64,000 bases of DNA from NCBI GenBank assembly GCA_965202785.1, contig OZ241855.1, forward strand, positions 1,579,465 through 1,643,464. Reading direction: 5' to 3'. The notes below the pieces were generated by a model, which was not told the DNA's origin, searched no databases, and saw only the letters and a list, made by a program, of their open reading frames with translations. Below, piece after piece: positions 1 to 64,000 of this stretch (position 1 is the first letter of the stretch; each line of letters starts with the position of its first letter). The position numbers and the translations under genes are program-made. Source of the DNA: Thermodesulfobacteriota bacterium (lineage in GTDB: Bacteria > Desulfobacterota_D > UBA1144 > Nemesobacterales > Nemesobacteraceae).

Positions 1-127
1 TAACCGGATCATGCCGGTGCTTGAATCCCGCTCCGAAGCCATAGCAACCGTAACTTAAAAGTCCGTCCATACAGGTAACGGATATCCGTAAACCCATACA
101 GCGCAAATTCCTCCCTGAAAATCTTTA

Positions 128-156
128 TTGACAACGGCCAGTTCTGAACATAATAA
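128..156 (+). promoter_or_regulatory. possible sigma70 promoter of the Cache-like gene
   Basis: Perfect TTGACA at 128-133 and an AT-rich -10-like region (CATAATAATAT) at 149-159; the -10 register is ambiguous. Confidence 0.4.
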
Positions 157-248
157 TATAGTACCAACTATCTGTTACTACACTTAAATCATCTGAAAAA
201 CAGGGGGGCTTAAACCATGAAACTTGCAGATATCTCCATGAGCAGAAT

Positions 249-259
249 GGGGGGGGGGG
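249..259 (+). repeat. G11 homopolymer at the 5' end of the Cache-like gene
   Basis: ATGGGGGGGGGGGTATGA at 247-264; upstream ATG at 217 (SD-like AGGGGGG at 202-208) is one base out of frame with the main ORF. Confidence 0.9.
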
Positions 260-260
260 T

Positions 261-1487
261 ATGAGGGTTTGGCGGCTCCTCCTTATATGCATAGGGATTA
301 CGGTCATTATACTGATTGCGAATGAGGTAAAGGCGCATGAACTCGATAATCATCCGGCTGACAGCATAGTCGCATCCCAAGTAGACCAGAACAACGAGGA
401 GCAGGTAAGAGCGCTACTGGAGCATCTTTCCGCCCACTGGACGGGCATGGTCGTGGACGAAGGATATACCGTTGACTCCTTGCTTGCCTTCAGAACCATC
501 CTCAGAATGAAAGCAGGACCATGGGCAAGCGATGACTTGTACGTAATTCGGTTGAACTCAACTGAAAGCGACATAACCATTCACCCTTACCACCCGGCCG
601 GGCAGAGCGGAAGACTTGACGACCCCGCAGGTATTGGACAAAGCCTTGCAGACAAAGCCACGGCCAACCCGGGAGAGATCCAATGTTCTCCCTACGCTCT
701 CGATGGAGAGCAAAGAGTCGCCTGCGCGATCAGCAACCCATTTTCCGGGAGAGGCATGCCCACCATAGGAACATTTATGGCAGGTTTTCACCATACCTTT
801 GAGGATATAAACTTCGATCATATAGTGTGTCCAGAGGCTAACCCCAAGGTTACAGCGGCCGACGTGGTGGATGACGAGACCCTTGAGGACTTCGTAAGGG
901 AAGCGACCTCTTACTTCCTGCCCATACTGCTAAGTGGAGATGCGCTTGTAAACCGTATATGCCTTAGAAGGTTCCCCTGGATAGATGGCCCCATATACCT
1001 GTTCAGGTCAGCTGTCGATTCGGGACAGGTTATCTTCCACGGAATATCCCCAGAGCTTGAAAACAACAGCTTCGCAGACCTCCGGGACCAGGCAGGCACC
1101 CTGATAGCAAGCCTCTTGAGGGAAGAGGCAAGATCCCAATCACCTTTGGAAGGCGGATTTGTGGAGTACTACTGGGACGACCCTACAACCCCTGATGACG
1201 ACCTTGACGTCACCGACCCCGAGGTTTGTCCTACAGGCCCAAAGACATGCGCAACGGGAACGAGTTTGAAAAGGACATTCATTATTTCCATTCCCAAAGA
1301 GCTGTCTGGCCTCGGGGATGATATGTTCATGGCAGCCGGAAGGTATATCGAGGAAGAGTCAGAGGGCGGATGCAGCCTTACACGCGATGGGAAGAAGCCC
1401 AGCCCCCTCAGCTACCTCATAGCCCTGCTTTTCATAGGTGGGATCCTAGCTGTCAGTGTAACTGTAAAAGGAGAAACCAATGAATGA
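261..1487 (+). CDS. secreted protein with two Cache-like (sCache_2-type) units and a C-terminal GC-TM anchor
   Basis: Signal peptide (VKA|HELDNH); Cache-like segments IYLF..GQVIFHG..LRDQAG..GFVEYYWDDP; tail EGGCSL..LSYLIALLFIGGILAVSV; paralogue at 52795-53550. Confidence 0.7.
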   Translation: MRVWRLLLICIGITVIILIANEVKAHELDNHPADSIVASQVDQNNEEQVRALLEHLSAHWTGMVVDEGYTVDSLLAFRTILRMKAGPWASDDLYVIRLNSTESDITIHPYHPAGQSGRLDDPAGIGQSLADKATANPGEIQCSPYALDGEQRVACAISNPFSGRGMPTIGTFMAGFHHTFEDINFDHIVCPEANPKVTAADVVDDETLEDFVREATSYFLPILLSGDALVNRICLRRFPWIDGPIYLFRSAVDSGQVIFHGISPELENNSFADLRDQAGTLIASLLREEARSQSPLEGGFVEYYWDDPTTPDDDLDVTDPEVCPTGPKTCATGTSLKRTFIISIPKELSGLGDDMFMAAGRYIEEESEGGCSLTRDGKKPSPLSYLIALLFIGGILAVSVTVKGETNE

Positions 1488-1653
1488 ACCAACAAACAGT
1501 CAAATACTTCAAGAGTTGAGAGAGGTTAAACAAGTAGTCTCAAACCCAGACGTCAAAGTCTCAAATTTCATCAAGTTTTATTTGATGACTTGGGTCAATG
1601 TTCAAGACTCCACTCATCGGCTTGGTAATTTTAGCCTTGACCTTCCCGGTTGA
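1480..1653 (+). pseudogene. small coiled-coil ORF, probably frameshifted
   Basis: AAGGAG SD, then ATG at 1480: MNEPTNSQILQELREVKQVVSN...; a hydrophobic stretch (LIGLVILALTF) follows in another frame from 1598. Confidence 0.35.
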
Positions 1654-1669
1654 CTTTTCTTTGATTCCT

Positions 1670-1798
1670 ACAACGGGAGGCATACTCAACATCGGCAACG
1701 AGGGTCAGTCCCGTCTCGATCAGGATGAAGATCAGGTGCTGTATCTGGATTCCATGCTGGGACGAACACTGTTTCTTACTACCAAGTTTGACCTTTAA
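1670..1798 (+). pseudogene. remnant resembling the C-terminus of a TonB-dependent receptor
   Basis: GGILNIGNEG..LDSMLGRTLFLTTKFDL* resembles the G-x-x-N...GRT-x-F-x terminal strands of TBDRs; nothing upstream encodes the barrel. Confidence 0.45.
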
Positions 1799-1805
1799 TA
1801 CTTAG

Positions 1806-4400
1806 CTATTTCCTTTCGAAAATGAAGTTCCCTTCTTTGCCCAGATCCACTTTCACCGTGGTTGAATCCTTGAAATTTCCTTTCAATATCTGGTTTGCGA
1901 GCGGATCCTGTATGTATTTCTGTACGGCACGTTTAAGCGGTCTTGCCCCGAAAACGGGATCGTAACCAATATCAACCAGCCTTGTAACGGCTTTCTCGGA
2001 GAGTTCCATGGCGAGATTTTTCTCCGCAAGCCTCTCTCTTAGATATCCTATCTGGATCTCGGCTATCTTAATGAGGTCTGTTTTTTTCAGACCGCTGAAT
2101 ATGACAACTTCGTCAATTCTGTTTAGAAATTCGGGACGAAAATAATTCCTGAGCATCTCGCTTACTTTATTTTCCATTTCCTCGCTGCTCCCTGACGATT
2201 CCTGTATGTTCTGGCTTCCCAGGTTCGAGGTCATTATTATTACGGTGTTGCGGAAGTCCACGGTTCTCCCCCGTCCATCGGTCAGTCTTCCGTCGTCAAG
2301 AATCTGAAGCAGGAGGTTAAATACATCGGAGTGCGCTTTTTCTATCTCGTCAAAAAGCACCACGGAGTAGGGTCGTCTCCTCACGGTTTCCGAGAGCTGT
2401 CCCCCTTCCTCGTATCCGACATACCCGGGAGGAGCTCCGATCAGTCTTGATACTGAGTGCTTCTCCATATACTCGCTCATGTCAATTCGTACAATCGCAT
2501 CTTCATCGTCAAACATGAATTCGGCAAGCGATCTGGCAAGTTCAGTTTTCCCGACCCCTGTAGGCCCGAGGAATATAAACGAGCTTATCGGCCTTTTCGG
2601 ATCGGAGAGGCCGGCCCTTGACCTGCGAAGCGCGTTTGAGACCAGACTTATGGGCTCCGGCTGTCCCACCACCCGCTTCGAGAGTCTTTCTTCCATATGA
2701 ACGAGCTTCTCGACCTCCTCCTCAACCAGGCTTGATACCGGTATTCCCGTCCATTTCGATACAACCGCGGCTATATCCTCGGCACTTACTTCCTCGCGAA
2801 GCATCTTCCTTTGACTCTGTATTTCGGAAAGCTCCGCGCCTAGGCTCTCCATATTTTTCTCAAGCTCCGGGATTCTGCCGTAAAGAAATTCCGATGCGCG
2901 GGAGAGGTCTCCTTCTCTCTGTGCTCTCTCCGCATCCATTCTTCCGGTTTCTATTTCTTCCTTGGTCTTTCTTATCCTCGATATGCAGTCTTTTTCCTTC
3001 TGCCAGTGCGTCTCAAGTGTCTCTGCTTCCTCTTTTAGTTCTGAGAGGTTTTTTTCAATCCTTTTAAGCTTTCCAAGAAGTTCAGGCTCCTGCTCTTTTC
3101 TGAATCCCTCCCTTTCTATCTCAAGGCGCATTATCTTTCTTTTTATTTCATCTATCTCCGTCGGCACGGAGTCAATCTCCATCTTGAGCCGCGCCGAAGC
3201 CTCATCCATGAGATCAACGGCCTTATCCGGCAGAAACCGCCCGGAGATATACCTGTTTGAAAGCTGGGAGGCGGCAACAAGGGCTTCATCCTTGATTTTT
3301 ACGCCGTGATGAACTTCATATTTTTCCTTAAGGCCCCTTAGTATTGACACGGTTTCCTCCACGGAAGGTTCATCAACATAGACCTGCTGGAACCTGCGCT
3401 CAAGGGCTGCGTCCTTTTCTATGTGATTTCTGTATTCATCAAGAGTGGTCGCACCTATGCAGTGAAGTTCTCCACGTGCCAAGGCCGGCTTTAGCATGTT
3501 TGACGCGTCCATAGCTCCATCGGCCGCTCCGGCTCCAACTACGGTGTGTATCTCGTCTATGAAAAGAATTATCTCTCCTCGGGATTCCGTGACTTCGTTT
3601 AATACGGCCTTGAGTCTCTCCTCGAACTGTCCCCTGTACTTTGCTCCTGCAAGCAGGGACCCCAGATCAAGGGAAACCAGCTTTTTGTCTTTAAGTCCCT
3701 CGGGAACGTCAGAGTCAACCATGCGCTGGGCGAGCCCTTCGACTATGGCCGTTTTCCCCACTCCGGGTTCCCCTATAAGTACCGGGTTGTTCTTCGTTCT
3801 TCGAAGAAGTACCCGGATCACGTTTCTTATCTCGTCGTCTCTTCCTATGACAGGATCTATCTTCCCGCTTCGGGCAAGTTCGGTGAAATCCTTTCCGTAC
3901 TGGCGAAGCGGCTCCATGGTGTCTTCAGGATTCTGCGTGTTCACTGTCTGGTTACCTCTCAGTTCTTTCAGTACTTTTAAGATTCCTTCCTTAGTCACCC
4001 CTGATTCTGAAAATCCGTTTCTCAGCGCCCCGGAGGCGTGAGAAACAACTCCAATCAACAGATGTTCCGTGCTTACGTATGCATCTCCAAGATGCTGGGC
4101 TTCCTTCTCGGCTGACCGGATGGCAGAGCCAAGCTCTCTGCTCATGTATATCTGGTCGGAGGACTCTCTTGCCTTGGGAAGCCTGGATATTTGCTCTTCT
4201 GCCGTCCGCACAAGCACTTTGGGATCCGACCCCAGGCGTTCCAGGATTTTGGTCGGCATCCCGGGCTGACTCCCAAGGGCCGCGAACAGATGGGGCAGGT
4301 CAATTACCTGATTTCCGCTCTCGCTAGCCGCGTTTTGAGCCTCCAAGATAGCTTCTTGCGCTTTCAAAGTGAATTTTTCGGGCGAAATCATCTCAGACAC
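1806..4400 (-). CDS. clpB: ATP-dependent chaperone ClpB
   Basis: Two AAA+ modules ([16 protein letters not shown]), GAKYRG and GYVG pore loops, coiled-coil middle domain, 864 aa. Confidence 0.97.
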
Positions 4401-4573
4401 AAAATAATTCTTCTCTGCGCGGAATCAAGGAATCGCCTGAAATTGAAAACCGGGGGAGGTATATAAAAAGATTGCGCAATAGACCCCGAATGCGGTTAAA
4501 ACACCGTACGCACAACTTGGCTGCACAGAAAAAAACGGGAGATTTAAAGAGCGCTGATTAAAACGTGTCTGCG

Positions 4574-5728
4574 TTATTTCCCGAGGATGCTCACAACACA
4601 GGTAATTCCGTCCATGGCGGGCTGGGCGCCTCCCATGGTTTCGATGATGCCGACTTTCGCGTCTTTTACCTGACGTTCCGGCTCAACTTCCTCTCGCAGC
4701 TGTTTCACGATCTCGGCAGTCTGAAGAAGTCCGGTAGCTCCGACCGGATGTCCCCGTGAAAGCAGGCCCCCGCTAGGATTAACTGCGACTCTATCGCCTC
4801 CAACCCACGTGCTTTTTTCGTCTATGAGGGTCGCTCCCTCTCCCTTCTCGCAGAAGCCGAGAGATTCAACAACCATCATCTCCGCTATTGAGAAAGCATC
4901 GTGAATTTCAGCCACGTCCATGTCCTCGGGTCCCAGTCCCGCCATTTCGTAAGCCATCTGGGAAGTTCTCCAGACGTTCTCGGAAGGATCACAGGTAAGA
5001 CCCGTGGGGCTGCTGTATTTGCCCGACTGCGCGACGCAGCCCAGGATTTTTATCGGCATCTTTTTAGCGAGCTCTCCGACATGTTCCTCGGAACACAGCA
5101 CCGCGGCAGCGGCGGCGTCTCCGACGGGACAGCACATGTTCCGCGTAAGCGGGTCGGCGATAACCGGCGCGTTGAGTACTTCCTCCACGGTCGTAGGCTT
5201 TCTGTACTGGGCAAGGGGGTTAAGCGAAGCATGATGGCGACTCTTTACGACGACTTCCGCCAGCTGCTCCAACGTGACTCCGTATTCTTCCATATATTTT
5301 GAAGCTCTTATGGCGTAGAGTCCGGGCATTCCCATGCCGATTGACACCTCAAGGTCATCTTCCTCAAGGGGCAGGGGGCCACCGGAGAGAATTCTGCTCA
5401 GATTCTCAACGCCGAGAGCGAGCGCTATGTCGTACTGACCGTAGGCTATGGTTCTCCAGGCTTCCCAAAGGGAAAGCGTTCCGCTCCCGCAGGCTCCCTC
5501 CACGTTTATGGTGGGCTGTCCGACGAGTCCTATATCCTTAAGCGCTCTCTGCCCGACTCCCATGCCCTGGTAGACATGGCCGCAAAAGGCGATTTCTATC
5601 TTTCGCGCGTGAATTCCCGAGTCCTGTATCGCGGCCCATGCGGCTTCTCTTGCGAGAATGTGAGCCGGTTTGTCGGGAAATCTTCCGCAGGCGGTGTTTC
5701 CCACTCCTATGATGTATACGTCTCTCAT
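4574..5728 (-). CDS. thiolase family protein (SCP2/lipid-transfer type)
   Basis: NVEGACGSG, EIHDAF and GGLLSRGHPVGATG motifs. Confidence 0.9.
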   Translation of the reverse strand: MRDVYIIGVGNTACGRFPDKPAHILAREAAWAAIQDSGIHARKIEIAFCGHVYQGMGVGQRALKDIGLVGQPTINVEGACGSGTLSLWEAWRTIAYGQYDIALALGVENLSRILSGGPLPLEEDDLEVSIGMGMPGLYAIRASKYMEEYGVTLEQLAEVVVKSRHHASLNPLAQYRKPTTVEEVLNAPVIADPLTRNMCCPVGDAAAAAVLCSEEHVGELAKKMPIKILGCVAQSGKYSSPTGLTCDPSENVWRTSQMAYEMAGLGPEDMDVAEIHDAFSIAEMMVVESLGFCEKGEGATLIDEKSTWVGGDRVAVNPSGGLLSRGHPVGATGLLQTAEIVKQLREEVEPERQVKDAKVGIIETMGGAQPAMDGITCVVSILGK

Positions 5729-5915
5729 TAATAACTCCTCCTGCTTGCGCTATAAATTCGGCGATAAATGTATACCAAATTATCCATATTGTAAAATTTG
5801 AGGATTTTTGATTTTTGATGATGAAATTTCCATGATTTAGTGGTATGATGTTCGGAGATGTTAAACAGTTTTAGCTTTATTTTGAAGAAAAATACCCAGA
5901 TAGGAGGTTATTAAT

Positions 5916-6932
5916 ATGAGTGATGTACCAAGTGCCAGCGAAGTTGGTAATATCATGGACACCTTCAGTTCCATAGGACTAAGAAGGTCCATCAGGTGGT
6001 ATGAACCGAATCAGACCGTTGAGAAGTGGAAGGTTCAGGCCATGCTGGAAGCTGCCAGGCTTTCTCCTACGGCAGGCAACTTCAATGGGCAAAGAGCAAT
6101 AGTTGTATACAGGGATGAAGATCCGGAAATATGGGAGTTTATATCCGACTGGAGTCAGATCACAACGCAGATGGCTCCCGTGCTTATCTTCTGGTGCTAT
6201 GACATGGGCAACTACGACACAATGGGTCAGTCTATCCACGACCTTCTAAGAACCGGAGCACTCGATAAGGCGCATGGCTGGGAATATGACAGGGTATCCA
6301 GACTGTTCCCGCTTCCTGCAATGCTTCCAGATGCGGTACTGCACCGGCTTGCCGCAATCGATCTTGGAAACGCGATACAGAATGCCTGTCTTGTTGCGAC
6401 ATCTTTGGGTCTCGGAACCTGTCTTAACGGTGCCAGCGGTGGAGCCAGAAGGAACACGAAAGCAAAATTCAATCTTCCGGACACTTACGTGTTCAGCTGG
6501 CTTATGACCGTCGGCTATCCCGCGGAGAGCATAGACGGCGGCGGAGCGAGGAGCCGTCCCCCGTTTGAAACCATGTTCTTCGAAAAACAGGTCGGAAACC
6601 CGTTCGAGAGAAATCCCGAGGTAGTAAAGCTTCTTGAGGATCTGAATATGCTTCAGCCGGCAGGACCCCTTCCCGGAAGACTTGAGGAGATCAACAAGCT
6701 TACCAGACGTTTCGGTCTCGGAGACGAGTGGCTTACGGACTGGCAGCTTGAAGGGTCCCAGCTTGGAGACCTTGCGGGAGACAAGAAACCTGCCCCCCTC
6801 AGTGCCGAGGAAATTCAGGCTACGGTCGCAGGTGCATCCGCTGACCCCTCGGGCTTTACCCTCAAACCGACGGTAAAGCGGGAGGAGATCCAGAAGTACA
6901 GAGAGGCAAAAGGCATAGGAGATGCCGACTAG
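5916..6932 (+). CDS. nitroreductase family flavoprotein with C-terminal extension
   Basis: RRSIRWY, LEAARLSPTAGN, ATSLGLGTC, VGYP; strong GGAGG SD. Confidence 0.85.
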   Translation: MSDVPSASEVGNIMDTFSSIGLRRSIRWYEPNQTVEKWKVQAMLEAARLSPTAGNFNGQRAIVVYRDEDPEIWEFISDWSQITTQMAPVLIFWCYDMGNYDTMGQSIHDLLRTGALDKAHGWEYDRVSRLFPLPAMLPDAVLHRLAAIDLGNAIQNACLVATSLGLGTCLNGASGGARRNTKAKFNLPDTYVFSWLMTVGYPAESIDGGGARSRPPFETMFFEKQVGNPFERNPEVVKLLEDLNMLQPAGPLPGRLEEINKLTRRFGLGDEWLTDWQLEGSQLGDLAGDKKPAPLSAEEIQATVAGASADPSGFTLKPTVKREEIQKYREAKGIGDAD

Positions 6933-6965
6933 TTCTAAACAAAAAAAAACAAGGAGGTTTTGGTA

Positions 6966-7157
6966 ATGGCAGAGATAACGCTCAATATTCCAGATCCGAT
7001 TCATGACAGAATAAAGAGAAGGGCCGAGCAAACCAAAAACAGCGACATTGGTATTATAATCGCTACTCTGGCTCTTACTTTCGGCGCTGCGTTTTATGAC
7101 CATACAAAGTGGCTCCAGAATCTAGATGGAGTGGACGACAAGTCCAAGCCCTGGTAA
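6966..7157 (+). CDS. small protein, possible ribbon-helix-helix fold
   Basis: AAGGAGG SD; EITLNIPDPIHDRIKRRAE fits a beta-helix-helix pattern; terminator follows. Confidence 0.55.
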   Translation: MAEITLNIPDPIHDRIKRRAEQTKNSDIGIIIATLALTFGAAFYDHTKWLQNLDGVDDKSKPW

Positions 7158-7182
7158 GGTCACGGAAGTAAAAAACAGTTTG

Positions 7183-7223
7183 AAAAAAGGGGATGTTCGT
7201 GGAGACGGGCATCCCCTTTTTTT
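7183..7223. terminator. bidirectional rho-independent terminator
   Basis: AAAAAA-GGGGATGTTCGT-GGAG-ACGGGCATCCCC-TTTTTTT. Confidence 0.85.
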
Positions 7224-7337
7224 CTCCGTCGTGGCAACGAACGGGCATTAAGGGAAGAGAAAAGACAGTAAAAAGGCAAAAGGCGCAAACACGCCACAGA
7301 GCCGTTCCGTCCGGGCTGGATTCCGCTAACGACGCTT

Positions 7338-7626
7338 TTATTTCCACATCGCTCCAAAGGGAAGCAGCCAGAGACCTTCACCGAACGAACCGGCGATTTT
7401 TCCCGAATACAGAACGATGCCGACAAAGGGACGGTCCCCGGCAATTTTTTCCCTGAACCATCTCAGGTGCCGGAAGTCATTTCTCCCCGCCGTCGTACCT
7501 GTTTTCACCTCAACGCCCAGTATGGCACCGTCATCGCACTCAACGAGAAAGTCGATTTCTCGGCGATCCCGGTCGCGATAGTGGTAGAGCCTGTATTCAC
7601 CGTTTCAGTCACCCTGATTTCAGCAT
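7338..7626 (-). pseudogene. remnant of a COG1373-type AAA ATPase (DUF4143 C-terminal domain only)
   Basis: Minus frame 7604->7338, absent from the ORF track: YRLYHYRDRDRREIDFLVE..GVEVK..DFRHL..GIVLYSG..LW; in-frame stop just upstream; out-of-frame ATG at 7626. Confidence 0.75.
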
Positions 7627-7695
7627 TAAGAGTTCCGCTATTTTTATAATACAAGCTTCGCAGTTTTACCAATAAGAGCTTCGCAGTTTTTATAA
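7627..7695. repeat. three imperfect 23-bp tandem repeats
   Basis: TAAGAGTTCCGCTATTTTTATAA / TACAAGCTTCGCAGTTTTACCAA / TAAGAGCTTCGCAGTTTTTATAA. Confidence 0.85.
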
Positions 7696-7802
7696 CAGAA
7701 CTGGAATAATTTTATCAGTCATCAGATATTGACGACATTCGTACGGAACGGAGAGTGAAAAGACCGGCAGCCTAAAACCGGCAAAAGAAGAACTCAGACA
7801 GG

Positions 7803-9542
7803 CTAACCGTATAGACCTAGCGGCACAGGCCGCGCAGTATCTTCCGGCTTTTTTCTGAGGACGAAGTTCATGCCTTCCGGGTCAGCTTCGATTTGTTCAA
7901 CTGATTTCTCTATATGAAGAAATAATCCTTTGAAATCTCTACCGTTTTTCGCCGATACAAGCGGGGATCCGGGAAATGCCTCGCGAAGCGCCGCTTCTGT
8001 TTCTGCATCCGCTTGGTCAGTCTTGTTAAACACAAGAATGCTGGGAATATCCTCGTATTCCATGGATTTCAGTATTTTCGTTACCGACTCTATTTTCTCT
8101 CTGACATCGGGATTGCTCGCGTCGGCGACATGGATAAGCAGGTCGGCTTCCCCTATTTCTTCAAGCGTGGCTCGAAAGGCATTCAGGAGTTCACGGGGGA
8201 GCTTGCTTATAAAGCCCACCGTATCGGTCATAAGTACCTGTTTTCCCCCTGGAAGCATGACTTTTCTTGTCGTGGGGTTGAGGGTTGAGAAAAGCTTGTT
8301 CTGGGTAACAACGGAGGATTTTGTCAGTCGATTAAAAAGCGTGGATTTGCCTACGTTCGTGTACCCGATAAAGGAAACAGTAGGGATTTTAGAAATTTTC
8401 CTGTTTTTTCTCGTGTGTTCCCGTCTTCTGCAGAGACCGTCGATCTGTTTTTCGAGCTGTTCGATCTGTTTTCTTATGTTTCTTCTTTCCTGCTCGAGCT
8501 TCTTTTCTCCGGGACCTCTTGTGCCTATCCCGCCCCCCAGCTGGGAAAAAGCCGTTCCCTTGCCTTTAAGTCTCGGCAAATTGTATTGGAATTCGGCAAG
8601 CCTTGCCTGAATTTTTCCTTCGTTTGTCTTAGCGTGTTTTGCAAATATCTGTATTATCAGTTGGCTTCGGTCCATTATATCAAGACCGGACTCTTCCCCG
8701 ATAGCATTTGCTTGGGCGGGGGTAAGTTCCGTGTCAAAAATGATGGTGTCGGCCCCAAGGTGTTTGGCGTGAAGGGCAATCTCCCTGAGTTTTCCTCTGC
8801 CGACGAGATAACGGGGATCAACGTTCTTTCTTATCTGAACCATCTTATCGAGCACTATCTTCTCTGCGGAGAGAGCCAGGGAATTGAGCTCCTCAAGAGA
8901 TTTCTCGGCCAGGTAGCGAAACTTGGTGCCAAACCCCACAAGTATGACTCCCTCCCTGTTTTCCTTGCCCCCGTTCTTGAAAAAAGCGTTCCTTAGGGAG
9001 TGTTCTATGCCATTTATTTCCTGTTTGAGGTTGATATTTATGCGGCCTACGTCGGAAAACTCTGAAATCTCCCACTTGGAGAGGTTTTCTCCGTCTGGTG
9101 GGACGAGATTCGCATATTCGAAACGTCCCGCTGAATCGTTTTGGCCTGAAGACACCGAAGCTACCAGGTCGAGTCTTTCGTTTGCCAGGGTTGCCAGATC
9201 AGAATTCGTAAGACCGGATCCCTTGAGGTTGGTTCTTACGGCGCGAAACCCCCTGAGGCGGTATTTCGCTCTCCTCCTTCTTCCGAGCAGTTTTTCAAAG
9301 GGAAAATCGCAGGGCTCTCCGATGAAGACGAATCTTACCTTGCCCTTGCGGTCGATAAATGCCGTTATGGTTTTTTGGAGTTCCTTCGAGAAGGCTAAGA
9401 GAGTACGGGTGAATTCAAGTGTTACAAGACGATCCTGAGGAATTTTCCTCTTGTATATTCTGAGCAGGTTCTTCAGGTCGCTTCTGGTGAGACCTGAGGT
9501 GTTTCCATGGATTCTGTCTATCTTTTGTCCCCCTTGAAGCAT
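7803..9542 (-). CDS. hflX: GTPase HflX, long form with N-terminal extension
   Basis: GTRGPGE, GYTNVGKST, DTVGFI and NKTD motifs. Confidence 0.95.
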   Translation of the reverse strand: MLQGGQKIDRIHGNTSGLTRSDLKNLLRIYKRKIPQDRLVTLEFTRTLLAFSKELQKTITAFIDRKGKVRFVFIGEPCDFPFEKLLGRRRRAKYRLRGFRAVRTNLKGSGLTNSDLATLANERLDLVASVSSGQNDSAGRFEYANLVPPDGENLSKWEISEFSDVGRININLKQEINGIEHSLRNAFFKNGGKENREGVILVGFGTKFRYLAEKSLEELNSLALSAEKIVLDKMVQIRKNVDPRYLVGRGKLREIALHAKHLGADTIIFDTELTPAQANAIGEESGLDIMDRSQLIIQIFAKHAKTNEGKIQARLAEFQYNLPRLKGKGTAFSQLGGGIGTRGPGEKKLEQERRNIRKQIEQLEKQIDGLCRRREHTRKNRKISKIPTVSFIGYTNVGKSTLFNRLTKSSVVTQNKLFSTLNPTTRKVMLPGGKQVLMTDTVGFISKLPRELLNAFRATLEEIGEADLLIHVADASNPDVREKIESVTKILKSMEYEDIPSILVFNKTDQADAETEAALREAFPGSPLVSAKNGRDFKGLFLHIEKSVEQIEADPEGMNFVLRKKPEDTARPVPLGLYG

Positions 9543-9697
9543 ATATTATTATATCGAGCAAAGAATTTGAAGCGTTTTCAGCGAAGAATGAGAAAAAACT
9601 TGCCGATTTGCCGATTTTTCAACACTTAAAACGGCAAAGTTTTTTTGTCCGCGGACTCCAGGCAGAAAGCGGGAAGTCGGGGTAATACGCAGTGGAA

Positions 9698-10165
9698 ATG
9701 GGAAAAGAGCTATGGATTGCCGAGTTCTACGAAAAGGAAAAGGTCCCGGCTGACTCGGATAAAACATGCGAAGAAAGGGAGAAGGTCTCGGATTTTCTCC
9801 GCCGCGGCTTTGAGACCTGCGTTGAGTCTTTGAATGAAGAACATGGCCAAGACGCAATCAGCGTAATTGCTTCGCCTCGGGGTTTTATGCATGCGGTTTT
9901 TGATGCTGATGTAGAGACTGGAGGTTTTTTGCTGCTTTTCGGAACCTCGAAACTGGTAATGGTGTTTTGCGGGGATGGAAACGCCGTTACGTTTGTCGGG
10001 AGAAAAATCGATTCCGGTTCCCAAGGCCAGAAGAAAAACTTAAAGCTTCTCGGGGCAGTCTGGGAAGAGGCAGAAGACGGAAAATATCTTTTCCGGGACA
10101 GTACGGGAGTGGAGATTGAAATCCGCGAACTTATCCTGCGGATAATCCGTTGGGGTACGGGCTAA
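9698..10165 (+). CDS. hypothetical protein
   Basis: Fills the gap between genes with normal composition; no recognisable motif. Confidence 0.6.
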   Translation: MGKELWIAEFYEKEKVPADSDKTCEEREKVSDFLRRGFETCVESLNEEHGQDAISVIASPRGFMHAVFDADVETGGFLLLFGTSKLVMVFCGDGNAVTFVGRKIDSGSQGQKKNLKLLGAVWEEAEDGKYLFRDSTGVEIEIRELILRIIRWGTG

Positions 10166-10278
10166 GGAGTAAGGACGATGTGCGTCAGAAAGGCGATGAC
10201 CATTATGAGTCCTATGAGCAGCGGTACGCCAAGGATGTAGTGAAACCCTTCTTTTTCGTGCGGTTCGAGATCAAACAT
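10162..10278 (-). CDS. 38-aa single-TM membrane protein (below the ORF-track cutoff)
   Basis: MFDLEPHEKEGFHYILGVPLLIGLIMVIAFLTHIVLTP*; TTGCAA-17-TATTCT promoter-like element ends 9 nt before the ATG. Confidence 0.55.
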   Translation of the reverse strand: MFDLEPHEKEGFHYILGVPLLIGLIMVIAFLTHIVLTP

Positions 10279-10361
10279 TACGGCGCAAGAATAACCTATG
10301 CTTTTTGTCATTGCAAAGATTTATTGAAGAGGTCCTGAAACTTTGTTAGATTGTTACGGTA

Positions 10362-11258
10362 ATGATTGAATATGTAACACCTTTTTTCCGCCCTCCAAGC
10401 GAGCACAAAAGCTTCATTCTGCAGGCCACCGTCGGCTGTTCCCATAACAAGTGCACCTATTGCGCCATGTACAGAAAGGAAACCCAGAAGTTCAGGGTAA
10501 GGACTATGGGCGAAATAAAAGAAATTATTGATGCCGCGGCAAAGAGCGGTTTACTTGAACGAAGAGTTTTCATCGCGGACGGCAACGCGCTTGTACTCTC
10601 CACGGCTAAGCTGATGGAGATAATGGATTATCTACATGAAAAAGCCCCGGATCTTGAAAGGATCACCATGTACGCGAACATAGGGGACATACTCAGGAAA
10701 TCAGTTGAAGACCTCTCGCGTCTCCGGGAAAACGGCCTCAGCATGGTCTACATAGGTTTTGAGAGCGGAGACGATGTGGTTCTCGAGAGAATAGAGAAGG
10801 GAGCGAATTTTGCCGAGACAGTTGAAGCCTCAAGAAAACTTAAGGCTTCAGGGATAATGAACTCGGTCATGGTGCTTCTCGGCATCGGCGGGAAGGACAG
10901 GAGCAGTGAACACGCCCTGGCTACCGGGAAGCTTCTTACCGAGTGTGACCCGGAGTATGTCGGGGCTCTTTCTCTCCAGCTCCGTCCCGGGGCACCGATT
11001 TACGAGCAATGGCAGGAAGGCCTGTTTGAGCTTCCGGACAAGTTCCAGATGATAGAGGAGCTTGAGACTATTGTTGAGAATACGGAGCTTTCCGACGGCT
11101 ATTTCTACTCGAATCACATATCAAATTACCTTCCCGTCAGGGCGAAATTCCCCGAGGAAAAAAACAGAGTTCTTGAAGAGATAAAAGAAGTGTTAAAGAC
11201 AAGAGACGAAGCTTTCCTTCGTCCAGATTACTACAGAGACGTGGTTAACCAGTACTGA
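10362..11258 (+). CDS. radical SAM protein of unknown function
   Basis: CSHNKCTYC (CxxxCxxC), YIGFESG. Confidence 0.92.
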   Translation: MIEYVTPFFRPPSEHKSFILQATVGCSHNKCTYCAMYRKETQKFRVRTMGEIKEIIDAAAKSGLLERRVFIADGNALVLSTAKLMEIMDYLHEKAPDLERITMYANIGDILRKSVEDLSRLRENGLSMVYIGFESGDDVVLERIEKGANFAETVEASRKLKASGIMNSVMVLLGIGGKDRSSEHALATGKLLTECDPEYVGALSLQLRPGAPIYEQWQEGLFELPDKFQMIEELETIVENTELSDGYFYSNHISNYLPVRAKFPEEKNRVLEEIKEVLKTRDEAFLRPDYYRDVVNQY

Positions 11259-11280
11259 AAAAAAACTCAAGGAGGCTAAA

Positions 11281-12213
11281 ATGGGAAAAATTGCAACAAC
11301 TTCACCGGTTTGGGGATGCAGTGTGAGTGACCTTAGAGCACTTGCAGGAATTACTGAAGAAGCGGGTTTTGACGGTATCTTCTCTCCCGAGGTACCGCCT
11401 TACAACGCCATAACGAACGCTCAGGTGTTTGCGGAGTGCACCGAGAGGGTAAATGTCGGAACGTGGATAGCCAATATATACATGCGCCAGCCTGTAATGG
11501 CTACCGCGACTGCGCTTACGATACAGGAAATAACCGGGGGAAGGATGATTCTCGGACTCGGAGTCAGCCACAAGCCCGTTAACAACAGATACGACATAGA
11601 CATGGGAGACCCGATTGAGGCGATGAGGGACTATGTCGGGGAAGTGAGGGCCTTTGCCGACGGAACGTCTCCCAGGCTTTCTCTTAAAAGACCAACTGAT
11701 CTCCCAGTCCATATAGCGGGACTTACCAAGGCCGCAGCGGAGCTTGCCGGAGAGGTCGCCGACGGCATAATGCCGTATCTATGCCCTCCCGCTTATATCG
11801 CTACCTTAAAAGAGCATGTTGCCGCGGGTGCCGCGAAAGCGGAAAGGGATTCCTCAACCATATCAATTACAAACGGCATTCCGTCCTTTGTCTCGGATGA
11901 TGGAGCCGCGGCCGTCGCCGCAGCCAAAAGAGGGCTCGGTCCATACGCCAGGTTTCCTTTTTACCAGAGACTCATAAGGAACATAGGTTTCGGGGATATA
12001 ATCGACCAGGTGCAGGACGGAGCGAATCCGGCCGAAGTTTTCACGGACGAACTGATAGATTCAGTAGCGCTTGCCGGTACGCCCGATGACTGCAAGAAAA
12101 AGCTTGAGGAGCATTTCGCAGCTGGAGTCGATCTTGCAATATTGGTTCCCGGACCAGTAGGAAAACAAAGTAATATAGAGGTAATGGAGATAACAGCTAA
12201 AGCGTATTCTTAA
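11281..12213 (+). CDS. LLM-class (luciferase-like) flavin/F420-dependent oxidoreductase
   Basis: EEAGFD, TERVNVGT, GGRMILGLGVS, AGEVADG, GTPDDC. Confidence 0.9.
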   Translation: MGKIATTSPVWGCSVSDLRALAGITEEAGFDGIFSPEVPPYNAITNAQVFAECTERVNVGTWIANIYMRQPVMATATALTIQEITGGRMILGLGVSHKPVNNRYDIDMGDPIEAMRDYVGEVRAFADGTSPRLSLKRPTDLPVHIAGLTKAAAELAGEVADGIMPYLCPPAYIATLKEHVAAGAAKAERDSSTISITNGIPSFVSDDGAAAVAAAKRGLGPYARFPFYQRLIRNIGFGDIIDQVQDGANPAEVFTDELIDSVALAGTPDDCKKKLEEHFAAGVDLAILVPGPVGKQSNIEVMEITAKAYS

Positions 12214-12226
12214 GTTTTTCACAGAT

Positions 12227-12270
12227 CAAAAGAGCGGAAGATAATCAAATGCTTTCCGCTCTTTTGCTTT
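12227..12270 (+). terminator. rho-independent terminator
   Basis: CAAAAGAGCGGAA...TTCCGCTCTTTTG stem followed by CTTTT. Confidence 0.8.
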
Positions 12271-12350
12271 TCCGTCACCTGTATTTCTTTCAGCAATCAA
12301 TCGTTTTTTCAGGGCCCGCCGCAGAAATTTGAATTTTTTCACGTGCGCGG

Positions 12351-12379
12351 TTGTGAACAAAATTTTAGGAAAGTATAAT
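12351..12379 (+). promoter_or_regulatory. sigma70 promoter upstream of nuoM
   Basis: TTGTGA-17bp-TATAAT. Confidence 0.6.
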
Positions 12380-12418
12380 TAGGGCAATTTTATTCTCTTT
12401 GCTTCGGTCCGCCTGAAC

Positions 12419-13978
12419 GTGAGTCTCGATAATAACATTTTGTCACTGCTCATATTTTTTCCCCTTCTGGGAGCTGTCGTGCTCGCGGTTCTGCCGTATT
12501 TCGAGAAAGTTTCCGATTACCAGTTAAAAGCGGTTGCGTTTGTAATAACCCTGGTAGAATTCCTGATATCCCTTCCTCTTTTTTTCCGCTTTAACGGTTC
12601 GCTTTCCACGATGCAGTTTGAAGAGAAGATTCCCTGGCTTACGGATCTCGGGGTGTCTTATCATCTGGGAGTCGACGGTCTTAGCCTTTTGCTCGTGCTT
12701 CTAACGACCTTTCTTTTTCCGATCACGGTTCTTTGCTCCTGGAACGCGATAAGAGGCGGATGGAGAGCGTTTCTTTGCCTTACTCTTTTTCTTGAATCGG
12801 CGCTAATCGGGACCTTCGCCGCGCTGGACATGATTCTCTTCTTTATATTCTGGGAAGCGGTACTGATTCCCATGTATTTCATCATAGGAATCTGGGGATC
12901 CTCCAGAAGAATTTACGCGGCAATAAAGTTCTTCATCTACACTGCTCTTGGAAGCGGACTCATGCTGGTCGCGATCATCTACATGTACTACGCACACATA
13001 GACCAGTTCGGCTTTGCGTCAATGAACCTTTTTGATCTCCAGAGGACCAGTCTTGCTTTTGACGGCATACTGAGTCCCCAGGGGCTTGTGTTTCTGGCGT
13101 TTTTCCTGGCCTTCGCAATCAAGGTTCCGATGTTTCCATTTCACACCTGGCTCCCCGACGCGCACGTTGAGGCCCCCACGCCCGGAAGCGTAATACTTGC
13201 CGGCGTTCTGCTTAAGATGGGAACCTACGCGGTGATAAGATTTCTCATTCCGTTTTTCCCCGAAGCGATAGATGCGTACACCGGTGTTCTCATAGCCCTG
13301 TCGATCACCGGGATAATCTACGGAGCGATGGTGGCCTTCATGCAGACGGATCTCAAGAAGCTGGTCGCCTATTCAAGCGTAAGTCACATGGGGCTTATAA
13401 TGCTGGGAGTGTTCGTCTTCAATCTCCACGGCGTACAGGGCGGTGTCTACCAGATGATAGGTCACGGTCTCTCAACCGGAGCTCTGTTTATTCTCGTCGG
13501 AATGATATACGAAAGACGTCACACTAAAATGATTTCCGAGTTCGGCGGACTCGCGAAGGTAATGCCGATCTACGCGCTGTTTTTCATGATTGCCATGCTC
13601 TCTTCGATAGGGCTTCCTCTCCTAAACGGCTTCATAGGGGAATTTCTGATTCTGCTTGGAGTGTTCGCGGAGAGTTACTGGTACGCGGCGCTTGGAGCTA
13701 CGGGGCTTGTCCTCGGAGCCGTTTACATGCTCTGGGCATACCAAAGGGTGATGTTCGGACCTATAGTAAAGAAAATAAACGCGGGGCTTGCGGATCTTAA
13801 TCCCAGAGAGATAGCCCTCATGATTCCTCTTGCCATTATGATATTTCTCATGGGGATCTACCCGCAGCCTTTTCTCTCAAAAATGGAACCTACGATAACA
13901 AGAATGGTAGACGGAACTCGGCAGGAAGCTTTCCGCGCGGACGCCGCAGTACCCGAGATCCGGAAAAACAGGCCTTAG
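12419..13978 (+). CDS. nuoM: NADH-quinone oxidoreductase subunit M
   Basis: Multi-TM protein; FWEAVLIPMY, KVPMFPFHTWLPDAHVEAP, LLKMG, AYSSVSHMG. Confidence 0.93.
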   Translation: MSLDNNILSLLIFFPLLGAVVLAVLPYFEKVSDYQLKAVAFVITLVEFLISLPLFFRFNGSLSTMQFEEKIPWLTDLGVSYHLGVDGLSLLLVLLTTFLFPITVLCSWNAIRGGWRAFLCLTLFLESALIGTFAALDMILFFIFWEAVLIPMYFIIGIWGSSRRIYAAIKFFIYTALGSGLMLVAIIYMYYAHIDQFGFASMNLFDLQRTSLAFDGILSPQGLVFLAFFLAFAIKVPMFPFHTWLPDAHVEAPTPGSVILAGVLLKMGTYAVIRFLIPFFPEAIDAYTGVLIALSITGIIYGAMVAFMQTDLKKLVAYSSVSHMGLIMLGVFVFNLHGVQGGVYQMIGHGLSTGALFILVGMIYERRHTKMISEFGGLAKVMPIYALFFMIAMLSSIGLPLLNGFIGEFLILLGVFAESYWYAALGATGLVLGAVYMLWAYQRVMFGPIVKKINAGLADLNPREIALMIPLAIMIFLMGIYPQPFLSKMEPTITRMVDGTRQEAFRADAAVPEIRKNRP

Positions 13979-14028
13979 GGTTATGGCCGTCTCTCAGGTA
14001 AAGCTGGTTGCCAGCCTGATCAGAACCG

Positions 14029-14451
14029 ATGTCTTTTAAAAAGCTCATAACGAAAAAAGTCGAGTTTTCCGCTTCTCACAGGTACTGGAACAAAGACTGG
14101 AGCGAGGAGAAAAACCGCGAATTCTACGGTAAATCAAGCCTGCCCGGCGGACACGGGCATAATTTCATGCTTGAAGTCACTGTGGAAGGAGAGATAAACC
14201 CGGAGACGGGCATGATAATCAATCTCTTTGATCTCAAGCAGATCGTTTCATCGGTTCTGGCTGATTTCGACCACAAGAACCTAAACGAGGACAATCCCCG
14301 TTTTCAGGACCTTATACCGACGACGGAGAACATAGCCAAGATTCTGTGGGAGGTAATTGAAGAGAAAATCATTGAAAGAGATGATTGTCGCCTTTACAAA
14401 ATAAGGGTGTATGAAACAGACGATCTTTTCGTCGACTACCGCAAATGCTAG
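14029..14451 (+). CDS. 6-pyruvoyl-tetrahydropterin synthase family protein, Cys->Ser variant
   Basis: FSASHR, GKSSLPGGHGHNF, DHKNLN, TTEN, VYET. Confidence 0.88.
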   Translation: MSFKKLITKKVEFSASHRYWNKDWSEEKNREFYGKSSLPGGHGHNFMLEVTVEGEINPETGMIINLFDLKQIVSSVLADFDHKNLNEDNPRFQDLIPTTENIAKILWEVIEEKIIERDDCRLYKIRVYETDDLFVDYRKC

Positions 14452-14876
14452 AGAGAAAAGAACAGGTAATTCTTACGAGAGTATTCAGGTTTTCCGCAAG
14501 CCACAGGCTTTTTATGGAAGGATTGTCCGAAGAAGAGAACTTCGCCATATTTGACAAATGCGCAAATCCCGCAGGACACGGACACGACTACACGGTGGAA
14601 GTGGGAATAAGGGGAGAAATAGACGGCGAAACGGGTATGGTCATAAACCGCGTCGATTTTGAAAAACGGGCAGTCCCCATAATCGAAGAACTCAACTATA
14701 AGTGGATAGACAGGGATATCAATTTCTTTGAGGAAAACATATCGACTGTTGAGAATATAGGAAAATACCTGTGGCAGAAATTCACGGAAATCATCCCGGA
14801 CAGGCTTGATAGTATAAAGATATGGGAAAACCCGAAAAGTTATTTTGAGTATTTCGAGGAAAAACAAGATGGATGA
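14445..14876 (+). CDS. 6-pyruvoyl-tetrahydropterin synthase (PTPS-II-type CX5HGH motif)
   Basis: FSASHR, CANPAGHGH, STVEN, IWEN. Confidence 0.88.
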   Translation: MLERKEQVILTRVFRFSASHRLFMEGLSEEENFAIFDKCANPAGHGHDYTVEVGIRGEIDGETGMVINRVDFEKRAVPIIEELNYKWIDRDINFFEENISTVENIGKYLWQKFTEIIPDRLDSIKIWENPKSYFEYFEEKQDG

Positions 14877-15573
14877 AAAAGTCGTGGTTGTGACTGGTGC
14901 GACAAGAGGAATAGGAAAAGCAATCGCAGTTGAATTGCTCGAGGCGGGATTTTTTACGGCGCTCTGCTCAAGAAATCTCCAGACTACGGCTTCTCTTGAA
15001 ACTGAAATATCGTCTTCTGCAGGAAATTTCATGATTTCCTCCGTCGATATCTCGGTCGAGGAGGAAGTCGAAAGATTCATTTCAAGCGTCGCTGAAAAAA
15101 AGGGACAGATTGACGTACTGATCAATAACGCAGGCGTAGTCTACACCGGTCCGGTAGAAAAAACCGACACCGAGCAATGGGATGAAATGATGGCCGTAAA
15201 TGCAAAAGGAACCTTTCTCATGGTAAAACATACGCTTCCGCTTATGCCAAGAGGAGGCCACATTGTAAATATCGGCTCGAACGCTTCAAAAAAAGGCTTT
15301 CCCGGGTGGGCAGCCTACTGCGCTTCAAAGTTCGCTGTCTTGGGTTTTACCAACTCACTTAGAGAAGAGGTAAGAGACAGGGGAATAAAGGTTTCCGCCG
15401 TCTTGCCAGGTCCGACCAAAACAGATATATGGGATTCTCTTGGGGGAGAGTGGAACAGGGCAAAGATGATGTCTCCTGAAATTACAGCGAAAACAGTCCT
15501 GTCGGTCATAAACCAGCCCCGCGAAGCGAATATAGACGAAATTGATATAGTTCCATCCACGGGTAGTTTATAA
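14869..15573 (+). CDS. SDR oxidoreductase, sepiapterin-reductase-like
   Basis: TGATRGIG, NNAG, YCASK; overlaps the PTPS stop codon. Confidence 0.85.
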   Translation: MDEKVVVVTGATRGIGKAIAVELLEAGFFTALCSRNLQTTASLETEISSSAGNFMISSVDISVEEEVERFISSVAEKKGQIDVLINNAGVVYTGPVEKTDTEQWDEMMAVNAKGTFLMVKHTLPLMPRGGHIVNIGSNASKKGFPGWAAYCASKFAVLGFTNSLREEVRDRGIKVSAVLPGPTKTDIWDSLGGEWNRAKMMSPEITAKTVLSVINQPREANIDEIDIVPSTGSL

Positions 15574-15602
15574 TTACGAGAGACCGGTCCCGGAAAAAGC
15601 AG

Positions 15603-16931
15603 ATGGTAGAGATAGTTTCAGTCGGAATCAGCTACAAGACAACCCCTGTGGAAGTGAGGGAGAAATTCTCCTTTTCTGATGCGGATATCAGGGAAGCACT
15701 CGGAATCCTCCGTTTAAGAGAAAACGTGCTTGAATGCTTCATAGTGTCCACCTGTAACCGCGTTGAGATCTATGCGGTGACCGAGAACCGTGGAAAATGC
15801 GAAGAGGAAATAAGGTCCTTTCTTCTGGATTTCCACAAGCTTGCGGACAGAAAACTCTCTCCCTATATGCATACCCGCGTGGGGTCCGATGCGGTTAGAC
15901 ATCTTTTCAGGGTAGCGGCCAGCATTGACTCCATGGTAATCGGAGAAACCCAGATCCTGAACCAACTCAAAAACTCATATAGCCTGGCGCGTTCCGAGAA
16001 TACGGTCGGACTCATACTCAACAGACTCTTTAACAGGGCTTTTTTCGCCGGGAAAAAAGTTAGAGCCGAAACGGGGATCTCATCTCAAGCGGTCTCGATA
16101 AGTTACCTTGGGGTGGAGCTTGCAAAAAGAATATTCGAGAACCTCGCAAACCGCACCGCCATGCTGGTGGGAACCGGGGAAATGGGAGAACTTTTCGCAA
16201 AACATCTTATCTCAAGCAACATAAAAGAACTCTATGTAACAAGCAGAAATTTCCATAATGCAGAAAAACTTTCGCAATCCCTAAAAGGCAAGTCCATCAG
16301 GTTTGAAGAGATGCTTTACCGTCTTAAAGACATTGATATTCTTGTTACCGCGACCGGGTCTTCTGATTACATAATAAGAAGTGAACACGTAAAACAGTCC
16401 CTCAAGCTCAGGAAAAACGATCCGATCTTCATGATCGATATAGCTGTCCCGCGTGATATAGATCCTAAGATAAACAGAATTCCCGGGGTTTACCTCTACG
16501 ACATAGACGACCTGAGAGTTGTCCAGGGTGAGAACTTGAATTCCAGAAAGGAAAACCTCAAGAAAGCCGAAGAAATAGTTCTGAACGTGGAGAAAGGTTT
16601 TACGGACTGGATGGAGAGCCTTAAGGTCTTTCCCGTCATAATCGACATCAAGCAAAAATTCGAGAAAATAAAAAAGACCGAGGTTGAGAAGGCGCTTCGA
16701 AAAATCGAGGGCGGTACCGGAGCGCAGGAAGAGATCCTGGAGAGCCTGGCGAACTCCATAATCGGAAAAATATTTCACGACCCGGTCACCAACCTAAAGA
16801 AGAGAACGTCCGGTTACGAAGCGGCTCTTTACTCCGAGGTAACGAGAAGGCTTTTTGAGCTCGACCCGGTGGATGCCTCGCAGGACGTAACAGATATTTA
16901 TGACGAAGCTGAGAATTGGGACCAGGGGTAG
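15603..16931 (+). CDS. hemA: glutamyl-tRNA reductase
   Basis: STCNRVEIY, SMVIGETQI, DIAVPRD. Confidence 0.96.
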   Translation: MVEIVSVGISYKTTPVEVREKFSFSDADIREALGILRLRENVLECFIVSTCNRVEIYAVTENRGKCEEEIRSFLLDFHKLADRKLSPYMHTRVGSDAVRHLFRVAASIDSMVIGETQILNQLKNSYSLARSENTVGLILNRLFNRAFFAGKKVRAETGISSQAVSISYLGVELAKRIFENLANRTAMLVGTGEMGELFAKHLISSNIKELYVTSRNFHNAEKLSQSLKGKSIRFEEMLYRLKDIDILVTATGSSDYIIRSEHVKQSLKLRKNDPIFMIDIAVPRDIDPKINRIPGVYLYDIDDLRVVQGENLNSRKENLKKAEEIVLNVEKGFTDWMESLKVFPVIIDIKQKFEKIKKTEVEKALRKIEGGTGAQEEILESLANSIIGKIFHDPVTNLKKRTSGYEAALYSEVTRRLFELDPVDASQDVTDIYDEAENWDQG

Positions 16932-17796
16932 CAGGCTCGCCCTGTTCCAGGCCCGCCTAGTCGAAACGGAACTTCGCACTGCATTCCCTTCACTTGAAAC
17001 GGAAATAAAGGAAATAAAAACTTTGGGGGATATAAACCCCAAAGAAGATATCTCCCGGATGGGCGGCAAGGGCGTCTTCGTAAAGGAAATCGAACAGAGC
17101 CTTCTCTCTGGTGAGGTAGACATTGCCGTTCACAGCATGAAGGACATGCCCTCGGTTCTTCCGGACGGGCTCGTCGTAGGCTCTGTGCTTAAAAGAGAAG
17201 ACCCGAGAGATGTTTTTATCTCAGCGGACGGCCGCACCCTTGAGCAACTCGGAGGAAAGGGCAGGGTGGGGACCGGAAGCATAAGAAGAAGAGCTCAACT
17301 GCTTTTCAGGTTTCCTAACCTCGAAGTCGTTCCCATAAGGGGAAATGTCGATACTAGACTAAAGAAAATTTTCTCAGAAAACCTTGACGGAATCGTTCTG
17401 GCCGCAGCGGGACTCAACCGGCTCGGGCTTTCCGAACGCATTACCCAGCATCTTGCGCAGGATTACATGGTTCCGGCTCCATGTCAGGGAATAATCGCCA
17501 TAGAATGCAGAAAAGATGATACGGAAACCAGAAACCTGATATCCGCAATCACGCACGCAGACACAGAAACCGTAGCGGCATTTGAACGCTCTTTTCTAGA
17601 AACTTTTGGCGGAGACTGTCAAATTCCGCTTGGATGCTGCGCGCGAGTGCATCTTGGAAAAATATCGGCACATTCTGTTTTTATAGATATGGAGGAAAAG
17701 ACAGTTTCCAAGAACACTTGGAAGTGCGATTCGGAAAAAGCATCCGCTGAAGGATCCCTTATGGCCAAGGACCTTATGGAACGGGCAGGGCTTTAA
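16900..17796 (+). CDS. hemC: hydroxymethylbilane synthase
   Basis: GTRGSRLA, GKGVFVKE, VHSMKD, GGDCQIP. Confidence 0.96.
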   Translation: MTKLRIGTRGSRLALFQARLVETELRTAFPSLETEIKEIKTLGDINPKEDISRMGGKGVFVKEIEQSLLSGEVDIAVHSMKDMPSVLPDGLVVGSVLKREDPRDVFISADGRTLEQLGGKGRVGTGSIRRRAQLLFRFPNLEVVPIRGNVDTRLKKIFSENLDGIVLAAAGLNRLGLSERITQHLAQDYMVPAPCQGIIAIECRKDDTETRNLISAITHADTETVAAFERSFLETFGGDCQIPLGCCARVHLGKISAHSVFIDMEEKTVSKNTWKCDSEKASAEGSLMAKDLMERAGL

Positions 17797-17906
17797 CGGC
17801 AAAATCCCCCTAGAGTTTAAAATCTGGTTGTTTCAGATCCTCTTCCCGGCATCTACCGGCACAGGACCCGGGAACAAAAGTCAGCATAACCCCAAAGGTG
17901 TTTTGC

Positions 17907-17934
17907 TTGACATAATCGGTGTCTTGATTACAGT
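17907..17934 (+). promoter_or_regulatory. promoter of the tRNA gene
   Basis: TTGACA-16bp-TACAGT, about 20 nt upstream of the tRNA. Confidence 0.55.
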
Positions 17935-17954
17935 TTTCGGTTCATTGCTTCTGT

Positions 17955-18031
<77 letters not shown>

Positions 18032-18208
18032 ATCCACTGCTCTATAGCCTTTTTGAGAATTGCAATCACCCCTTCACAGCATTACTCTGAGAAATTCACG
18101 ATGCTAATGGGGGATTCTTGTTTCTTTTTTAAGCCTGCTCGGGTTATAATTTGCCATTAAGAGGGTTCTTTTTCGAACCCTAACTTCCGTAAAAAGGGTG
18201 GTATCTCT

Positions 18209-20080
18209 TTGCTTGTTATGGTGTCCCTTGCCCTGGTGCTGGGAGTAATCGGTCAGATGCTCTCCATCAGGACAGGGTTTCCAAGTATCGTATTTTTTCT
18301 CATTTTCGGGGTTCTCGTAGGACCGGAATTCTTATCTCTGGTCCATCCCTCGGAGTTCGGAGAAGGGCTTGAAGTAATAATAAAGCTCTGCGTGGCGATA
18401 GTTCTTTTCGAAGCGGGACTTAACCTGAATAAAGAAGATGCGCTCAGTCACGGAAACATAATACTGCTGCTGATAACCGTGGGCGGGGTGATTACGATGA
18501 TAGGCGGAGCGGTCTTCGCGCGCTTTGTGGCCAATCTTTCCTGGGAAATGGCCTTTGTTTACGGTTCTCTGGTCATAGTAACCGGTCCCACGGTCGTTCA
18601 GCCCCTGCTGAGGAGATTCAAGGTCAAGCCCAACCTGAAGCACATACTTGAGTACGAAGGAGTGCTGATTGATCCCATTGGAGCCCTGATAGCTATTTTT
18701 GTAGTTGAGGTAGTCCTCATCGAAAGTGCCCTTACCGCATCCGGACTGGTTCTCGGATTTGGAGGCCACATGATGGAGATAGGTCAGGTAGTGCTTCTTG
18801 TCGCCTACAAATTTATAGTAGGAGGGGTTTTGGGTTTTCTCGGAGGTTATGCTGCGACTTTCGCAGTCAAGAGATTCTATATCTACATGGAAGATTTTGT
18901 AGATCTTTTCATGCTTGCCTCCGCGCTTGCCGTCTACGGGTTTGCCGAGATGTTGGCTCCGGAGGCCGGACTTGTAGCGGCCATTGTTTCCGGAGCTATA
19001 ATCGGAAACCTGAATATTCCAGAGGAAGAGGAAATGAAGAAATTCAAGGGCAAGCTTACGATTCTCGTCATTTCCCTGCTTTTCATTTTTCTTGCGGCAA
19101 GCCTTGAACTTGACTACATAAAGGACCTAGGCATCTATGGCCTTCTGGTCGTGTTCGGTCTGCTTTTTGTTGTACGTCCGGTGGAAATATTTCTTCTCTG
19201 CGTGCGTTCCAGCCTTTCAGTCAGGGAGAAGCTGTTTCTCTCGTTCGTTTCCCCAAGAGGAATAATTGCCGCGTCAATAGCCTCGATTATCGCTCTGGAA
19301 CTGCACCAACATGAAATTGAAGGGGGCAATACCGTCCAGGGGCTGGTTTTTCTCACAATAGCAATCTCGGTTCTGCTCCAGGGGGGTGCGGGAGGCTTTG
19401 TATCGAGAGTGCTCGAGGTTAACGATAAAAGAAACAAGGTGGTGCTGGTGGGAGCTAATAATTTCTCAAGACTTCTGGCAAAACTTCTTGAGAGAGCCGG
19501 CAAGGAAGTCTGCCTGATAGACACAAACAGAAGGCTTGTCGAGATCTCCAAGTCAGAGGGACTAAATGCGGTTGAAGGAAACAGCCTGACCGTGGACGGA
19601 CTTGAGAAAACGGAGATTTCTTCCCCGGATACTCTCATATCTCTTACAACGAGCGATCATGTGAACGTCCTTGCATGCCGTCTGGTTAGAATAGACTTCA
19701 AGGTCAACAGCGTGTGCGCACTTATAAACAGGATGGCAAGTCCTTCTGATATTGAGGACATGCAGAGATTCAGGGTTCCCCTTGCTTTCGGAAAAAAAAT
19801 TGACGTAATGGACTTATATTCCAGAATTACCGAGCAGAAATATGTCGTTTTCAGGTCCCGGCTCACCAAAGAGACAATCGATAAAATGGATTTCGATAAA
19901 TCGCTTACCGAACGTCTGATTCCACTTATCGTGGAGAGGGAAAGAACTGACGAAGTTTTTGTTTGTCATGAAGGCTTTAACCTCGAAGCGGGCGATATCA
20001 TATCCATTCTGGATATGGATCCGCTTTTCTCGAGCCCCGATGTTGTCAGGGAAATGGAAAAAGAGCTAATTGAAGTGTGA
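18209..20080 (+). CDS. cation:proton antiporter (CPA1/NhaP-like) with C-terminal TrkA-N/RCK domain
   Basis: Many TM segments; VTGPTVV, EGVLIDP, PRGIIAAS; soluble Rossmann-like tail. Confidence 0.88.
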   Translation: MLVMVSLALVLGVIGQMLSIRTGFPSIVFFLIFGVLVGPEFLSLVHPSEFGEGLEVIIKLCVAIVLFEAGLNLNKEDALSHGNIILLLITVGGVITMIGGAVFARFVANLSWEMAFVYGSLVIVTGPTVVQPLLRRFKVKPNLKHILEYEGVLIDPIGALIAIFVVEVVLIESALTASGLVLGFGGHMMEIGQVVLLVAYKFIVGGVLGFLGGYAATFAVKRFYIYMEDFVDLFMLASALAVYGFAEMLAPEAGLVAAIVSGAIIGNLNIPEEEEMKKFKGKLTILVISLLFIFLAASLELDYIKDLGIYGLLVVFGLLFVVRPVEIFLLCVRSSLSVREKLFLSFVSPRGIIAASIASIIALELHQHEIEGGNTVQGLVFLTIAISVLLQGGAGGFVSRVLEVNDKRNKVVLVGANNFSRLLAKLLERAGKEVCLIDTNRRLVEISKSEGLNAVEGNSLTVDGLEKTEISSPDTLISLTTSDHVNVLACRLVRIDFKVNSVCALINRMASPSDIEDMQRFRVPLAFGKKIDVMDLYSRITEQKYVVFRSRLTKETIDKMDFDKSLTERLIPLIVERERTDEVFVCHEGFNLEAGDIISILDMDPLFSSPDVVREMEKELIEV

Positions 20081-20094
20081 GAGGTGAGGAGAAG

Positions 20095-20331
20095 ATGAGT
20101 TCCGAGATGAAGTCCTTTGAAAACCTGCTTGATGAAATAAAGAAAATCGTCGAGACGCTTGAGGCGGGGAAACTGCCTCTTGATGAATCCATTGAAAAAT
20201 TCGAACGCGGCGCAAGCCTTATAAAGGAATGTTATTTAAATCTTGAGAGCGTAAAAAAGAAAATAAGCCTCATAGTGGAAAAAAACGACGGTACTTTTGA
20301 TCTTGAAGATTTCGGCGACGAAGAGCAGTAA
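20095..20331 (+). CDS. xseB: exodeoxyribonuclease VII small subunit
   Basis: SFE..L..IV..LE.G.LPLDESIEKFERG. Confidence 0.93.
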   Translation: MSSEMKSFENLLDEIKKIVETLEAGKLPLDESIEKFERGASLIKECYLNLESVKKKISLIVEKNDGTFDLEDFGDEEQ

Positions 20332-21225
20332 ATGAGTTTTGACACAAGAGATTATCTCTACAGAAGAAAAGAGATCATTGACCGTAGTCTGCGCGAATAT
20401 CTGCCTCTGGATAAGGCTGAAACAAAACTCCATCAATCAATTGCCTACAGCATCAATCCGGGCGGAAAAAGACTAAGACCGATCCTTTGTCTCGCCGCCG
20501 CGGAGCTTATATGCGGAAGCCATAAAAACGTTCTGCCTGCGGCGTGCGCGATTGAGATGATCCACACCTATTCCATCATTCATGATGATCTCCCCTCAAT
20601 GGATGATGACGATACCAGAAGAGGAAACCCGTCAAACCACAAAGTTTTCGGAGAAGCCGTGGCCACGCTGGCGGGAGACGCTCTTTTAACCGACGCCTTC
20701 AGCCTGATAACGGAAAGATTCCTCGAGCAGGGTGGGTCGTCGGAACTTATACTGCGGGTTATTTCCATTATTTCCGAGGCCGCGGGATCGAAGGGAATGG
20801 TTCTCGGGCAGGCATTTGACCTTGAAATGGATGGAGACGAACATCCATCCGTTAGCGAAACTTTGAATACCTACATGATGAAAACGGCAAAAATGATCAC
20901 GGCATCCGTTCTTAGTGGAGCAATTCTCGCCGGAGCGAAGGAGAAAGAACTTCAGAAGCTTGAATCCTATTCGGAGAAAATAGGTATCGCCTTTCAGATA
21001 AAAGACGACATCCTGGATGTTACGGGAAACCACGACACGACACGGAGTCCAGAAGTCAAAACCGAACCCAAGAAACACACCTACGTATCGATTATGGGGG
21101 TCCAGGCATCAAACGCGAAGGTCTCCGAGCTCACAAACCAAGCCATAGGAGAGCTTGAGAGTTTTCAGAGAACTCCAAATCCTCTAAGAGAAATAGCTAT
21201 CTGGTTAAGTGAAAGAGAAGAGTAA
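20332..21225 (+). CDS. ispA: polyprenyl (farnesyl/geranylgeranyl) diphosphate synthase
   Basis: GGKRLRP, HDDLPSMDDDDTRRG, FQIKDD. Confidence 0.92.
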   Translation: MSFDTRDYLYRRKEIIDRSLREYLPLDKAETKLHQSIAYSINPGGKRLRPILCLAAAELICGSHKNVLPAACAIEMIHTYSIIHDDLPSMDDDDTRRGNPSNHKVFGEAVATLAGDALLTDAFSLITERFLEQGGSSELILRVISIISEAAGSKGMVLGQAFDLEMDGDEHPSVSETLNTYMMKTAKMITASVLSGAILAGAKEKELQKLESYSEKIGIAFQIKDDILDVTGNHDTTRSPEVKTEPKKHTYVSIMGVQASNAKVSELTNQAIGELESFQRTPNPLREIAIWLSEREE

Positions 21226-21976
21226 AACGAGGCTTGACAGCCTTCTTGTCGAAAAAAATCTGGCCCAAAGCGGAAATCAGGCGCGAGCGCTTATAATGTC
21301 GGGTCGGGTTACGGTGGACGGGAAAAAGGTAGAAAAACCCGGAACGGCGGTAAAAAAAGATTCCGAAGTTGTTGTGGAGCATGACCCCAGAAAATTCGTA
21401 AGCAGGGGAGGGCTTAAGCTTGAGAAGGCAATAACGGAGTTCGATATAGATATAGGGGGAAAAGTCGCTCTTGACATAGGGGCTTCTACCGGGGGCTTTA
21501 CAGACTGTCTTCTGCACTTCGGAGCATCCAGAGTCTATGCGTTTGACGTGGGCCACGGGCAGATCGACTGGAAGCTTAGAAATGACAAACGGGTCATAGT
21601 AAGAGAGAAGATAAACTGCAGGTACCTGCGGGCAGAAGATGTCGGAGAAAAAGTCGACGTAGTCACAGTCGACGTTTCTTTTATTTCGCTCACGATGATA
21701 ATAGAACCCGCCGTTTCCGTGCTTGCCGATAACGCAACGCTGATTGCCCTGATAAAACCCCAGTTCGAGGTGGGCAGAAAAGACGTTGGAACGAAAGGGA
21801 TAGTGAGAAACGAAGATAAAATCAAAGAAGTTAACGATAAAATAATATCTTATCTTAATGAGTTAGGATTTAAAGTTAAAGGTTTGGTTGAATCTCCTAT
21901 AAAAGGATCCGGAGGCAACAGAGAGTTCCTGGTCTGCGCCTCATGGTCTGCGCCTACTTCTTCCCCCAGTCCTTAA
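21209..21976 (+). CDS. tlyA: TlyA family rRNA methyltransferase
   Basis: S4 domain, [24 protein letters not shown]. Confidence 0.94.
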
Positions 21977-22598
21977 GAAACCTCTCAAGCCCTATGTCGG
22001 TGAGAGGGTGCTTGAACAGCTGGGTAAACACCCTGTAGGGGAAAGTGGCAACATCGGCTCCCATCTTGGCCGCTTCCACTATGTGCATAGGGTGTCTTAC
22101 GCTTGCGACCAGTATCTCAGTCTCGTAGGCGTAGTGCGCGTAGACCTCGCAGATATCAAGTACAAGGTCCATTCCGCTAGACGACACGTCGTCGAGCCTT
22201 CCAACAAAAGGGCTTACGTAGGCAGCTCCAGCTTTTGCGGCCAAAAGCGCCTGAGAAGGAGAAAAAACAAGGGTAACGTTAACGTTTATCCCCTCGTCCG
22301 AGAGGGTTTTCGTAGCCTTTACACCATCCTCGGTCATAGGAAGCTTGACAACTATATTTTCATCTATACCCGCAAGTTTCCTGCCTTCCGAAATCATCTC
22401 GGAATACTCGGTGCTCAGCACTTCCGCGCTTACCGGACCCTTTACTATATCGCATATTTCCTTGACTAGGTCCTCGAAGCTTTCCTGGCTTCCCTCCTTG
22501 GAGACAAGTGAAGGGTTTGTTGTTACGCCGTCCACTATTCCGAAAGCCGCGGCGCTCTTGATTTCTTCTAAGTTTGCTGAATCTATGAAAAATTTCAC
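21954..22598 (-). CDS. tal: transaldolase (short TalC/Fsa family)
   Basis: [21 protein letters not shown]. Confidence 0.92.
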
Positions 22599-22874
22599 TT
22601 TCCTCTCCTCTTGCGGAAGTTCCGCTTTTCTTCGGTTTATGTTACTGAAACACAGTACATCCTCGGGAAGAAAATAACAGAAATAGACATTTTTTAAATG
22701 TTTCCGTTAATAGCACGCCGTTTGTCTGGAAGTATAGTACGCCTTTTTGTCCGGTTTTGCAGTAAAGGAGTTGTCCGGATTTATCTTCTCCATGCAAAGA
22801 GTAGATGCCCACGGACCGTAAAAGATTTCCGCACAAAGTCAAGTTAATTGACTCCCTACAGAAAAGCGGACAGG

Positions 22875-22903
22875 TTGAATTCATTAGTACTAATTGTTAC
22901 AAT
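22875..22903 (+). promoter_or_regulatory. sigma70 promoter with a palindromic operator in the spacer
   Basis: TTGAAT-17bp-TACAAT with TG extension; perfect palindrome ATTAGTACTAAT at 22883-22894. Confidence 0.65.
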
Positions 22904-22938
22904 TTATTTCTTAATTTTTTACAAGGAGGAGTAACTTG

Positions 22939-23235
22939 ATGAAATACATTACCGTTTTAATCCTGATCGCGGCCGCGATGCTGTTTGTTCAGATTCCGGC
23001 CTTTGCCTCCGGTTCCGCCGCCGCAGGTGATGGAGCGAGTCCCAGAAGCGATTACGCCAAGGGAAAAGCCATAACCTTCAACAAGCTTGTCTGCGATACC
23101 TGTTCCATGAAAAAAGCTGATTTGAACGGGGAAAGCGCCATGGTTCTCAAAAACAGCCTCGGCGAAATGGAAGAGCTCAGCAGCGAAGAGAAAGAACTTG
23201 TAAGCGAATTTCTCACTCGCCGTTACAAACTCTGA
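22939..23235 (+). CDS. small secreted protein, cytochrome-c-like pattern with CxxCS
   Basis: AAGGAGG SD; signal peptide (AFA|S); KGKAIT..CDTCS; C-terminal LSSEEKELVSEFL helix. Confidence 0.7.
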   Translation: MKYITVLILIAAAMLFVQIPAFASGSAAAGDGASPRSDYAKGKAITFNKLVCDTCSMKKADLNGESAMVLKNSLGEMEELSSEEKELVSEFLTRRYKL

Positions 23236-23273
23236 TTCCGTATAGCACAAAAACAAAAGGAGAGGTGTTCAGT

Positions 23274-24134
23274 ATGAAAAAATTAAGTTTGATCGCAATT
23301 TCAGCAGTTATGGCAGTTTTCAGTTACCTGCCGCTTGCAAACGCGGGCAACTCCGCGTGGCTTCCCGCGCCCGGGGGAGGTTCGGTGTCGCTTTCTCTCA
23401 TTTACCAGAACGCTGATAAGTACTACGCAGCTGATAATGATGCAGCACCTGGAGCCCTTGCAGACGGTGATCTCACCCAGAAAACCGCCATGGTCAATAT
23501 CAAGTACGGGCTGATGGATTACCTGGCTCTCGATCTGACGGTGGGAGGGTCGGAGGCTTCAAAACCCGGAGGGGGACCCAAGGAGTCTGACGATGAAAAG
23601 GGCCTTACGGACGTAACGGCGGGCGTGACGGTTCGAGTTGTTGACGAAGCCGTGACACCACAGCTGCCCAGCATCGCGTTTCGCGTGGGGGGAATCAAGT
23701 CCGGAAGCTATGATACGGGCTACATAAACTCAATCGGCGACGGGGGAGACGGGTTTGAGGTGTCCGGAATTGTCGGCAAGTTTCTCTCCGACAATTTCGC
23801 CGTATCCGGCGAGGTCGGTTACCGCGTGCGCAATGAAGACATTCCGGATGCCGTTTTCGCTAACGTTACCGGAAGCCTGTTTCTCGCGGACATGTTCGGG
23901 TTAAGCGTTAACTACACGATGGAGAACTCGACGAGCGGAATTGATCTCGGTTCGGAGGGATTTACTCCGGCACGTTTTCCCGAGATAGAAGAAGATGTTC
24001 ACACTATCGGATCGACGCTCACATTCATTGTAGGGGGCGGGGCGAGCATAAGCGGCTCATACGCCAGGGTTATTGACGGGCGGAATACCGCGGAGTCCAA
24101 CATCTTCGCCGTTTCTCTGGGTTACTCTTTCTGA
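23274..24134 (+). CDS. outer-membrane beta-barrel protein
   Basis: Signal peptide (ANA|G), alternating amphipathic strands, C-terminal AVSLGYSF. Confidence 0.8.
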   Translation: MKKLSLIAISAVMAVFSYLPLANAGNSAWLPAPGGGSVSLSLIYQNADKYYAADNDAAPGALADGDLTQKTAMVNIKYGLMDYLALDLTVGGSEASKPGGGPKESDDEKGLTDVTAGVTVRVVDEAVTPQLPSIAFRVGGIKSGSYDTGYINSIGDGGDGFEVSGIVGKFLSDNFAVSGEVGYRVRNEDIPDAVFANVTGSLFLADMFGLSVNYTMENSTSGIDLGSEGFTPARFPEIEEDVHTIGSTLTFIVGGGASISGSYARVIDGRNTAESNIFAVSLGYSF

Positions 24135-24197
24135 CATGCACGAAACAAGAGAGCGCGGGGGAAAAGACCTGTTTTCTCTTAAGCTGTTTTAATCTGC

Positions 24198-24253
24198 CCC
24201 GGAATTCCGGATGGGACTCAGATCGGGTTCTGTCTGGAATGCCGGGTTTTTTT
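24198..24253 (+). terminator. long hairpin terminator
   Basis: About 22-bp stem with G:U pairs (CCCGGAATTCC...GGAATGCCGGG) followed by T7. Confidence 0.65.
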
Positions 24254-24335
24254 CGCCCGGGCAGACAAAGAGCGCGGCCGGCGCATTCCAATCACGGATA
24301 ATGTTCCGGGCAATTCCCCCCTGCCGAGCTGAAGG

Positions 24336-25202
24336 TCAGGGACAGTTAAGACTCCAGTCGTAGTCGTAATCTACAATTCCCTTGAAATCCTGAAGCCGAC
24401 CTGCAAGCTTTTCATCTGCGTAACCGTGAAGATGGTTTATGATGTCCCGTTCGGTTTTACCGAAATCCTCTGAATACCACTGGTAGATGCTTGAGATGAC
24501 AATTAAATCGTCTTCCATGAAGCTTGCCCCGCGAGGGTGATTAACATACTCTCGCGCCGCGGCTCTGAGAAGTCTTTTCGTGTTTTTTGCGGTAAAGGCC
24601 GTTTTAAGAAGACTGGGACAGCCGTAGCTCGCGCAGCTGAGGCCGTAGTGAATGAGGTTATCCTTCCAGACAGGGCGGAGGATGTCGTTTTCGATATTGT
24701 CAAGAGTCAAGTCCCGGCCGGCTACTTTCGCGTGTGCTTCCTTCCACGGACCCGAGCACTGTGAACCCGAAGCCCGGTCTCCGCACACGTCGCGTATTGA
24801 TTTGACCGGGTAGGCGTCCACAATGAGTTTCACGGTAAGGGAGTTGTAGAGATTTATCCAGTAGGCTTTCTGCTCGGCTTTTGAATAATTTCTCGGGTCA
24901 AGCCGCTGCAGGTAATCAAGATAGCTTTCGAGCTTGACCCTGTCCCGGGAATTCGCTTTCAGCGCCGCATAGTCAAATTTGTTTATGCCGGAAACGTGAA
25001 CTTGCAGATACCCGTTCAGCACCTGTTGCCAGACAGTGTGATCAATTTCCTCCACGTTCGCCTCGTCTGCCGCATCCCAGAACGAAGTCGGAGTGGTTTT
25101 GCCCGATGCGGGGAACGCGCTCAAAACCAAAACCGCCAAGACAATAGAGATCAGGAACACAAGGGCAGCCGTTGTGTTCCTTGTAACGCCATGGGTTATC
25201 AT
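24336..25202 (-). CDS. DUF547 domain secreted protein
   Basis: AYWINLYN, TLDNIE, IHYGLSCASYGCP, YDYDWSLN. Confidence 0.88.
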   Translation of the reverse strand: MITHGVTRNTTAALVFLISIVLAVLVLSAFPASGKTTPTSFWDAADEANVEEIDHTVWQQVLNGYLQVHVSGINKFDYAALKANSRDRVKLESYLDYLQRLDPRNYSKAEQKAYWINLYNSLTVKLIVDAYPVKSIRDVCGDRASGSQCSGPWKEAHAKVAGRDLTLDNIENDILRPVWKDNLIHYGLSCASYGCPSLLKTAFTAKNTKRLLRAAAREYVNHPRGASFMEDDLIVISSIYQWYSEDFGKTERDIINHLHGYADEKLAGRLQDFKGIVDYDYDWSLNCP

Positions 25203-25344
25203 ATGCGGTCTTACTTTCCTTTACAGGGTTAAATGACTGATTACGCAAACAGTGAAAAAAAGGAATTTACGTGTTAGCTTAGGATACAATGATAGCATTG
25301 CCCTTAAAAATTAAAAACGGTTTTCCCGCTTTTTCAGAACTTCA

Positions 25345-26685
25345 GTGTCCATTCTGAACGGAGGCGCAGAATCTTCAGCCAGGTCTCGCCGCCTGACCGA
25401 CATAGTCGGATTCTGGTGCGCCGCTGTCTATTTCGCTCTGGCCTTTTTTGCCCGGCAGCCGGGAGAACCCGCTCTGTCCCTGTTTTTTCTTCTGATGGCG
25501 TGCGCGGGACTGCCCGTATTCTTTCTCTATTTTTATATTTCCCGTCGCAAAGAGCGATTCCCGTTCGGTCGCGTGCTTCTGTGGGCAGTTGTATTCAGGG
25601 TCTGCGGTCTGTTCGGCGGACCTTTGCTCGAGGATGACTTCTACAGATATCTCTGGGACGGCTACCGCTTCGCGACGACCGGCACGCCTTACGGCTTCGC
25701 CCCCGAGGCTTTCTTTGTTGATTCCACGGTTCCGGAACTGTTTCGGGGAATCCTGGATCAGATAAACAATCCGGATCTGCCGACCATCTACGCCCCCGTC
25801 ACCCAGCTTGTCTTCCTGCTCGGCTACGTCCTTTGCCCAGGCAGCGTAACCGCGTTGCAGGCGATTCTCATAGCATTTGATCTTGCGACCATAGTCCTGC
25901 TTTTTCGTCTTACATCTGCCGGCAACGTTATGCTGTACGCATGGTGTCCGCTTGTAGTGAAGGAAATTGCTTTTACCGCACACCCCGACGGAGTCGGCAT
26001 CTGCTTTCTGTTGGCGGCAATCGTGCTTGCCAGGAACCGTCGATGGCAAAGCACCGCCATCTGCCTGGGAATGGCCGCCGGGGCCAAGGTGTTTGCACTG
26101 GTTCTGGTTCCGCTGGTGCTGCTTCGCGCCCGAATCAGACACTGGGTCCTGTGCGGGGCTACGGTCTTGGCATTGTACGCACCGTTTGTGCTGAGTGGCG
26201 GTACGGAGATGCAGTCGCTTCGGGTCTTCGCGCAGGAATGGGAATTCAATTCGGCACTGTTCGGCCTTCTTGCAAACTTCCTGGGAGCTTTCGAAACCAA
26301 GCTGGTGTTAGGCCTGATGTTCGCCGCCTTCTGGATATCTTACAGCGCGCGCTACCGTAAAGACGGCGCGGACTCCATACCGCGGGGCGACTGGCTTTAC
26401 GGAGCGCTGCTCGTGGTGTCGCCGGTCATTAATCCGTGGTACCTGCTTTGGCTGCTGCCGTTTGCCGCCATATTTCCCAGCGCCTGGGCATGGACGGCCT
26501 CGCTCGCAGTCCTGGTCAGCTACGTAACCGGGCTTAACCTGAATGAATACACCATGCAACCGTATCAGCAGCCGACATGGGCGCGATTGCTGGAATTCGC
26601 CCTGATTCTGCTGGCGCTGGGCTACGACGTGTTACGGCACAGGAGGCTAAACCAAAGACATAAACACGGGACAGGCAAATTTTAG
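25345..26685 (+). CDS. polytopic GT-C glycosyltransferase (GT87/DUF2029-like)
   Basis: EDDFYRYLWDG, PTIYAP, YAWCPL, HPDG, NPWYLLW; many TM segments. Confidence 0.8.
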   Translation: MSILNGGAESSARSRRLTDIVGFWCAAVYFALAFFARQPGEPALSLFFLLMACAGLPVFFLYFYISRRKERFPFGRVLLWAVVFRVCGLFGGPLLEDDFYRYLWDGYRFATTGTPYGFAPEAFFVDSTVPELFRGILDQINNPDLPTIYAPVTQLVFLLGYVLCPGSVTALQAILIAFDLATIVLLFRLTSAGNVMLYAWCPLVVKEIAFTAHPDGVGICFLLAAIVLARNRRWQSTAICLGMAAGAKVFALVLVPLVLLRARIRHWVLCGATVLALYAPFVLSGGTEMQSLRVFAQEWEFNSALFGLLANFLGAFETKLVLGLMFAAFWISYSARYRKDGADSIPRGDWLYGALLVVSPVINPWYLLWLLPFAAIFPSAWAWTASLAVLVSYVTGLNLNEYTMQPYQQPTWARLLEFALILLALGYDVLRHRRLNQRHKHGTGKF

Positions 26686-26798
26686 GTTTGTTTAAGCGCT
26701 TGGCCCGTAAACTTGAACCCGTCACCGGCCGGCCCTGAATCTTACCCCAAGAAATTATTTGAAAAATATTGTAAAATTCTTTTTCGGCGGAGGTAAGA

Positions 26799-27134
26799 AT
26801 GGAGCTCTACATATCAATGAAGGCTGAGAACATAAATCCAACCATGTTCAAGCATGTGACAATGGATATGCCTTCACCCCAGAATAACGGCTATTTCATC
26901 GCGGAATACAGGGAGGCCCAGGAAGAAAGAATACTCATCCTTCACCAGTACTCTTCAATACTTGAAAAAAAGCTCCAGAAAGTCGGGTATTTTCTTGTGG
27001 AAAAATTCAACAACGGAATAATCGTCAAGAAAAAAGTTGATGAATCAAGAAATTACATGGACGAATGGGAAGAATGGGTGGAGTTTTCAAATGCCCTGCT
27101 TGAAGAATTTGAATCTTTTTTCGATGATGTCTGA
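26799..27134 (+). CDS. hypothetical protein
   Basis: GGAGG SD with ATG; no recognisable motif. Confidence 0.65.
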   Translation: MELYISMKAENINPTMFKHVTMDMPSPQNNGYFIAEYREAQEERILILHQYSSILEKKLQKVGYFLVEKFNNGIIVKKKVDESRNYMDEWEEWVEFSNALLEEFESFFDDV

Positions 27135-27207
27135 TAATCCGTTATAGGCGAACTTGCCGGAGACATGGGATTCCCCAGCCTCGCCGCAAATACTTCCACC
27201 AAATAAA

Positions 27208-30027
27208 ATGCAGCAGAAAATAAACTACAAAGACACTCTTAACCTTCCCAGAACGAATTTCCCGATGAAGGCCAACCTGCAGCAGAAAGAACCTCTCATC
27301 CAGAAATCCTGGGAAAAGGAAGACCTCTTCGGAAAAATCCGCGAAAAAAGCCGTAACCGTGAAAAGTTCCTTTTCCACGACGGACCCCCTTACGCAAATG
27401 GCCCCATTCACCTGGGCCACCTGCTTAACAAGGTTCTAAAGGACCTGGTCGTACGGTCAAAGGTAATGGAAGGGTTTGACGTGGATTTCGTTCCCGGCTG
27501 GGATTGTCACGGTCTTCCGATAGAGCACAAGGTCTTAAAAGAACTGGGGGAGGACGCCTCCGCCATGACAGCGCTCTCAATCAGGCGCAGCTGCGGCAAA
27601 TATGCAGCGAAATACGTGAAAATGCAGTCAAAGCAGATGATTCGTCTCGGCACTCTGGCCAACTACAAAAAACCTTATCTGACGATGACCCCCGATTATG
27701 AAGCCGGAGTGTTAAAGGCCTTCTCGCAACTGCTTGAAAAAGGGCTTGTCTACAGGGACCTGAAACCTGTCCACTGGTCAATTGAAAACCGTACCGCCCT
27801 CGCCGAGGCGGAACTCGAATACCACGAAAGAGAGGACAAAAGCGTTTACGTGCTCTTTGAAATTGACGACCCGGCGGCGCTGCCCCCCTCCCTTAACGCG
27901 GAACAAGCCGAGAGGGTATGCCTTATCATATGGACCACAACGCCCTGGACCCTTCCGGCGAACCTCGCCGTCGCCGTCGCCCCGAAGGGGAAATACGGTC
28001 TTTACAGATCCCCTGAGGGTGAGAATCTGATTGTCGGCGAGGCGCTTTGCGAAGAAGTTTTCGAGAAATCAGGAAGAAAGGATTACGAAAAAGTCGGTTC
28101 CTGCCTTGGAGAGGAGCTGTCGCGACGGGGCGTATCATGCAGCCATCCGTTTATTGACAGAAAATCGGTTGTAGTAACGGCCGACTACGTGACTTTCTCA
28201 ACCGGCACCGGATGTGTCCACACGGCCCCCGGTCACGGCGATGAGGACTACAGAACCGGTCTTGAGGAGGGGCTTGATATCTACTGTCCGGTTAGAGGGG
28301 ACGGCACTTTTGACGATACGGTACCGGAGTGGCTGAGAGGAAAGGGGGCCTGGGAAAGCAATGAATTAATAACGCAGAGACTTGCCGAGAGCGGAAATCT
28401 TTTTCACTCGGAACCCTACGTCCACAGTTACCCGCATGACTGGCGAAGCAAGACGCCTACCATATTCAGAGCAACGGATCAGTGGTTCATACATATGGAC
28501 AAACCGTTTGGCGATGCCGGAAAGACCCTGAGAGAAATCGCCATTGACGCAGTCGGGGAAAACATTGATTTCTATCCCGACTGGGGAAGAAGCCGCCTCG
28601 GCGGAATGCTTGAGTCAAGGCCCGACTGGTGCATATCCAGGCAAAGATCATGGGGGCTTCCGCTTCCGTACTTCACGGACGGAGAGGGAAGGGCGGTTAT
28701 GACGGCGAAAATCGTTGTGGCCGTTGCCGAAAAAATAGGAGAGAAGGGTTCTGACGTCTGGTTTTTCTCCGAACCGCACCAGCTTCTTGATAGCTATGAT
28801 CCCCAAGACGACCCCGAAGCCCCGGATTGGCTTAAGTCAAAAGACGACTTAGAAGGCCTTTTAAAAGGCAATGACGTATTTGACGTGTGGCTTGAATCAG
28901 GCTCGTCCTGGAACTCGGTCCTCAACGCAAGAGATCTCGGGTACCCGGCGGATATGTACCTTGAGGGTTCGGACCAGCACAGGGGATGGTTCCAGTCCTC
29001 GCTCCTCGTGGCTCTGGGAGCAACCGGAGAACCCCCTTTCCGCGCCCTTTTTACCCATGGATTCATGGTGGACGCCCGGGGCAGGAAGATGAGCAAATCC
29101 GGCGGCAACGCGATCGAGGTTGAAGATATTCTCAGCAAATACGGGGCGGACATATGCAGATGGTGGGTAAGTTCGCTTAGCTACTCAAACGATATAAAGG
29201 TCGACTGGGAGTTTTTCGACATCGCCGCGGACGAGTACAGAAAAATAAGGAATACCGTACGGTTTCTGCTCGGGAACCTAAGTGATTTCGACCCGGAACA
29301 AGACAGTGTCGAATTCAACGAGGACGACAGGTATTCGATTGACCACTGGGCGTACTGCGAGTTCACCAGGTTCGCGAACGAAACCTTGGATGCCTATTCA
29401 GGCTTTAGCTACAAGCAGGCAAGCGATCTTATTTTCTCTTTTTGCTGCGACGAGATGAGCGCCGTTTACCTCGCGTGCATAAAAGACAGGCTTTACTGCG
29501 AAAAAAAAGACAGCAGGAAAAGAAGACGCGCCCAGACGGTCATGTACCAGGTAGCCGACGGAATCATAAAGTTTCTCGCCCCTATCCTGGTCCATACTTC
29601 TTTTGAAGCCTATAAATCCCTGAAAAAAGATGACGATGCCAACGTGCACCTCGAAACGTTTCCGCGCGTTGAGAAAGTTGAGGCCGACAAAACCTGGAAC
29701 GATGTTATGGATATAAGGAAACTATGCCTAAAAGCCCTTGAGGATGCGCGGGGGGAGGGCGGCATAAACAATCCCCTTGACGCTGCTCTTTCCGTGACGG
29801 TTAACAAAGACCTTTTTGACGAGATAAAGAAGTTCGAACCGGAGCTTGAAGACCTCTGCGGGGTAAGCAGATTCGAGGTTTTTGCGGGAGAAAAGATCCA
29901 TGTGGAACTTACTGATCTTTCCGAGGAACCCAGATGCGAGCGGTCCTGGAAGAGGGGAAGAACCGTAAAGAAAAGGTCAAACGGAAGATTCCTGAGCGAA
30001 AGGGATGCCTCAGCGCTCGGGCTTTAG
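27208..30027 (+). CDS. ileS: isoleucine--tRNA ligase
   Basis: YKDTLNLP, HLGH, GWDCHG, WTTTPWT, KMSKS; start moved to ATG 27208. Confidence 0.97.
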   Translation: MQQKINYKDTLNLPRTNFPMKANLQQKEPLIQKSWEKEDLFGKIREKSRNREKFLFHDGPPYANGPIHLGHLLNKVLKDLVVRSKVMEGFDVDFVPGWDCHGLPIEHKVLKELGEDASAMTALSIRRSCGKYAAKYVKMQSKQMIRLGTLANYKKPYLTMTPDYEAGVLKAFSQLLEKGLVYRDLKPVHWSIENRTALAEAELEYHEREDKSVYVLFEIDDPAALPPSLNAEQAERVCLIIWTTTPWTLPANLAVAVAPKGKYGLYRSPEGENLIVGEALCEEVFEKSGRKDYEKVGSCLGEELSRRGVSCSHPFIDRKSVVVTADYVTFSTGTGCVHTAPGHGDEDYRTGLEEGLDIYCPVRGDGTFDDTVPEWLRGKGAWESNELITQRLAESGNLFHSEPYVHSYPHDWRSKTPTIFRATDQWFIHMDKPFGDAGKTLREIAIDAVGENIDFYPDWGRSRLGGMLESRPDWCISRQRSWGLPLPYFTDGEGRAVMTAKIVVAVAEKIGEKGSDVWFFSEPHQLLDSYDPQDDPEAPDWLKSKDDLEGLLKGNDVFDVWLESGSSWNSVLNARDLGYPADMYLEGSDQHRGWFQSSLLVALGATGEPPFRALFTHGFMVDARGRKMSKSGGNAIEVEDILSKYGADICRWWVSSLSYSNDIKVDWEFFDIAADEYRKIRNTVRFLLGNLSDFDPEQDSVEFNEDDRYSIDHWAYCEFTRFANETLDAYSGFSYKQASDLIFSFCCDEMSAVYLACIKDRLYCEKKDSRKRRRAQTVMYQVADGIIKFLAPILVHTSFEAYKSLKKDDDANVHLETFPRVEKVEADKTWNDVMDIRKLCLKALEDARGEGGINNPLDAALSVTVNKDLFDEIKKFEPELEDLCGVSRFEVFAGEKIHVELTDLSEEPRCERSWKRGRTVKKRSNGRFLSERDASALGL

Positions 30028-30074
30028 TCCGTTTTTACGCGGCAATAAATCCGTAACAGCTTCAGCGGTGGAAA

Positions 30075-30416
30075 TTATCCGGGAGGCCAGGTGAGTTTCC
30101 TTCCGCCGAGAATATGTATGTGCAGGTGAAAAACGCTTTGTCCCGCGTCTTCGTTCGTGTTGACTACAAGCCTGTACCCGCCCTCGCTAAGGCCGAGCAT
30201 TGAAGCTATTTCCGAAGCCTTGACCATAAGGTGTCCCAGGACGGTCTGATCTCCGGTTTCAACGGTCGCCATTGAGACTATTTCCTTTTTCGGTATCAGA
30301 AGGACATGAACGGGAGCCTGGGGGTTTATATCTCTGAAAGCCAGACAGACATCGTCTTCGTATACTATGTCGGCTGGAATTTCTCGGTTTATTATCTGTG
30401 TGAAAATCGTGCTCAT
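30075..30416 (-). CDS. hinT: histidine triad nucleotide-binding protein (HinT-like)
   Basis: TIFTQII, DINPQAPVH, HLHIH. Confidence 0.92.
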   Translation of the reverse strand: MSTIFTQIINREIPADIVYEDDVCLAFRDINPQAPVHVLLIPKKEIVSMATVETGDQTVLGHLMVKASEIASMLGLSEGGYRLVVNTNEDAGQSVFHLHIHILGGRKLTWPPG

Positions 30417-30574
30417 GGCTGTGATTGTCCACAAACTTAGTTCTGATGTCAAAAACCCTTACTAAGTCTTCCGGCCTATTAGCGGAAACTATTTCACAGA
30501 ACAAAAGCTTATTTACGGGAAGACTGGCAACGGTTTGTAGAAATCCCGTGGGTTAAAGTTATCTTATATGGAGT

Positions 30575-31327
30575 ATGGCCCCGCCCGAAAGAAAACAGAA
30601 AATCCGTCTTTTCATAAGTTGCCTTGTAGATAATTTTTTTCCCCAAGTAGGAGAAGCGATGCTGAGAGTTCTCTCCGGCATGGGGCTTGAAGTTGAATTT
30701 CCGCAAGACCAGACATGCTGCGGACAGCCCGCTTTTAATTCTGGTCACAGGGAAGAAGCCGAGAGAGTTGCCTGTCACTTCCTCGATGTCTTTGGTGATG
30801 GGGACGAGGCAATCGTGTGTCCTTCGGGTTCATGCGTGTCCATGGTAAAAAATTACTACACGGAGCTTTTCCGTAATGACCCGGAGAAACTGTCTCGTAC
30901 GGAGAAAATCTCATCCAACGTCTATGAATTCTCCGAATTCGTTTTCCAGAGAAAAGAAACAATCAGTCTTGACTCCGCATACAGGGGCAGGGTCACGTTT
31001 CACGATTCCTGCCATGCGCTTCGGGAGCTCGGGATAAGCTCTCAGCCCCGGGAACTTATCAAATCCCTGAGCGGAGTTGATCTGATTGAAATGGAGATGG
31101 CTGATGCCTGCTGCGGTTTTGGAGGAACTTTTTCCATCAAGTACCCGGAAGTATCGAAATCCATGCTTCAGGAAAAAACGGATTCAATCGTGAATTCAGG
31201 CGCTGACGCCGTGGTTTCAACCGACATGGGGTGTCTTATGAACATAAAGGGGTTTGTATCCAGAAAGAAACTGCCCGTAAAAGTGCTTCATCTGGCCGAG
31301 CTTCTTGCTTTTGAGGGTTCTGAATGA
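30575..31327 (+). CDS. lutA: LutA/LldE CCG-domain Fe-S protein
   Basis: TCCGQP, PSGSC, HDSCH, CCGFGG. Confidence 0.92.
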   Translation: MAPPERKQKIRLFISCLVDNFFPQVGEAMLRVLSGMGLEVEFPQDQTCCGQPAFNSGHREEAERVACHFLDVFGDGDEAIVCPSGSCVSMVKNYYTELFRNDPEKLSRTEKISSNVYEFSEFVFQRKETISLDSAYRGRVTFHDSCHALRELGISSQPRELIKSLSGVDLIEMEMADACCGFGGTFSIKYPEVSKSMLQEKTDSIVNSGADAVVSTDMGCLMNIKGFVSRKKLPVKVLHLAELLAFEGSE

Positions 31328-32766
31328 TTACCGAACGCATAGACTTCAAGAAAAATTCCGTGGAAGCCCTCGGGAATCCCAAGCTGAAAAAGGCTCTTGT
31401 GAATTTCACCGACAGATCAAGAAGTTCCAGGAAAAAAGCGGTGAGCGAGGTTTCCGAGTGGGAAGAGCTCAGGTCCGAAGCCAGGCGAATAAAAGAAGAA
31501 GTAATCAAGAATCTGGACAGCTATCTTCTGGAACTTGAAGAAAGCGTTACCAGGGTAGGGGGCAAGGTGCACTGGGCAAAAGACGCCGAAGAAGCTTCCG
31601 CAATAGTGGTCGATATAGCCAGAGAAAACAACGTCAGAAACGTCGTGAAAAGCAAATCGATGGCCACAGAGGAGATAGAACTTAACAGACACCTTATATC
31701 GAACGGGATAAACACCGTGGAAACCGACCTCGGAGAATACATAGTGCAGCTCTGTGACGATCATCCTTTCCACATAATCACCCCCGCGATCCACAAGACC
31801 AAGGAAGATATTTCAAAGCTTTTCTCCGAGAAATTCGGAGTGCCTGAGTATGAAGAGCCGCAGAAACTTACCAACTTAGCAAGGAAAGAACTGAGAGAGA
31901 AATTTCTCTCGGCCGATATGGGTATTTCCGGGGTTAATTTCGCCGTAGCGGAGACAGGAACCATAGCAATAGTCGAAAACGAGGGTAACGCCAGGCTCGC
32001 GACCACATTCCCGGACATACATGTGGCTATCATGGGAATAGAGAAGATCGTCCCCAGGTTCGAGCAGCTTTCCATTTTCCTCAGCCTGCTGGCAAGAAGT
32101 GCTACGGGTCAGAAATCATCCACCTATGTTTCTCTCATAACGGGCCCCAAGAGGGAAGGGGAGAGTGACGGCCCCCGGCAGTTTCACCTGGTTTTTGTTG
32201 ATAACGGAAGAAGCGATATCGCGAAATCGGAGGAAACCAGGGAATCGCTTTACTGTATAAGATGCGGAGCCTGCATCAACATATGTCCGGTTTACAGGCA
32301 GGTTGGAGGGCATAGTTACGGATGGGTTTATTCGGGACCGATAGGGGCAATAATAACTCCGCAGCTAAACGATCCGCAAAAAACCGCGGATCTGCCGTTT
32401 GCGTCTTCTCTCTGCGGAGCCTGCAGGGACGTATGCCCTGTAAAGATCGATTTTCCCCATGTTCTTCTCTCTCTGAGGCAAAAAGTAGTGGAAGAAACCA
32501 AGGGAAGGGCGAATCTGCCGGGATTTATGGAGAAAATTGCCTTTCGGGTCTGGAGTTTCGTCTTCAGCAAGCCATTTTACTACAGTCTTACGGGAAGAAT
32601 GATGGTCTTCCTGCAGTATTTTTACCAAAAAGACAATGAATTAAGGGGACTTCCATATCCTTTTTCAAAGTGGACCAAAGAAAAGAACTTCCCTGCTTTC
32701 TCGAGAAAACCTTTCAGAAAGAGATGGAAAGAGAAATACCACGGCAAAAACGGAGTGCCAAGATGA
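31324..32766 (+). CDS. lutB: LutB/LldF iron-sulfur protein
   Basis: KSKSM, ETDLGEY, CIRCGAC..CP, SSLCGAC..CP. Confidence 0.94.
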   Translation: MITERIDFKKNSVEALGNPKLKKALVNFTDRSRSSRKKAVSEVSEWEELRSEARRIKEEVIKNLDSYLLELEESVTRVGGKVHWAKDAEEASAIVVDIARENNVRNVVKSKSMATEEIELNRHLISNGINTVETDLGEYIVQLCDDHPFHIITPAIHKTKEDISKLFSEKFGVPEYEEPQKLTNLARKELREKFLSADMGISGVNFAVAETGTIAIVENEGNARLATTFPDIHVAIMGIEKIVPRFEQLSIFLSLLARSATGQKSSTYVSLITGPKREGESDGPRQFHLVFVDNGRSDIAKSEETRESLYCIRCGACINICPVYRQVGGHSYGWVYSGPIGAIITPQLNDPQKTADLPFASSLCGACRDVCPVKIDFPHVLLSLRQKVVEETKGRANLPGFMEKIAFRVWSFVFSKPFYYSLTGRMMVFLQYFYQKDNELRGLPYPFSKWTKEKNFPAFSRKPFRKRWKEKYHGKNGVPR

Positions 32767-33389
32767 TTTCCAAGGAATCTAAGTCACTTATACTACAAAA
32801 CTTACGTTCTGTATCAACAATGGAGGAAGGCGGAAGAGAAACTACGGAGAATAGTTTTCTAAACCCTCAATTATCTATTGATCAAAGTAAGTTGCAAAAC
32901 GATTTTATAGTAAACTTTGAGATGGTATCCGGGGAAGTTCATCTTCTCAAAGAAAAAGGAAGTCTAATTGAGAAAATAAATGAACTTATCCAGGAAATTG
33001 GTGCCCAGTCGGTTTCCTTCTGGAATACAAACCCCTTGAGATCACTTGAGATTGCCTCGGAAACTGATCTCGCAACCGCAGATATAGGCATAACTGGAGC
33101 CGATTTCGCCATTGCTGACACCGGAACTTTGGTTTTGCTCTCCGGTCCGGAGCAGCCGAGACTTACTTCGCTTCTACCTCCCGTGCATATAGCGATACTT
33201 GAAAAGGAAAACATAGTTTTGAATATTCATGCTTTGTTTGCAAAGCTCGGGGAATCTTATAAAAAAAATTATGATGAATTGTGTACGTGTATTTCTTTTA
33301 TAACCGGGCCGAGCAGGACGGCTGATATAGAACTCAACCTTACACTGGGAGTTCATGGTCCAGGAAGAGCAATAGTTATAATTGTCTAA
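32763..33389 (+). CDS. lutC: LutC/LUD domain protein
   Basis: AIADTGT, SLLPPVH, ITGPSRTADIE, GVHGP. Confidence 0.92.
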   Translation: MISKESKSLILQNLRSVSTMEEGGRETTENSFLNPQLSIDQSKLQNDFIVNFEMVSGEVHLLKEKGSLIEKINELIQEIGAQSVSFWNTNPLRSLEIASETDLATADIGITGADFAIADTGTLVLLSGPEQPRLTSLLPPVHIAILEKENIVLNIHALFAKLGESYKKNYDELCTCISFITGPSRTADIELNLTLGVHGPGRAIVIIV

Positions 33390-33482
33390 AAACCAATAAG
33401 CTTTTACCTCTAACTACCTTTAATTACTCATAAATATGTCCTATATGATACTCCTTTTCGATTTTCCCGGCGAAAATATCCA

Positions 33483-33510
33483 ACGTCCGATAATGTATAT
33501 TATGTAAACT
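33483..33510 (+). other. dif: chromosomal XerCD dif site
   Basis: ACGTCCGATAA-TGTATA-TTATGTAAACT, the same 11-6-11 layout and central ATAATGTATATTATGT as E. coli dif; intergenic; KOPS converge on it. Confidence 0.88.
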
Positions 33511-33630
33511 TATATAAATCCATGAACAAATCCAGGAGAATCAGCGACAAGCGCCCTATTTCACCGCTGTTCTTGATTTTTTCTCATATGTCCGGATGAT
33601 TTTCTGGAAATATGGGAGATTTTATAAGCC

Positions 33631-33987
33631 ATGCCTATTTACGAGTATGAATGCAAAAAGTGTGAAAGTGTGTTTGAAATCCTTCAGGGCTTTAATGATA
33701 AGCCTGCCACTAAGTGTGAAGAGTGTGGAGGAAGACTTAAAAGAATCATCTCTGTTTCAGCTTTTCATCTGAAAGGCTCGGGCTGGTATGAAACCGACTA
33801 CGGGAAGAAGAAGATATCTGAGCTCAAGCAGCTAAAAGATCACGATGTCGGAGAAGGTGCCCCCGCCTCTTCTTCTCAGAGTCCCGTTCTTCCGACGGAA
33901 CAAGCCGCTGTTTCAGGTTCCAGCCAGACATATGACTCGATAAAGTCTGACACGAAAAAAGCAAAGTCAAAGCAGAAGAAAAAATAG
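33631..33987 (+). CDS. FmdB-family zinc-ribbon protein
   Basis: MPIYEYECKKC..CEECGG..FHLKGSGWY. Confidence 0.9.
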   Translation: MPIYEYECKKCESVFEILQGFNDKPATKCEECGGRLKRIISVSAFHLKGSGWYETDYGKKKISELKQLKDHDVGEGAPASSSQSPVLPTEQAAVSGSSQTYDSIKSDTKKAKSKQKKK

Positions 33988-33990
33988 CTT

Positions 33991-34782
33991 ATGGATCTCG
34001 GCATAAAGAGAAAGGTCGCCTTGGTGGCGGCGTCCAGCAAGGGAATCGGAAAAGCAACAGCTTTCGCTCTTGCGGATGAAGGAGTAAATCTCTCCATATT
34101 TTCCCGTTCAAAAGACGAAATAGAACGCACCGCTTCAGAAATAAGAACCAGTTTCGCAGTGGATGTTCTTGCTTCCGCGGCCGACGTAACGAGCAAAGAA
34201 CAGGTTGACCAAGTAATAGAAACCACGGTGCAGACGTTCGGTGGAATTGATATTCTGATAAACAACGCCGGAGGTCCCCCTTTCGGCTTCTTCGAAGATT
34301 TTGAATCACCCGACTGGCAAAGCGCCTTGGAACTCAACCTTCTAAGCGGTATTTATATGGCGAAGAAAGTAGTTCCTCTAATGAAGAAGAAAAACTGGGG
34401 AAGAATAGTGAACATAACCTCAATAGCCGTTAAGCAACCGATAGATGGACTGATACTTTCGAATACTTCCCGTGCCGGACTTATAGGTTTCTCGAAGACT
34501 CTTTCAAACGAACTCGCAGAGTACAATATCTTGGTAAACAACATCTGTCCCGGAAGGATCTATACTGACAGGATAAAGGCGCTCGCGGAAAAAAGGGCTG
34601 CGCAGTCGGGTATTGAATATGAAAAAGCCATAGAAGAGATGGAAAAGGACATTCCTCTAAAAAGAATAGGAACCCCTGAAGAACTGGCCGCCCTAGCCTG
34701 CTTTCTTGCTTCTGAGAAAGCAAGTTATATGACCGGGACAACTATCCAAGTTGATGGAGGGTTGTTGAGAGGGCTGTTTTAA
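33991..34782 (+). CDS. SDR oxidoreductase (FabG-like)
   Basis: ASSKGIG, NNAGGPP, ASYMTG..VDGG. Confidence 0.88.
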   Translation: MDLGIKRKVALVAASSKGIGKATAFALADEGVNLSIFSRSKDEIERTASEIRTSFAVDVLASAADVTSKEQVDQVIETTVQTFGGIDILINNAGGPPFGFFEDFESPDWQSALELNLLSGIYMAKKVVPLMKKKNWGRIVNITSIAVKQPIDGLILSNTSRAGLIGFSKTLSNELAEYNILVNNICPGRIYTDRIKALAEKRAAQSGIEYEKAIEEMEKDIPLKRIGTPEELAALACFLASEKASYMTGTTIQVDGGLLRGLF

Positions 34783-34852
34783 AAACTTGTAGGACTATAT
34801 CGTTTTTTAAGGTATAATGGCATTTTCATTATAAAAAAGGTTGGTCCTGATC

Positions 34853-35722
34853 ATGCCAGAAAGTTCTGAACAAGCAGTACTGCTTACCCATTCTCCCGAC
34901 CGCCCGGGTCTTCTCCGCGCAATAATCGACTTCATATCTAGGTATGGAGGTAACATACATGAAATGCAGCACTGCATGGACACAGACGACATGGTCACCT
35001 TTGTCCGTGTAAAGTGGGCAATGGAGAAATTTTCCATTCGCAAAGAGGAATTCTCCGAACGATTCCAAGAGGAAGTAGCTTCAGAATTCGATATAAAATT
35101 CGACATATTTTTCACCGGGAAAGTGCTGCGCATGGCGGTTTTCGTCTCAAAACTCCCACATTGTCTCTCCGATATCATATACAGGTTAAGGGTCAGGGAG
35201 TGGAATGTGGAAGTTCCCGTCATTATGAGCAATCATCTTAATCTCAAGCCCGTTGCTGACCGCTACGGCATGGATTTCTATGTGTTCAACGACGTGGAAA
35301 ACAACAAAGAGGAAGTGGAAGCCAGTCAGCTTGCGCTTCTCGCTGACTATAACGTGGATTTCATAGTGCTTGCCAGGTACATGCAGATACTTAGCGAGGA
35401 TTTTGTCTCACACTACAAAAACAGGATAATCAACATTCACCATTCCTTCCTTCCCGCCTTCCCCGGAGCGCGTCCCTACCACAACGCCTACAAAAGAGGT
35501 GTCAAGATCGTTGGAGCAACGAGCCATTACGTAACCGAGGATCTGGATTCAGGACCCATAATAGAGCAGGATGTAATACGGGTAAACTACAACGATTCCA
35601 TAGACGACCTGGTGAGAAAGGGAGAGGATCTGGAGAAACAGGTTCTCTCACAGGCAATCTGGTCTCACATCAACAGGGAAATTCTGATATACAAAAACAG
35701 AACAATAATGTTCAATAAATGA
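34853..35722 (+). CDS. purU: formyltetrahydrofolate deformylase
   Basis: N-terminal ACT domain, LARYMQIL, NIHHSFLP, DLDSGPII. Confidence 0.95.
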   Translation: MPESSEQAVLLTHSPDRPGLLRAIIDFISRYGGNIHEMQHCMDTDDMVTFVRVKWAMEKFSIRKEEFSERFQEEVASEFDIKFDIFFTGKVLRMAVFVSKLPHCLSDIIYRLRVREWNVEVPVIMSNHLNLKPVADRYGMDFYVFNDVENNKEEVEASQLALLADYNVDFIVLARYMQILSEDFVSHYKNRIINIHHSFLPAFPGARPYHNAYKRGVKIVGATSHYVTEDLDSGPIIEQDVIRVNYNDSIDDLVRKGEDLEKQVLSQAIWSHINREILIYKNRTIMFNK

Positions 35723-35841
35723 CTCAGGAAGCTTCTTGGAGTTTTTGAGCTTTTAAGCAGAAGTTCCTCGGCACTTCAAGGAAGCAGGAAGTTCGAAAAG
35801 ACGAATTCCACTGAGTTGTTTCTCTGTTACCTGCTTTCCGC

Positions 35842-38451
35842 TCATTCATCATCTTCTTCATCTTCTTCTTGTTCTTGGCTTCGCCTGAAAAGAGACCTTA
35901 TCCTGTTGTAGTCGTATTCCTGTGAGCGCTCCGCTTTCTCTTCCCCGGATTCCACTACCATCACCCTCAATCCCCTGAGCACCTCGTCTTTGGACATGGT
36001 TGGCTTGACCTTGAATGAAATTTCCCCCAGAGGAGTTTTCCTAATTTTTATGCCGGATGGAACCTCAAATTCACTGCGCTCATTGTATTTATCAAGCACG
36101 CTGCTCATGAACTCTTTCCAGACCGGAACGGCGGCGAGAGATCCCGCCTCCTTGTCTCCAAGCGAGGTATTATCGTCCTTTCCGACCCAAACCCCGGCGA
36201 CGACCATGGGACTGTATCCTATGAACCACGCATCCGTATAATCATTTGTGGTCCCTGTCTTGCCAGCGACTTCTGCCTTGGAATTAAGCGAATTGGCCAT
36301 CAATCCCGTCCCCTCCGATATAACCGCTCCCATTATGTCCGTCATTATATATGCCGTCTCGGGGCTTATAACCTTTTTAAACTCTTCCGTGTTGCCGAAG
36401 TAATGGATGGGAACTTTTCTGATGAAAAACCCGAATTCCCTCGCGGTAACGAAGTCTCTTTGATCTTCGGCCAAAAGGCCTAAAAACTGTGACCTGCCCT
36501 CGCTGGGCGGCGGCGAAAGACGCTCCTGATACTGCCATCCCCCGGACTCTTCGCCCTGTTTAAGACTCTTCTCGTACCGAAGGTACACCTCCCCGGTGTT
36601 GTCCTCAATCAGGCTTCCGTTCCTGTCATAGATCCTGAGTATGAAATTCGGTTTCCTGTATATCCCGGAATTTGCGAAAACAGAATATGCCGTAGTTATT
36701 TCCAGCAGAGTCACTTCGGAACTTCCCAAGGCGAGTGAGGGATAGGGATTGATTCTGGACTGAAAGCCGAAGGGCCTGGAATACCGCGCCACATACCGCG
36801 GATCCACGTCCATGATAAGCCTGATCGAAGAAAGGTTCCTTGAATTGACAAGAGATTCCCTGAAGAAAATCGACCCCATGTATTCCTCGTCGTAGTTCTC
36901 CGGAACCCAGTCATCCACGATAATCGGCACGTCAAGAAGCTTGCTCGTCTGCGTATACCCCTTGTCTATGGCCGCCGAGTAGAGAAAAGGCTTGAACGCC
37001 GAACCCGGCTGCCTTTTCGCCTGAATAGCCCGATTGAACTTCGAGAACCCGAAATCATATCCTCCTACCATTGAGATGATGTTGCCCCTTGCGTCCATGG
37101 CGACCAGGGCCCCCTGGGTCTGCGGCTGAAACAGGGGAACTATATCGGTCACCCCCTCATCGCCTAAAGATACTTTCACCTTTAGAACGTCTCCCGGGTT
37201 CAGTCTCTCGGGAAGAAGATAGATGCCGTCGGGAGGGGGAAGATACCTCTCCGGATCGACTATGTAGTGGAGTTTCCTCTTCTCGTCGCCGACTTCCACC
37301 GTGGCGAAAGAAGTTTTCTCGTCTAGGTCCCCCGTGACGGTGACAACGGCCCTGTACGTTTTTCCGTCCTGAAAAACAAGTTGGCGCTGCTGTTCTTTGA
37401 ATTCCTCGATCTTCTCGGTAGTCCTGAGCCTGGCGATGGTGAACTTGGTTCTGCCCTGTCTTTTTTCAGTGTTGCGTATTCCCCTTCTGACGGCTCTGTA
37501 AGCCACAAGGTTCAGATCCATGTCAAGGGTTGTGTAAACCTTGTAACCGCCCTTCTCGTAGGCCTTCCTGCCGACTTTCTTTTCAAGATATTCCCTTACG
37601 TACTCAATGAAGTAAGGGGCTATGTATTCCCCTCTGGGTTCCCGCTTCGGAATGATTTTTATCTTGTATGCCAGGGCTCTGCGCTTCTGCCTTTCGGTTA
37701 TGAACTCCTGGTTGCTCATCATGTTTATCACGGTCTTCTGCCTTTTAAGCGCGTTTGAGGGATTAACCCTGGGGGAATACTGCTCCGGTCTTCGCGGAAT
37801 TCCCGCGAGCAGGCACGCCTCGGCTATGTTTATGTCTTTTGCCGATTTTCCGAAATAATTCCGGCTCGCCATCTCAACTCCGTAGACGCCGTCGGCAAGG
37901 TATATGTGGTTTAGGTACAGATAAAGTATTTCATCCTTGGAGAGATTCTTCTCTATTCTGTATGAGAGAATAGCTTCTTTTATCTTCCTGCTGTATGCCC
38001 TTTCGGGACCCAGAATGAGGTTCTTGGTTATCTGCTGAGTAATGGTGCTTCCGCCGGAGACGATTCTCCCCGTAGTCAGGTTCTGCAAAAGGGCCCTCAC
38101 GACGCTTTTCGCGTCCACGCCGCTGTGCTGGTAGAACCTCCTGTCTTCGACGGCTATGAAGGCGTTTATTACGTGAGGAGGAATATCCTCGAGATTTACA
38201 AGCGCCCTTCTCTCAAGCCCGGACTGCGCTATCAGTTCCCCTTCGGATGAATAGAATTCGTTCAGAATAGCGGGCTGATACCTCGTGAGGTCGCGCAGGT
38301 CCGGGAGGTCTTTTGAGAAATAGATATAGACCGCAAGAATCCCGACCAGGCAGGCAACCGCAAAGACCGTAGGCAAGAAGAAACGGAAGCGGGGAAACTT
38401 GCCCGGTTCTTTGCCGGCAAGATTGATTCCTCTGTTAGAATTCATTTGCAC
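35842..38451 (-). CDS. mrcA: class A penicillin-binding protein 1A
   Basis: EDRRF and GSTITQQ (transglycosylase); SAFK, SRN and KTG (transpeptidase). Confidence 0.93.
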   Translation of the reverse strand: MQMNSNRGINLAGKEPGKFPRFRFFLPTVFAVACLVGILAVYIYFSKDLPDLRDLTRYQPAILNEFYSSEGELIAQSGLERRALVNLEDIPPHVINAFIAVEDRRFYQHSGVDAKSVVRALLQNLTTGRIVSGGSTITQQITKNLILGPERAYSRKIKEAILSYRIEKNLSKDEILYLYLNHIYLADGVYGVEMASRNYFGKSAKDINIAEACLLAGIPRRPEQYSPRVNPSNALKRQKTVINMMSNQEFITERQKRRALAYKIKIIPKREPRGEYIAPYFIEYVREYLEKKVGRKAYEKGGYKVYTTLDMDLNLVAYRAVRRGIRNTEKRQGRTKFTIARLRTTEKIEEFKEQQRQLVFQDGKTYRAVVTVTGDLDEKTSFATVEVGDEKRKLHYIVDPERYLPPPDGIYLLPERLNPGDVLKVKVSLGDEGVTDIVPLFQPQTQGALVAMDARGNIISMVGGYDFGFSKFNRAIQAKRQPGSAFKPFLYSAAIDKGYTQTSKLLDVPIIVDDWVPENYDEEYMGSIFFRESLVNSRNLSSIRLIMDVDPRYVARYSRPFGFQSRINPYPSLALGSSEVTLLEITTAYSVFANSGIYRKPNFILRIYDRNGSLIEDNTGEVYLRYEKSLKQGEESGGWQYQERLSPPPSEGRSQFLGLLAEDQRDFVTAREFGFFIRKVPIHYFGNTEEFKKVISPETAYIMTDIMGAVISEGTGLMANSLNSKAEVAGKTGTTNDYTDAWFIGYSPMVVAGVWVGKDDNTSLGDKEAGSLAAVPVWKEFMSSVLDKYNERSEFEVPSGIKIRKTPLGEISFKVKPTMSKDEVLRGLRVMVVESGEEKAERSQEYDYNRIRSLFRRSQEQEEDEEDDE

Positions 38452-38539
38452 TGAAAGTATACGATTCCGTGGAAATCAAGTTGAAAAAAGGTTACCTTAA
38501 AAAAGCTTTCTTGGGTTATCTTAATCGCCAATTAGACCA

Positions 38540-38752
38540 ATGACACATTTTTCTGAAGATGAAGCGATGGCCGCTCTCAGCGCATACGTAAAAGACGTGA
38601 CGGACCAGGAAATGAAAGTACTTCTTCTGAAACTCAAAAACGAGATCAGAAAAGAAGACGTGACTTGGGAGCAGATAAGGGAGATACTGGCCGAGATCAA
38701 AAGCAAAGACGGCGGCGCGCTCAAAGACATAGTTCCTTTTGTTGTGTATTGA
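38540..38752 (+). CDS. hypothetical small helical protein
   Basis: 70-aa ORF with typical codon usage ahead of the cysteine synthase gene. Confidence 0.6.
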   Translation: MTHFSEDEAMAALSAYVKDVTDQEMKVLLLKLKNEIRKEDVTWEQIREILAEIKSKDGGALKDIVPFVVY

Positions 38753-38786
38753 CCGGGAACGCAGAATCCGCACGAAAAACACGCAA

Positions 38787-39698
38787 ATGGCAAACCTGAT
38801 TGACTACATAGGCGACACTCCGGTAATAAGGCTAAGAAGCATGCCGAAAGACGGAGGCTCAAAGATATGGGCGAAGCTTGAGAACCTAAACCCCGCGGGC
38901 AGCATAAAGGACAGGGCGTGTATCGCCATGCTCAGGCAAGCGGAGCGTGAAAACCTGATAGAACCCGGCAAGACAACCGTAATCGAAGCGTCAAGCGGAA
39001 ATACCGCGATAGGAATAGCCCTCTGCTGCCGGGCAGGCGGCTATGACTTCACCGTTGTTATGCCCGGGGATACGGCAAAAGAGAAAATCCAGGTAATAAG
39101 AGCGTTTAAGGGACAGGCGATTCTTACCGACCCGAGCCTGGGGCTCAGGGGGTCGAGAGAAAAGGCTCGCGAGATAGAACGCGAAAACCCGGACTCCTAT
39201 TTCCTTGACCAGTTCAGAAACACAGCGGACATAGAGATTCACCGCGAGGAGACCGCGAAAGAAATAAAAAACCAGATACCGGGACATCTCGATGCCTTCG
39301 TATGCGGAGTCGGAAGCGGGGGAACGGTAATGGGAGTGGGAGCCGAACTCAAGAAAATCTATCCCGACCTCGAGGTAGTGGTGGTCGAACCCGTCGAGTG
39401 CCCTACTCTTTCCGAGGGAAAGGGAGGTCCTCACGGCATCTGCGGGATATCGCCCGGGTTCGTTCCCGAGAAACTTGATACCGGCGTGATCGACAGGATC
39501 TATCCGGTCTCCACTGAAGACGCCCGCGAGTGCGCCAAAGCCCTCGCTTCCGAAGAAGGCATACTGGTCGGAATATCTTCGGGAGCCTGCCTCAGCGCGG
39601 CCCTCGGGGTCTCGGAAGAACTTCGGGACGGCGGCCAGGTGCTTGTAACTTTCTGCGACAGCGGAGAAATGTATCTGGGAACCGACCTTTACGATTAA
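38787..39698 (+). CDS. cysteine synthase family (CysK/CysM-like) PLP enzyme
   Basis: NPAGSIKDR, SSGNT, GVGSGGT, GISSGA. Confidence 0.88.
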   Translation: MANLIDYIGDTPVIRLRSMPKDGGSKIWAKLENLNPAGSIKDRACIAMLRQAERENLIEPGKTTVIEASSGNTAIGIALCCRAGGYDFTVVMPGDTAKEKIQVIRAFKGQAILTDPSLGLRGSREKAREIERENPDSYFLDQFRNTADIEIHREETAKEIKNQIPGHLDAFVCGVGSGGTVMGVGAELKKIYPDLEVVVVEPVECPTLSEGKGGPHGICGISPGFVPEKLDTGVIDRIYPVSTEDARECAKALASEEGILVGISSGACLSAALGVSEELRDGGQVLVTFCDSGEMYLGTDLYD

Positions 39699-39791
39699 AA
39701 AACCCGTTTGAAATGAAAATTTAACTATGTTATTTTATCTTTTGGATATTTTTATCTGCGTGAGAGTTGTGTAAAGACAAAGGAATAACGC

Positions 39792-41642
39792 ATGTCAGCA
39801 AACATTTTTAAAAACCTTGTGCTCTGGGTGGCCATATTCGTCGGAGTGTTCGCCGTGTACCAGTTCATGAACACCCCGGCGAACGTCTACTCGGAGATAT
39901 CCTACAGCAAGTTCCTGGAACACCTGGACAACGACAGGATAGCCAACATAGAGTTCGGCGAGAACATAATAAGGGGGGAGCTTAAAAACGCCGACCCCGC
40001 AGACCGCGGATTCACAACCACCGGCCCGGCAGGAGAACTCCTTATCGCAAAGCTTGAGCAAAGCGGCGTGGAGTTCAGCTTTTCCCGCCGCAAACAAAGT
40101 TCGCTTACACAGATACTGATAAACTGGGGTCCGCTTTTCATACTGGTCGCCCTGATGGTCTTTTTCATGAGACAGGTGCAGGCCGGGGGCACGAAGGCGA
40201 TGAGCTTCGGAAAAAACCGCGCGAGGATGCTCGGCGAAGGCCAGAACAAGATCACCTTTAAGGATGTGGCAGGAGTTGAGGAGGCCAAAGAAGAAGTAAG
40301 CGAAATAGTGGAATTCCTAAAAAGTCCGGAGAAATTCACTCGGCTTGGAGGAAGAATACCAAAGGGTGTTCTGCTGGTCGGTCCCCCGGGAACGGGAAAA
40401 ACCCTTCTGGCAAAAGCCATAGCAGGAGAAGCGGGAGTACCGTTTTTCATCATAAGCGGGAGTGACTTCGTGGAGATGTTCGTCGGAGTCGGAGCTTCAA
40501 GGGTAAGGGACCTGTTCATACAGGCCAAGAAAAACGCCCCTTGCATAATATTCGTTGACGAACTTGACGCCGTGGGAAGACACAGGGGAGCGGGACTGGG
40601 AGGAGGCCACGACGAAAGGGAGCAGACCCTTAACCAGCTTCTGGTCGAGATGGACGGCTTTGAAGGAAACGAAGGCATTATAGTCATGGCCGCCACGAAC
40701 CGCCCGGACGTGCTTGACCCGGCGCTTCTCAGGCCCGGGAGGTTTGATCGCCAGGTTGTCGTCCCGAGGCCGGATGTCAGGGGAAGAGAAGCCATCCTGG
40801 TCGTTCATTCAAAAGACACCCCGATGGCTGATGACGTTGATCTTTCGGTAATCGCCAGATCCACCCCGGGTTTTTCCGGTGCCGACCTTGAAAATCTCGT
40901 TAACGAATCCGTACTTCACGCCGCCCGCAACGACAAGGAACAGGTCTCCATAGAGGACTTTGAATACGCAAAGGACAAGGTCACGATGGGAGTTGAGAGA
41001 AAAAGCATGCTGATAAGCGAAAAAGAGAGGAAAATCACCGCTTATCACGAGGCCGGACACGCGCTCGTAGCGAAACTGACTCCCGAGGCCGATCCCATAC
41101 ACAAGGTGACGATCATACCGAGGGGAATGGCTCTTGGGGTTACTCAGCAGCTCCCCCTTGAAGACAAGTACACCCTTTCGAGGAGTTATCTGATTTCCAC
41201 CATAAAGGTGCTTCTGGGAGGCAGGGCCGCCGAAGAAATTGTGTTCTCCGAAAGAACCAGCGGCGCCGCAAACGACCTTGAGAGAGTTACCGACATAGCC
41301 AAGAAAATGGTATGCGAATGGGGAATGAGCGAAGTTGTGGGACCGGTGACTTTCGGCAAAGGGGAACAGCAGCCTTTTCTAGGCAGGGAAATATCGAGAA
41401 AAAGCGATTACAGCGAAGATACCGCGGTGCAGATCGATCAAGAGACAAAAAAGATTGTGAACGAAAGCTACAGTGAGGTAATGAAGCTCCTCGGAGACAA
41501 CCTGGATCTTCTGCACGAGCTGTCTTCCCTGCTTCTTGAAAAAGAAGTTATAGACTCGGCGGAACTTGACGAGCTGGTGTCAAAAACACGTGAGTTCAGG
41601 CCGGAAGTGAAAAAGCCGTTCGATATAACCAGCAGGGTCTGA
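39792..41642 (+). CDS. ftsH: ATP-dependent zinc metalloprotease FtsH
   Basis: Two TM segments, [11 protein letters not shown] pore loop, HEAGH. Confidence 0.98.
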
Positions 41643-41711
41643 TCCCTACGGCTTTGCCCTGCCCAGCCGCCGTTTTTCCGCTGTCTTTGCAAAACCGGGA
41701 GTAAAAGCCGT

Positions 41712-42599
41712 TTGCCAAACTCTTCAGTCCATAAAGCAAATCAGAACGCACCAGAAAACCATTTGATAAAACTCGGCTCAAAAGAACTGGACCTGAGCCA
41801 AAAACCCCTCGTTATGGGAATCGTGAACATGACGCCTGACTCCTTTTATGACGGCGGAAAGTACAACGATCCCAAAAAGGCTCTCGGGAGAATCGCCTCT
41901 TTAATCAAGGACGGGGCCGATATTATTGATATAGGAGGAGAATCCACAAGGCCGGGCTCTCTCGGCGTGAGCGCAGAAGAGGAGCTTCAGAGGGTTGTGC
42001 CGGTAATAGAGGCGGCTTCAGGGGAATTTGACACTGTAATATCCGTCGACACCACAAAGGCAGTTGTCGCCGAGGAGGCGCTGGGGTGCGGAGCTTCCAT
42101 GGTAAACGATATAAGCGGACTGAGTTTCGAGCCACAAGTAGCGCAGAAAGTATCGGAAAAGGAAGCCGCAATCGTGCTTACCCACACAAGTTCGCGACCG
42201 CTGGACATGCAGGAAAAGACCCAATACAGCTCGCTTATTTCCGATATAACGGACTTTCTTTTGAATTCGGCTCAAACGGCCGTGGAGGCGGGAGTGCCGC
42301 GGGATCATATAATAATTGACCCGGGTATCGGGTTCGGAAAAACCACCCCGCAGAACCTCGAGATCATAAAAAGGCTCGAGGAATTCTGCGAGCTCGGGTT
42401 TCCGGTCTGCCTCGGAACCTCGCGAAAATCCTTTATAGGAGAAATCCTGGGGAGCCCGCTTGCTGAGCAAAGATTGATAGGATCTGTCTGTTCAGTAATA
42501 ATATCAATGCTCAAGGGCGTTTCTATCGTAAGAGTTCATGATGTACTTGAAACAGTGCAGGCGATTCGGACGGTAAAAAGCATATACGGGGTTAACTAG
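41712..42599 (+). CDS. folP: dihydropteroate synthase
   Basis: NMTPDSF, GGESTRPG, DPGIGFGK, SRKSF, RVHDV. Confidence 0.96.
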   Translation: MPNSSVHKANQNAPENHLIKLGSKELDLSQKPLVMGIVNMTPDSFYDGGKYNDPKKALGRIASLIKDGADIIDIGGESTRPGSLGVSAEEELQRVVPVIEAASGEFDTVISVDTTKAVVAEEALGCGASMVNDISGLSFEPQVAQKVSEKEAAIVLTHTSSRPLDMQEKTQYSSLISDITDFLLNSAQTAVEAGVPRDHIIIDPGIGFGKTTPQNLEIIKRLEEFCELGFPVCLGTSRKSFIGEILGSPLAEQRLIGSVCSVIISMLKGVSIVRVHDVLETVQAIRTVKSIYGVN

Positions 42600-42602
42600 G
42601 AA

Positions 42603-43400
42603 ATGACAGGCTCTACCATACAGAACTTTCGATTCTTTTCCGACAGTCTGGATATCCTGATCGTCGCCATAATATTTTTCTACGTACTGAAGGCCATAGA
42701 GGGGACCAGAAGCTCGCAGATCCTGGTCGGACTCGTGGCGATGGCGGTTCTTTACTTCGCCTCGAGGAAATGGGGTTTTTTCACGCTCAACTGGGTGCTT
42801 ACCCACTTCCTCGGTTTCGCTATCCTCATAATAATAATTCTCTTCCAGGATGATATAAGAAGGGGACTTGCGAACATAGGAAAGAAGCCTCTTCTCTTCA
42901 GTTTCGCAAAACACGCCGCAAACGAAACCATGATACAAGAGCTCTCAGACGCCTGCTCTTTTCTCTCTTCAAGGAAAATCGGGGCCCTGATAGCAATTGA
43001 AAGACAGGAGAGCCTCAGAGTGTTCCCCGGAAGGCCTATTAACGCCAGCTTATCAAGCGAGATGCTCATAACCATTTTCAACCCCTCATCCCCCCTTCAT
43101 GACGGAGGAGTGATAATCAAAGACGACGTTATTGTTTCAGCCGGGTGCTTTTTCCCGATCAGTACGGACCTTGAACTGGGAACGGAACTTGGAACAAGAC
43201 ACAGGGCGGCAATAGAGCTCTCCAAGCAGACTGACGCCGTCATGGTAATCGTGTCCGAGGAGACGGGAAAAATTTCGCTGGCGGCAGACGGAGAACTTAA
43301 AAGAATCGCCAACGATAAATTGCTTAAGCCGAGTCTGGTCTCAGAACTGACTACCGAGAGCCCAAGCGGCATAAAAATAAGCCAGGCGGGAAAAGCCTGA
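42603..43400 (+). CDS. cdaA: membrane diadenylate cyclase CdaA
   Basis: Three TM segments, PLHDGG, GTRHRAA, VSEETG. Confidence 0.93.
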   Translation: MTGSTIQNFRFFSDSLDILIVAIIFFYVLKAIEGTRSSQILVGLVAMAVLYFASRKWGFFTLNWVLTHFLGFAILIIIILFQDDIRRGLANIGKKPLLFSFAKHAANETMIQELSDACSFLSSRKIGALIAIERQESLRVFPGRPINASLSSEMLITIFNPSSPLHDGGVIIKDDVIVSAGCFFPISTDLELGTELGTRHRAAIELSKQTDAVMVIVSEETGKISLAADGELKRIANDKLLKPSLVSELTTESPSGIKISQAGKA

Positions 43401-44356
43401 TGGAGAAAAAACCTTTTTTCCAAGGTCTTACAAAAAAAACAATCGCGCTTGCGCTGGCCGTAATTCTCTGGGCGTTTACGAATTTTGAACTCGATGTGGA
43501 AAGGGACGTCAGGATTCCGCTTCACCTAAGCGGTCTGCCCGAGAACCTCATTATCGTGAACAATGCGCCCGAAAACGTTGACCTCTCTCTCAGGGGATCG
43601 AGAAACCTGCTCTCTTCATTTGCCTTCTCAAACAAGTCAATTCCCGTTGAACTGCAGAAAACGGAACGGGGCGTTCTCAAAATAGACCTGAAGCGCGCGG
43701 CGTCGAAGGTAGTTCCCAGGGGAATCGATATAGTCGCCGCGAGACCCTCAAAGCTCTCGCTTAACATAGACAGTCTTGTTACAAGAAGATTCAAGGTGGA
43801 ACCCGTACTCGGAGAACCGGATTCCGGTTACGAGATATCGAAAAAAATAAAGGTCGTCCCGCAATTCGTAAAGGTAAGAGGACCCGCATTGCAGCTTGCC
43901 AAGCTGGAAACCATAGAAACGGCAAAAATAAAGCTTGAAGGCGAAAAAGCCGAGTTCACGGCGCCGGCGCAGCTGCAGCTGCCCTCCCAGTACATGGAAG
44001 TCCTTGAAGGCGACCACGTGAACGTAACGGTTCACATAAAAGACATAATACTGACCAAGGAATTTCGGGACGTTGACATAGTTCCCCGCAATTTCGGAGA
44101 ACTCGAATACAGCACAGCTCCTCCGCTTAAGGCCACACTGGTATTTAACGGTCCCTACAAGACCATTAACGACCTTACAAGCGACGACGTCAAGGTCTTC
44201 ATAGACGGGGCTGAGATGGGCGAGAGCAGACGGAAAAGACTCAGGGTAAGGGTTCAGTACCCAAGTTCAGACCTGCTGAAACTTACTAATATATCCCCGG
44301 GAAGCATCAGTGTCAGAGTCAAAGCGCCTGTCGCGCAAGAATCCCCCACGACGTAA
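43400..44356 (+). CDS. cdaR: CdaR/YbbR-like regulator
   Basis: N-terminal TM, repeated YbbR-like beta domains (V.V.G), position between cdaA and glmM. Confidence 0.85.
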   Translation: MEKKPFFQGLTKKTIALALAVILWAFTNFELDVERDVRIPLHLSGLPENLIIVNNAPENVDLSLRGSRNLLSSFAFSNKSIPVELQKTERGVLKIDLKRAASKVVPRGIDIVAARPSKLSLNIDSLVTRRFKVEPVLGEPDSGYEISKKIKVVPQFVKVRGPALQLAKLETIETAKIKLEGEKAEFTAPAQLQLPSQYMEVLEGDHVNVTVHIKDIILTKEFRDVDIVPRNFGELEYSTAPPLKATLVFNGPYKTINDLTSDDVKVFIDGAEMGESRRKRLRVRVQYPSSDLLKLTNISPGSISVRVKAPVAQESPTT

Positions 44357-44359
44357 ATC

Positions 44360-45742
44360 ATGAACAATTCCTTATCTGAATCCCCAGAAAGAAAGATTTT
44401 TGGAACCGATGGAATAAGAGGGGTTACCAACACCTACCCGATGACCCCCGAGATATCGCTCGCCCTGGGAAAAGCGCTGACGAAATACCTGTCCGGGAAA
44501 ACGGCCGGCCGGGTGAAAATACTCGTCGGCAAAGACACCCGCCTTTCAGGTTACGTCTTTGAGCAGGCCATAGCTTCAGGCATAACGTCAATGGGGGCCG
44601 ACGTACTGCTTGTGGGTCCACTGCCGACTCCTGCGATAGCCTTTCTTACTTCGAACATGAGAGCCACGGCCGGCGTGGTTATATCCGCGTCACATAATCC
44701 CTACACCGATAACGGAATAAAAATATTCGATTCCACGGGCTTCAAGCTTCCGGACGCAACGGAGATAGAGATAGAGAACATGGTTCTCGAAGAAAAACAG
44801 TTAAGCCCCCCTCCCCTCACGGGAAAGGCAAAAAGAATCGAGGACGCGGTCGGACGCTACATAGTATTTCTCAAAAACACTTTCCCCGATGATCTTACGC
44901 TTGACGGAGTGAGGATCGTGGTTGACTGCGCCAACGGAGCGGCGTACAAGGTTGCCCCCATAATTTTTGAGGAACTCGGAGCGAAGGTAATCACGATCGG
45001 CACCGAGCCCAACGGAACGAACATAAACGTTAACTGCGGAAGCCTGCGGCCTGAAATACTTTGTGAAGAAGTGGTGCGAAGCCGCTCCGACATAGGAATA
45101 GCGCTCGACGGAGATGCGGACAGGGTTGTTTTCTGCGATGAAAACGGGAACGAGGTTGACGGAGACCACGTGCTTGCAGTCTGCTCATCGGAAATGCTGG
45201 AAACCGGCACCCTTGCAACGGACACCGTGGTCGCTACCCAGATGAGCAACATGGCCCTTGAGAACTACCTCGGCGAAAAGGGCCTCAGGCTTGAGAGAAC
45301 CCGCGTGGGAGACAGGTACGTGGTAGAAGCAATGAGGAAGCTCGGGGCAAACCTGGGGGGTGAGAAATCAGGCCACCTGCTGTTTCTTGACCACTCCACC
45401 ACGGGAGACGGGCTGCTGGCCTCGCTTCAGATTCTGGGCATAATGAAAAGAAAGGGAAAATCGCTTTCTGAGCTTGCCGGGATAATAGATATGTTTCCGC
45501 AGGTTCTTAACAGTCTTGAAATCAAAGAGAAAAAACCGTTTGAGCAGATCCCGGGACTTGTTGAACTCGTGAAGGAATCTGAGAAGGTCCTTGGAGACAA
45601 GGGAAGAATAAACCTCAGATATTCAGGAACCGAACTGCTGGCAAGAGTAATGGTGGAGGGAGAAGACGAAACCCTGATAAACGGAATTGCTTCCCGGGTA
45701 TCTTCCGTAATAAGCGAGAACATAGGGGCAGGAAACCTTTAA
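44360..45742 (+). CDS. glmM: phosphoglucosamine mutase
   Basis: FGTDGIRG, SASHNP, DGDADR, RYSGTE. Confidence 0.96.
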   Translation: MNNSLSESPERKIFGTDGIRGVTNTYPMTPEISLALGKALTKYLSGKTAGRVKILVGKDTRLSGYVFEQAIASGITSMGADVLLVGPLPTPAIAFLTSNMRATAGVVISASHNPYTDNGIKIFDSTGFKLPDATEIEIENMVLEEKQLSPPPLTGKAKRIEDAVGRYIVFLKNTFPDDLTLDGVRIVVDCANGAAYKVAPIIFEELGAKVITIGTEPNGTNINVNCGSLRPEILCEEVVRSRSDIGIALDGDADRVVFCDENGNEVDGDHVLAVCSSEMLETGTLATDTVVATQMSNMALENYLGEKGLRLERTRVGDRYVVEAMRKLGANLGGEKSGHLLFLDHSTTGDGLLASLQILGIMKRKGKSLSELAGIIDMFPQVLNSLEIKEKKPFEQIPGLVELVKESEKVLGDKGRINLRYSGTELLARVMVEGEDETLINGIASRVSSVISENIGAGNL

Positions 45743-46456
45743 ATGAAAACCAGGCTCAATGTAAACGTTGACCATGTGGCAACCCTGAGACAGGCAAGGA
45801 GGGGAGACGAACCCGACCCCGTGACCGCCGCCACGCAGGCTGAACTCGCCGGAGCAAGCGGAATAGTGGTTCATCTACGTGAAGACCGCCGACACATTCA
45901 GGAAAGGGACCTTCTTCTGCTGAGACAGACGGTGCGGACGAAGCTTAACATGGAAATGGCAGTAACAGATGAAATGGTTCGGATTGCGTGCGAGACGCTT
46001 CCAGACGTCGTGACCCTTGTTCCGGAAAAAAGGCAGGAGATAACTACGGAAGGAGGACTTGACGTGTGCGGGGATACGGAGAGAATTGCCGCGGGGATTG
46101 AAAAACTGAAGAGTTCCGGGCTGTTTGTAAGCATTTTCATAGACCCCGACCCCGATCAGATAAGCGCTTCCGCGCAGACCGGCGCTCATATGGTTGAACT
46201 CCACACCGGAAGTTACGCAAACGCCCGCGACGAGACCGCAATGATGATGGAGCTTGACAAGATCAGAAAATCAACGGAAGACTCCCTCTCCCAACGACTC
46301 AGGGTATCCGCCGGCCACGGGCTTAACTACGTTAACGTGACCGCGGTTTCAGGAATAGACGGGATTGAGGAACTCAACATCGGCCACAGCATAATTTCAC
46401 GGGCGGTTTTCTCCGGAATGGAGAAAGCCGTAAGAGACATGATCAAACTGCTATAG
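45743..46456 (+). CDS. pdxJ: pyridoxine 5'-phosphate synthase
   Basis: [27 protein letters not shown]. Confidence 0.97.
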
Positions 46457-46483
46457 CATTTTTCTGCAGCAAGGCAAAAAGAT

Positions 46484-46861
46484 ATGGTTTCAGGCATCGG
46501 CATCGACATGGTTCGCAACAGTCGCATAGAGAACCTTATTGAGAGATGGGGGGAAAAGTTCCTTCGAAAAGTCTTCACCGATGATGAACTCGCGCAGAAC
46601 GGTGACGGCAAGAACAGGAAAATAAGCTATGCCGCCAATTACGCGGTCAAGGAAGCCTTTGTGAAGGCGCTCGGGACCGGGTTCAGGCGGGGAATAAAAT
46701 TTCACAACATAGCGGTCATGCGCAACGAGCTTGGAAAACCTTTCATAGACCTTCGGGGAAGCACAAAGGAAATCGCCGAACAAAGGGGCCTGACCCGAAT
46801 TCATACCACCATATCGCATGACGGGGAGTACTCCGTCGCCGTGGTTATACTTGAGGACTGA
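46484..46861 (+). CDS. acpS: holo-ACP synthase
   Basis: GIGIDMV, KEAFVKALGTG, ISHD. Confidence 0.94.
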   Translation: MVSGIGIDMVRNSRIENLIERWGEKFLRKVFTDDELAQNGDGKNRKISYAANYAVKEAFVKALGTGFRRGIKFHNIAVMRNELGKPFIDLRGSTKEIAEQRGLTRIHTTISHDGEYSVAVVILED

Positions 46862-46972
46862 CTGCTTAGATTCAGATCTCCGCCCCGCCCTTGCGTATTC
46901 AAAAGAGCCGCTCCCGCAACCCGTGCGGGATATCCAGCCAGCATGTGCTATCTTTAACCCGGTAGACCCAAG

Positions 46973-48247
46973 ATGTTTCAGAACCTCGACAGACTCCGTC
47001 TAAAGGGAGTGGACAGCGTAAAACCGGGACTCGGGAGAATCACCGCGGTTCTTGAAGAACTGGGATACCCCAACAGGAAAAAGGATTACGTCGCCGTTGC
47101 CGGAACTAACGGCAAGGGGTCCGTGGCCGCCTGTATCGCGTCAATATTCGAAGCAAACGGCTATCGCGCAGGTCTCTTTACCTCCCCTCACCTGATCGAT
47201 GTCACGGAAAGAATAAAGGTAGACGGAGAGGAAATAACCAGGGAGGAGCTTGAAGAGATCCTCGGTGTGGTTTTTGCCGCCTGCACCAAAATTGGCGTGG
47301 AGCTCAGTTATTTCGAAACGCTCACCGTAGCCGCATTTCTTTATTTCAACGGCAAGTCAATAGATGTAGGCGTGCTTGAAGTTGGAATGGGGGGAAGATG
47401 GGACTCGACAAACGTATGCGATCACCTGGCAGGCGTTATAACGAATGTGTCCTTTGACCACACCGAATACCTGGGAAACACCTTGGGTGAGATCGCCGGG
47501 GAAAAAGCCGGAATAATCAAAAAAAACGCCCTCGTGGTGACCGGATGCACGGGCGAGGCCCTCTCGGTAATCGAGCGGAGGGCCCGGGAGAGTTCCTCAA
47601 TATGCCACAGAATCGGAGCAGAGTTCACTTACGGTGAAAAAGAAAATCTGGGTTTCGATTACATGGGGCCCAGGTGGAATATCCCGGGACTCAAGGTTTC
47701 TCTTGCGGGTACACACCAGGTGGAAAACGCCGTCATATCCGTAGCGACGGCCGAGCTGCTTGCAATGCATACCCGCTACAAAACGGATCCGGAGAAGATA
47801 AAAGAGGCTCTTTCGGAAGTCGCTCTAGGGGGGCGAATGGAATACTTAGACAGGGGGACTCCCGTTATAATCGACGGCGCGCATAACCTCGCCGCGGGGG
47901 AGAATCTTGTTAAGTCGCTTGAGTTTTATCATCCGGGGAAAAAATTCAATTTCCTGATAACAATGCTTGCTAACAAGGACATCGGAGGGTTCACCGAAAC
48001 GCTCTCCCGAGTTTCGGGGAAACTTATCATAACGGAACTTCCCGGAGTCAAGAAGTCTTTGGAAACGGAAAAAATTCTGGCGCTTACCCGGGGACAATTC
48101 GACTCGGTGGAAACGGTAAAAGATCCTCTTAAGGCATACGAAAAGCTTCTCAGCTACGGAGAAGCTGCCTGCGTGTGTGGTTCCTTTTACCTAATAGGTT
48201 ATCTTAAAGAAGCAATCCAAAATGAAGAGACTCTCGATAGTAAGTAA
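46973..48247 (+). CDS. folC: folylpolyglutamate/dihydrofolate synthase
   Basis: GTNGKGS, TSPHL, EVGMGGRWDSTN, DGAHN. Confidence 0.94.
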   Translation: MFQNLDRLRLKGVDSVKPGLGRITAVLEELGYPNRKKDYVAVAGTNGKGSVAACIASIFEANGYRAGLFTSPHLIDVTERIKVDGEEITREELEEILGVVFAACTKIGVELSYFETLTVAAFLYFNGKSIDVGVLEVGMGGRWDSTNVCDHLAGVITNVSFDHTEYLGNTLGEIAGEKAGIIKKNALVVTGCTGEALSVIERRARESSSICHRIGAEFTYGEKENLGFDYMGPRWNIPGLKVSLAGTHQVENAVISVATAELLAMHTRYKTDPEKIKEALSEVALGGRMEYLDRGTPVIIDGAHNLAAGENLVKSLEFYHPGKKFNFLITMLANKDIGGFTETLSRVSGKLIITELPGVKKSLETEKILALTRGQFDSVETVKDPLKAYEKLLSYGEAACVCGSFYLIGYLKEAIQNEETLDSK

Positions 48248-49256
48248 CGATCTCTTTCTGGCTCACCAGAACCCTCCCGGACATCCGGAGTGTCCGGAAA
48301 GACTGACCAGCATCCTGGGGGTGCTTGAGAGTTCGGGTCTTATGGAGAAAACGGTTCCCGCCGACACAAGGCCCGCTACGGAGGAAGAGATCACCCTCGT
48401 ACACAGCAAGCCCTATTTCGACATGGTCAAAAGCACTTCCGGCAAGGAGTTCTCGCAGCTCGATGCCGATACCTCTACGTGCGAGGTTTCGTTTGACGCC
48501 GCGCTTGCGGGCTCCGGGGGGCTTATATGCTCGGTAAACGATATTCTCTCAGGGGAAATTGATACCGCGTTCGTACTCGCCCGACCTCCCGGACATCACG
48601 CCGAACATGACAGGGCGATGGGGTTCTGCCTGTTTAATCACGTGGCGGTTGCGGGGGGCCATCTGTTAGCCAACTGTGGACTTGAGAGAGTCCTGATCAT
48701 AGACTGGGACGTGCATCACGGAAACGGCACCCAGCACATCTTCTATGATTCAGACAGCGTGCTTTACTTCTCAGTGCACCAGTTCCCGTTTTACCCCGGC
48801 ACCGGAAGCCTTAAGGAGCTAGGATACAAAGACGGGCTCGGGCACACGGTTAACGTACCCTGCCCCGCAATGCTGGGAGACGAAGACTATCTAAGGATCT
48901 TCGCAGAGATACTCGAACCCGTAGTGGAGCAGTACTCCCCGGAATTTATCCTCATCTCCGCGGGCTTTGACGCTTACCAGGTCGATCCGCTGGGAGGAAT
49001 GCTGGTTACCTCGGAAGGTTTCGCCAGGCTTACAAGGTTCGTTATGCAGCTCGCCGAGAAACACTGCCGCGGAAATATCGCCTTTTTGCTCGAAGGTGGC
49101 TACAACACCGCGGAGATGGGACTGATCATGCGGTCAGTCATAGAAGAGATACTCGATCTTAAAACATCGGATACCGGTTTTGATCCCAAGCGGACAAACT
49201 GCGAACACACCGTCTTGGAAACCAGAAGGATTTACTCGAAATTCTGGGATTTTTAG
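48222..49256 (+). CDS. histone deacetylase family (class II-like) amidohydrolase
   Basis: HPECPERL, RPPGHHA, DWDVHHGNG, SAGFD, LEGGY. Confidence 0.93.
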   Translation: MKRLSIVSNDLFLAHQNPPGHPECPERLTSILGVLESSGLMEKTVPADTRPATEEEITLVHSKPYFDMVKSTSGKEFSQLDADTSTCEVSFDAALAGSGGLICSVNDILSGEIDTAFVLARPPGHHAEHDRAMGFCLFNHVAVAGGHLLANCGLERVLIIDWDVHHGNGTQHIFYDSDSVLYFSVHQFPFYPGTGSLKELGYKDGLGHTVNVPCPAMLGDEDYLRIFAEILEPVVEQYSPEFILISAGFDAYQVDPLGGMLVTSEGFARLTRFVMQLAEKHCRGNIAFLLEGGYNTAEMGLIMRSVIEEILDLKTSDTGFDPKRTNCEHTVLETRRIYSKFWDF

Positions 49257-49385
49257 AGCGGGAAGCCTGCTCTGACAGAGGCAGTGGTATAATTTCAGGG
49301 ACTTCCTGCCCTGCCACCTCATATACTACATCCAGATCACTCCAGTCCCCTAATGGCATTCTCCTAGCCGGCTAATTCCTGTTTT

Positions 49386-49934
49386 TTAAAAATTAGGGGC
49401 GCCAACACAAGCCTTCAACGTGCCATCTTCATTCTTGAGATAGTCCGAATAAGCTTCCGCTTCGCAGCCATCCCCTTCCGCCATACCCGCAGGGACCATC
49501 ACGTAAGGACAAACTACAGTGGGTTTACTATCGGGACGCGTAGCTACTCCCGCCCAGAATCCCACATACATATCGCCATCCTTTCTTAGAAAATAGGCTC
49601 CGGGATCAACTAAATCCCCTTCCCCTGTTTCCGTTACATAACTGCTGACAATATGGCTGTCGGTTTTTATACCGACATGCCCAAAAGTCGCCTCGCCGAA
49701 AGCGTCACCGGTGGACAAGGCAGCAAGATTGGACCCGCCGATAACCAGTTCGTCCGGGTGGATGAAAAGCGATAGGCTTTCGCTTTGGCAATCGTCCACA
49801 CCGTCAGCGTTAATGCTTGAGAAAAACCCCATCATTTCAACAGGGTCCGATTCTACAGGTTCCGATGTTCCGTTACCATTATCGCCACAAGCCAACGCAA
49901 ACATTAAAACAAAAACCCAAGAAAAATGCTTCAT
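49386..49934 (-). CDS. lipoprotein of unknown function
   Basis: GGAGG SD; MKHFSWVFVLMFALA|C lipobox; four further Cys. Confidence 0.75.
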   Translation of the reverse strand: MKHFSWVFVLMFALACGDNGNGTSEPVESDPVEMMGFFSSINADGVDDCQSESLSLFIHPDELVIGGSNLAALSTGDAFGEATFGHVGIKTDSHIVSSYVTETGEGDLVDPGAYFLRKDGDMYVGFWAGVATRPDSKPTVVCPYVMVPAGMAEGDGCEAEAYSDYLKNEDGTLKACVGAPNF

Positions 49935-50242
49935 GATTTTTCCTCCGTTTTGAAAGGTAATCATATTTGTTATTTTACATTGTATTATTTAGTTAAGAGA
50001 TCGGCAAAGGAACTGCTTGCATCTGCATTGCCGGTTCCTTCATGCCCTCCTAATTATGAAGGCCGCCGCCCCCTTAATTATCATTTTCCCAACAATTCCT
50101 TCCCATTCCTCTTCCCCTAATCCCGCAAGTTCTTAATATCCCACATTCATTCTCGTTGAGACCGCGCAGAAAAAAGAAAATCAGAGCCAGCCGCCCTAGC
50201 GGTGGTGCATCCGCCTCGGATTTCAGTTAAACCCGGTAATGT

Positions 50243-51064
50243 TCAGGAGGAAATTTCACCTTTCCTGTAGTCGCTCCCCTCGATGAAAAGCGGGGTGCAC
50301 ATTTCATAAAGCCTTGAAGCTATCCTCTCCCCCACCCTGTCCTCAAGTATTTCCGTTTTGCTCCTGGATTTTTTAGGCAGTGACTCCTTGGCCACATAAT
50401 TGGTAGTAACAAGGGTCTTCTTTGAGGAGTTGTAACGCTTGGAAATGAGCTGATCGAGGATGTTCTGCTCCCATTCGGAACTTTTGCCTTTTCCCATCTC
50501 GTCTATAACCAGAATTTCCGCGTTTATAAGCGGTCCTATTATCTCGTTTTCGGGAATTCCCTCGGAATAGGCCTTCCGCAGGTCTCCAAGCAGAAAGAAA
50601 AAATCGGTAAACACGCACTCAACGGCTTTCTGAAGCGTAAGCTCCGCTATGGCCCCTACCGCAAGGCGTGTTTTGGCAAGCCCGGGTCCTCCCATAAGCA
50701 GAAAGCCTTTTTCCTCCGGGTACTTGTCGACAAACGACTTCACGTAGGTCATTGCATCAAGCTGACTCTGTCCACGCGGGTCTATATCGTCTGACTGCAG
50801 AACGCCGGCGAACTTTGATGGAATCTTCGCATTGTTGTATCTCCTGATTTTAAGTCTTACCACCCCGCAGGTCCCGCAGCGCTCAAGGTACCTGTAGCCC
50901 CTTTCGTTCTCCAAGAAGACCGTCCCCGACCCTCCGCAGTCGCCGCACTCGGAAACGCAGCCGCAGACCTGCGCACGGGCGTACTGATCGTTCTTTGTGG
51001 AAATCATGTAGCCCCTGCCGGAACATTTTCGACAACCGGTCGCAATGTGTCTTCTTCTGGCCAT
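50243..51064 (-). CDS. DnaC/DnaI/IstB-like AAA+ ATPase with N-terminal zinc fingers
   Basis: CRKC, CGC, CGDCGGSG, CGTC; Walker A GGPGLAKT; Walker B VIDEMG; TTN; RIASRL. Confidence 0.85.
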   Translation of the reverse strand: MARRRHIATGCRKCSGRGYMISTKNDQYARAQVCGCVSECGDCGGSGTVFLENERGYRYLERCGTCGVVRLKIRRYNNAKIPSKFAGVLQSDDIDPRGQSQLDAMTYVKSFVDKYPEEKGFLLMGGPGLAKTRLAVGAIAELTLQKAVECVFTDFFFLLGDLRKAYSEGIPENEIIGPLINAEILVIDEMGKGKSSEWEQNILDQLISKRYNSSKKTLVTTNYVAKESLPKKSRSKTEILEDRVGERIASRLYEMCTPLFIEGSDYRKGEISS

Positions 51065-51065
51065 G

Positions 51066-51722
51066 TCACTTCATAGCGAAAACGTCATTTATACCAAGGG
51101 CTTCACATACGATTTCATCCCTGAAGGCATTAATGGTTCTTTTCTTCGCGTCCTCGTCGTAGAGTTTTGCCTCCTCCGGAAGTCTATTCAGGGCAGAATC
51201 CGTTATCTGCTTCTGTCTCTCGGCGGAAAGACCCGAGAAAACATCTTCAACAAAACCCCGCCACAAAGAATTAAACTGCTTGTATATGCTAGCGGACCCC
51301 GCGTCGTCCGTCTCGCGAACCCTGCGTCTGAGTTCCTCGTATTTCCCCCGTATATCCTCTCTTTTTTCCTCAATTATGATCCTATCAAGCCTCTTTAGGA
51401 CCCGCTCTATTATACTGCTTCTTGTAAAAGCGGCGCTCCGGGGTGTTGCCTGTTTCCTCTCCCGCTCTACCGACTGTGTTTCGAGGTAATCTTCAATTTC
51501 ATGCCTTATGTTAAAAAGCCCTCTCGGTTCCTGGGCACCTTTCTGCCTCTTTTGCTCAAAGCCGTAGGCTATAGCCTTAATTACCATTTCCTTTGAGACG
51601 GATCTTTCGCCAAGCTCCCTTATAAAACTGTAGTCCCTGGCTGAAAGCATGAGGCCCTTTCCCGCAAGCCCGAGAAAATACCGCTCTATGTCGGCTATAT
51701 AGTTTCGCTCTTGAGACTTCAT
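51066..51722 (-). CDS. hypothetical protein with DnaD-like N-terminal domain
   Basis: IERYF..GKGLMLSARD..I..L...EMVIKAI resembles the DnaD/DnaB helical domain; ends 1 nt before the ATPase start. Confidence 0.55.
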   Translation of the reverse strand: MKSQERNYIADIERYFLGLAGKGLMLSARDYSFIRELGERSVSKEMVIKAIAYGFEQKRQKGAQEPRGLFNIRHEIEDYLETQSVERERKQATPRSAAFTRSSIIERVLKRLDRIIIEEKREDIRGKYEELRRRVRETDDAGSASIYKQFNSLWRGFVEDVFSGLSAERQKQITDSALNRLPEEAKLYDEDAKKRTINAFRDEIVCEALGINDVFAMK

Positions 51723-51760
51723 CTTCCCCCGGAAAAATACGCAGCCCCTGGGTCCGGCCC

Positions 51761-52441
51761 TTATCCCATAATCTCGCGCATAGCCGACATCGTATCGGCA
51801 TAGTTTTCCGTCTTGTATATTCCGGATCCCGTTACCACTATGTCCGCTCCGGCCTCGATCACTTCCCTTATGTTCCCGAGATTTATCCCGCCGTCAGCTT
51901 CAATAAGCGGCTTCTTTCCATCTCCATCCATGCTGTCAAGAAGAGACCTCAGATCCCTTATTTTCGACAGCATCTCGGGGATGAATTTCTGACCCCCGAA
52001 CCCCGGCTCCACAGTCATTATCACTATCACGTCTATAAGCTCCATCAGCTTTTCCTCGATCACGCCGATCGGGGTTGCGGGGTTAAGGGCAACCCCGGTC
52101 ATAACCCCTCTCCACCTGATGGAAGAGAGAGCGCTGTAGAGAAGGTTGCAGGCCTCCATCTGGACTGTGACGATTTTGACGTGAGGAGAACCCGCGTCTA
52201 TGAATTTTTCCGTGAATTTCTCGGGACTATCAATCATAAGGTGTATATCCATCTGGGGCGGCGACTCCATCCGGGCAATCGCCTCCACTATGGGTATTCC
52301 TATGCTTATGTTCGGAACGAAATGCCCGTCCATCACGTCCACGTGTATAAGATCGGCGCCCGCCTCGCAAACAGCGGTCACCTCATCTTCAAGGCGAAGA
52401 TAGTCACACGAGAGTATTGAAGGAGCCAGGAGTTTTTTCAT
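51761..52441 (-). CDS. rpe: ribulose-phosphate 3-epimerase
   Basis: APSIL, HVDVMDGHFVPN, VEPGFGGQ, DGG. Confidence 0.96.
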   Translation of the reverse strand: MKKLLAPSILSCDYLRLEDEVTAVCEAGADLIHVDVMDGHFVPNISIGIPIVEAIARMESPPQMDIHLMIDSPEKFTEKFIDAGSPHVKIVTVQMEACNLLYSALSSIRWRGVMTGVALNPATPIGVIEEKLMELIDVIVIMTVEPGFGGQKFIPEMLSKIRDLRSLLDSMDGDGKKPLIEADGGINLGNIREVIEAGADIVVTGSGIYKTENYADTMSAMREIMG

Positions 52442-52794
52442 TTCATTTTCTCCGCAGAGTCCAAGTGGGATTTTTTTGTATTTTACCCGAACAACAGCAA
52501 AAACCCACGAACCCCTGCGTGGAATCCAAGGCTATTTCATGTTAAAAAGCGATACCGGGACGATAGCGGGGAAGAAACAATTTCTCGAAACCATGCGTGT
52601 GCCGGGAAACGAACCTGATGATCCTCTCGGCAGCCGTCATGCAGACGCCACTGTTTACGTTTTTACGGAATTAAGATGCCCGGGAAAGACATCCGTCTGA
52701 CCCGGTGACAACAAAACTTAAACAGCGTAGGAGCGGAGAGGCCGTAATATTCCCCTCTCCCCCGCTATCGCTCGCAGTTGCAGCCGTGCGCAGG

Positions 52795-53550
52795 TTATCT
52801 TCTGACCGTGTGGATTTTCCACGAGACCGCCAGAGACAGGGCGGATACCACTAAAAGCAGGTTAAACAGCGAACTGAGGCCATTTTTTCCAGTGGTTCCT
52901 CCCGCGATCGCGCATCCATCATCACCATCATCCATCATCGGTTCCGACAACGGGGTCGGGTAAAAACCGGAACCTAACAGAAATGTTGTTGATTCACCAA
53001 GAAGAGTTACTTTTTCAACATAGCCGACTTTATCGGAAGAACCAGGTGTTTTCCCGGTTTCATTCACTTCGTCCCCTTCAAATCTTGGATCATCCCACGT
53101 ATACTCGGCAAAACCATCTCCATCTACTGCTTCTAGAAGTTCATGAACGACCTCTAATCCGTTAGCATCTGTCATTCCATGCAGGTCAAGGCCCTCTCTT
53201 TGTGGATAGATTGCGTTGAAAACAGCTACCTCTTCGTGCTCATGTTCTGTGGTTACATCTGTAAATATATACAGGTATATACTACGCTCGTGCGCAATCC
53301 AATCTCCCTCCTCGTTTCTAAATCCGCTTAGGAGAATGAGAAGATCTTGAATATGCGTAGCCTCCTCAATATGAGCTTTCGCATGCATAACGAAATTTCT
53401 CAGAGCATCTCTGTTTTCCTCATTGTCAACACCGTTCATTACGGCACCGGCCAAGGTCGTGTTTTGATGATTCCCACCATGCGCAAAAGACGGAACAGCG
53501 ATAAAACCGCTTACCAGAACCAGGACTGCAGTCAAGAAAAATCCCTTCAT
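52795..53550 (-). CDS. secreted protein with one Cache-like unit and a C-terminal GC-TM anchor
   Basis: GAGGAGG SD, ATG at 53550; signal peptide (SFA|HGGNH); IYLYIF..MTDANG..GFAEYTWDDP..KVGY; tail DGCAIA..SLFNLLLVVSALSLAVSWK..RR. Confidence 0.75.
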   Translation of the reverse strand: MKGFFLTAVLVLVSGFIAVPSFAHGGNHQNTTLAGAVMNGVDNEENRDALRNFVMHAKAHIEEATHIQDLLILLSGFRNEEGDWIAHERSIYLYIFTDVTTEHEHEEVAVFNAIYPQREGLDLHGMTDANGLEVVHELLEAVDGDGFAEYTWDDPRFEGDEVNETGKTPGSSDKVGYVEKVTLLGESTTFLLGSGFYPTPLSEPMMDDGDDGCAIAGGTTGKNGLSSLFNLLLVVSALSLAVSWKIHTVRR

Positions 53551-53738
53551 AAGTCTATCCCTCCTCAAGAATCCGTTGTTTTGTCAGAAAGTAATACCAA
53601 CCGTTACGTCCTTATAATAACACATGATGTAAAGTTTCGCCTTCAAGTGCTCAATCAGGATTAATTCCCGGGAACCGGACAAGCCAGCCAGCTCAAAAAC
53701 GGCTCAATTTGATTGACTTCATATAAAAAAGCGGATTA

Positions 53739-53766
53739 TTGACAGAAAGACCAGAATAATTATATT
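53739..53766 (+). promoter_or_regulatory. sigma70 promoter of the metK operon
   Basis: TTGACA-16bp-TATATT, 23 nt before the ATG. Confidence 0.55.
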
Positions 53767-53789
53767 ACTTGGACTTTTGAGGTCGCTTA

Positions 53790-54956
53790 ATGCCCCCTAA
53801 AAACTTCATATTCACCTCGGAATCCGTAACGGAAGGCCACCCGGACAAGATTGCGGATCAGATATCAGACGCCATACTCGACGCCATGATCGAGCAGGAT
53901 CCCGATAGCAGGGTCGCGTGCGAGACACTGATCACAACAGGCCTCGTGGTGATTTCCGCCGAGATAACGACGAAAAGCCATGTCGACATACGGCAAGTAG
54001 CAAGAAACACGATAAAAGAGATCGGCTACACGGACAGCGCGATGGGATTTGACGCGGACACTTGCTCCATCATGTTGACGATTGACAAGCAGTCCCCTGA
54101 TATAGCGCTTGGGGTCGACAAGAAAGGTGCCGAGGAGGAACAAGGTGCCGGGGACCAGGGACTCATGTTCGGCTACGCGTGCGATGAGACCGAAGAATTC
54201 ATGCCCTCCCCCATACTCTACGCCCACAGGCTGGCAAAACGTCTTTCCGAGGTAAGAAAAGACGGCACCCTTCCCTTTTTAAGGCCCGACGGAAAAAGCC
54301 AGGTCACCTTCAGGTATGAAAACGGGGAGCCGGTGGGAGTAGACGCGGTAGTTATATCATCCCAGCACTCAAAGGAAGTCTCGCGCGATGACCTCATCGA
54401 GGGAATCAGGGAGAGCGTAATAAATCCCTGCATTGGAACACTTGTTTCCGAGAACACGAAAATTCATATAAATCCCACGGGCAACTTTGTAATCGGGGGC
54501 CCCATGGGAGACACGGGACTTACGGGAAGAAAAATCATAGTCGACACCTACGGTGGATGGTCACGACACGGCGGCGGGGCTTTTTCGGGAAAGGATCCTT
54601 CCAAGGTCGACAGAAGCGCGGCCTATATGGCAAGGTACGTGGCGAAAAACATAGTCGCGGCCTCTCTGGCCTCGCGCTGCGAGGTGCAGCTTGCCTACGC
54701 CATCGGAGTAGCGGAACCGGTTTCGGTAATGATCGACGCCTTCGGCACGGCCGCTGTGGCGGAAGAGAAAATCTCGGAAGCAGTGAGGGAGATTTTCGAT
54801 CTTACCCCCGAGGGAATAATATCGCACCTCGGACTCAGAAGACCCATCTACAAGGAAACAGCTTCCTATGGCCATTTCGGGAGAAACGAAGAAACTTTCT
54901 CATGGGAGAAGACAGACAGGATAGCGGAACTTAAAAAAGCCCTGGAGAACGCCTGA
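53790..54956 (+). CDS. metK: S-adenosylmethionine synthetase
   Basis: [28 protein letters not shown]. Confidence 0.98.
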
Positions 54957-55006
54957 GCCGAAGCGCGCTCGGAGCTTTTGACCGCGAAAAAGCAACGGAG
55001 GAACAA

Positions 55007-56263
55007 ATGGATTACCACGTAAAGGACTTAAAACTTGCCCGCGAGGGAAAACTGAGAAGCGAATGGGCCGCCCAGGAAATGCCCGTTCTAAAGCAGATAG
55101 AGGAAAGATTCAAGAAGGAAAAACCGCTTAAGGGAGTAAGAGTCGCCGCGTGCCTTCACGTTACCACGGAAACCGGAAACCTGATGACCACACTTAAGTC
55201 CGGAGGAGCCAAAGTCTACCTCTGCGCTTCAAACCCCCTCAGCACTCAGGATGACGTTGCGGCCTACCTCGTAAAGAACCATAAGATCTCCGTTTTCGCC
55301 ATAAAAGGGGAAAACACCAAAACCTATTACAAGCATATAAACGCAGTGCTGGCCGCCCGCCCGCACGTAACCATGGATGACGGGGCGGATCTGGTATCAA
55401 CGCTCCACACGGACCGAAAAGACCTGATAGACGGCGTGATCGGGGGAACGGAAGAAACGACAACCGGAGTGATAAGACTCAAGAGCATGGCGGATGACGG
55501 AGTGCTTCAGTATCCGATAGTCGCCGTTAACAACGCGGATACCAAGCATCTTTTCGATAACCGCTACGGAACGGGACAGAGCACTCTTGACGGAATCATA
55601 CGCGCCACCAACAGGCTTGTTTCCGGCACGACCTTCGTCGTCGCAGGGTACGGATGGTGCGGAAAAGGGCTTGCCATGAGAGCCAGGGGGCTTGGAGCGA
55701 ACGTCATCGTAACCGAGGTCGAACCGCTTGCGGGACTCGAGGCCACGATGGACGGGTTCAGGGTAATGACGATGGAGAAGGCAGCGCCGCTTGGAGACTT
55801 CTTCTGCACCGTTACGGGCAACATACACGTCATAAGGAAAAAGCATTTTGAGAAAATGAAAGACGGGGCGATAGTGGCCAATTCAGGACACTTCAACGTG
55901 GAACTTGATCTCGACGCTCTTGGCGAGATAACGACCTCGAAAAGAGTCATAAGGGAGTACGTTGAGGAACATACCCTCAAGAACGGAAGAAGGATCAACG
56001 TTCTCGGCGGAGGAAGGCTCATAAATCTCGCCGCGGCCGAGGGACATCCTTCAAGCGTGATGGACATGAGCTTCGCGAACCAGGCGCTCTGCTGCGAGTA
56101 CATGGTGAAAAGCGGAGGGACGCTTGCAAACGACGTTCACGACGTCCCTGAGAAAATAGACCGCCTGATATCCAGGATAAAGCTTAAAACCCTGGGAGTC
56201 ACCATAGACACCCTGACGGCCGAACAGAAGAAATATCTGAGTTCCTGGCAGGTCGGAACATAA
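55007..56263 (+). CDS. ahcY: adenosylhomocysteinase
   Basis: [34 protein letters not shown]. Confidence 0.97.
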
Positions 56264-56268
56264 GATTA

Positions 56269-57162
56269 ATGGATGAACACCTCGATTCGTTCCTTGTATA
56301 TCTTACTGTGAACAGGGGCCTTTCGAAAAACACCATTCAGTCATATTCAAGGGACATATCTTCCCTTGTGGCCTTTTTAGACAAAAGGGGAATATCCGAT
56401 CCCGCCGCCGTAAGCGAAGGCGAGATGGCCGCCTTTTTCGATCACCTGAGGAAAAAGAAGCTCTCCCCGAGAAGCGTGGCGAGAAACATAGTTTCCATAA
56501 AGCAGTTCTTCAGGTTCCTGCTCACAGAGAGCGTCATAACCGAGGATCCGCTCAGAAACACCGTCTCTCCCAAGCCCGCGAAAACCCTCCCCCACACCCT
56601 CTCGCTGGAAGAGGTCGAAAGGCTCCTGCAAGAGCCCGAGGAGGGCAAGTCCGCAGAAGCGCTCAGGGACCGCGCGATGCTCGAGGTTCTCTACGCCACC
56701 GGGGTCAGGGTATCTGAACTGATCTCCCTTGAGCTAAACCGCGTCAATCTTGACCACGGCTATGTCATCACACTCGGCAAGGGAAGCAAGGAGAGAATAG
56801 TCCCCATAGGCGACGCCGCAATCAGGAAAGTAAGGGACTATCTTTCCGACTCAAGACCCGGGCTTCTTCGCGAAAGGAGTTCTGAGTACCTGTTCGTTAC
56901 CTCGAGAACCGGCTCCAAGATGAGCCGTCAGCGCTTCTGGCGCATGATAAAGGACTACGCGCTCTCAGCCGGCATCCACTCCCACATAACCCCCCACGTG
57001 CTTCGCCACTCCTTCGCCACGCACCTGCTTGAGCGGGGGGCCGACCTGCGGGCCATACAGGCCATGCTCGGTCACTCGGACATATCAACGACCCAGATAT
57101 ATACTTATGTTGAAAAGGAAAGGCTTAAACGCATACACGAAAAATCTCACCCAAGAGCGTAA
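56269..57162 (+). CDS. xerD: tyrosine recombinase XerD
   Basis: ATGVRVSE, GKGSKER, HVLRHSFATH, LGH, TQIY, C-terminal HPRA; located ahead of scpAB. Confidence 0.92.
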   Translation: MDEHLDSFLVYLTVNRGLSKNTIQSYSRDISSLVAFLDKRGISDPAAVSEGEMAAFFDHLRKKKLSPRSVARNIVSIKQFFRFLLTESVITEDPLRNTVSPKPAKTLPHTLSLEEVERLLQEPEEGKSAEALRDRAMLEVLYATGVRVSELISLELNRVNLDHGYVITLGKGSKERIVPIGDAAIRKVRDYLSDSRPGLLRERSSEYLFVTSRTGSKMSRQRFWRMIKDYALSAGIHSHITPHVLRHSFATHLLERGADLRAIQAMLGHSDISTTQIYTYVEKERLKRIHEKSHPRA

Positions 57163-57171
57163 ACTATAAAT

Positions 57172-57834
57172 ATGAACTACCAATTTCTGATAATACTGGT
57201 CCCCGTAATCCTTTTTTCCCTTACCATACACGAGTACGCCCACGCGCTTGTGGCCTACAGGCTAGGAGACGACACGGCGAAAAGACAGGGAAGGCTCTCG
57301 CTTAACCCTCTCGTGCACCTTGATGTTCTGGGAACCCTGCTGCTTTTTATCGTGCATTTCGGATGGGCGAAACCGGTTCCCGTTGACCCGAGAAACTTCA
57401 GGAACCCGAAAAAAGACATGCTTATGGTCGCGCTTGCGGGCCCCGTATCCAATATTCTGACCGCGATTGCGGCTGCCGTGATCCTAAAGGTCATATTCGA
57501 GAATTCCGCGGCCATAACTCCGGGAAGCGGGGTCGACGTGGCCGCGCAGATGCTCGTCTGGTTCATGTACATAGGGATAGTGCTTGCCGTTTTCAATATG
57601 ATCCCCGTTCCGCCGCTTGACGGCTCACGGGTGCTCTACGGACTGCTTCCCGACAGTCTCGCTTACAGGTACGCAAGATTTGAAACTTACGGAATATTCA
57701 TTCTTTTCGCCTTTTTCCTGTTCGGCGGGAAGTTCCTGGGTTACTTCATACGCGTTCCTGTGGTTATCTTTATAGAAATGTGCAATTTCAGCCCGAGCGA
57801 ACTCGGGATCATCATCCGGGCCATGAACCCGTAG
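57172..57834 (+). CDS. site-2 protease (peptidase M50)
   Basis: HEYAH, ALAGP, FNMIPVPPLDG. Confidence 0.92.
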   Translation: MNYQFLIILVPVILFSLTIHEYAHALVAYRLGDDTAKRQGRLSLNPLVHLDVLGTLLLFIVHFGWAKPVPVDPRNFRNPKKDMLMVALAGPVSNILTAIAAAVILKVIFENSAAITPGSGVDVAAQMLVWFMYIGIVLAVFNMIPVPPLDGSRVLYGLLPDSLAYRYARFETYGIFILFAFFLFGGKFLGYFIRVPVVIFIEMCNFSPSELGIIIRAMNP

Positions 57835-57857
57835 TGATTGCCGATAGGAAAAAAGAA

Positions 57858-58610
57858 ATGGAAGACGCGCAGCAGTCAGCCTACAGCGTACAGCTCGAGA
57901 TATTCAACGGCCCCCTTGATCTGCTGCTCCACCTCATAAAAAAACACGAGGTGGACATTTACGACATACCCATCGCGCTCATAACCGAGCAGTACCTTGA
58001 ATATCTTGACTTCCTGAAGGACGTGAACCTCGAGATCGTCGGGGATTACATGTCCATGGCGGCCGAACTGGGGTACATAAAATCGCGCATGCTTCTTCCC
58101 AGGATAAAGGAAGAAGGCGAAGAAGAGGAGCAGGACCCGAGAGAGGAGCTCGTAAGACGTCTGCTTGAGTATGAGAAGTACAGAAGCGCGGCTGCGGAGC
58201 TCGGAGGGATGGAAATTCTCGGGAAAGACGTCTTCCTGGCGGGTTACGACCGCAGGGAAATGTTCGGAGAGCCGGCGGAAGAGACGGAATTCGTGAAATT
58301 CGACCTCTGGTCCCTGGTGGACGCCTTCTCCAATATGTGCGAGGACACAAAGAAGGCTGAGACCGAGGAAATATCCCTTACCCCGCAGACTTACACCGTT
58401 GATGAAAGAAAAAACCAGGTAATTGAAATAATGAGAAAGCAAAAAGAGGTTCTCTTCGGGGATCTCTTCGAAGGGGATAAAAACCGCATGAACCTCGTGG
58501 TAACCTTTCTCTCGATACTGGAGCTGCTGAAAGACGGCGTACTGGATATTTTTCAGCCGACTTTCGAAGAACCTATAAAGATAATTCTGAGGGAGGAAAA
58601 TGGACGATAG
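57858..58610 (+). CDS. scpA: segregation and condensation protein A
   Basis: FNGPLDLLLHLI, IKSRMLLP, FLSILEL. Confidence 0.95.
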   Translation: MEDAQQSAYSVQLEIFNGPLDLLLHLIKKHEVDIYDIPIALITEQYLEYLDFLKDVNLEIVGDYMSMAAELGYIKSRMLLPRIKEEGEEEEQDPREELVRRLLEYEKYRSAAAELGGMEILGKDVFLAGYDRREMFGEPAEETEFVKFDLWSLVDAFSNMCEDTKKAETEEISLTPQTYTVDERKNQVIEIMRKQKEVLFGDLFEGDKNRMNLVVTFLSILELLKDGVLDIFQPTFEEPIKIILREENGR

Positions 58611-59154
58611 AAGTTCTCTTGAAAATATAATAGAATGCTTGATATTCGTTTCGAAACACCCACTAACCATTCAGGAAATTTCCGGATTTCTGAAAGACGT
58701 CGAGAAAAAAGAGATAACCGACGCCCTGGATGAACTACAGAAGCGCTGGGAGGAGATGGGACGAAGTTTCGTCCTAAGCAACGTCGCCGAAGGATATCAG
58801 TTCAGAACCCGTCCCGAGTACTCACAATACATAGTCGAGTTTAACAAGGAAATAAAGAAGTTCAGGCTTTCAAAGGCCGCACTTGAAGTGCTTGCCATAA
58901 TGGCTTACGAGCAGCCTGTTACAAAAGTCGAAGTTGAAAAGATAAGAGGGGTGGACTGCTCAAGCAGCGTGAGCATGCTCCTTGAGAGAAGGTTCATAGA
59001 GATCGCGGGAAGAAAGGAAGTTCCGGGAAAACCTTTTCTCTACAAAACCACTGATCTTTTTCTCGAGACATTCGGACTAAAAAACCTGAAAGACCTTCCT
59101 ACGGTAAAGGAGATCGAGAAGATTAAAGAGGATTTTAAGGAACCGGAGGAATGA
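58600..59154 (+). CDS. scpB: segregation and condensation protein B
   Basis: LSKAALEVLAIMAY.QPVT, IRGV, FLETFGL. Confidence 0.95.
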   Translation: MDDRSSLENIIECLIFVSKHPLTIQEISGFLKDVEKKEITDALDELQKRWEEMGRSFVLSNVAEGYQFRTRPEYSQYIVEFNKEIKKFRLSKAALEVLAIMAYEQPVTKVEVEKIRGVDCSSSVSMLLERRFIEIAGRKEVPGKPFLYKTTDLFLETFGLKNLKDLPTVKEIEKIKEDFKEPEE

Positions 59155-59287
59155 CAGGCCCTCTCGCCCCGGTTGGAACTGCCTAGTAAAGGGGTATCGG
59201 GCATCTCTTGCCTATCTCCCGTTGTAAGTCAAAGACGCCACTGCATAACTGCCTGAATTTCAGACAGTCAATCTACGGACGTATTGA

Positions 59288-59605
59288 TTATCTGGCTGCC
59301 CGCACTTGGAGCTTGACGCCTTCATGTTCTTTTAAAGATGCGAACAAAGAGGAAATATTCTTAAGACTCGGGTTTCCTCTCGGACTGAGCATGCGCATCA
59401 GGCTCTTCGGGTTTTTTTGCGTAAGAATCCCAAGCTCCTGAAAACCGACTGTCGCGTTAACATAGTCTCGCAGCAATACTTTCGCCACGTCGATTTCATC
59501 ATTGAGTACGCACTCAATCGCTTCGGTCAGAAGTCCGATGCGGAACTCGGGGTCTCTCATCGCACGCTCCTTTACTATCTCCCTGAAACTACGGGTTAAT
59601 GCCAC
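59288..59605 (-). CDS. addiction-module antitoxin (HTH)
   Basis: AGGAGG SD; MALTRSFRE..LRDYVNATVGF..SLMRMLSPRGNP. Confidence 0.85.
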   Translation of the reverse strand: MALTRSFREIVKERAMRDPEFRIGLLTEAIECVLNDEIDVAKVLLRDYVNATVGFQELGILTQKNPKSLMRMLSPRGNPSLKNISSLFASLKEHEGVKLQVRAAR

Positions 59606-59666
59606 TGATAACTTCCTCCTATCTGGTTTTTTTGAGTTTCAGATGAATTCTTAGGATTTTGAACTT

Positions 59667-59981
59667 TTATTTCCTGTTTTTGTAATTCCTCCAGCGTTTC
59701 TTTGCACTGTCTATATCTTTCTGCTGACGTTTTTTTGTGCCACCACCCAAAAGAATAATCAAATCATCTCCATCCCTTCCGAAATAAACCCTGTAACCGG
59801 GTCCAAAATCTATAATGCGTTCTCTTACTCCACTTCCCACCGGTTTAACATTTGAGAAATTCCCCTCTTCCATTCGAGTCAAAGCCGTTCCAACTTTCAG
59901 CGCATGACCGAAACTGAGAGAATTAAACCATTGCTCAAACGGTTTTGTCCCATCTTCCTGTTCGTATGCTCGCACCTCCAT
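59667..59981 (-). CDS. RelE/ParE superfamily toxin (addiction module killer, HigB-like)
   Basis: PFEQW..GNFSNVKPVG..GPGYRVYF..LLGGGTKKRQQKDI. Confidence 0.9.
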   Translation of the reverse strand: MEVRAYEQEDGTKPFEQWFNSLSFGHALKVGTALTRMEEGNFSNVKPVGSGVRERIIDFGPGYRVYFGRDGDDLIILLGGGTKKRQQKDIDSAKKRWRNYKNRK

Positions 59982-59988
59982 GACATCT

Positions 59989-60008
59989 TAGTAACCTATA
60001 TAATACTA
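59989..60008. promoter_or_regulatory. imperfect palindrome, likely TA operator/promoter
   Basis: TAGTA-ACCTATATAA-TACTA, 7 nt upstream of the toxin ATG and overlapping a -10-like TATTAT on the minus strand. Confidence 0.45.
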
Positions 60009-60012
60009 TCTG

Positions 60013-60465
60013 TCAACCTGACGAAAAAGTTGATTTCATCTGACTAAGGTAGTTAAGCACTTCTTTTTCCTTCTCCCGCATCATCTCCCTTTCCTTTTTC
60101 TTCTTGTGGTCAAATCCAAGCAGGTGCAGGACCGCATGGACTATAAGCAGACGCAGTTCTTCTTCAATCATGATCTCAAGCCTCCGGGAGTGACGCAGGG
60201 CCGTCTGGTAAGATATCACTATATCACCCAGAAGATCGGGGTTTACATCGCTTTTCTGCGGAAAGCAGAGAACATCCGTAGTCGCATCAATCTGCCTATA
60301 ACGCCGGTTAAGTTCCCGCATGTCAACGTCGCTTATAAGCGAGACGCAGAGCTCGCTTCGGGCGGAGAGATCAAGATACGCAAGTATTCTTTCAACCAGG
60401 CGCACCAGTTCTTCCCTCCCCGGTCCGTCAATGAATTCCTCCCTGTCCACTATGGATATTTCCAT
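60013..60465 (-). CDS. ybeY: rRNA maturation endoribonuclease YbeY
   Basis: ELNRRYR, TDVLCF, LGDIVI, HAVLHLLGFDH. Confidence 0.94.
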   Translation of the reverse strand: MEISIVDREEFIDGPGREELVRLVERILAYLDLSARSELCVSLISDVDMRELNRRYRQIDATTDVLCFPQKSDVNPDLLGDIVISYQTALRHSRRLEIMIEEELRLLIVHAVLHLLGFDHKKKKEREMMREKEKEVLNYLSQMKSTFSSG

Positions 60466-60477
60466 TCTTCCCTCTCC

Positions 60478-61359
60478 TTACAGGGCGGCGCCTGTCCCAC
60501 TTAGGCGAAAGAAAACCAGGGAAGTGTAATATGTACAGGGAAAGACGAATATCAGGCTGTCGAACCTGTCAAGCACCCCGCCGTGTCCGGGAATCAAGGA
60601 GCCGGAATCCTTTACCCCCGCCCCTCTTTTTATGGTGGATTCGAAAAGATCGCCGGCAACTGCGGCCCCGGCTATTATTACCGCGTAAAGGACTACCCAG
60701 GGGGCAGGAAGAGGGCTGCTGAAGACAATATTCACCACGAAGGCGCTTACGACCGAAACAAAGAATCCCCCGATGAGCCCCACCACGGTCTTGCCTGAAC
60801 TTATGTGACGGGCAAGCTTCTTCTTCCCGAAAGCTTTTCCGAAGGAATACGCCCCGGCGTCGTTAAGGAAAGTGCAGGAAACCGCAAGCACGACGAGGAA
60901 AAAGCCGATGTCTTCGGGGCCTTGGCCAAACGAACCGTAATTCAAAGCGCCCTCGCCACCCGGGATATTTCTAAGCAGCACCCCGTGGGCAAGCATCCAG
61001 CCGAAATATATAAGGGGCAGAAGGGTCATGCCGAGGTCTCGCAGGCAGTCGCTGAAATCCTTTTTGCGAAATTCGAGTATTATGGAAAGAAATATCAAAA
61101 AGGTGAAGAAAAGACTCATGAGCATGAAGTCAAGAAACGCGCTTATGATCAGAAGCAGGGAAATGGCCGTGATATAAATCTTTCTCGTCTTCCGTATATC
61201 GGGGCCCGCAAGCTCAAAGAACTCAACGGAGCAAAGAGCCGCAATCAGACACATCAAAGCGAGATAGTAAACTCCCCCGTGGTAGAATATGAGGAGAAGT
61301 ATCGGTACGGCCACAACGGCAGTAACGATTCTTGCGATCAGGTTTCTGCTTTCTGTCAT
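60478..61359 (-). CDS. cdsA: phosphatidate cytidylyltransferase
   Basis: Multi-TM; GDLFES.IKR..GVKDSG.LIPGHGGVLDRFDS. Confidence 0.95.
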   Translation of the reverse strand: MTESRNLIARIVTAVVAVPILLLIFYHGGVYYLALMCLIAALCSVEFFELAGPDIRKTRKIYITAISLLLIISAFLDFMLMSLFFTFLIFLSIILEFRKKDFSDCLRDLGMTLLPLIYFGWMLAHGVLLRNIPGGEGALNYGSFGQGPEDIGFFLVVLAVSCTFLNDAGAYSFGKAFGKKKLARHISSGKTVVGLIGGFFVSVVSAFVVNIVFSSPLPAPWVVLYAVIIAGAAVAGDLFESTIKRGAGVKDSGSLIPGHGGVLDRFDSLIFVFPCTYYTSLVFFRLSGTGAAL

Positions 61360-61411
61360 ACTGCGTCACACTTACTTGGAATCGCATAAAAATTAAACGA
61401 TAAAGGAATCA

Positions 61412-62170
61412 ATGCAAATAACGCCGCTTTACACGGACACCGCCCGCCCGATGAAAATTCTCGTGCTCGCCTCGGGCAGAGGAACGAATTTCGAGAAAAT
61501 ACACTCAAGGCAGATGGAACTTGAGCAAAACGGCCAAATAAACTACGGAACCATAGAGCATGTCTTCTCAAACGACCCCGAGGCCCCTGTTCTCGCAAAG
61601 GCAAAAGCGCTAAAGATCGAAACTTCTTCCATAAGTTCCGAGAAGTTCTTCGCGGATATTGGGAAGCCCCCTTCGGATGAAGGCGGACGGATTCTTTACG
61701 ATTCGGCAGTGATTTCTCTTATTGAAGAGGCTCTTGAGCCAGATCTCGTGGTGCTGGCCGGATACAGGAGAAGGCTCAGCCGCCTGTTTGTCGAAAGATT
61801 CCCAAACAGGATCGTAAATCTCTACCCCGGGGACACAACCAAGGATTACCTCGTAAGAGGAAAAAGCGCATGCGTCCAGGCATTAGAAAACGGCGAAAGA
61901 ACCATAAGATGCACCGTCTATCTCGAGAACGACCCCGAAACAAGGTTCGGAACAGTGGTCGCCCAGTCAGTCGACATATCCCTTGAGGGTTTCGGTATCG
62001 GTGACGGTGCGGCAATGGAAGAAAAAATAAGAGAACAGGGAGAATGGAGGCTTTTTCCCTTCGTGGTCCACGATCTGATCGCAAACGGGAGAGTCGCGAT
62101 TGACGGGGAAAACAATATCTACGTTGACGGTCGAGAGACAGGGAAAAGCGGGTTTTCGCTTTCGCCCTGA
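61412..62170 (+). CDS. PurN-like formyltransferase-fold protein with divergent active site
   Basis: ASGRGTNF, DLVVLAGY; VNLYPGD in place of the canonical NIHPSLLP. Confidence 0.75.
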   Translation: MQITPLYTDTARPMKILVLASGRGTNFEKIHSRQMELEQNGQINYGTIEHVFSNDPEAPVLAKAKALKIETSSISSEKFFADIGKPPSDEGGRILYDSAVISLIEEALEPDLVVLAGYRRRLSRLFVERFPNRIVNLYPGDTTKDYLVRGKSACVQALENGERTIRCTVYLENDPETRFGTVVAQSVDISLEGFGIGDGAAMEEKIREQGEWRLFPFVVHDLIANGRVAIDGENNIYVDGRETGKSGFSLSP

Positions 62171-62172
62171 GA

Positions 62173-63009
62173 TTACGTGCTTCCGTCCCTCAGTTTCTTA
62201 AGAAGCTCGACGTCCTTTGACACCTCGGGAGGAGGCATTTCCACTATCATGTCAAGATCCTCGAAAAACGGGTTCCCCACCATAGAACTGAAGCAGTCAA
62301 TCCCTATCTTTCCCTCCCCTACATGTTCGTGGCGGTCCTTGCTTGAATTGAATTCGGCCTTGGAATCGTTCGCGTGAACGAGTTTCACCGTTCCAGGGAC
62401 AAACGCGGCGCCGATGCTCTCTACCAGTTCCTCTACGCCCTCGCGGGTCCTTATATCATATCCGGAGGCAAACATATGCGCGGTATCTATGCAAACCCCG
62501 AGATCGTCATACGCAACGCGCTTAAGTATTAGGGAAATCTCCTCGAAGCTAGCGCCTATGGTGTCCCCTTGTCCCGCCGTGTTCTCAAGCAGAAGCTTCG
62601 TCGTGCCGCTGTAGTCCCCGAGAATTCTCAAAACCGAGTCGACCACGTTGTCTATCGCCTCTTCTCTCTCAAGCCCCTTTGCGCTTCCTATGTGGGTCAT
62701 TATGTATTTCACCCCCAGGGTGCTTGATCTTTCAAGCTCCTCTCTTACCAGAGCCACGCTTTTTTCTCTCAGGTCCTCTTTTCCTGAAGCCAGGTTTATG
62801 AAATAAGGAGTGTGAACGTAGTAATCACTTATACCGGCCTCGGAACAGTTAAGAAAAAATGCTTCGAGCAGGCGGTCTTCAAGCTCCGGGGGTTTGCCGC
62901 CTCTTGGCGAACGGGTGAACATCTGAAAACATTCGCATCCAAGCTGCCTAGCCCTAAGCGGGGCGTTCTCAATCCCGCCGGCTATTGAAACATGCGCTCC
63001 GAATTTCAT
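62173..63009 (-). CDS. nfo: endonuclease IV
   Basis: GAHVSIAGG, H.PY.INL, LENTAGQG, DTAH, HANDS, DRH. Confidence 0.95.
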   Translation of the reverse strand: MKFGAHVSIAGGIENAPLRARQLGCECFQMFTRSPRGGKPPELEDRLLEAFFLNCSEAGISDYYVHTPYFINLASGKEDLREKSVALVREELERSSTLGVKYIMTHIGSAKGLEREEAIDNVVDSVLRILGDYSGTTKLLLENTAGQGDTIGASFEEISLILKRVAYDDLGVCIDTAHMFASGYDIRTREGVEELVESIGAAFVPGTVKLVHANDSKAEFNSSKDRHEHVGEGKIGIDCFSSMVGNPFFEDLDMIVEMPPPEVSKDVELLKKLRDGST

Positions 63010-63081
63010 CGCGTTTTATCCCCGTTTGACAAATTCACCCCGTAAATATAACTTGAATGCAGGTTTATAAGGAGTGGTGGA

Positions 63082-63645
63082 TTGACCCCTACAAAAGCTT
63101 TTGTAACCAAGGGTGTAGGCAAGCACAAGGAAAAGCTCTCAAGCTTTGAGCTTGCCTTGAGGAATGCGCGGATCGCGGAGTTCAATCTGGTCAAGGTTTC
63201 AAGCATATTTCCCCCGGGCTGTCACCTCGTAAGCAGAAAGCAGGGACTCACCATGCTCTCCCCCGGGCAGATAGCTTTTGTGGTAATGAGCGAGAATTCC
63301 ACAAACGAGCCCAGCAGGCTCATCGCCGCATCCACCGGCCTTGCGATCCCGAAGGATAAAACGCGCCACGGGTACATCTCTGAGCACCACAGCTACGGGC
63401 AGAAGGAAACCCTCGCGGGAGAGTACGCCGAAGATCTTGCCGCCTACATGCTAGCTACCACCCTTAACGCTCCCTTTGATCCCGATAAAAGTTACGACGA
63501 GCAGAAAGACATATGGGAGATAAGCGGGCACAAGGTAAAAAGCAGAAACGTAACGCAGACTGCAGTAGGAGATAAAAACGGACTCTGGACAACGGTTCTT
63601 ACCGCGGTGGTTTTCTGTTCGTATGAGGCAAAGTCGCTCGGCTAA
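63082..63645 (+). CDS. pdaD: pyruvoyl-dependent arginine decarboxylase
   Basis: [18 protein letters not shown] (Ser-Ser self-cleavage site), GYISEH. Confidence 0.9.
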
Positions 63646-63800
63646 CCCCCACTCCCCACAGGAAGCAAAACGGAAGAGTTTTGTGGGATCGGATCCTGGA
63701 TTTTATTCGAATCGACTGTGTCCCGATATCTTTTACAGAATTGAAATTGCCTGTCTACAAGATTTCTTGAAGGCAACTTACAGTGCAGACAGTGTAACCA

Positions 63801-63941
63801 GTTTTCGACATTTCCAACTCCAATAATACAATTTTCGACATAAATCCTTGATTTTCGACATTGCGAAGGATAAAATATGGAAACTCGACATAATTGGAGT
63901 TTATACAGCATATTTCGACAACAATAAAGGATTCTCGAACA
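63801..63941 (+). repeat. array of six short direct repeats (consensus WTTTCGACA) spaced at multiples of 10 bp
   Basis: Units end at 63810, 63840, 63860, 63890, 63920 and about 63940. Confidence 0.85.
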
Positions 63942-64000
63942 ATGCAAATACAGGACGCAACACCGGATTTCTTTCAGGGCACTCCCCTGCCACAGGGTGC
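63942..64000 (+). CDS. 5' end of a CDS cut by the window edge (possibly Fic-family)
   Basis: AAAGGA SD-like sequence; MQIQDATPDFFQGTPLPQG..; the family guess rests on only 19 residues. Confidence 0.35.
   Translation, partial: MQIQDATPDFFQGTPLPQG

Follow-up and report, generated by a model that had tools for sequence, protein, structure and literature searches.

The window (the whole stretch of DNA analysed, 64,000 nucleotides) holds two genes for predicted exported proteins with Cache-like units, referred to here as W1 and W2 (Table 1). Both open reading frames exist as given in a preliminary description of this DNA, with W2 on the minus strand, and a signal peptide can be read at the start of each product, as that description had also proposed; the cleavage sites are predictions from the sequence. 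The start of W2 is taken as the ATG at 53550, which is common to its orthologues (a TTG at 53568 would give six more residues), and the PSFAH at the end of its signal peptide is kept in all seven orthologues. Both genes are flanked by housekeeping genes. On the 3' side of W1 there are only a 66-aa ORF and clpB on the opposite strand, and the orthologues of W2 lie between metK and rpe in 7/7 related loci. These orthologues are 57–73% identical, compared with 82–98% for the adjacent genes.

Table 1. Positions in the window of the W1 and W2 genes and of the segments they encode.
Feature	Position	Strand	Description
W1 gene	261..1487	+	ORF, 408 aa; predicted to be exported, two Cache-like units, C-terminal sorting signal
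W1 signal peptide, aa 1-25	261..335	+	predicted by reading; cut after V-K-A, leaving His26 first
W1 unit 1, aa 42-177	384..791	+	diverged Cache/PDC-like module; keeps Tyr94 and the invariant His108
W1 unit 2, aa 201-368	861..1364	+	canonical sCache_2 module; pocket residues Tyr246, His260, Tyr303, Lys337
W1 sorting signal	1365..1484	+	GGC371, 13-residue spacer, hydrophobic helix, KGETNE; tail HMM E 7.7e-17
W2 gene	52795..53550	-	251 aa; predicted to be exported, single sCache_2 unit, sorting signal as in W1
W2 signal peptide, aa 1-23	53482..53550	-	predicted by reading; cut after S-F-A, leaving His24 first
W2 sCache_2 module, aa 44-197	52960..53421	-	Tyr92, Asn112, Tyr150, Lys174; H56-x3-H60 on helix 1
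W2 sorting signal	52798..52932	-	DDGDDGC213, spacer, helix, KIHTVRR; tail HMM E 1.7e-20

Fold, unit structure and paralogy

W1 and W2 are distant paralogues. In BLASTP they align at E 3e-5 with 30% identity across 61 residues, and a second segment aligns at E 0.002; this similarity is weak yet above chance, given that both belong to the same Pfam family, to a network of eight paralogues in the genome (E 1e-8 to 1e-22) and to one family profile, and that their AlphaFold2 models match the same structures. All six sequence motifs on which the relationship had originally been proposed occur in both proteins (LEDFVREA/LRNFVMHA, IYLF/IYLY, RDQAG/TDANG, GFVEYYWDDP/GFAEYTWDDP, GTSLKRTF/GSSDKVGY and AGRY/SGFY in W1/W2), but the spacing between the Trp and IYL varies (four versus six residues) and is not the fixed three that had been described.

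The Cache fold suggested in the preliminary description is borne out by Pfam, profile, Foldseek and VIA-align comparisons, all of which point to sCache_2, a fold with helices at the N-terminus and then a PAS-like sheet into which a helix is inserted. Pfam sCache_2 (PF17200) scores 26.3 bits with W1 and 29.7 bits with W2, above the cut-off of 25. The family profile, which in the region of W1 unit 1 matches aa 14-113, finds solved sCache_2 sensor domains (2qhk at E 8.8e-22, 4k08 at 3.5e-18, 5g4y at 9e-15; the weakest at 1.2e-8). For the AlphaFold2 models (pLDDT 88.7 for W1 and 82.6 for W2), the top Foldseek matches are 4k08, 4exo, 2qhk, 5g4y and TlpB, all sCache_2 domains of chemoreceptors; with W2 the first four match at E 4e-7 to 2e-5 and target TM 0.60–0.75. 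No NCBIfam model matches the whole of W1 or W2 meaningfully.

Two units in W1 and one in W2 had been proposed, and the structural alignments agree. Residues 201-368 of W1 align with 2qhk, 5g4y, 4k08 and 4exo (VIA-align Z 15.0–15.9, rmsd 2.2–2.7 Å), and residues 42-177 match the extracellular PAS/Cache-like domains of WalK/YycG (5is1 and 4ywz, Z 10.9). His108 of this first unit is invariant across 47 sequences. The arrangement looks like a tandem of sCache units in the model: the secondary structure predicted by AlphaFold2 gives each unit its own helix pair, and VIA-align aligns the units to known structures one at a time only. How the units are placed relative to each other in a predicted model counts as weak evidence. 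In a dCache domain, two modules pack along one long stalk helix; the Foldseek and VIA-align superpositions lend no clear support to such a reading of W1, and dCache structures fit the whole W1 model with an rmsd of at least 15 Å.

Distribution and expansion of the family

The family shows a strong, lineage-specific expansion in a small Dadabacteria genome. The 1.64-Mb genome encodes eight stand-alone paralogues and four adhesin-like proteins with the same Cache domain, and congeners have 3–36 domain matches (21/24 genomes), so that the expansion suggested from the two copies in the window had been understated. Within a sample of the phylum, 32 of 35 congeners contain family matches, as against 9 of 84 other genomes. 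Contigs from runs labelled sponge metagenome also contain close relatives. A homologue search of a word index with W1 gave one other cluster (48% identity), the index being too coarse for such a fast-evolving family; an index-free search gave 237 family representatives, of which the best 150 were inspected for domains. Leads from the ESM Atlas, all with scores below 0.9, are short proteins automatically named Cache domain-containing, from Acidobacteriota and Thermodesulfobacteriota. No conserved neighbour gene hints at a function in the neighbourhoods of the paralogues and of the related loci. One paralogue (c617) lies downstream of a gene for an AmiS/UreI channel, 480 nt away.

Cache domains in probable surface proteins without a signalling output

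None of the best 150 of the 237 family representatives contains a signalling output domain recognised by Pfam (0/37 and 0/113 in the two sets inspected), nor do any of four longer relatives, which agrees with the preliminary view of these proteins as lacking an output; continuation into kinase or MCP domains was seen in none of them. Instead, among 37 representatives inspected with Pfam, the same Cache domain is fused to Autotransporter, Por_Secre_tail/FlgD_ig, fn3, He_PIG, LRR, PKD and cadherin domains, all of which are surface-display or adhesin contexts. Tandem arrays reach seven Cache units in autotransporter passengers, and some relatives have PEP-CTERM-like tails, lipoprotein-like N-termini or dockerin-like ends (termini read by eye, with no model match).

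The same Pfam family, fold and pocket positions are found in the sCache_2 sensor domains of chemoreceptors, for instance PscD-SD (5G4Y), Adeh_3718 (4K08), a Vibrio parahaemolyticus MCP (2QHK/4EXO) and Helicobacter pylori TlpB (3UB6). Unlike these, W1 and W2 are not enclosed by a pair of receptor transmembrane helices, and they lack any HAMP, MCP or kinase output. Their N-terminus is free after a signal peptide that is predicted to be cleavable, their C-terminus carries a sorting signal, and across the family the units are single, in tandem or behind adhesin-type domains.

Given that all of the closest solved relatives are chemoreceptor sensor domains, W1 and W2 could be thought of as truncated receptors or pseudogenes, i.e., chemoreceptor or kinase genes that have lost their cytoplasmic part. 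This explanation is extremely unlikely and is already contradicted by several observations besides the missing output domains. Both ORFs are uninterrupted, and the conserved sorting signal at their ends recurs on unrelated cargo; W2 has orthologues of equal length at the same locus in 7/7 genomes (the translation of one of these loci, L040, shows an apparent frame break); and downstream of W1 there are just the 66-aa ORF and clpB.

In NCBIfam, ‘choice-of-anchor’ families consist of one extracellular domain that is joined to differing sorting signals in different lineages. The domain of the W1/W2 family is likewise joined to a range of ends (Cys-containing and T9SS tails, an autotransporter barrel and others), although no NCBIfam model of that type matches W1 or W2. 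A second parallel is offered by the sCache_heme domains (DUF3365/Tll0287), which the accessible part of a preprint describes as mostly without signalling modules, a pattern that it terms highly unusual among Cache domains (Deshpande et al., 2026, preprint). Both groups are stand-alone Cache proteins without signalling modules, but W1 and W2 keep the ligand pocket and carry predicted surface anchors. Identity with sCache_heme was rejected because CXXCH, the heme c motif that is inserted in the sCache_heme scaffold, is absent from both proteins; Pfam DUF3365 has no match to either at E ≤1.

A cysteine-containing C-terminal sorting signal

Each protein had been described as ending in one transmembrane helix. 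A helix is indeed present and only 6–7 residues follow it, but judged from its sequence it belongs to a tripartite sorting signal with a Cys, similar to MYXO-CTERM, and is not a plain anchor. The tail consists of a GGC motif, a spacer of about 10–13 residues, a hydrophobic helix and a basic end. An HMM of the tail finds 14 of the 4314 ORFs of the genome (≥80 aa) at E ≤7e-5, with the next match at E 0.45. Among the cargo, Spondin_N is found in one protein, fn3 and cadherin domains in another of 2081 aa, and Big_2/fn3 in two more; in 12 of the 14 tail-bearing proteins, including the fn3/cadherin/Big_2 giants, a Cache domain directly precedes the tail. The Gly and the Cys are invariant in an alignment of ten tails; Cys371 of W1 is nearly invariant among 47 relatives, and the only Cys of W2 is in its tail. 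All 24 congeners have tail matches (1–34 per genome). As the helix belongs to a cleavable type of signal common to unrelated cargo, it is probably the Cys, not the helix, that would attach the mature protein.

MYXO-CTERM and the myxosortases (MrtX) form a surface-sorting system of Myxococcota with TraA as prototype cargo, according to the accessible parts of the reports (Haft, 2023, preprint; Guo, Haft & Wall, 2025, PMC11980579). Both MYXO-CTERM and the W1/W2-type tail are C-terminal signals in three parts, namely a motif whose Cys is invariant, a helix and a basic end, and both occur on many unrelated exported proteins. However, the W1/W2-type tail belongs to a Dadabacteria/Thermodesulfobacteriota lineage, its spacer between Cys and helix is longer, and its cargo is mainly Cache-like. 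Among 13 tails, four match MYXO-CTERM (TIGR03901) below threshold (15.9–18.2 bits, cut-off 20) and none reaches the cut-off of any NCBIfam sorting signal; the tails of W1 and W2 have no MYXO-CTERM match.

The genome has exactly one gene for a CPBP-family (PF02517) protein, and its product (201 aa) is a candidate for the processing protease. It shows the motifs EExxxR, FxxxH and HxxxN. Its five best NCBIfam matches, and seven of the best eight, are Mrt models of the myxosortase family, although it falls below the cut-off of every one of them (MrtP 78 with a cut-off of 250, Mrt_core NF040914 71.2 with 100, MrtS 63.5 with 130, MrtC 58.9 with 195). With no tail at the MYXO-CTERM cut-off and the protease below all Mrt cut-offs, the system resembles MYXO-CTERM but may not belong to it in the strict sense. 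The two systems have in common a CPBP-family protease whose best matches are Mrt models, together with genes for type II secretion, here a secretin gene adjoining the gene for the ATPase GspE; they differ in that the protease of this genome is short and scores 71.2 against the Mrt_core cut-off of 100. The protease gene is single-copy in 23 of 24 congeners. Outside the genus, the protease is present in each of the six genomes in which the tail was matched, and the six that lack the protease have no tail match. No exosortase was found in the genome. Its one rhomboid gene, a number also seen in all 14 control genomes, may offer a rhombosortase-like route as an alternative to the CPBP protease. 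W1 and W2 may also be periplasmic and membrane-tethered in this lineage.

A conserved candidate ligand pocket

In the accessible part of its description, PscD binds carboxylates through Tyr90, His103, Tyr143 and Lys156 (PMC5062169). The equivalent residues are Y246/H260/Y303/K337 in unit 2 of W1 and Y92/N112/Y150/K174 in W2, and by sequence comparison a Tyr-His/Asn-Tyr-Lys pocket is conserved across the family. All four columns are covered in 199 family domains; 73 of these have YHYK and 79 have YNYK. The Asn at the His position in W2 and in these 79 domains, and the half pocket in unit 1 of W1, which is without the second half, make carboxylate binding an extrapolation. The presence of YHYK or YNYK in 152/199 domains argues for selection on ligand binding.

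The pocket bears on whether these proteins could instead be structural or adhesive coat modules, with the Cache domain as a scaffold or stalk by the anchor that binds no small ligand and with attachment to host matrix or particles as the role. The position of the domain directly before the tail in 12/14 proteins is consistent with such a stalk, as are the seven-unit arrays in autotransporter passengers, an evolution faster than that of neighbouring genes and the relatives in sponge-metagenome contigs. Conversely, conservation of the pocket speaks against a scaffold, and the single-unit form of 251 aa has no other part for adhesion; this reading is considered unlikely.

A second possible site would lie near the predicted mature N-terminus. 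A-x-A followed by His occurs at the predicted signal-peptide cut in seven of the eight paralogues. A predicted N-terminal His together with HxxxH on helix 1 is likewise found in 7/8 paralogues; among relatives, 39 of 61 with the tail have it, as against 5 of 57 without. Such a His cluster could be the binding site of nutrient or metal capture proteins that pass their ligand to TonB-dependent outer-membrane transporters, in a manner like SusD, TbpB or hemophores. In agreement with this, two of the eight paralogues adjoin two of the seven genes for TonB-dependent receptors in the genome: c181 lies 267 nt upstream of one receptor gene and c744 is divergent from another. However, no receptor gene is present within the 1.5-kb flanks of 29 related loci, including seven c181 orthologues (64–70% identity), and W1 and W2 themselves are flanked by housekeeping genes. 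Because the adjacency is not kept in related loci, a partnership with TonB-dependent transporters was demoted to a rival explanation, and it is now rated as quite improbable.

Ligand binding could also be coupled to signalling indirectly if the proteins served as co-receptors that, once a ligand is bound, act in trans on a membrane sensor, in the way that YycH and YycI modulate WalK. The Cache fold with an intact pocket, the likeness of W1 unit 1 to the extracellular domain of WalK and the three histidine kinases of the genome would all fit this role. The numbers fit it poorly: 8–12 Cache-bearing proteins face only three HisKA genes, no MCPsignal gene (and hence no chemoreceptor) and no GGDEF gene. 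No sensor kinase gene lies immediately next to any of the eight paralogues. In other lineages, T9SS tails and autotransporters display the domain beyond the outer membrane, where it cannot contact inner-membrane sensors. A co-receptor is a distinctly unlikely role, and of the roles suggested in the preliminary description it is the least likely, given the few potential partners.

Proposed function

The preferred explanation, held with some confidence, is that W1 and W2 are complete, exported, non-signalling sCache_2 surface binding proteins that are sorted through a Cys-containing tail. After Sec export, the precursor would stay in the inner membrane by means of its tripartite tail. The helix would be removed, as the MYXO-CTERM/myxosortase system suggests, by the single CPBP/Rce1-type intramembrane protease. 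Both proteins would be expected to undergo cleavage, lipidation and surface exposure. On the cell surface, the Cache module would bind a small ligand, most likely a carboxylate-bearing one, in the Tyr-His/Asn-Tyr-Lys pocket. W1/W2-type proteins would then serve as binding modules for capture or adhesion, without signal transduction.

A wider reading is put forward only tentatively, and as a whole it is doubtful. It holds that Cache domains acting as non-signalling surface binders constitute an undescribed functional class, and it has three further parts. Different lineages would export Cache binders each with its own anchor (Cys, T9SS, autotransporter or PEP-CTERM-like); the Cys-CTERM/myxosortase pathway of sponge-associated Dadabacteria would be a new variant with Cache binders as its chief cargo; and in this branch the His at the mature N-terminus, with a second His nearby and the HxxxH, would add a metal or cofactor site that makes the proteins dual binders of metal and small ligand at the cell surface.

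Implications

No description of the W1/W2 family was found in the literature searched, a scope that left subscription journals and supplements outside. Among the extracellular sensor domains of prokaryotes, Cache is described as the largest family, and it is viewed as an input module for signal transduction. According to the accessible text of one study, Cache domains had been identified in no proteins other than those with output signalling domains (Upadhyay et al., 2016), and more than 90% of them are fused to signalling modules according to the part of a recent preprint that is accessible (Deshpande et al., 2026, preprint). In contrast, the chemoreceptor-free 1.64-Mb genome analysed here keeps eight stand-alone Cache copies and four adhesin-linked ones, and congeners have up to 36. 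If the proposed binding is true, censuses that count Cache domains as sensors would over-count signalling capacity, and research would gain a new type of surface binder, whose small soluble ectodomains suit ligand screens. The tail and its candidate protease would bring both C-terminal sorting by signals with a Cys and enzymes resembling myxosortase to an uncultured lineage in which current models miss them.

Fold and kinship of W1 and W2

The window comprises the final 64 kb of one 1,643,464-base contig and encodes the two-unit protein W1 and the single-unit protein W2 (see table). Both pass the Pfam sCache_2 model (W1 26.3 bits, W2 29.7 bits; cut-off 25), and both belong to a network of eight paralogues within the source genome. 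A W2-like profile matches solved sCache_2 sensor domains (2qhk, E 8.8e-22; 4k08, 3.5e-18; 5g4y, 9e-15; TlpB, 1.2e-8). Direct BLASTP between W1 and W2 is weak (E 3e-5 across 61 residues), but on the basis of these matches and the paralogue network their kinship is secure. Both proteins contain all six segments that the preliminary description listed as shared; the spacing of "W...IYL" is not constant.

AlphaFold2 gave confident models (W2: pLDDT 82.6, pTM 0.73; W1: pLDDT 88.7, pTM 0.79), whose top structural matches are the chemoreceptor sCache_2 domains already found by profile. VIA-align separates two units in W1: residues 201-368 match 2qhk, 5g4y, 4k08 and 4exo (Z 15.0-15.9, rmsd 2.2-2.7 Å), and residues 42-177 match the extracellular domain of WalK/YycG (Z 10.9). 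The Cache-like fold proposed from the sequence, with two units in W1 and one in W2, is thus borne out.

Coordinates of the features described, in window numbering or on the source genome's contig (G000:C1)
Feature	Position	Strand	Details
W1 gene	window 261-1487	+	408 aa
W2 gene	window 52795-53550	-	251 aa
His cluster, W1	aa 26-60 (window 336-440)		read from sequence
His cluster, W2	aa 24-60 (window 53371-53481)		read from sequence
Spondin_N protein with Cys tail	G000:C1:364594-365538	-	Pfam E 1.3e-40
Two 80%-identical paralogues, 951 and 957 aa	G000:C1:10596-13451 and 355810-358683		Big_2/fn3 matches; Cache-like domain directly before Cys tail
CPBP/Rce1-family protease, 201 aa	G000:C1:1029213-1029815	-	only one in source genome; catalytic motifs EEFFFR, FALAH, HFVAN
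Secretin gene (844-aa frame) adjoining GspE-type ATPase gene (561-aa frame)	G000:C1:1076239-1078494	+	~12 kb upstream of 2081-aa tail-bearing fn3/cadherin protein

A Cache family without signalling output

With W2 as query, an index-free search yielded 237 representatives at E <= 1e-3 and 82 at 1e-10. Among the best 150 of the 237, Pfam detected no HAMP, MCPsignal, HisKA, HATPase, GGDEF, EAL or cyclase domain (0/37 and 0/113), as expected if the family does not continue into kinases or chemoreceptors. Cache-family models match 32 of the 37, and in the other 113 dCache_2 matches 93 and sCache_2 80. The partners found are autotransporter barrels after 4-7 tandem units, Por_Secre_tail or FlgD_ig ends, and fn3, He_PIG, LRR, PKD, cadherin and DUF4397 domains; a search of longer proteins added four matches bearing Cache with Autotransporter and Big_2 domains. 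These partner domains are surface-display or adhesin modules. Some members have a lipoprotein-like N-terminus and stop directly past the last strand, and others end PEP-CTERM-like or dockerin-like (termini read by eye, with no model match). The only names in the source records, "T9SS type A sorting domain-containing protein" and "cache domain-containing protein", are generic. Profile matches in the source genome number zero for MCPsignal, zero for GGDEF and three for HisKA, so the eight paralogues and four adhesin-like Cache proteins have almost no signalling partner.

The domain of W1 and W2 is a member of sCache_2, and the architecture of the proteins is unlike that of any Cache receptor. 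According to Upadhyay et al. (2016), Cache domains were identified solely in proteins with output domains, and their Cache models were derived from such proteins alone. Stand-alone sCache_heme proteins have been described, in an arrangement termed "highly unusual" in a report that places more than 90% of Cache domains in fusions to signalling modules (Deshpande et al., 2026). In contrast to these, neither W1 nor W2 has the CXXCH motif typical of sCache_heme. No description of surface-anchored, non-signalling sCache_2 proteins was found in the mostly open-access article texts searched.

The C-terminal Cys tail and a candidate sorting protease

The source genome has 4314 ORFs of 80 aa or longer, and a scan of all of them revealed a recurrent C-terminal pattern in which an acidic/Gly-rich stretch precedes G-C-[AS]-[ILV]; after a further ~10 residues comes a helix such as FNLFLIVSALFLAV, and the end is basic. 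With an HMM of 11 such tails, 14 ORFs are retrieved at E <= 7e-5, and the following match has E 0.45. The cargo is varied, comprising a Spondin_N protein, a 2081-aa fn3/cadherin/He_PIG protein, two ~950-aa Big_2/fn3 proteins and the Cache-like family; 12 of the 14 are the eight Cache-like paralogues and the four adhesin-like proteins that also bear this domain. Spondin_N is chiefly familiar from animal extracellular-matrix proteins. Within the family, 78 of 153 proteins carry the tail, in 74 of them C-terminally. The C-terminal helix, noted in the preliminary description as one TM helix with only a few residues after it, is therefore better regarded as a sorting tag; the rest of that interpretation is supported.

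A tripartite layout with an invariant Cys characterizes MYXO-CTERM and its relatives (Haft, 2023, preprint), and the source-genome tails share both features. By analogy, the Cys tail may resemble MYXO-CTERM in its mode of working. Four of 13 tails match the MYXO-CTERM model slightly below cut-off (15.9-18.2 vs 20) and none of the 13 reaches the cut-off of any sorting-signal model; because of these sub-threshold scores, the tail is classed as a new variant rather than a MYXO-CTERM member.

The CPBP protease is a candidate sorting enzyme for the tail. In NCBIfam it is matched best by models of the myxosortase family (MrtP, Mrt_core, MrtS, MrtC, MrtX, MrtJ and MrtZ), every one under cut-off. The source genome has one rhomboid gene, and an exosortase was not found in it. 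In Myxococcus, MrtX is reported to cut the tail Cys-dependently, and cargo reaches the surface with the type II system (PMC11980579). Among 40 relatives (24 congeners, i.e., genomes of the same genus, and 16 further members of the order), 23/24 congeners carry exactly one copy of the protease and 10/16 others have it, and the tail occurs in 24/24 and 6/16, respectively. Outside the congeners, the protease is present in all six tail-positive genomes, and the six genomes that lack it are free of tail matches. This co-occurrence is consistent with the sorting model and falls short of proof, since kin genomes are not independent. Under such a model the tail would be cleaved and the product lipidated and exposed at the surface.

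Fusions of two complete precursors in one frame occur in related genomes and metagenomes (P0007, P0013, P0014 and P0020, 866-894 aa; also G014:C4:685307-692753). A signal peptide, two Cache units, a Cys tail and a basic cluster are followed by a second signal-peptide-like helix, two more units and another tail, a topology that, as read from sequence, would fit the processing of one chain into two surface proteins.

Distribution and gene neighbourhoods

The suggestion of an expanded family holds: besides the eight paralogues in the source genome, the family profile matches 21/24 congeners (3-36 domain matches each) and 2/16 other genomes of the order, with zero matches in three complete congeners. 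In a sample of the phylum, 32/35 congeners match vs 9/84 others. W2 orthologues were found in seven MAGs labelled Thermodesulfobacteriota bacterium or Candidatus Dadabacteria bacterium, in 7/7 between metK and rpe. They are 57-73% identical, vs 82-98% for the two neighbouring genes, and one (locus L040) has an apparent frame break. Copies of the W2 locus (window 52500-53800) that are 90-99% identical lie on contigs of runs labelled as sponge metagenomes (X3, X4, X8), one on a contig of 15 kb with a depth of 473, and show in-frame length differences in the acidic linker preceding the Cys. The sponge link is a habitat lead only.

W1 is flanked by proS and clpB, W2 by rpe and metK, and gene context gives no functional clue. 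Two other paralogues adjoin two of the seven TonB-dependent receptor genes (G000:C1:181530-185767 and 741884-746181); as a conserved context this was rejected, with 0/29 related loci keeping the arrangement. The paralogue c617 (G000:C1:617031-619507, minus strand) lies 480 nt downstream of a same-strand AmiS/UreI-family channel gene. Structure entry titles describe the TlpB sCache_2 domain as binding urea and small amides. In the window, one tRNA gene (17955-18028, plus strand) alone reaches the Rfam gathering threshold.

Binding sites and proposed function

In seven of the eight paralogues the predicted signal-peptide cleavage site reads A-x-A|H, so that His would be the first mature residue; another His lies 3-9 residues on, and helix 1 bears FVxHxxxH. 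Among representatives with a signal-peptide-like N-terminus, A-x-A|H occurs in 39/61 tail-bearing vs 5/57 tail-less proteins. The His pattern is kept in 7/7 W2 orthologues and missing from other tail-bearing cargo. The cluster, specific to the Cache subfamily that bears the tail, may form a metal or cofactor site.

PscD is reported to bind C2 and C3 carboxylates via Tyr90, His103, Tyr143 and Lys156, and the first three of these and the Lys are conserved across the seed alignment of sCache_2 (PMC5062169). Profile alignment to 5g4y places the equivalents at Y246/H260/Y303/K337 in W1 unit 2 and Y92/N112/Y150/K174 in W2. The four columns are covered by 199 of 289 family domains (YHYK 73, YNYK 79, YHYR 12), and the pocket is therefore under constraint. 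These residues suggest that a small ligand, probably bearing a carboxylate, is bound there.

What is new here is variants of Cache-domain use and of Cys-CTERM sorting, both known kinds. We favour, with moderate confidence, the reading of W1 and W2 as surface-attached, non-signalling sCache_2 binding proteins, which would capture a solute or mediate attachment.
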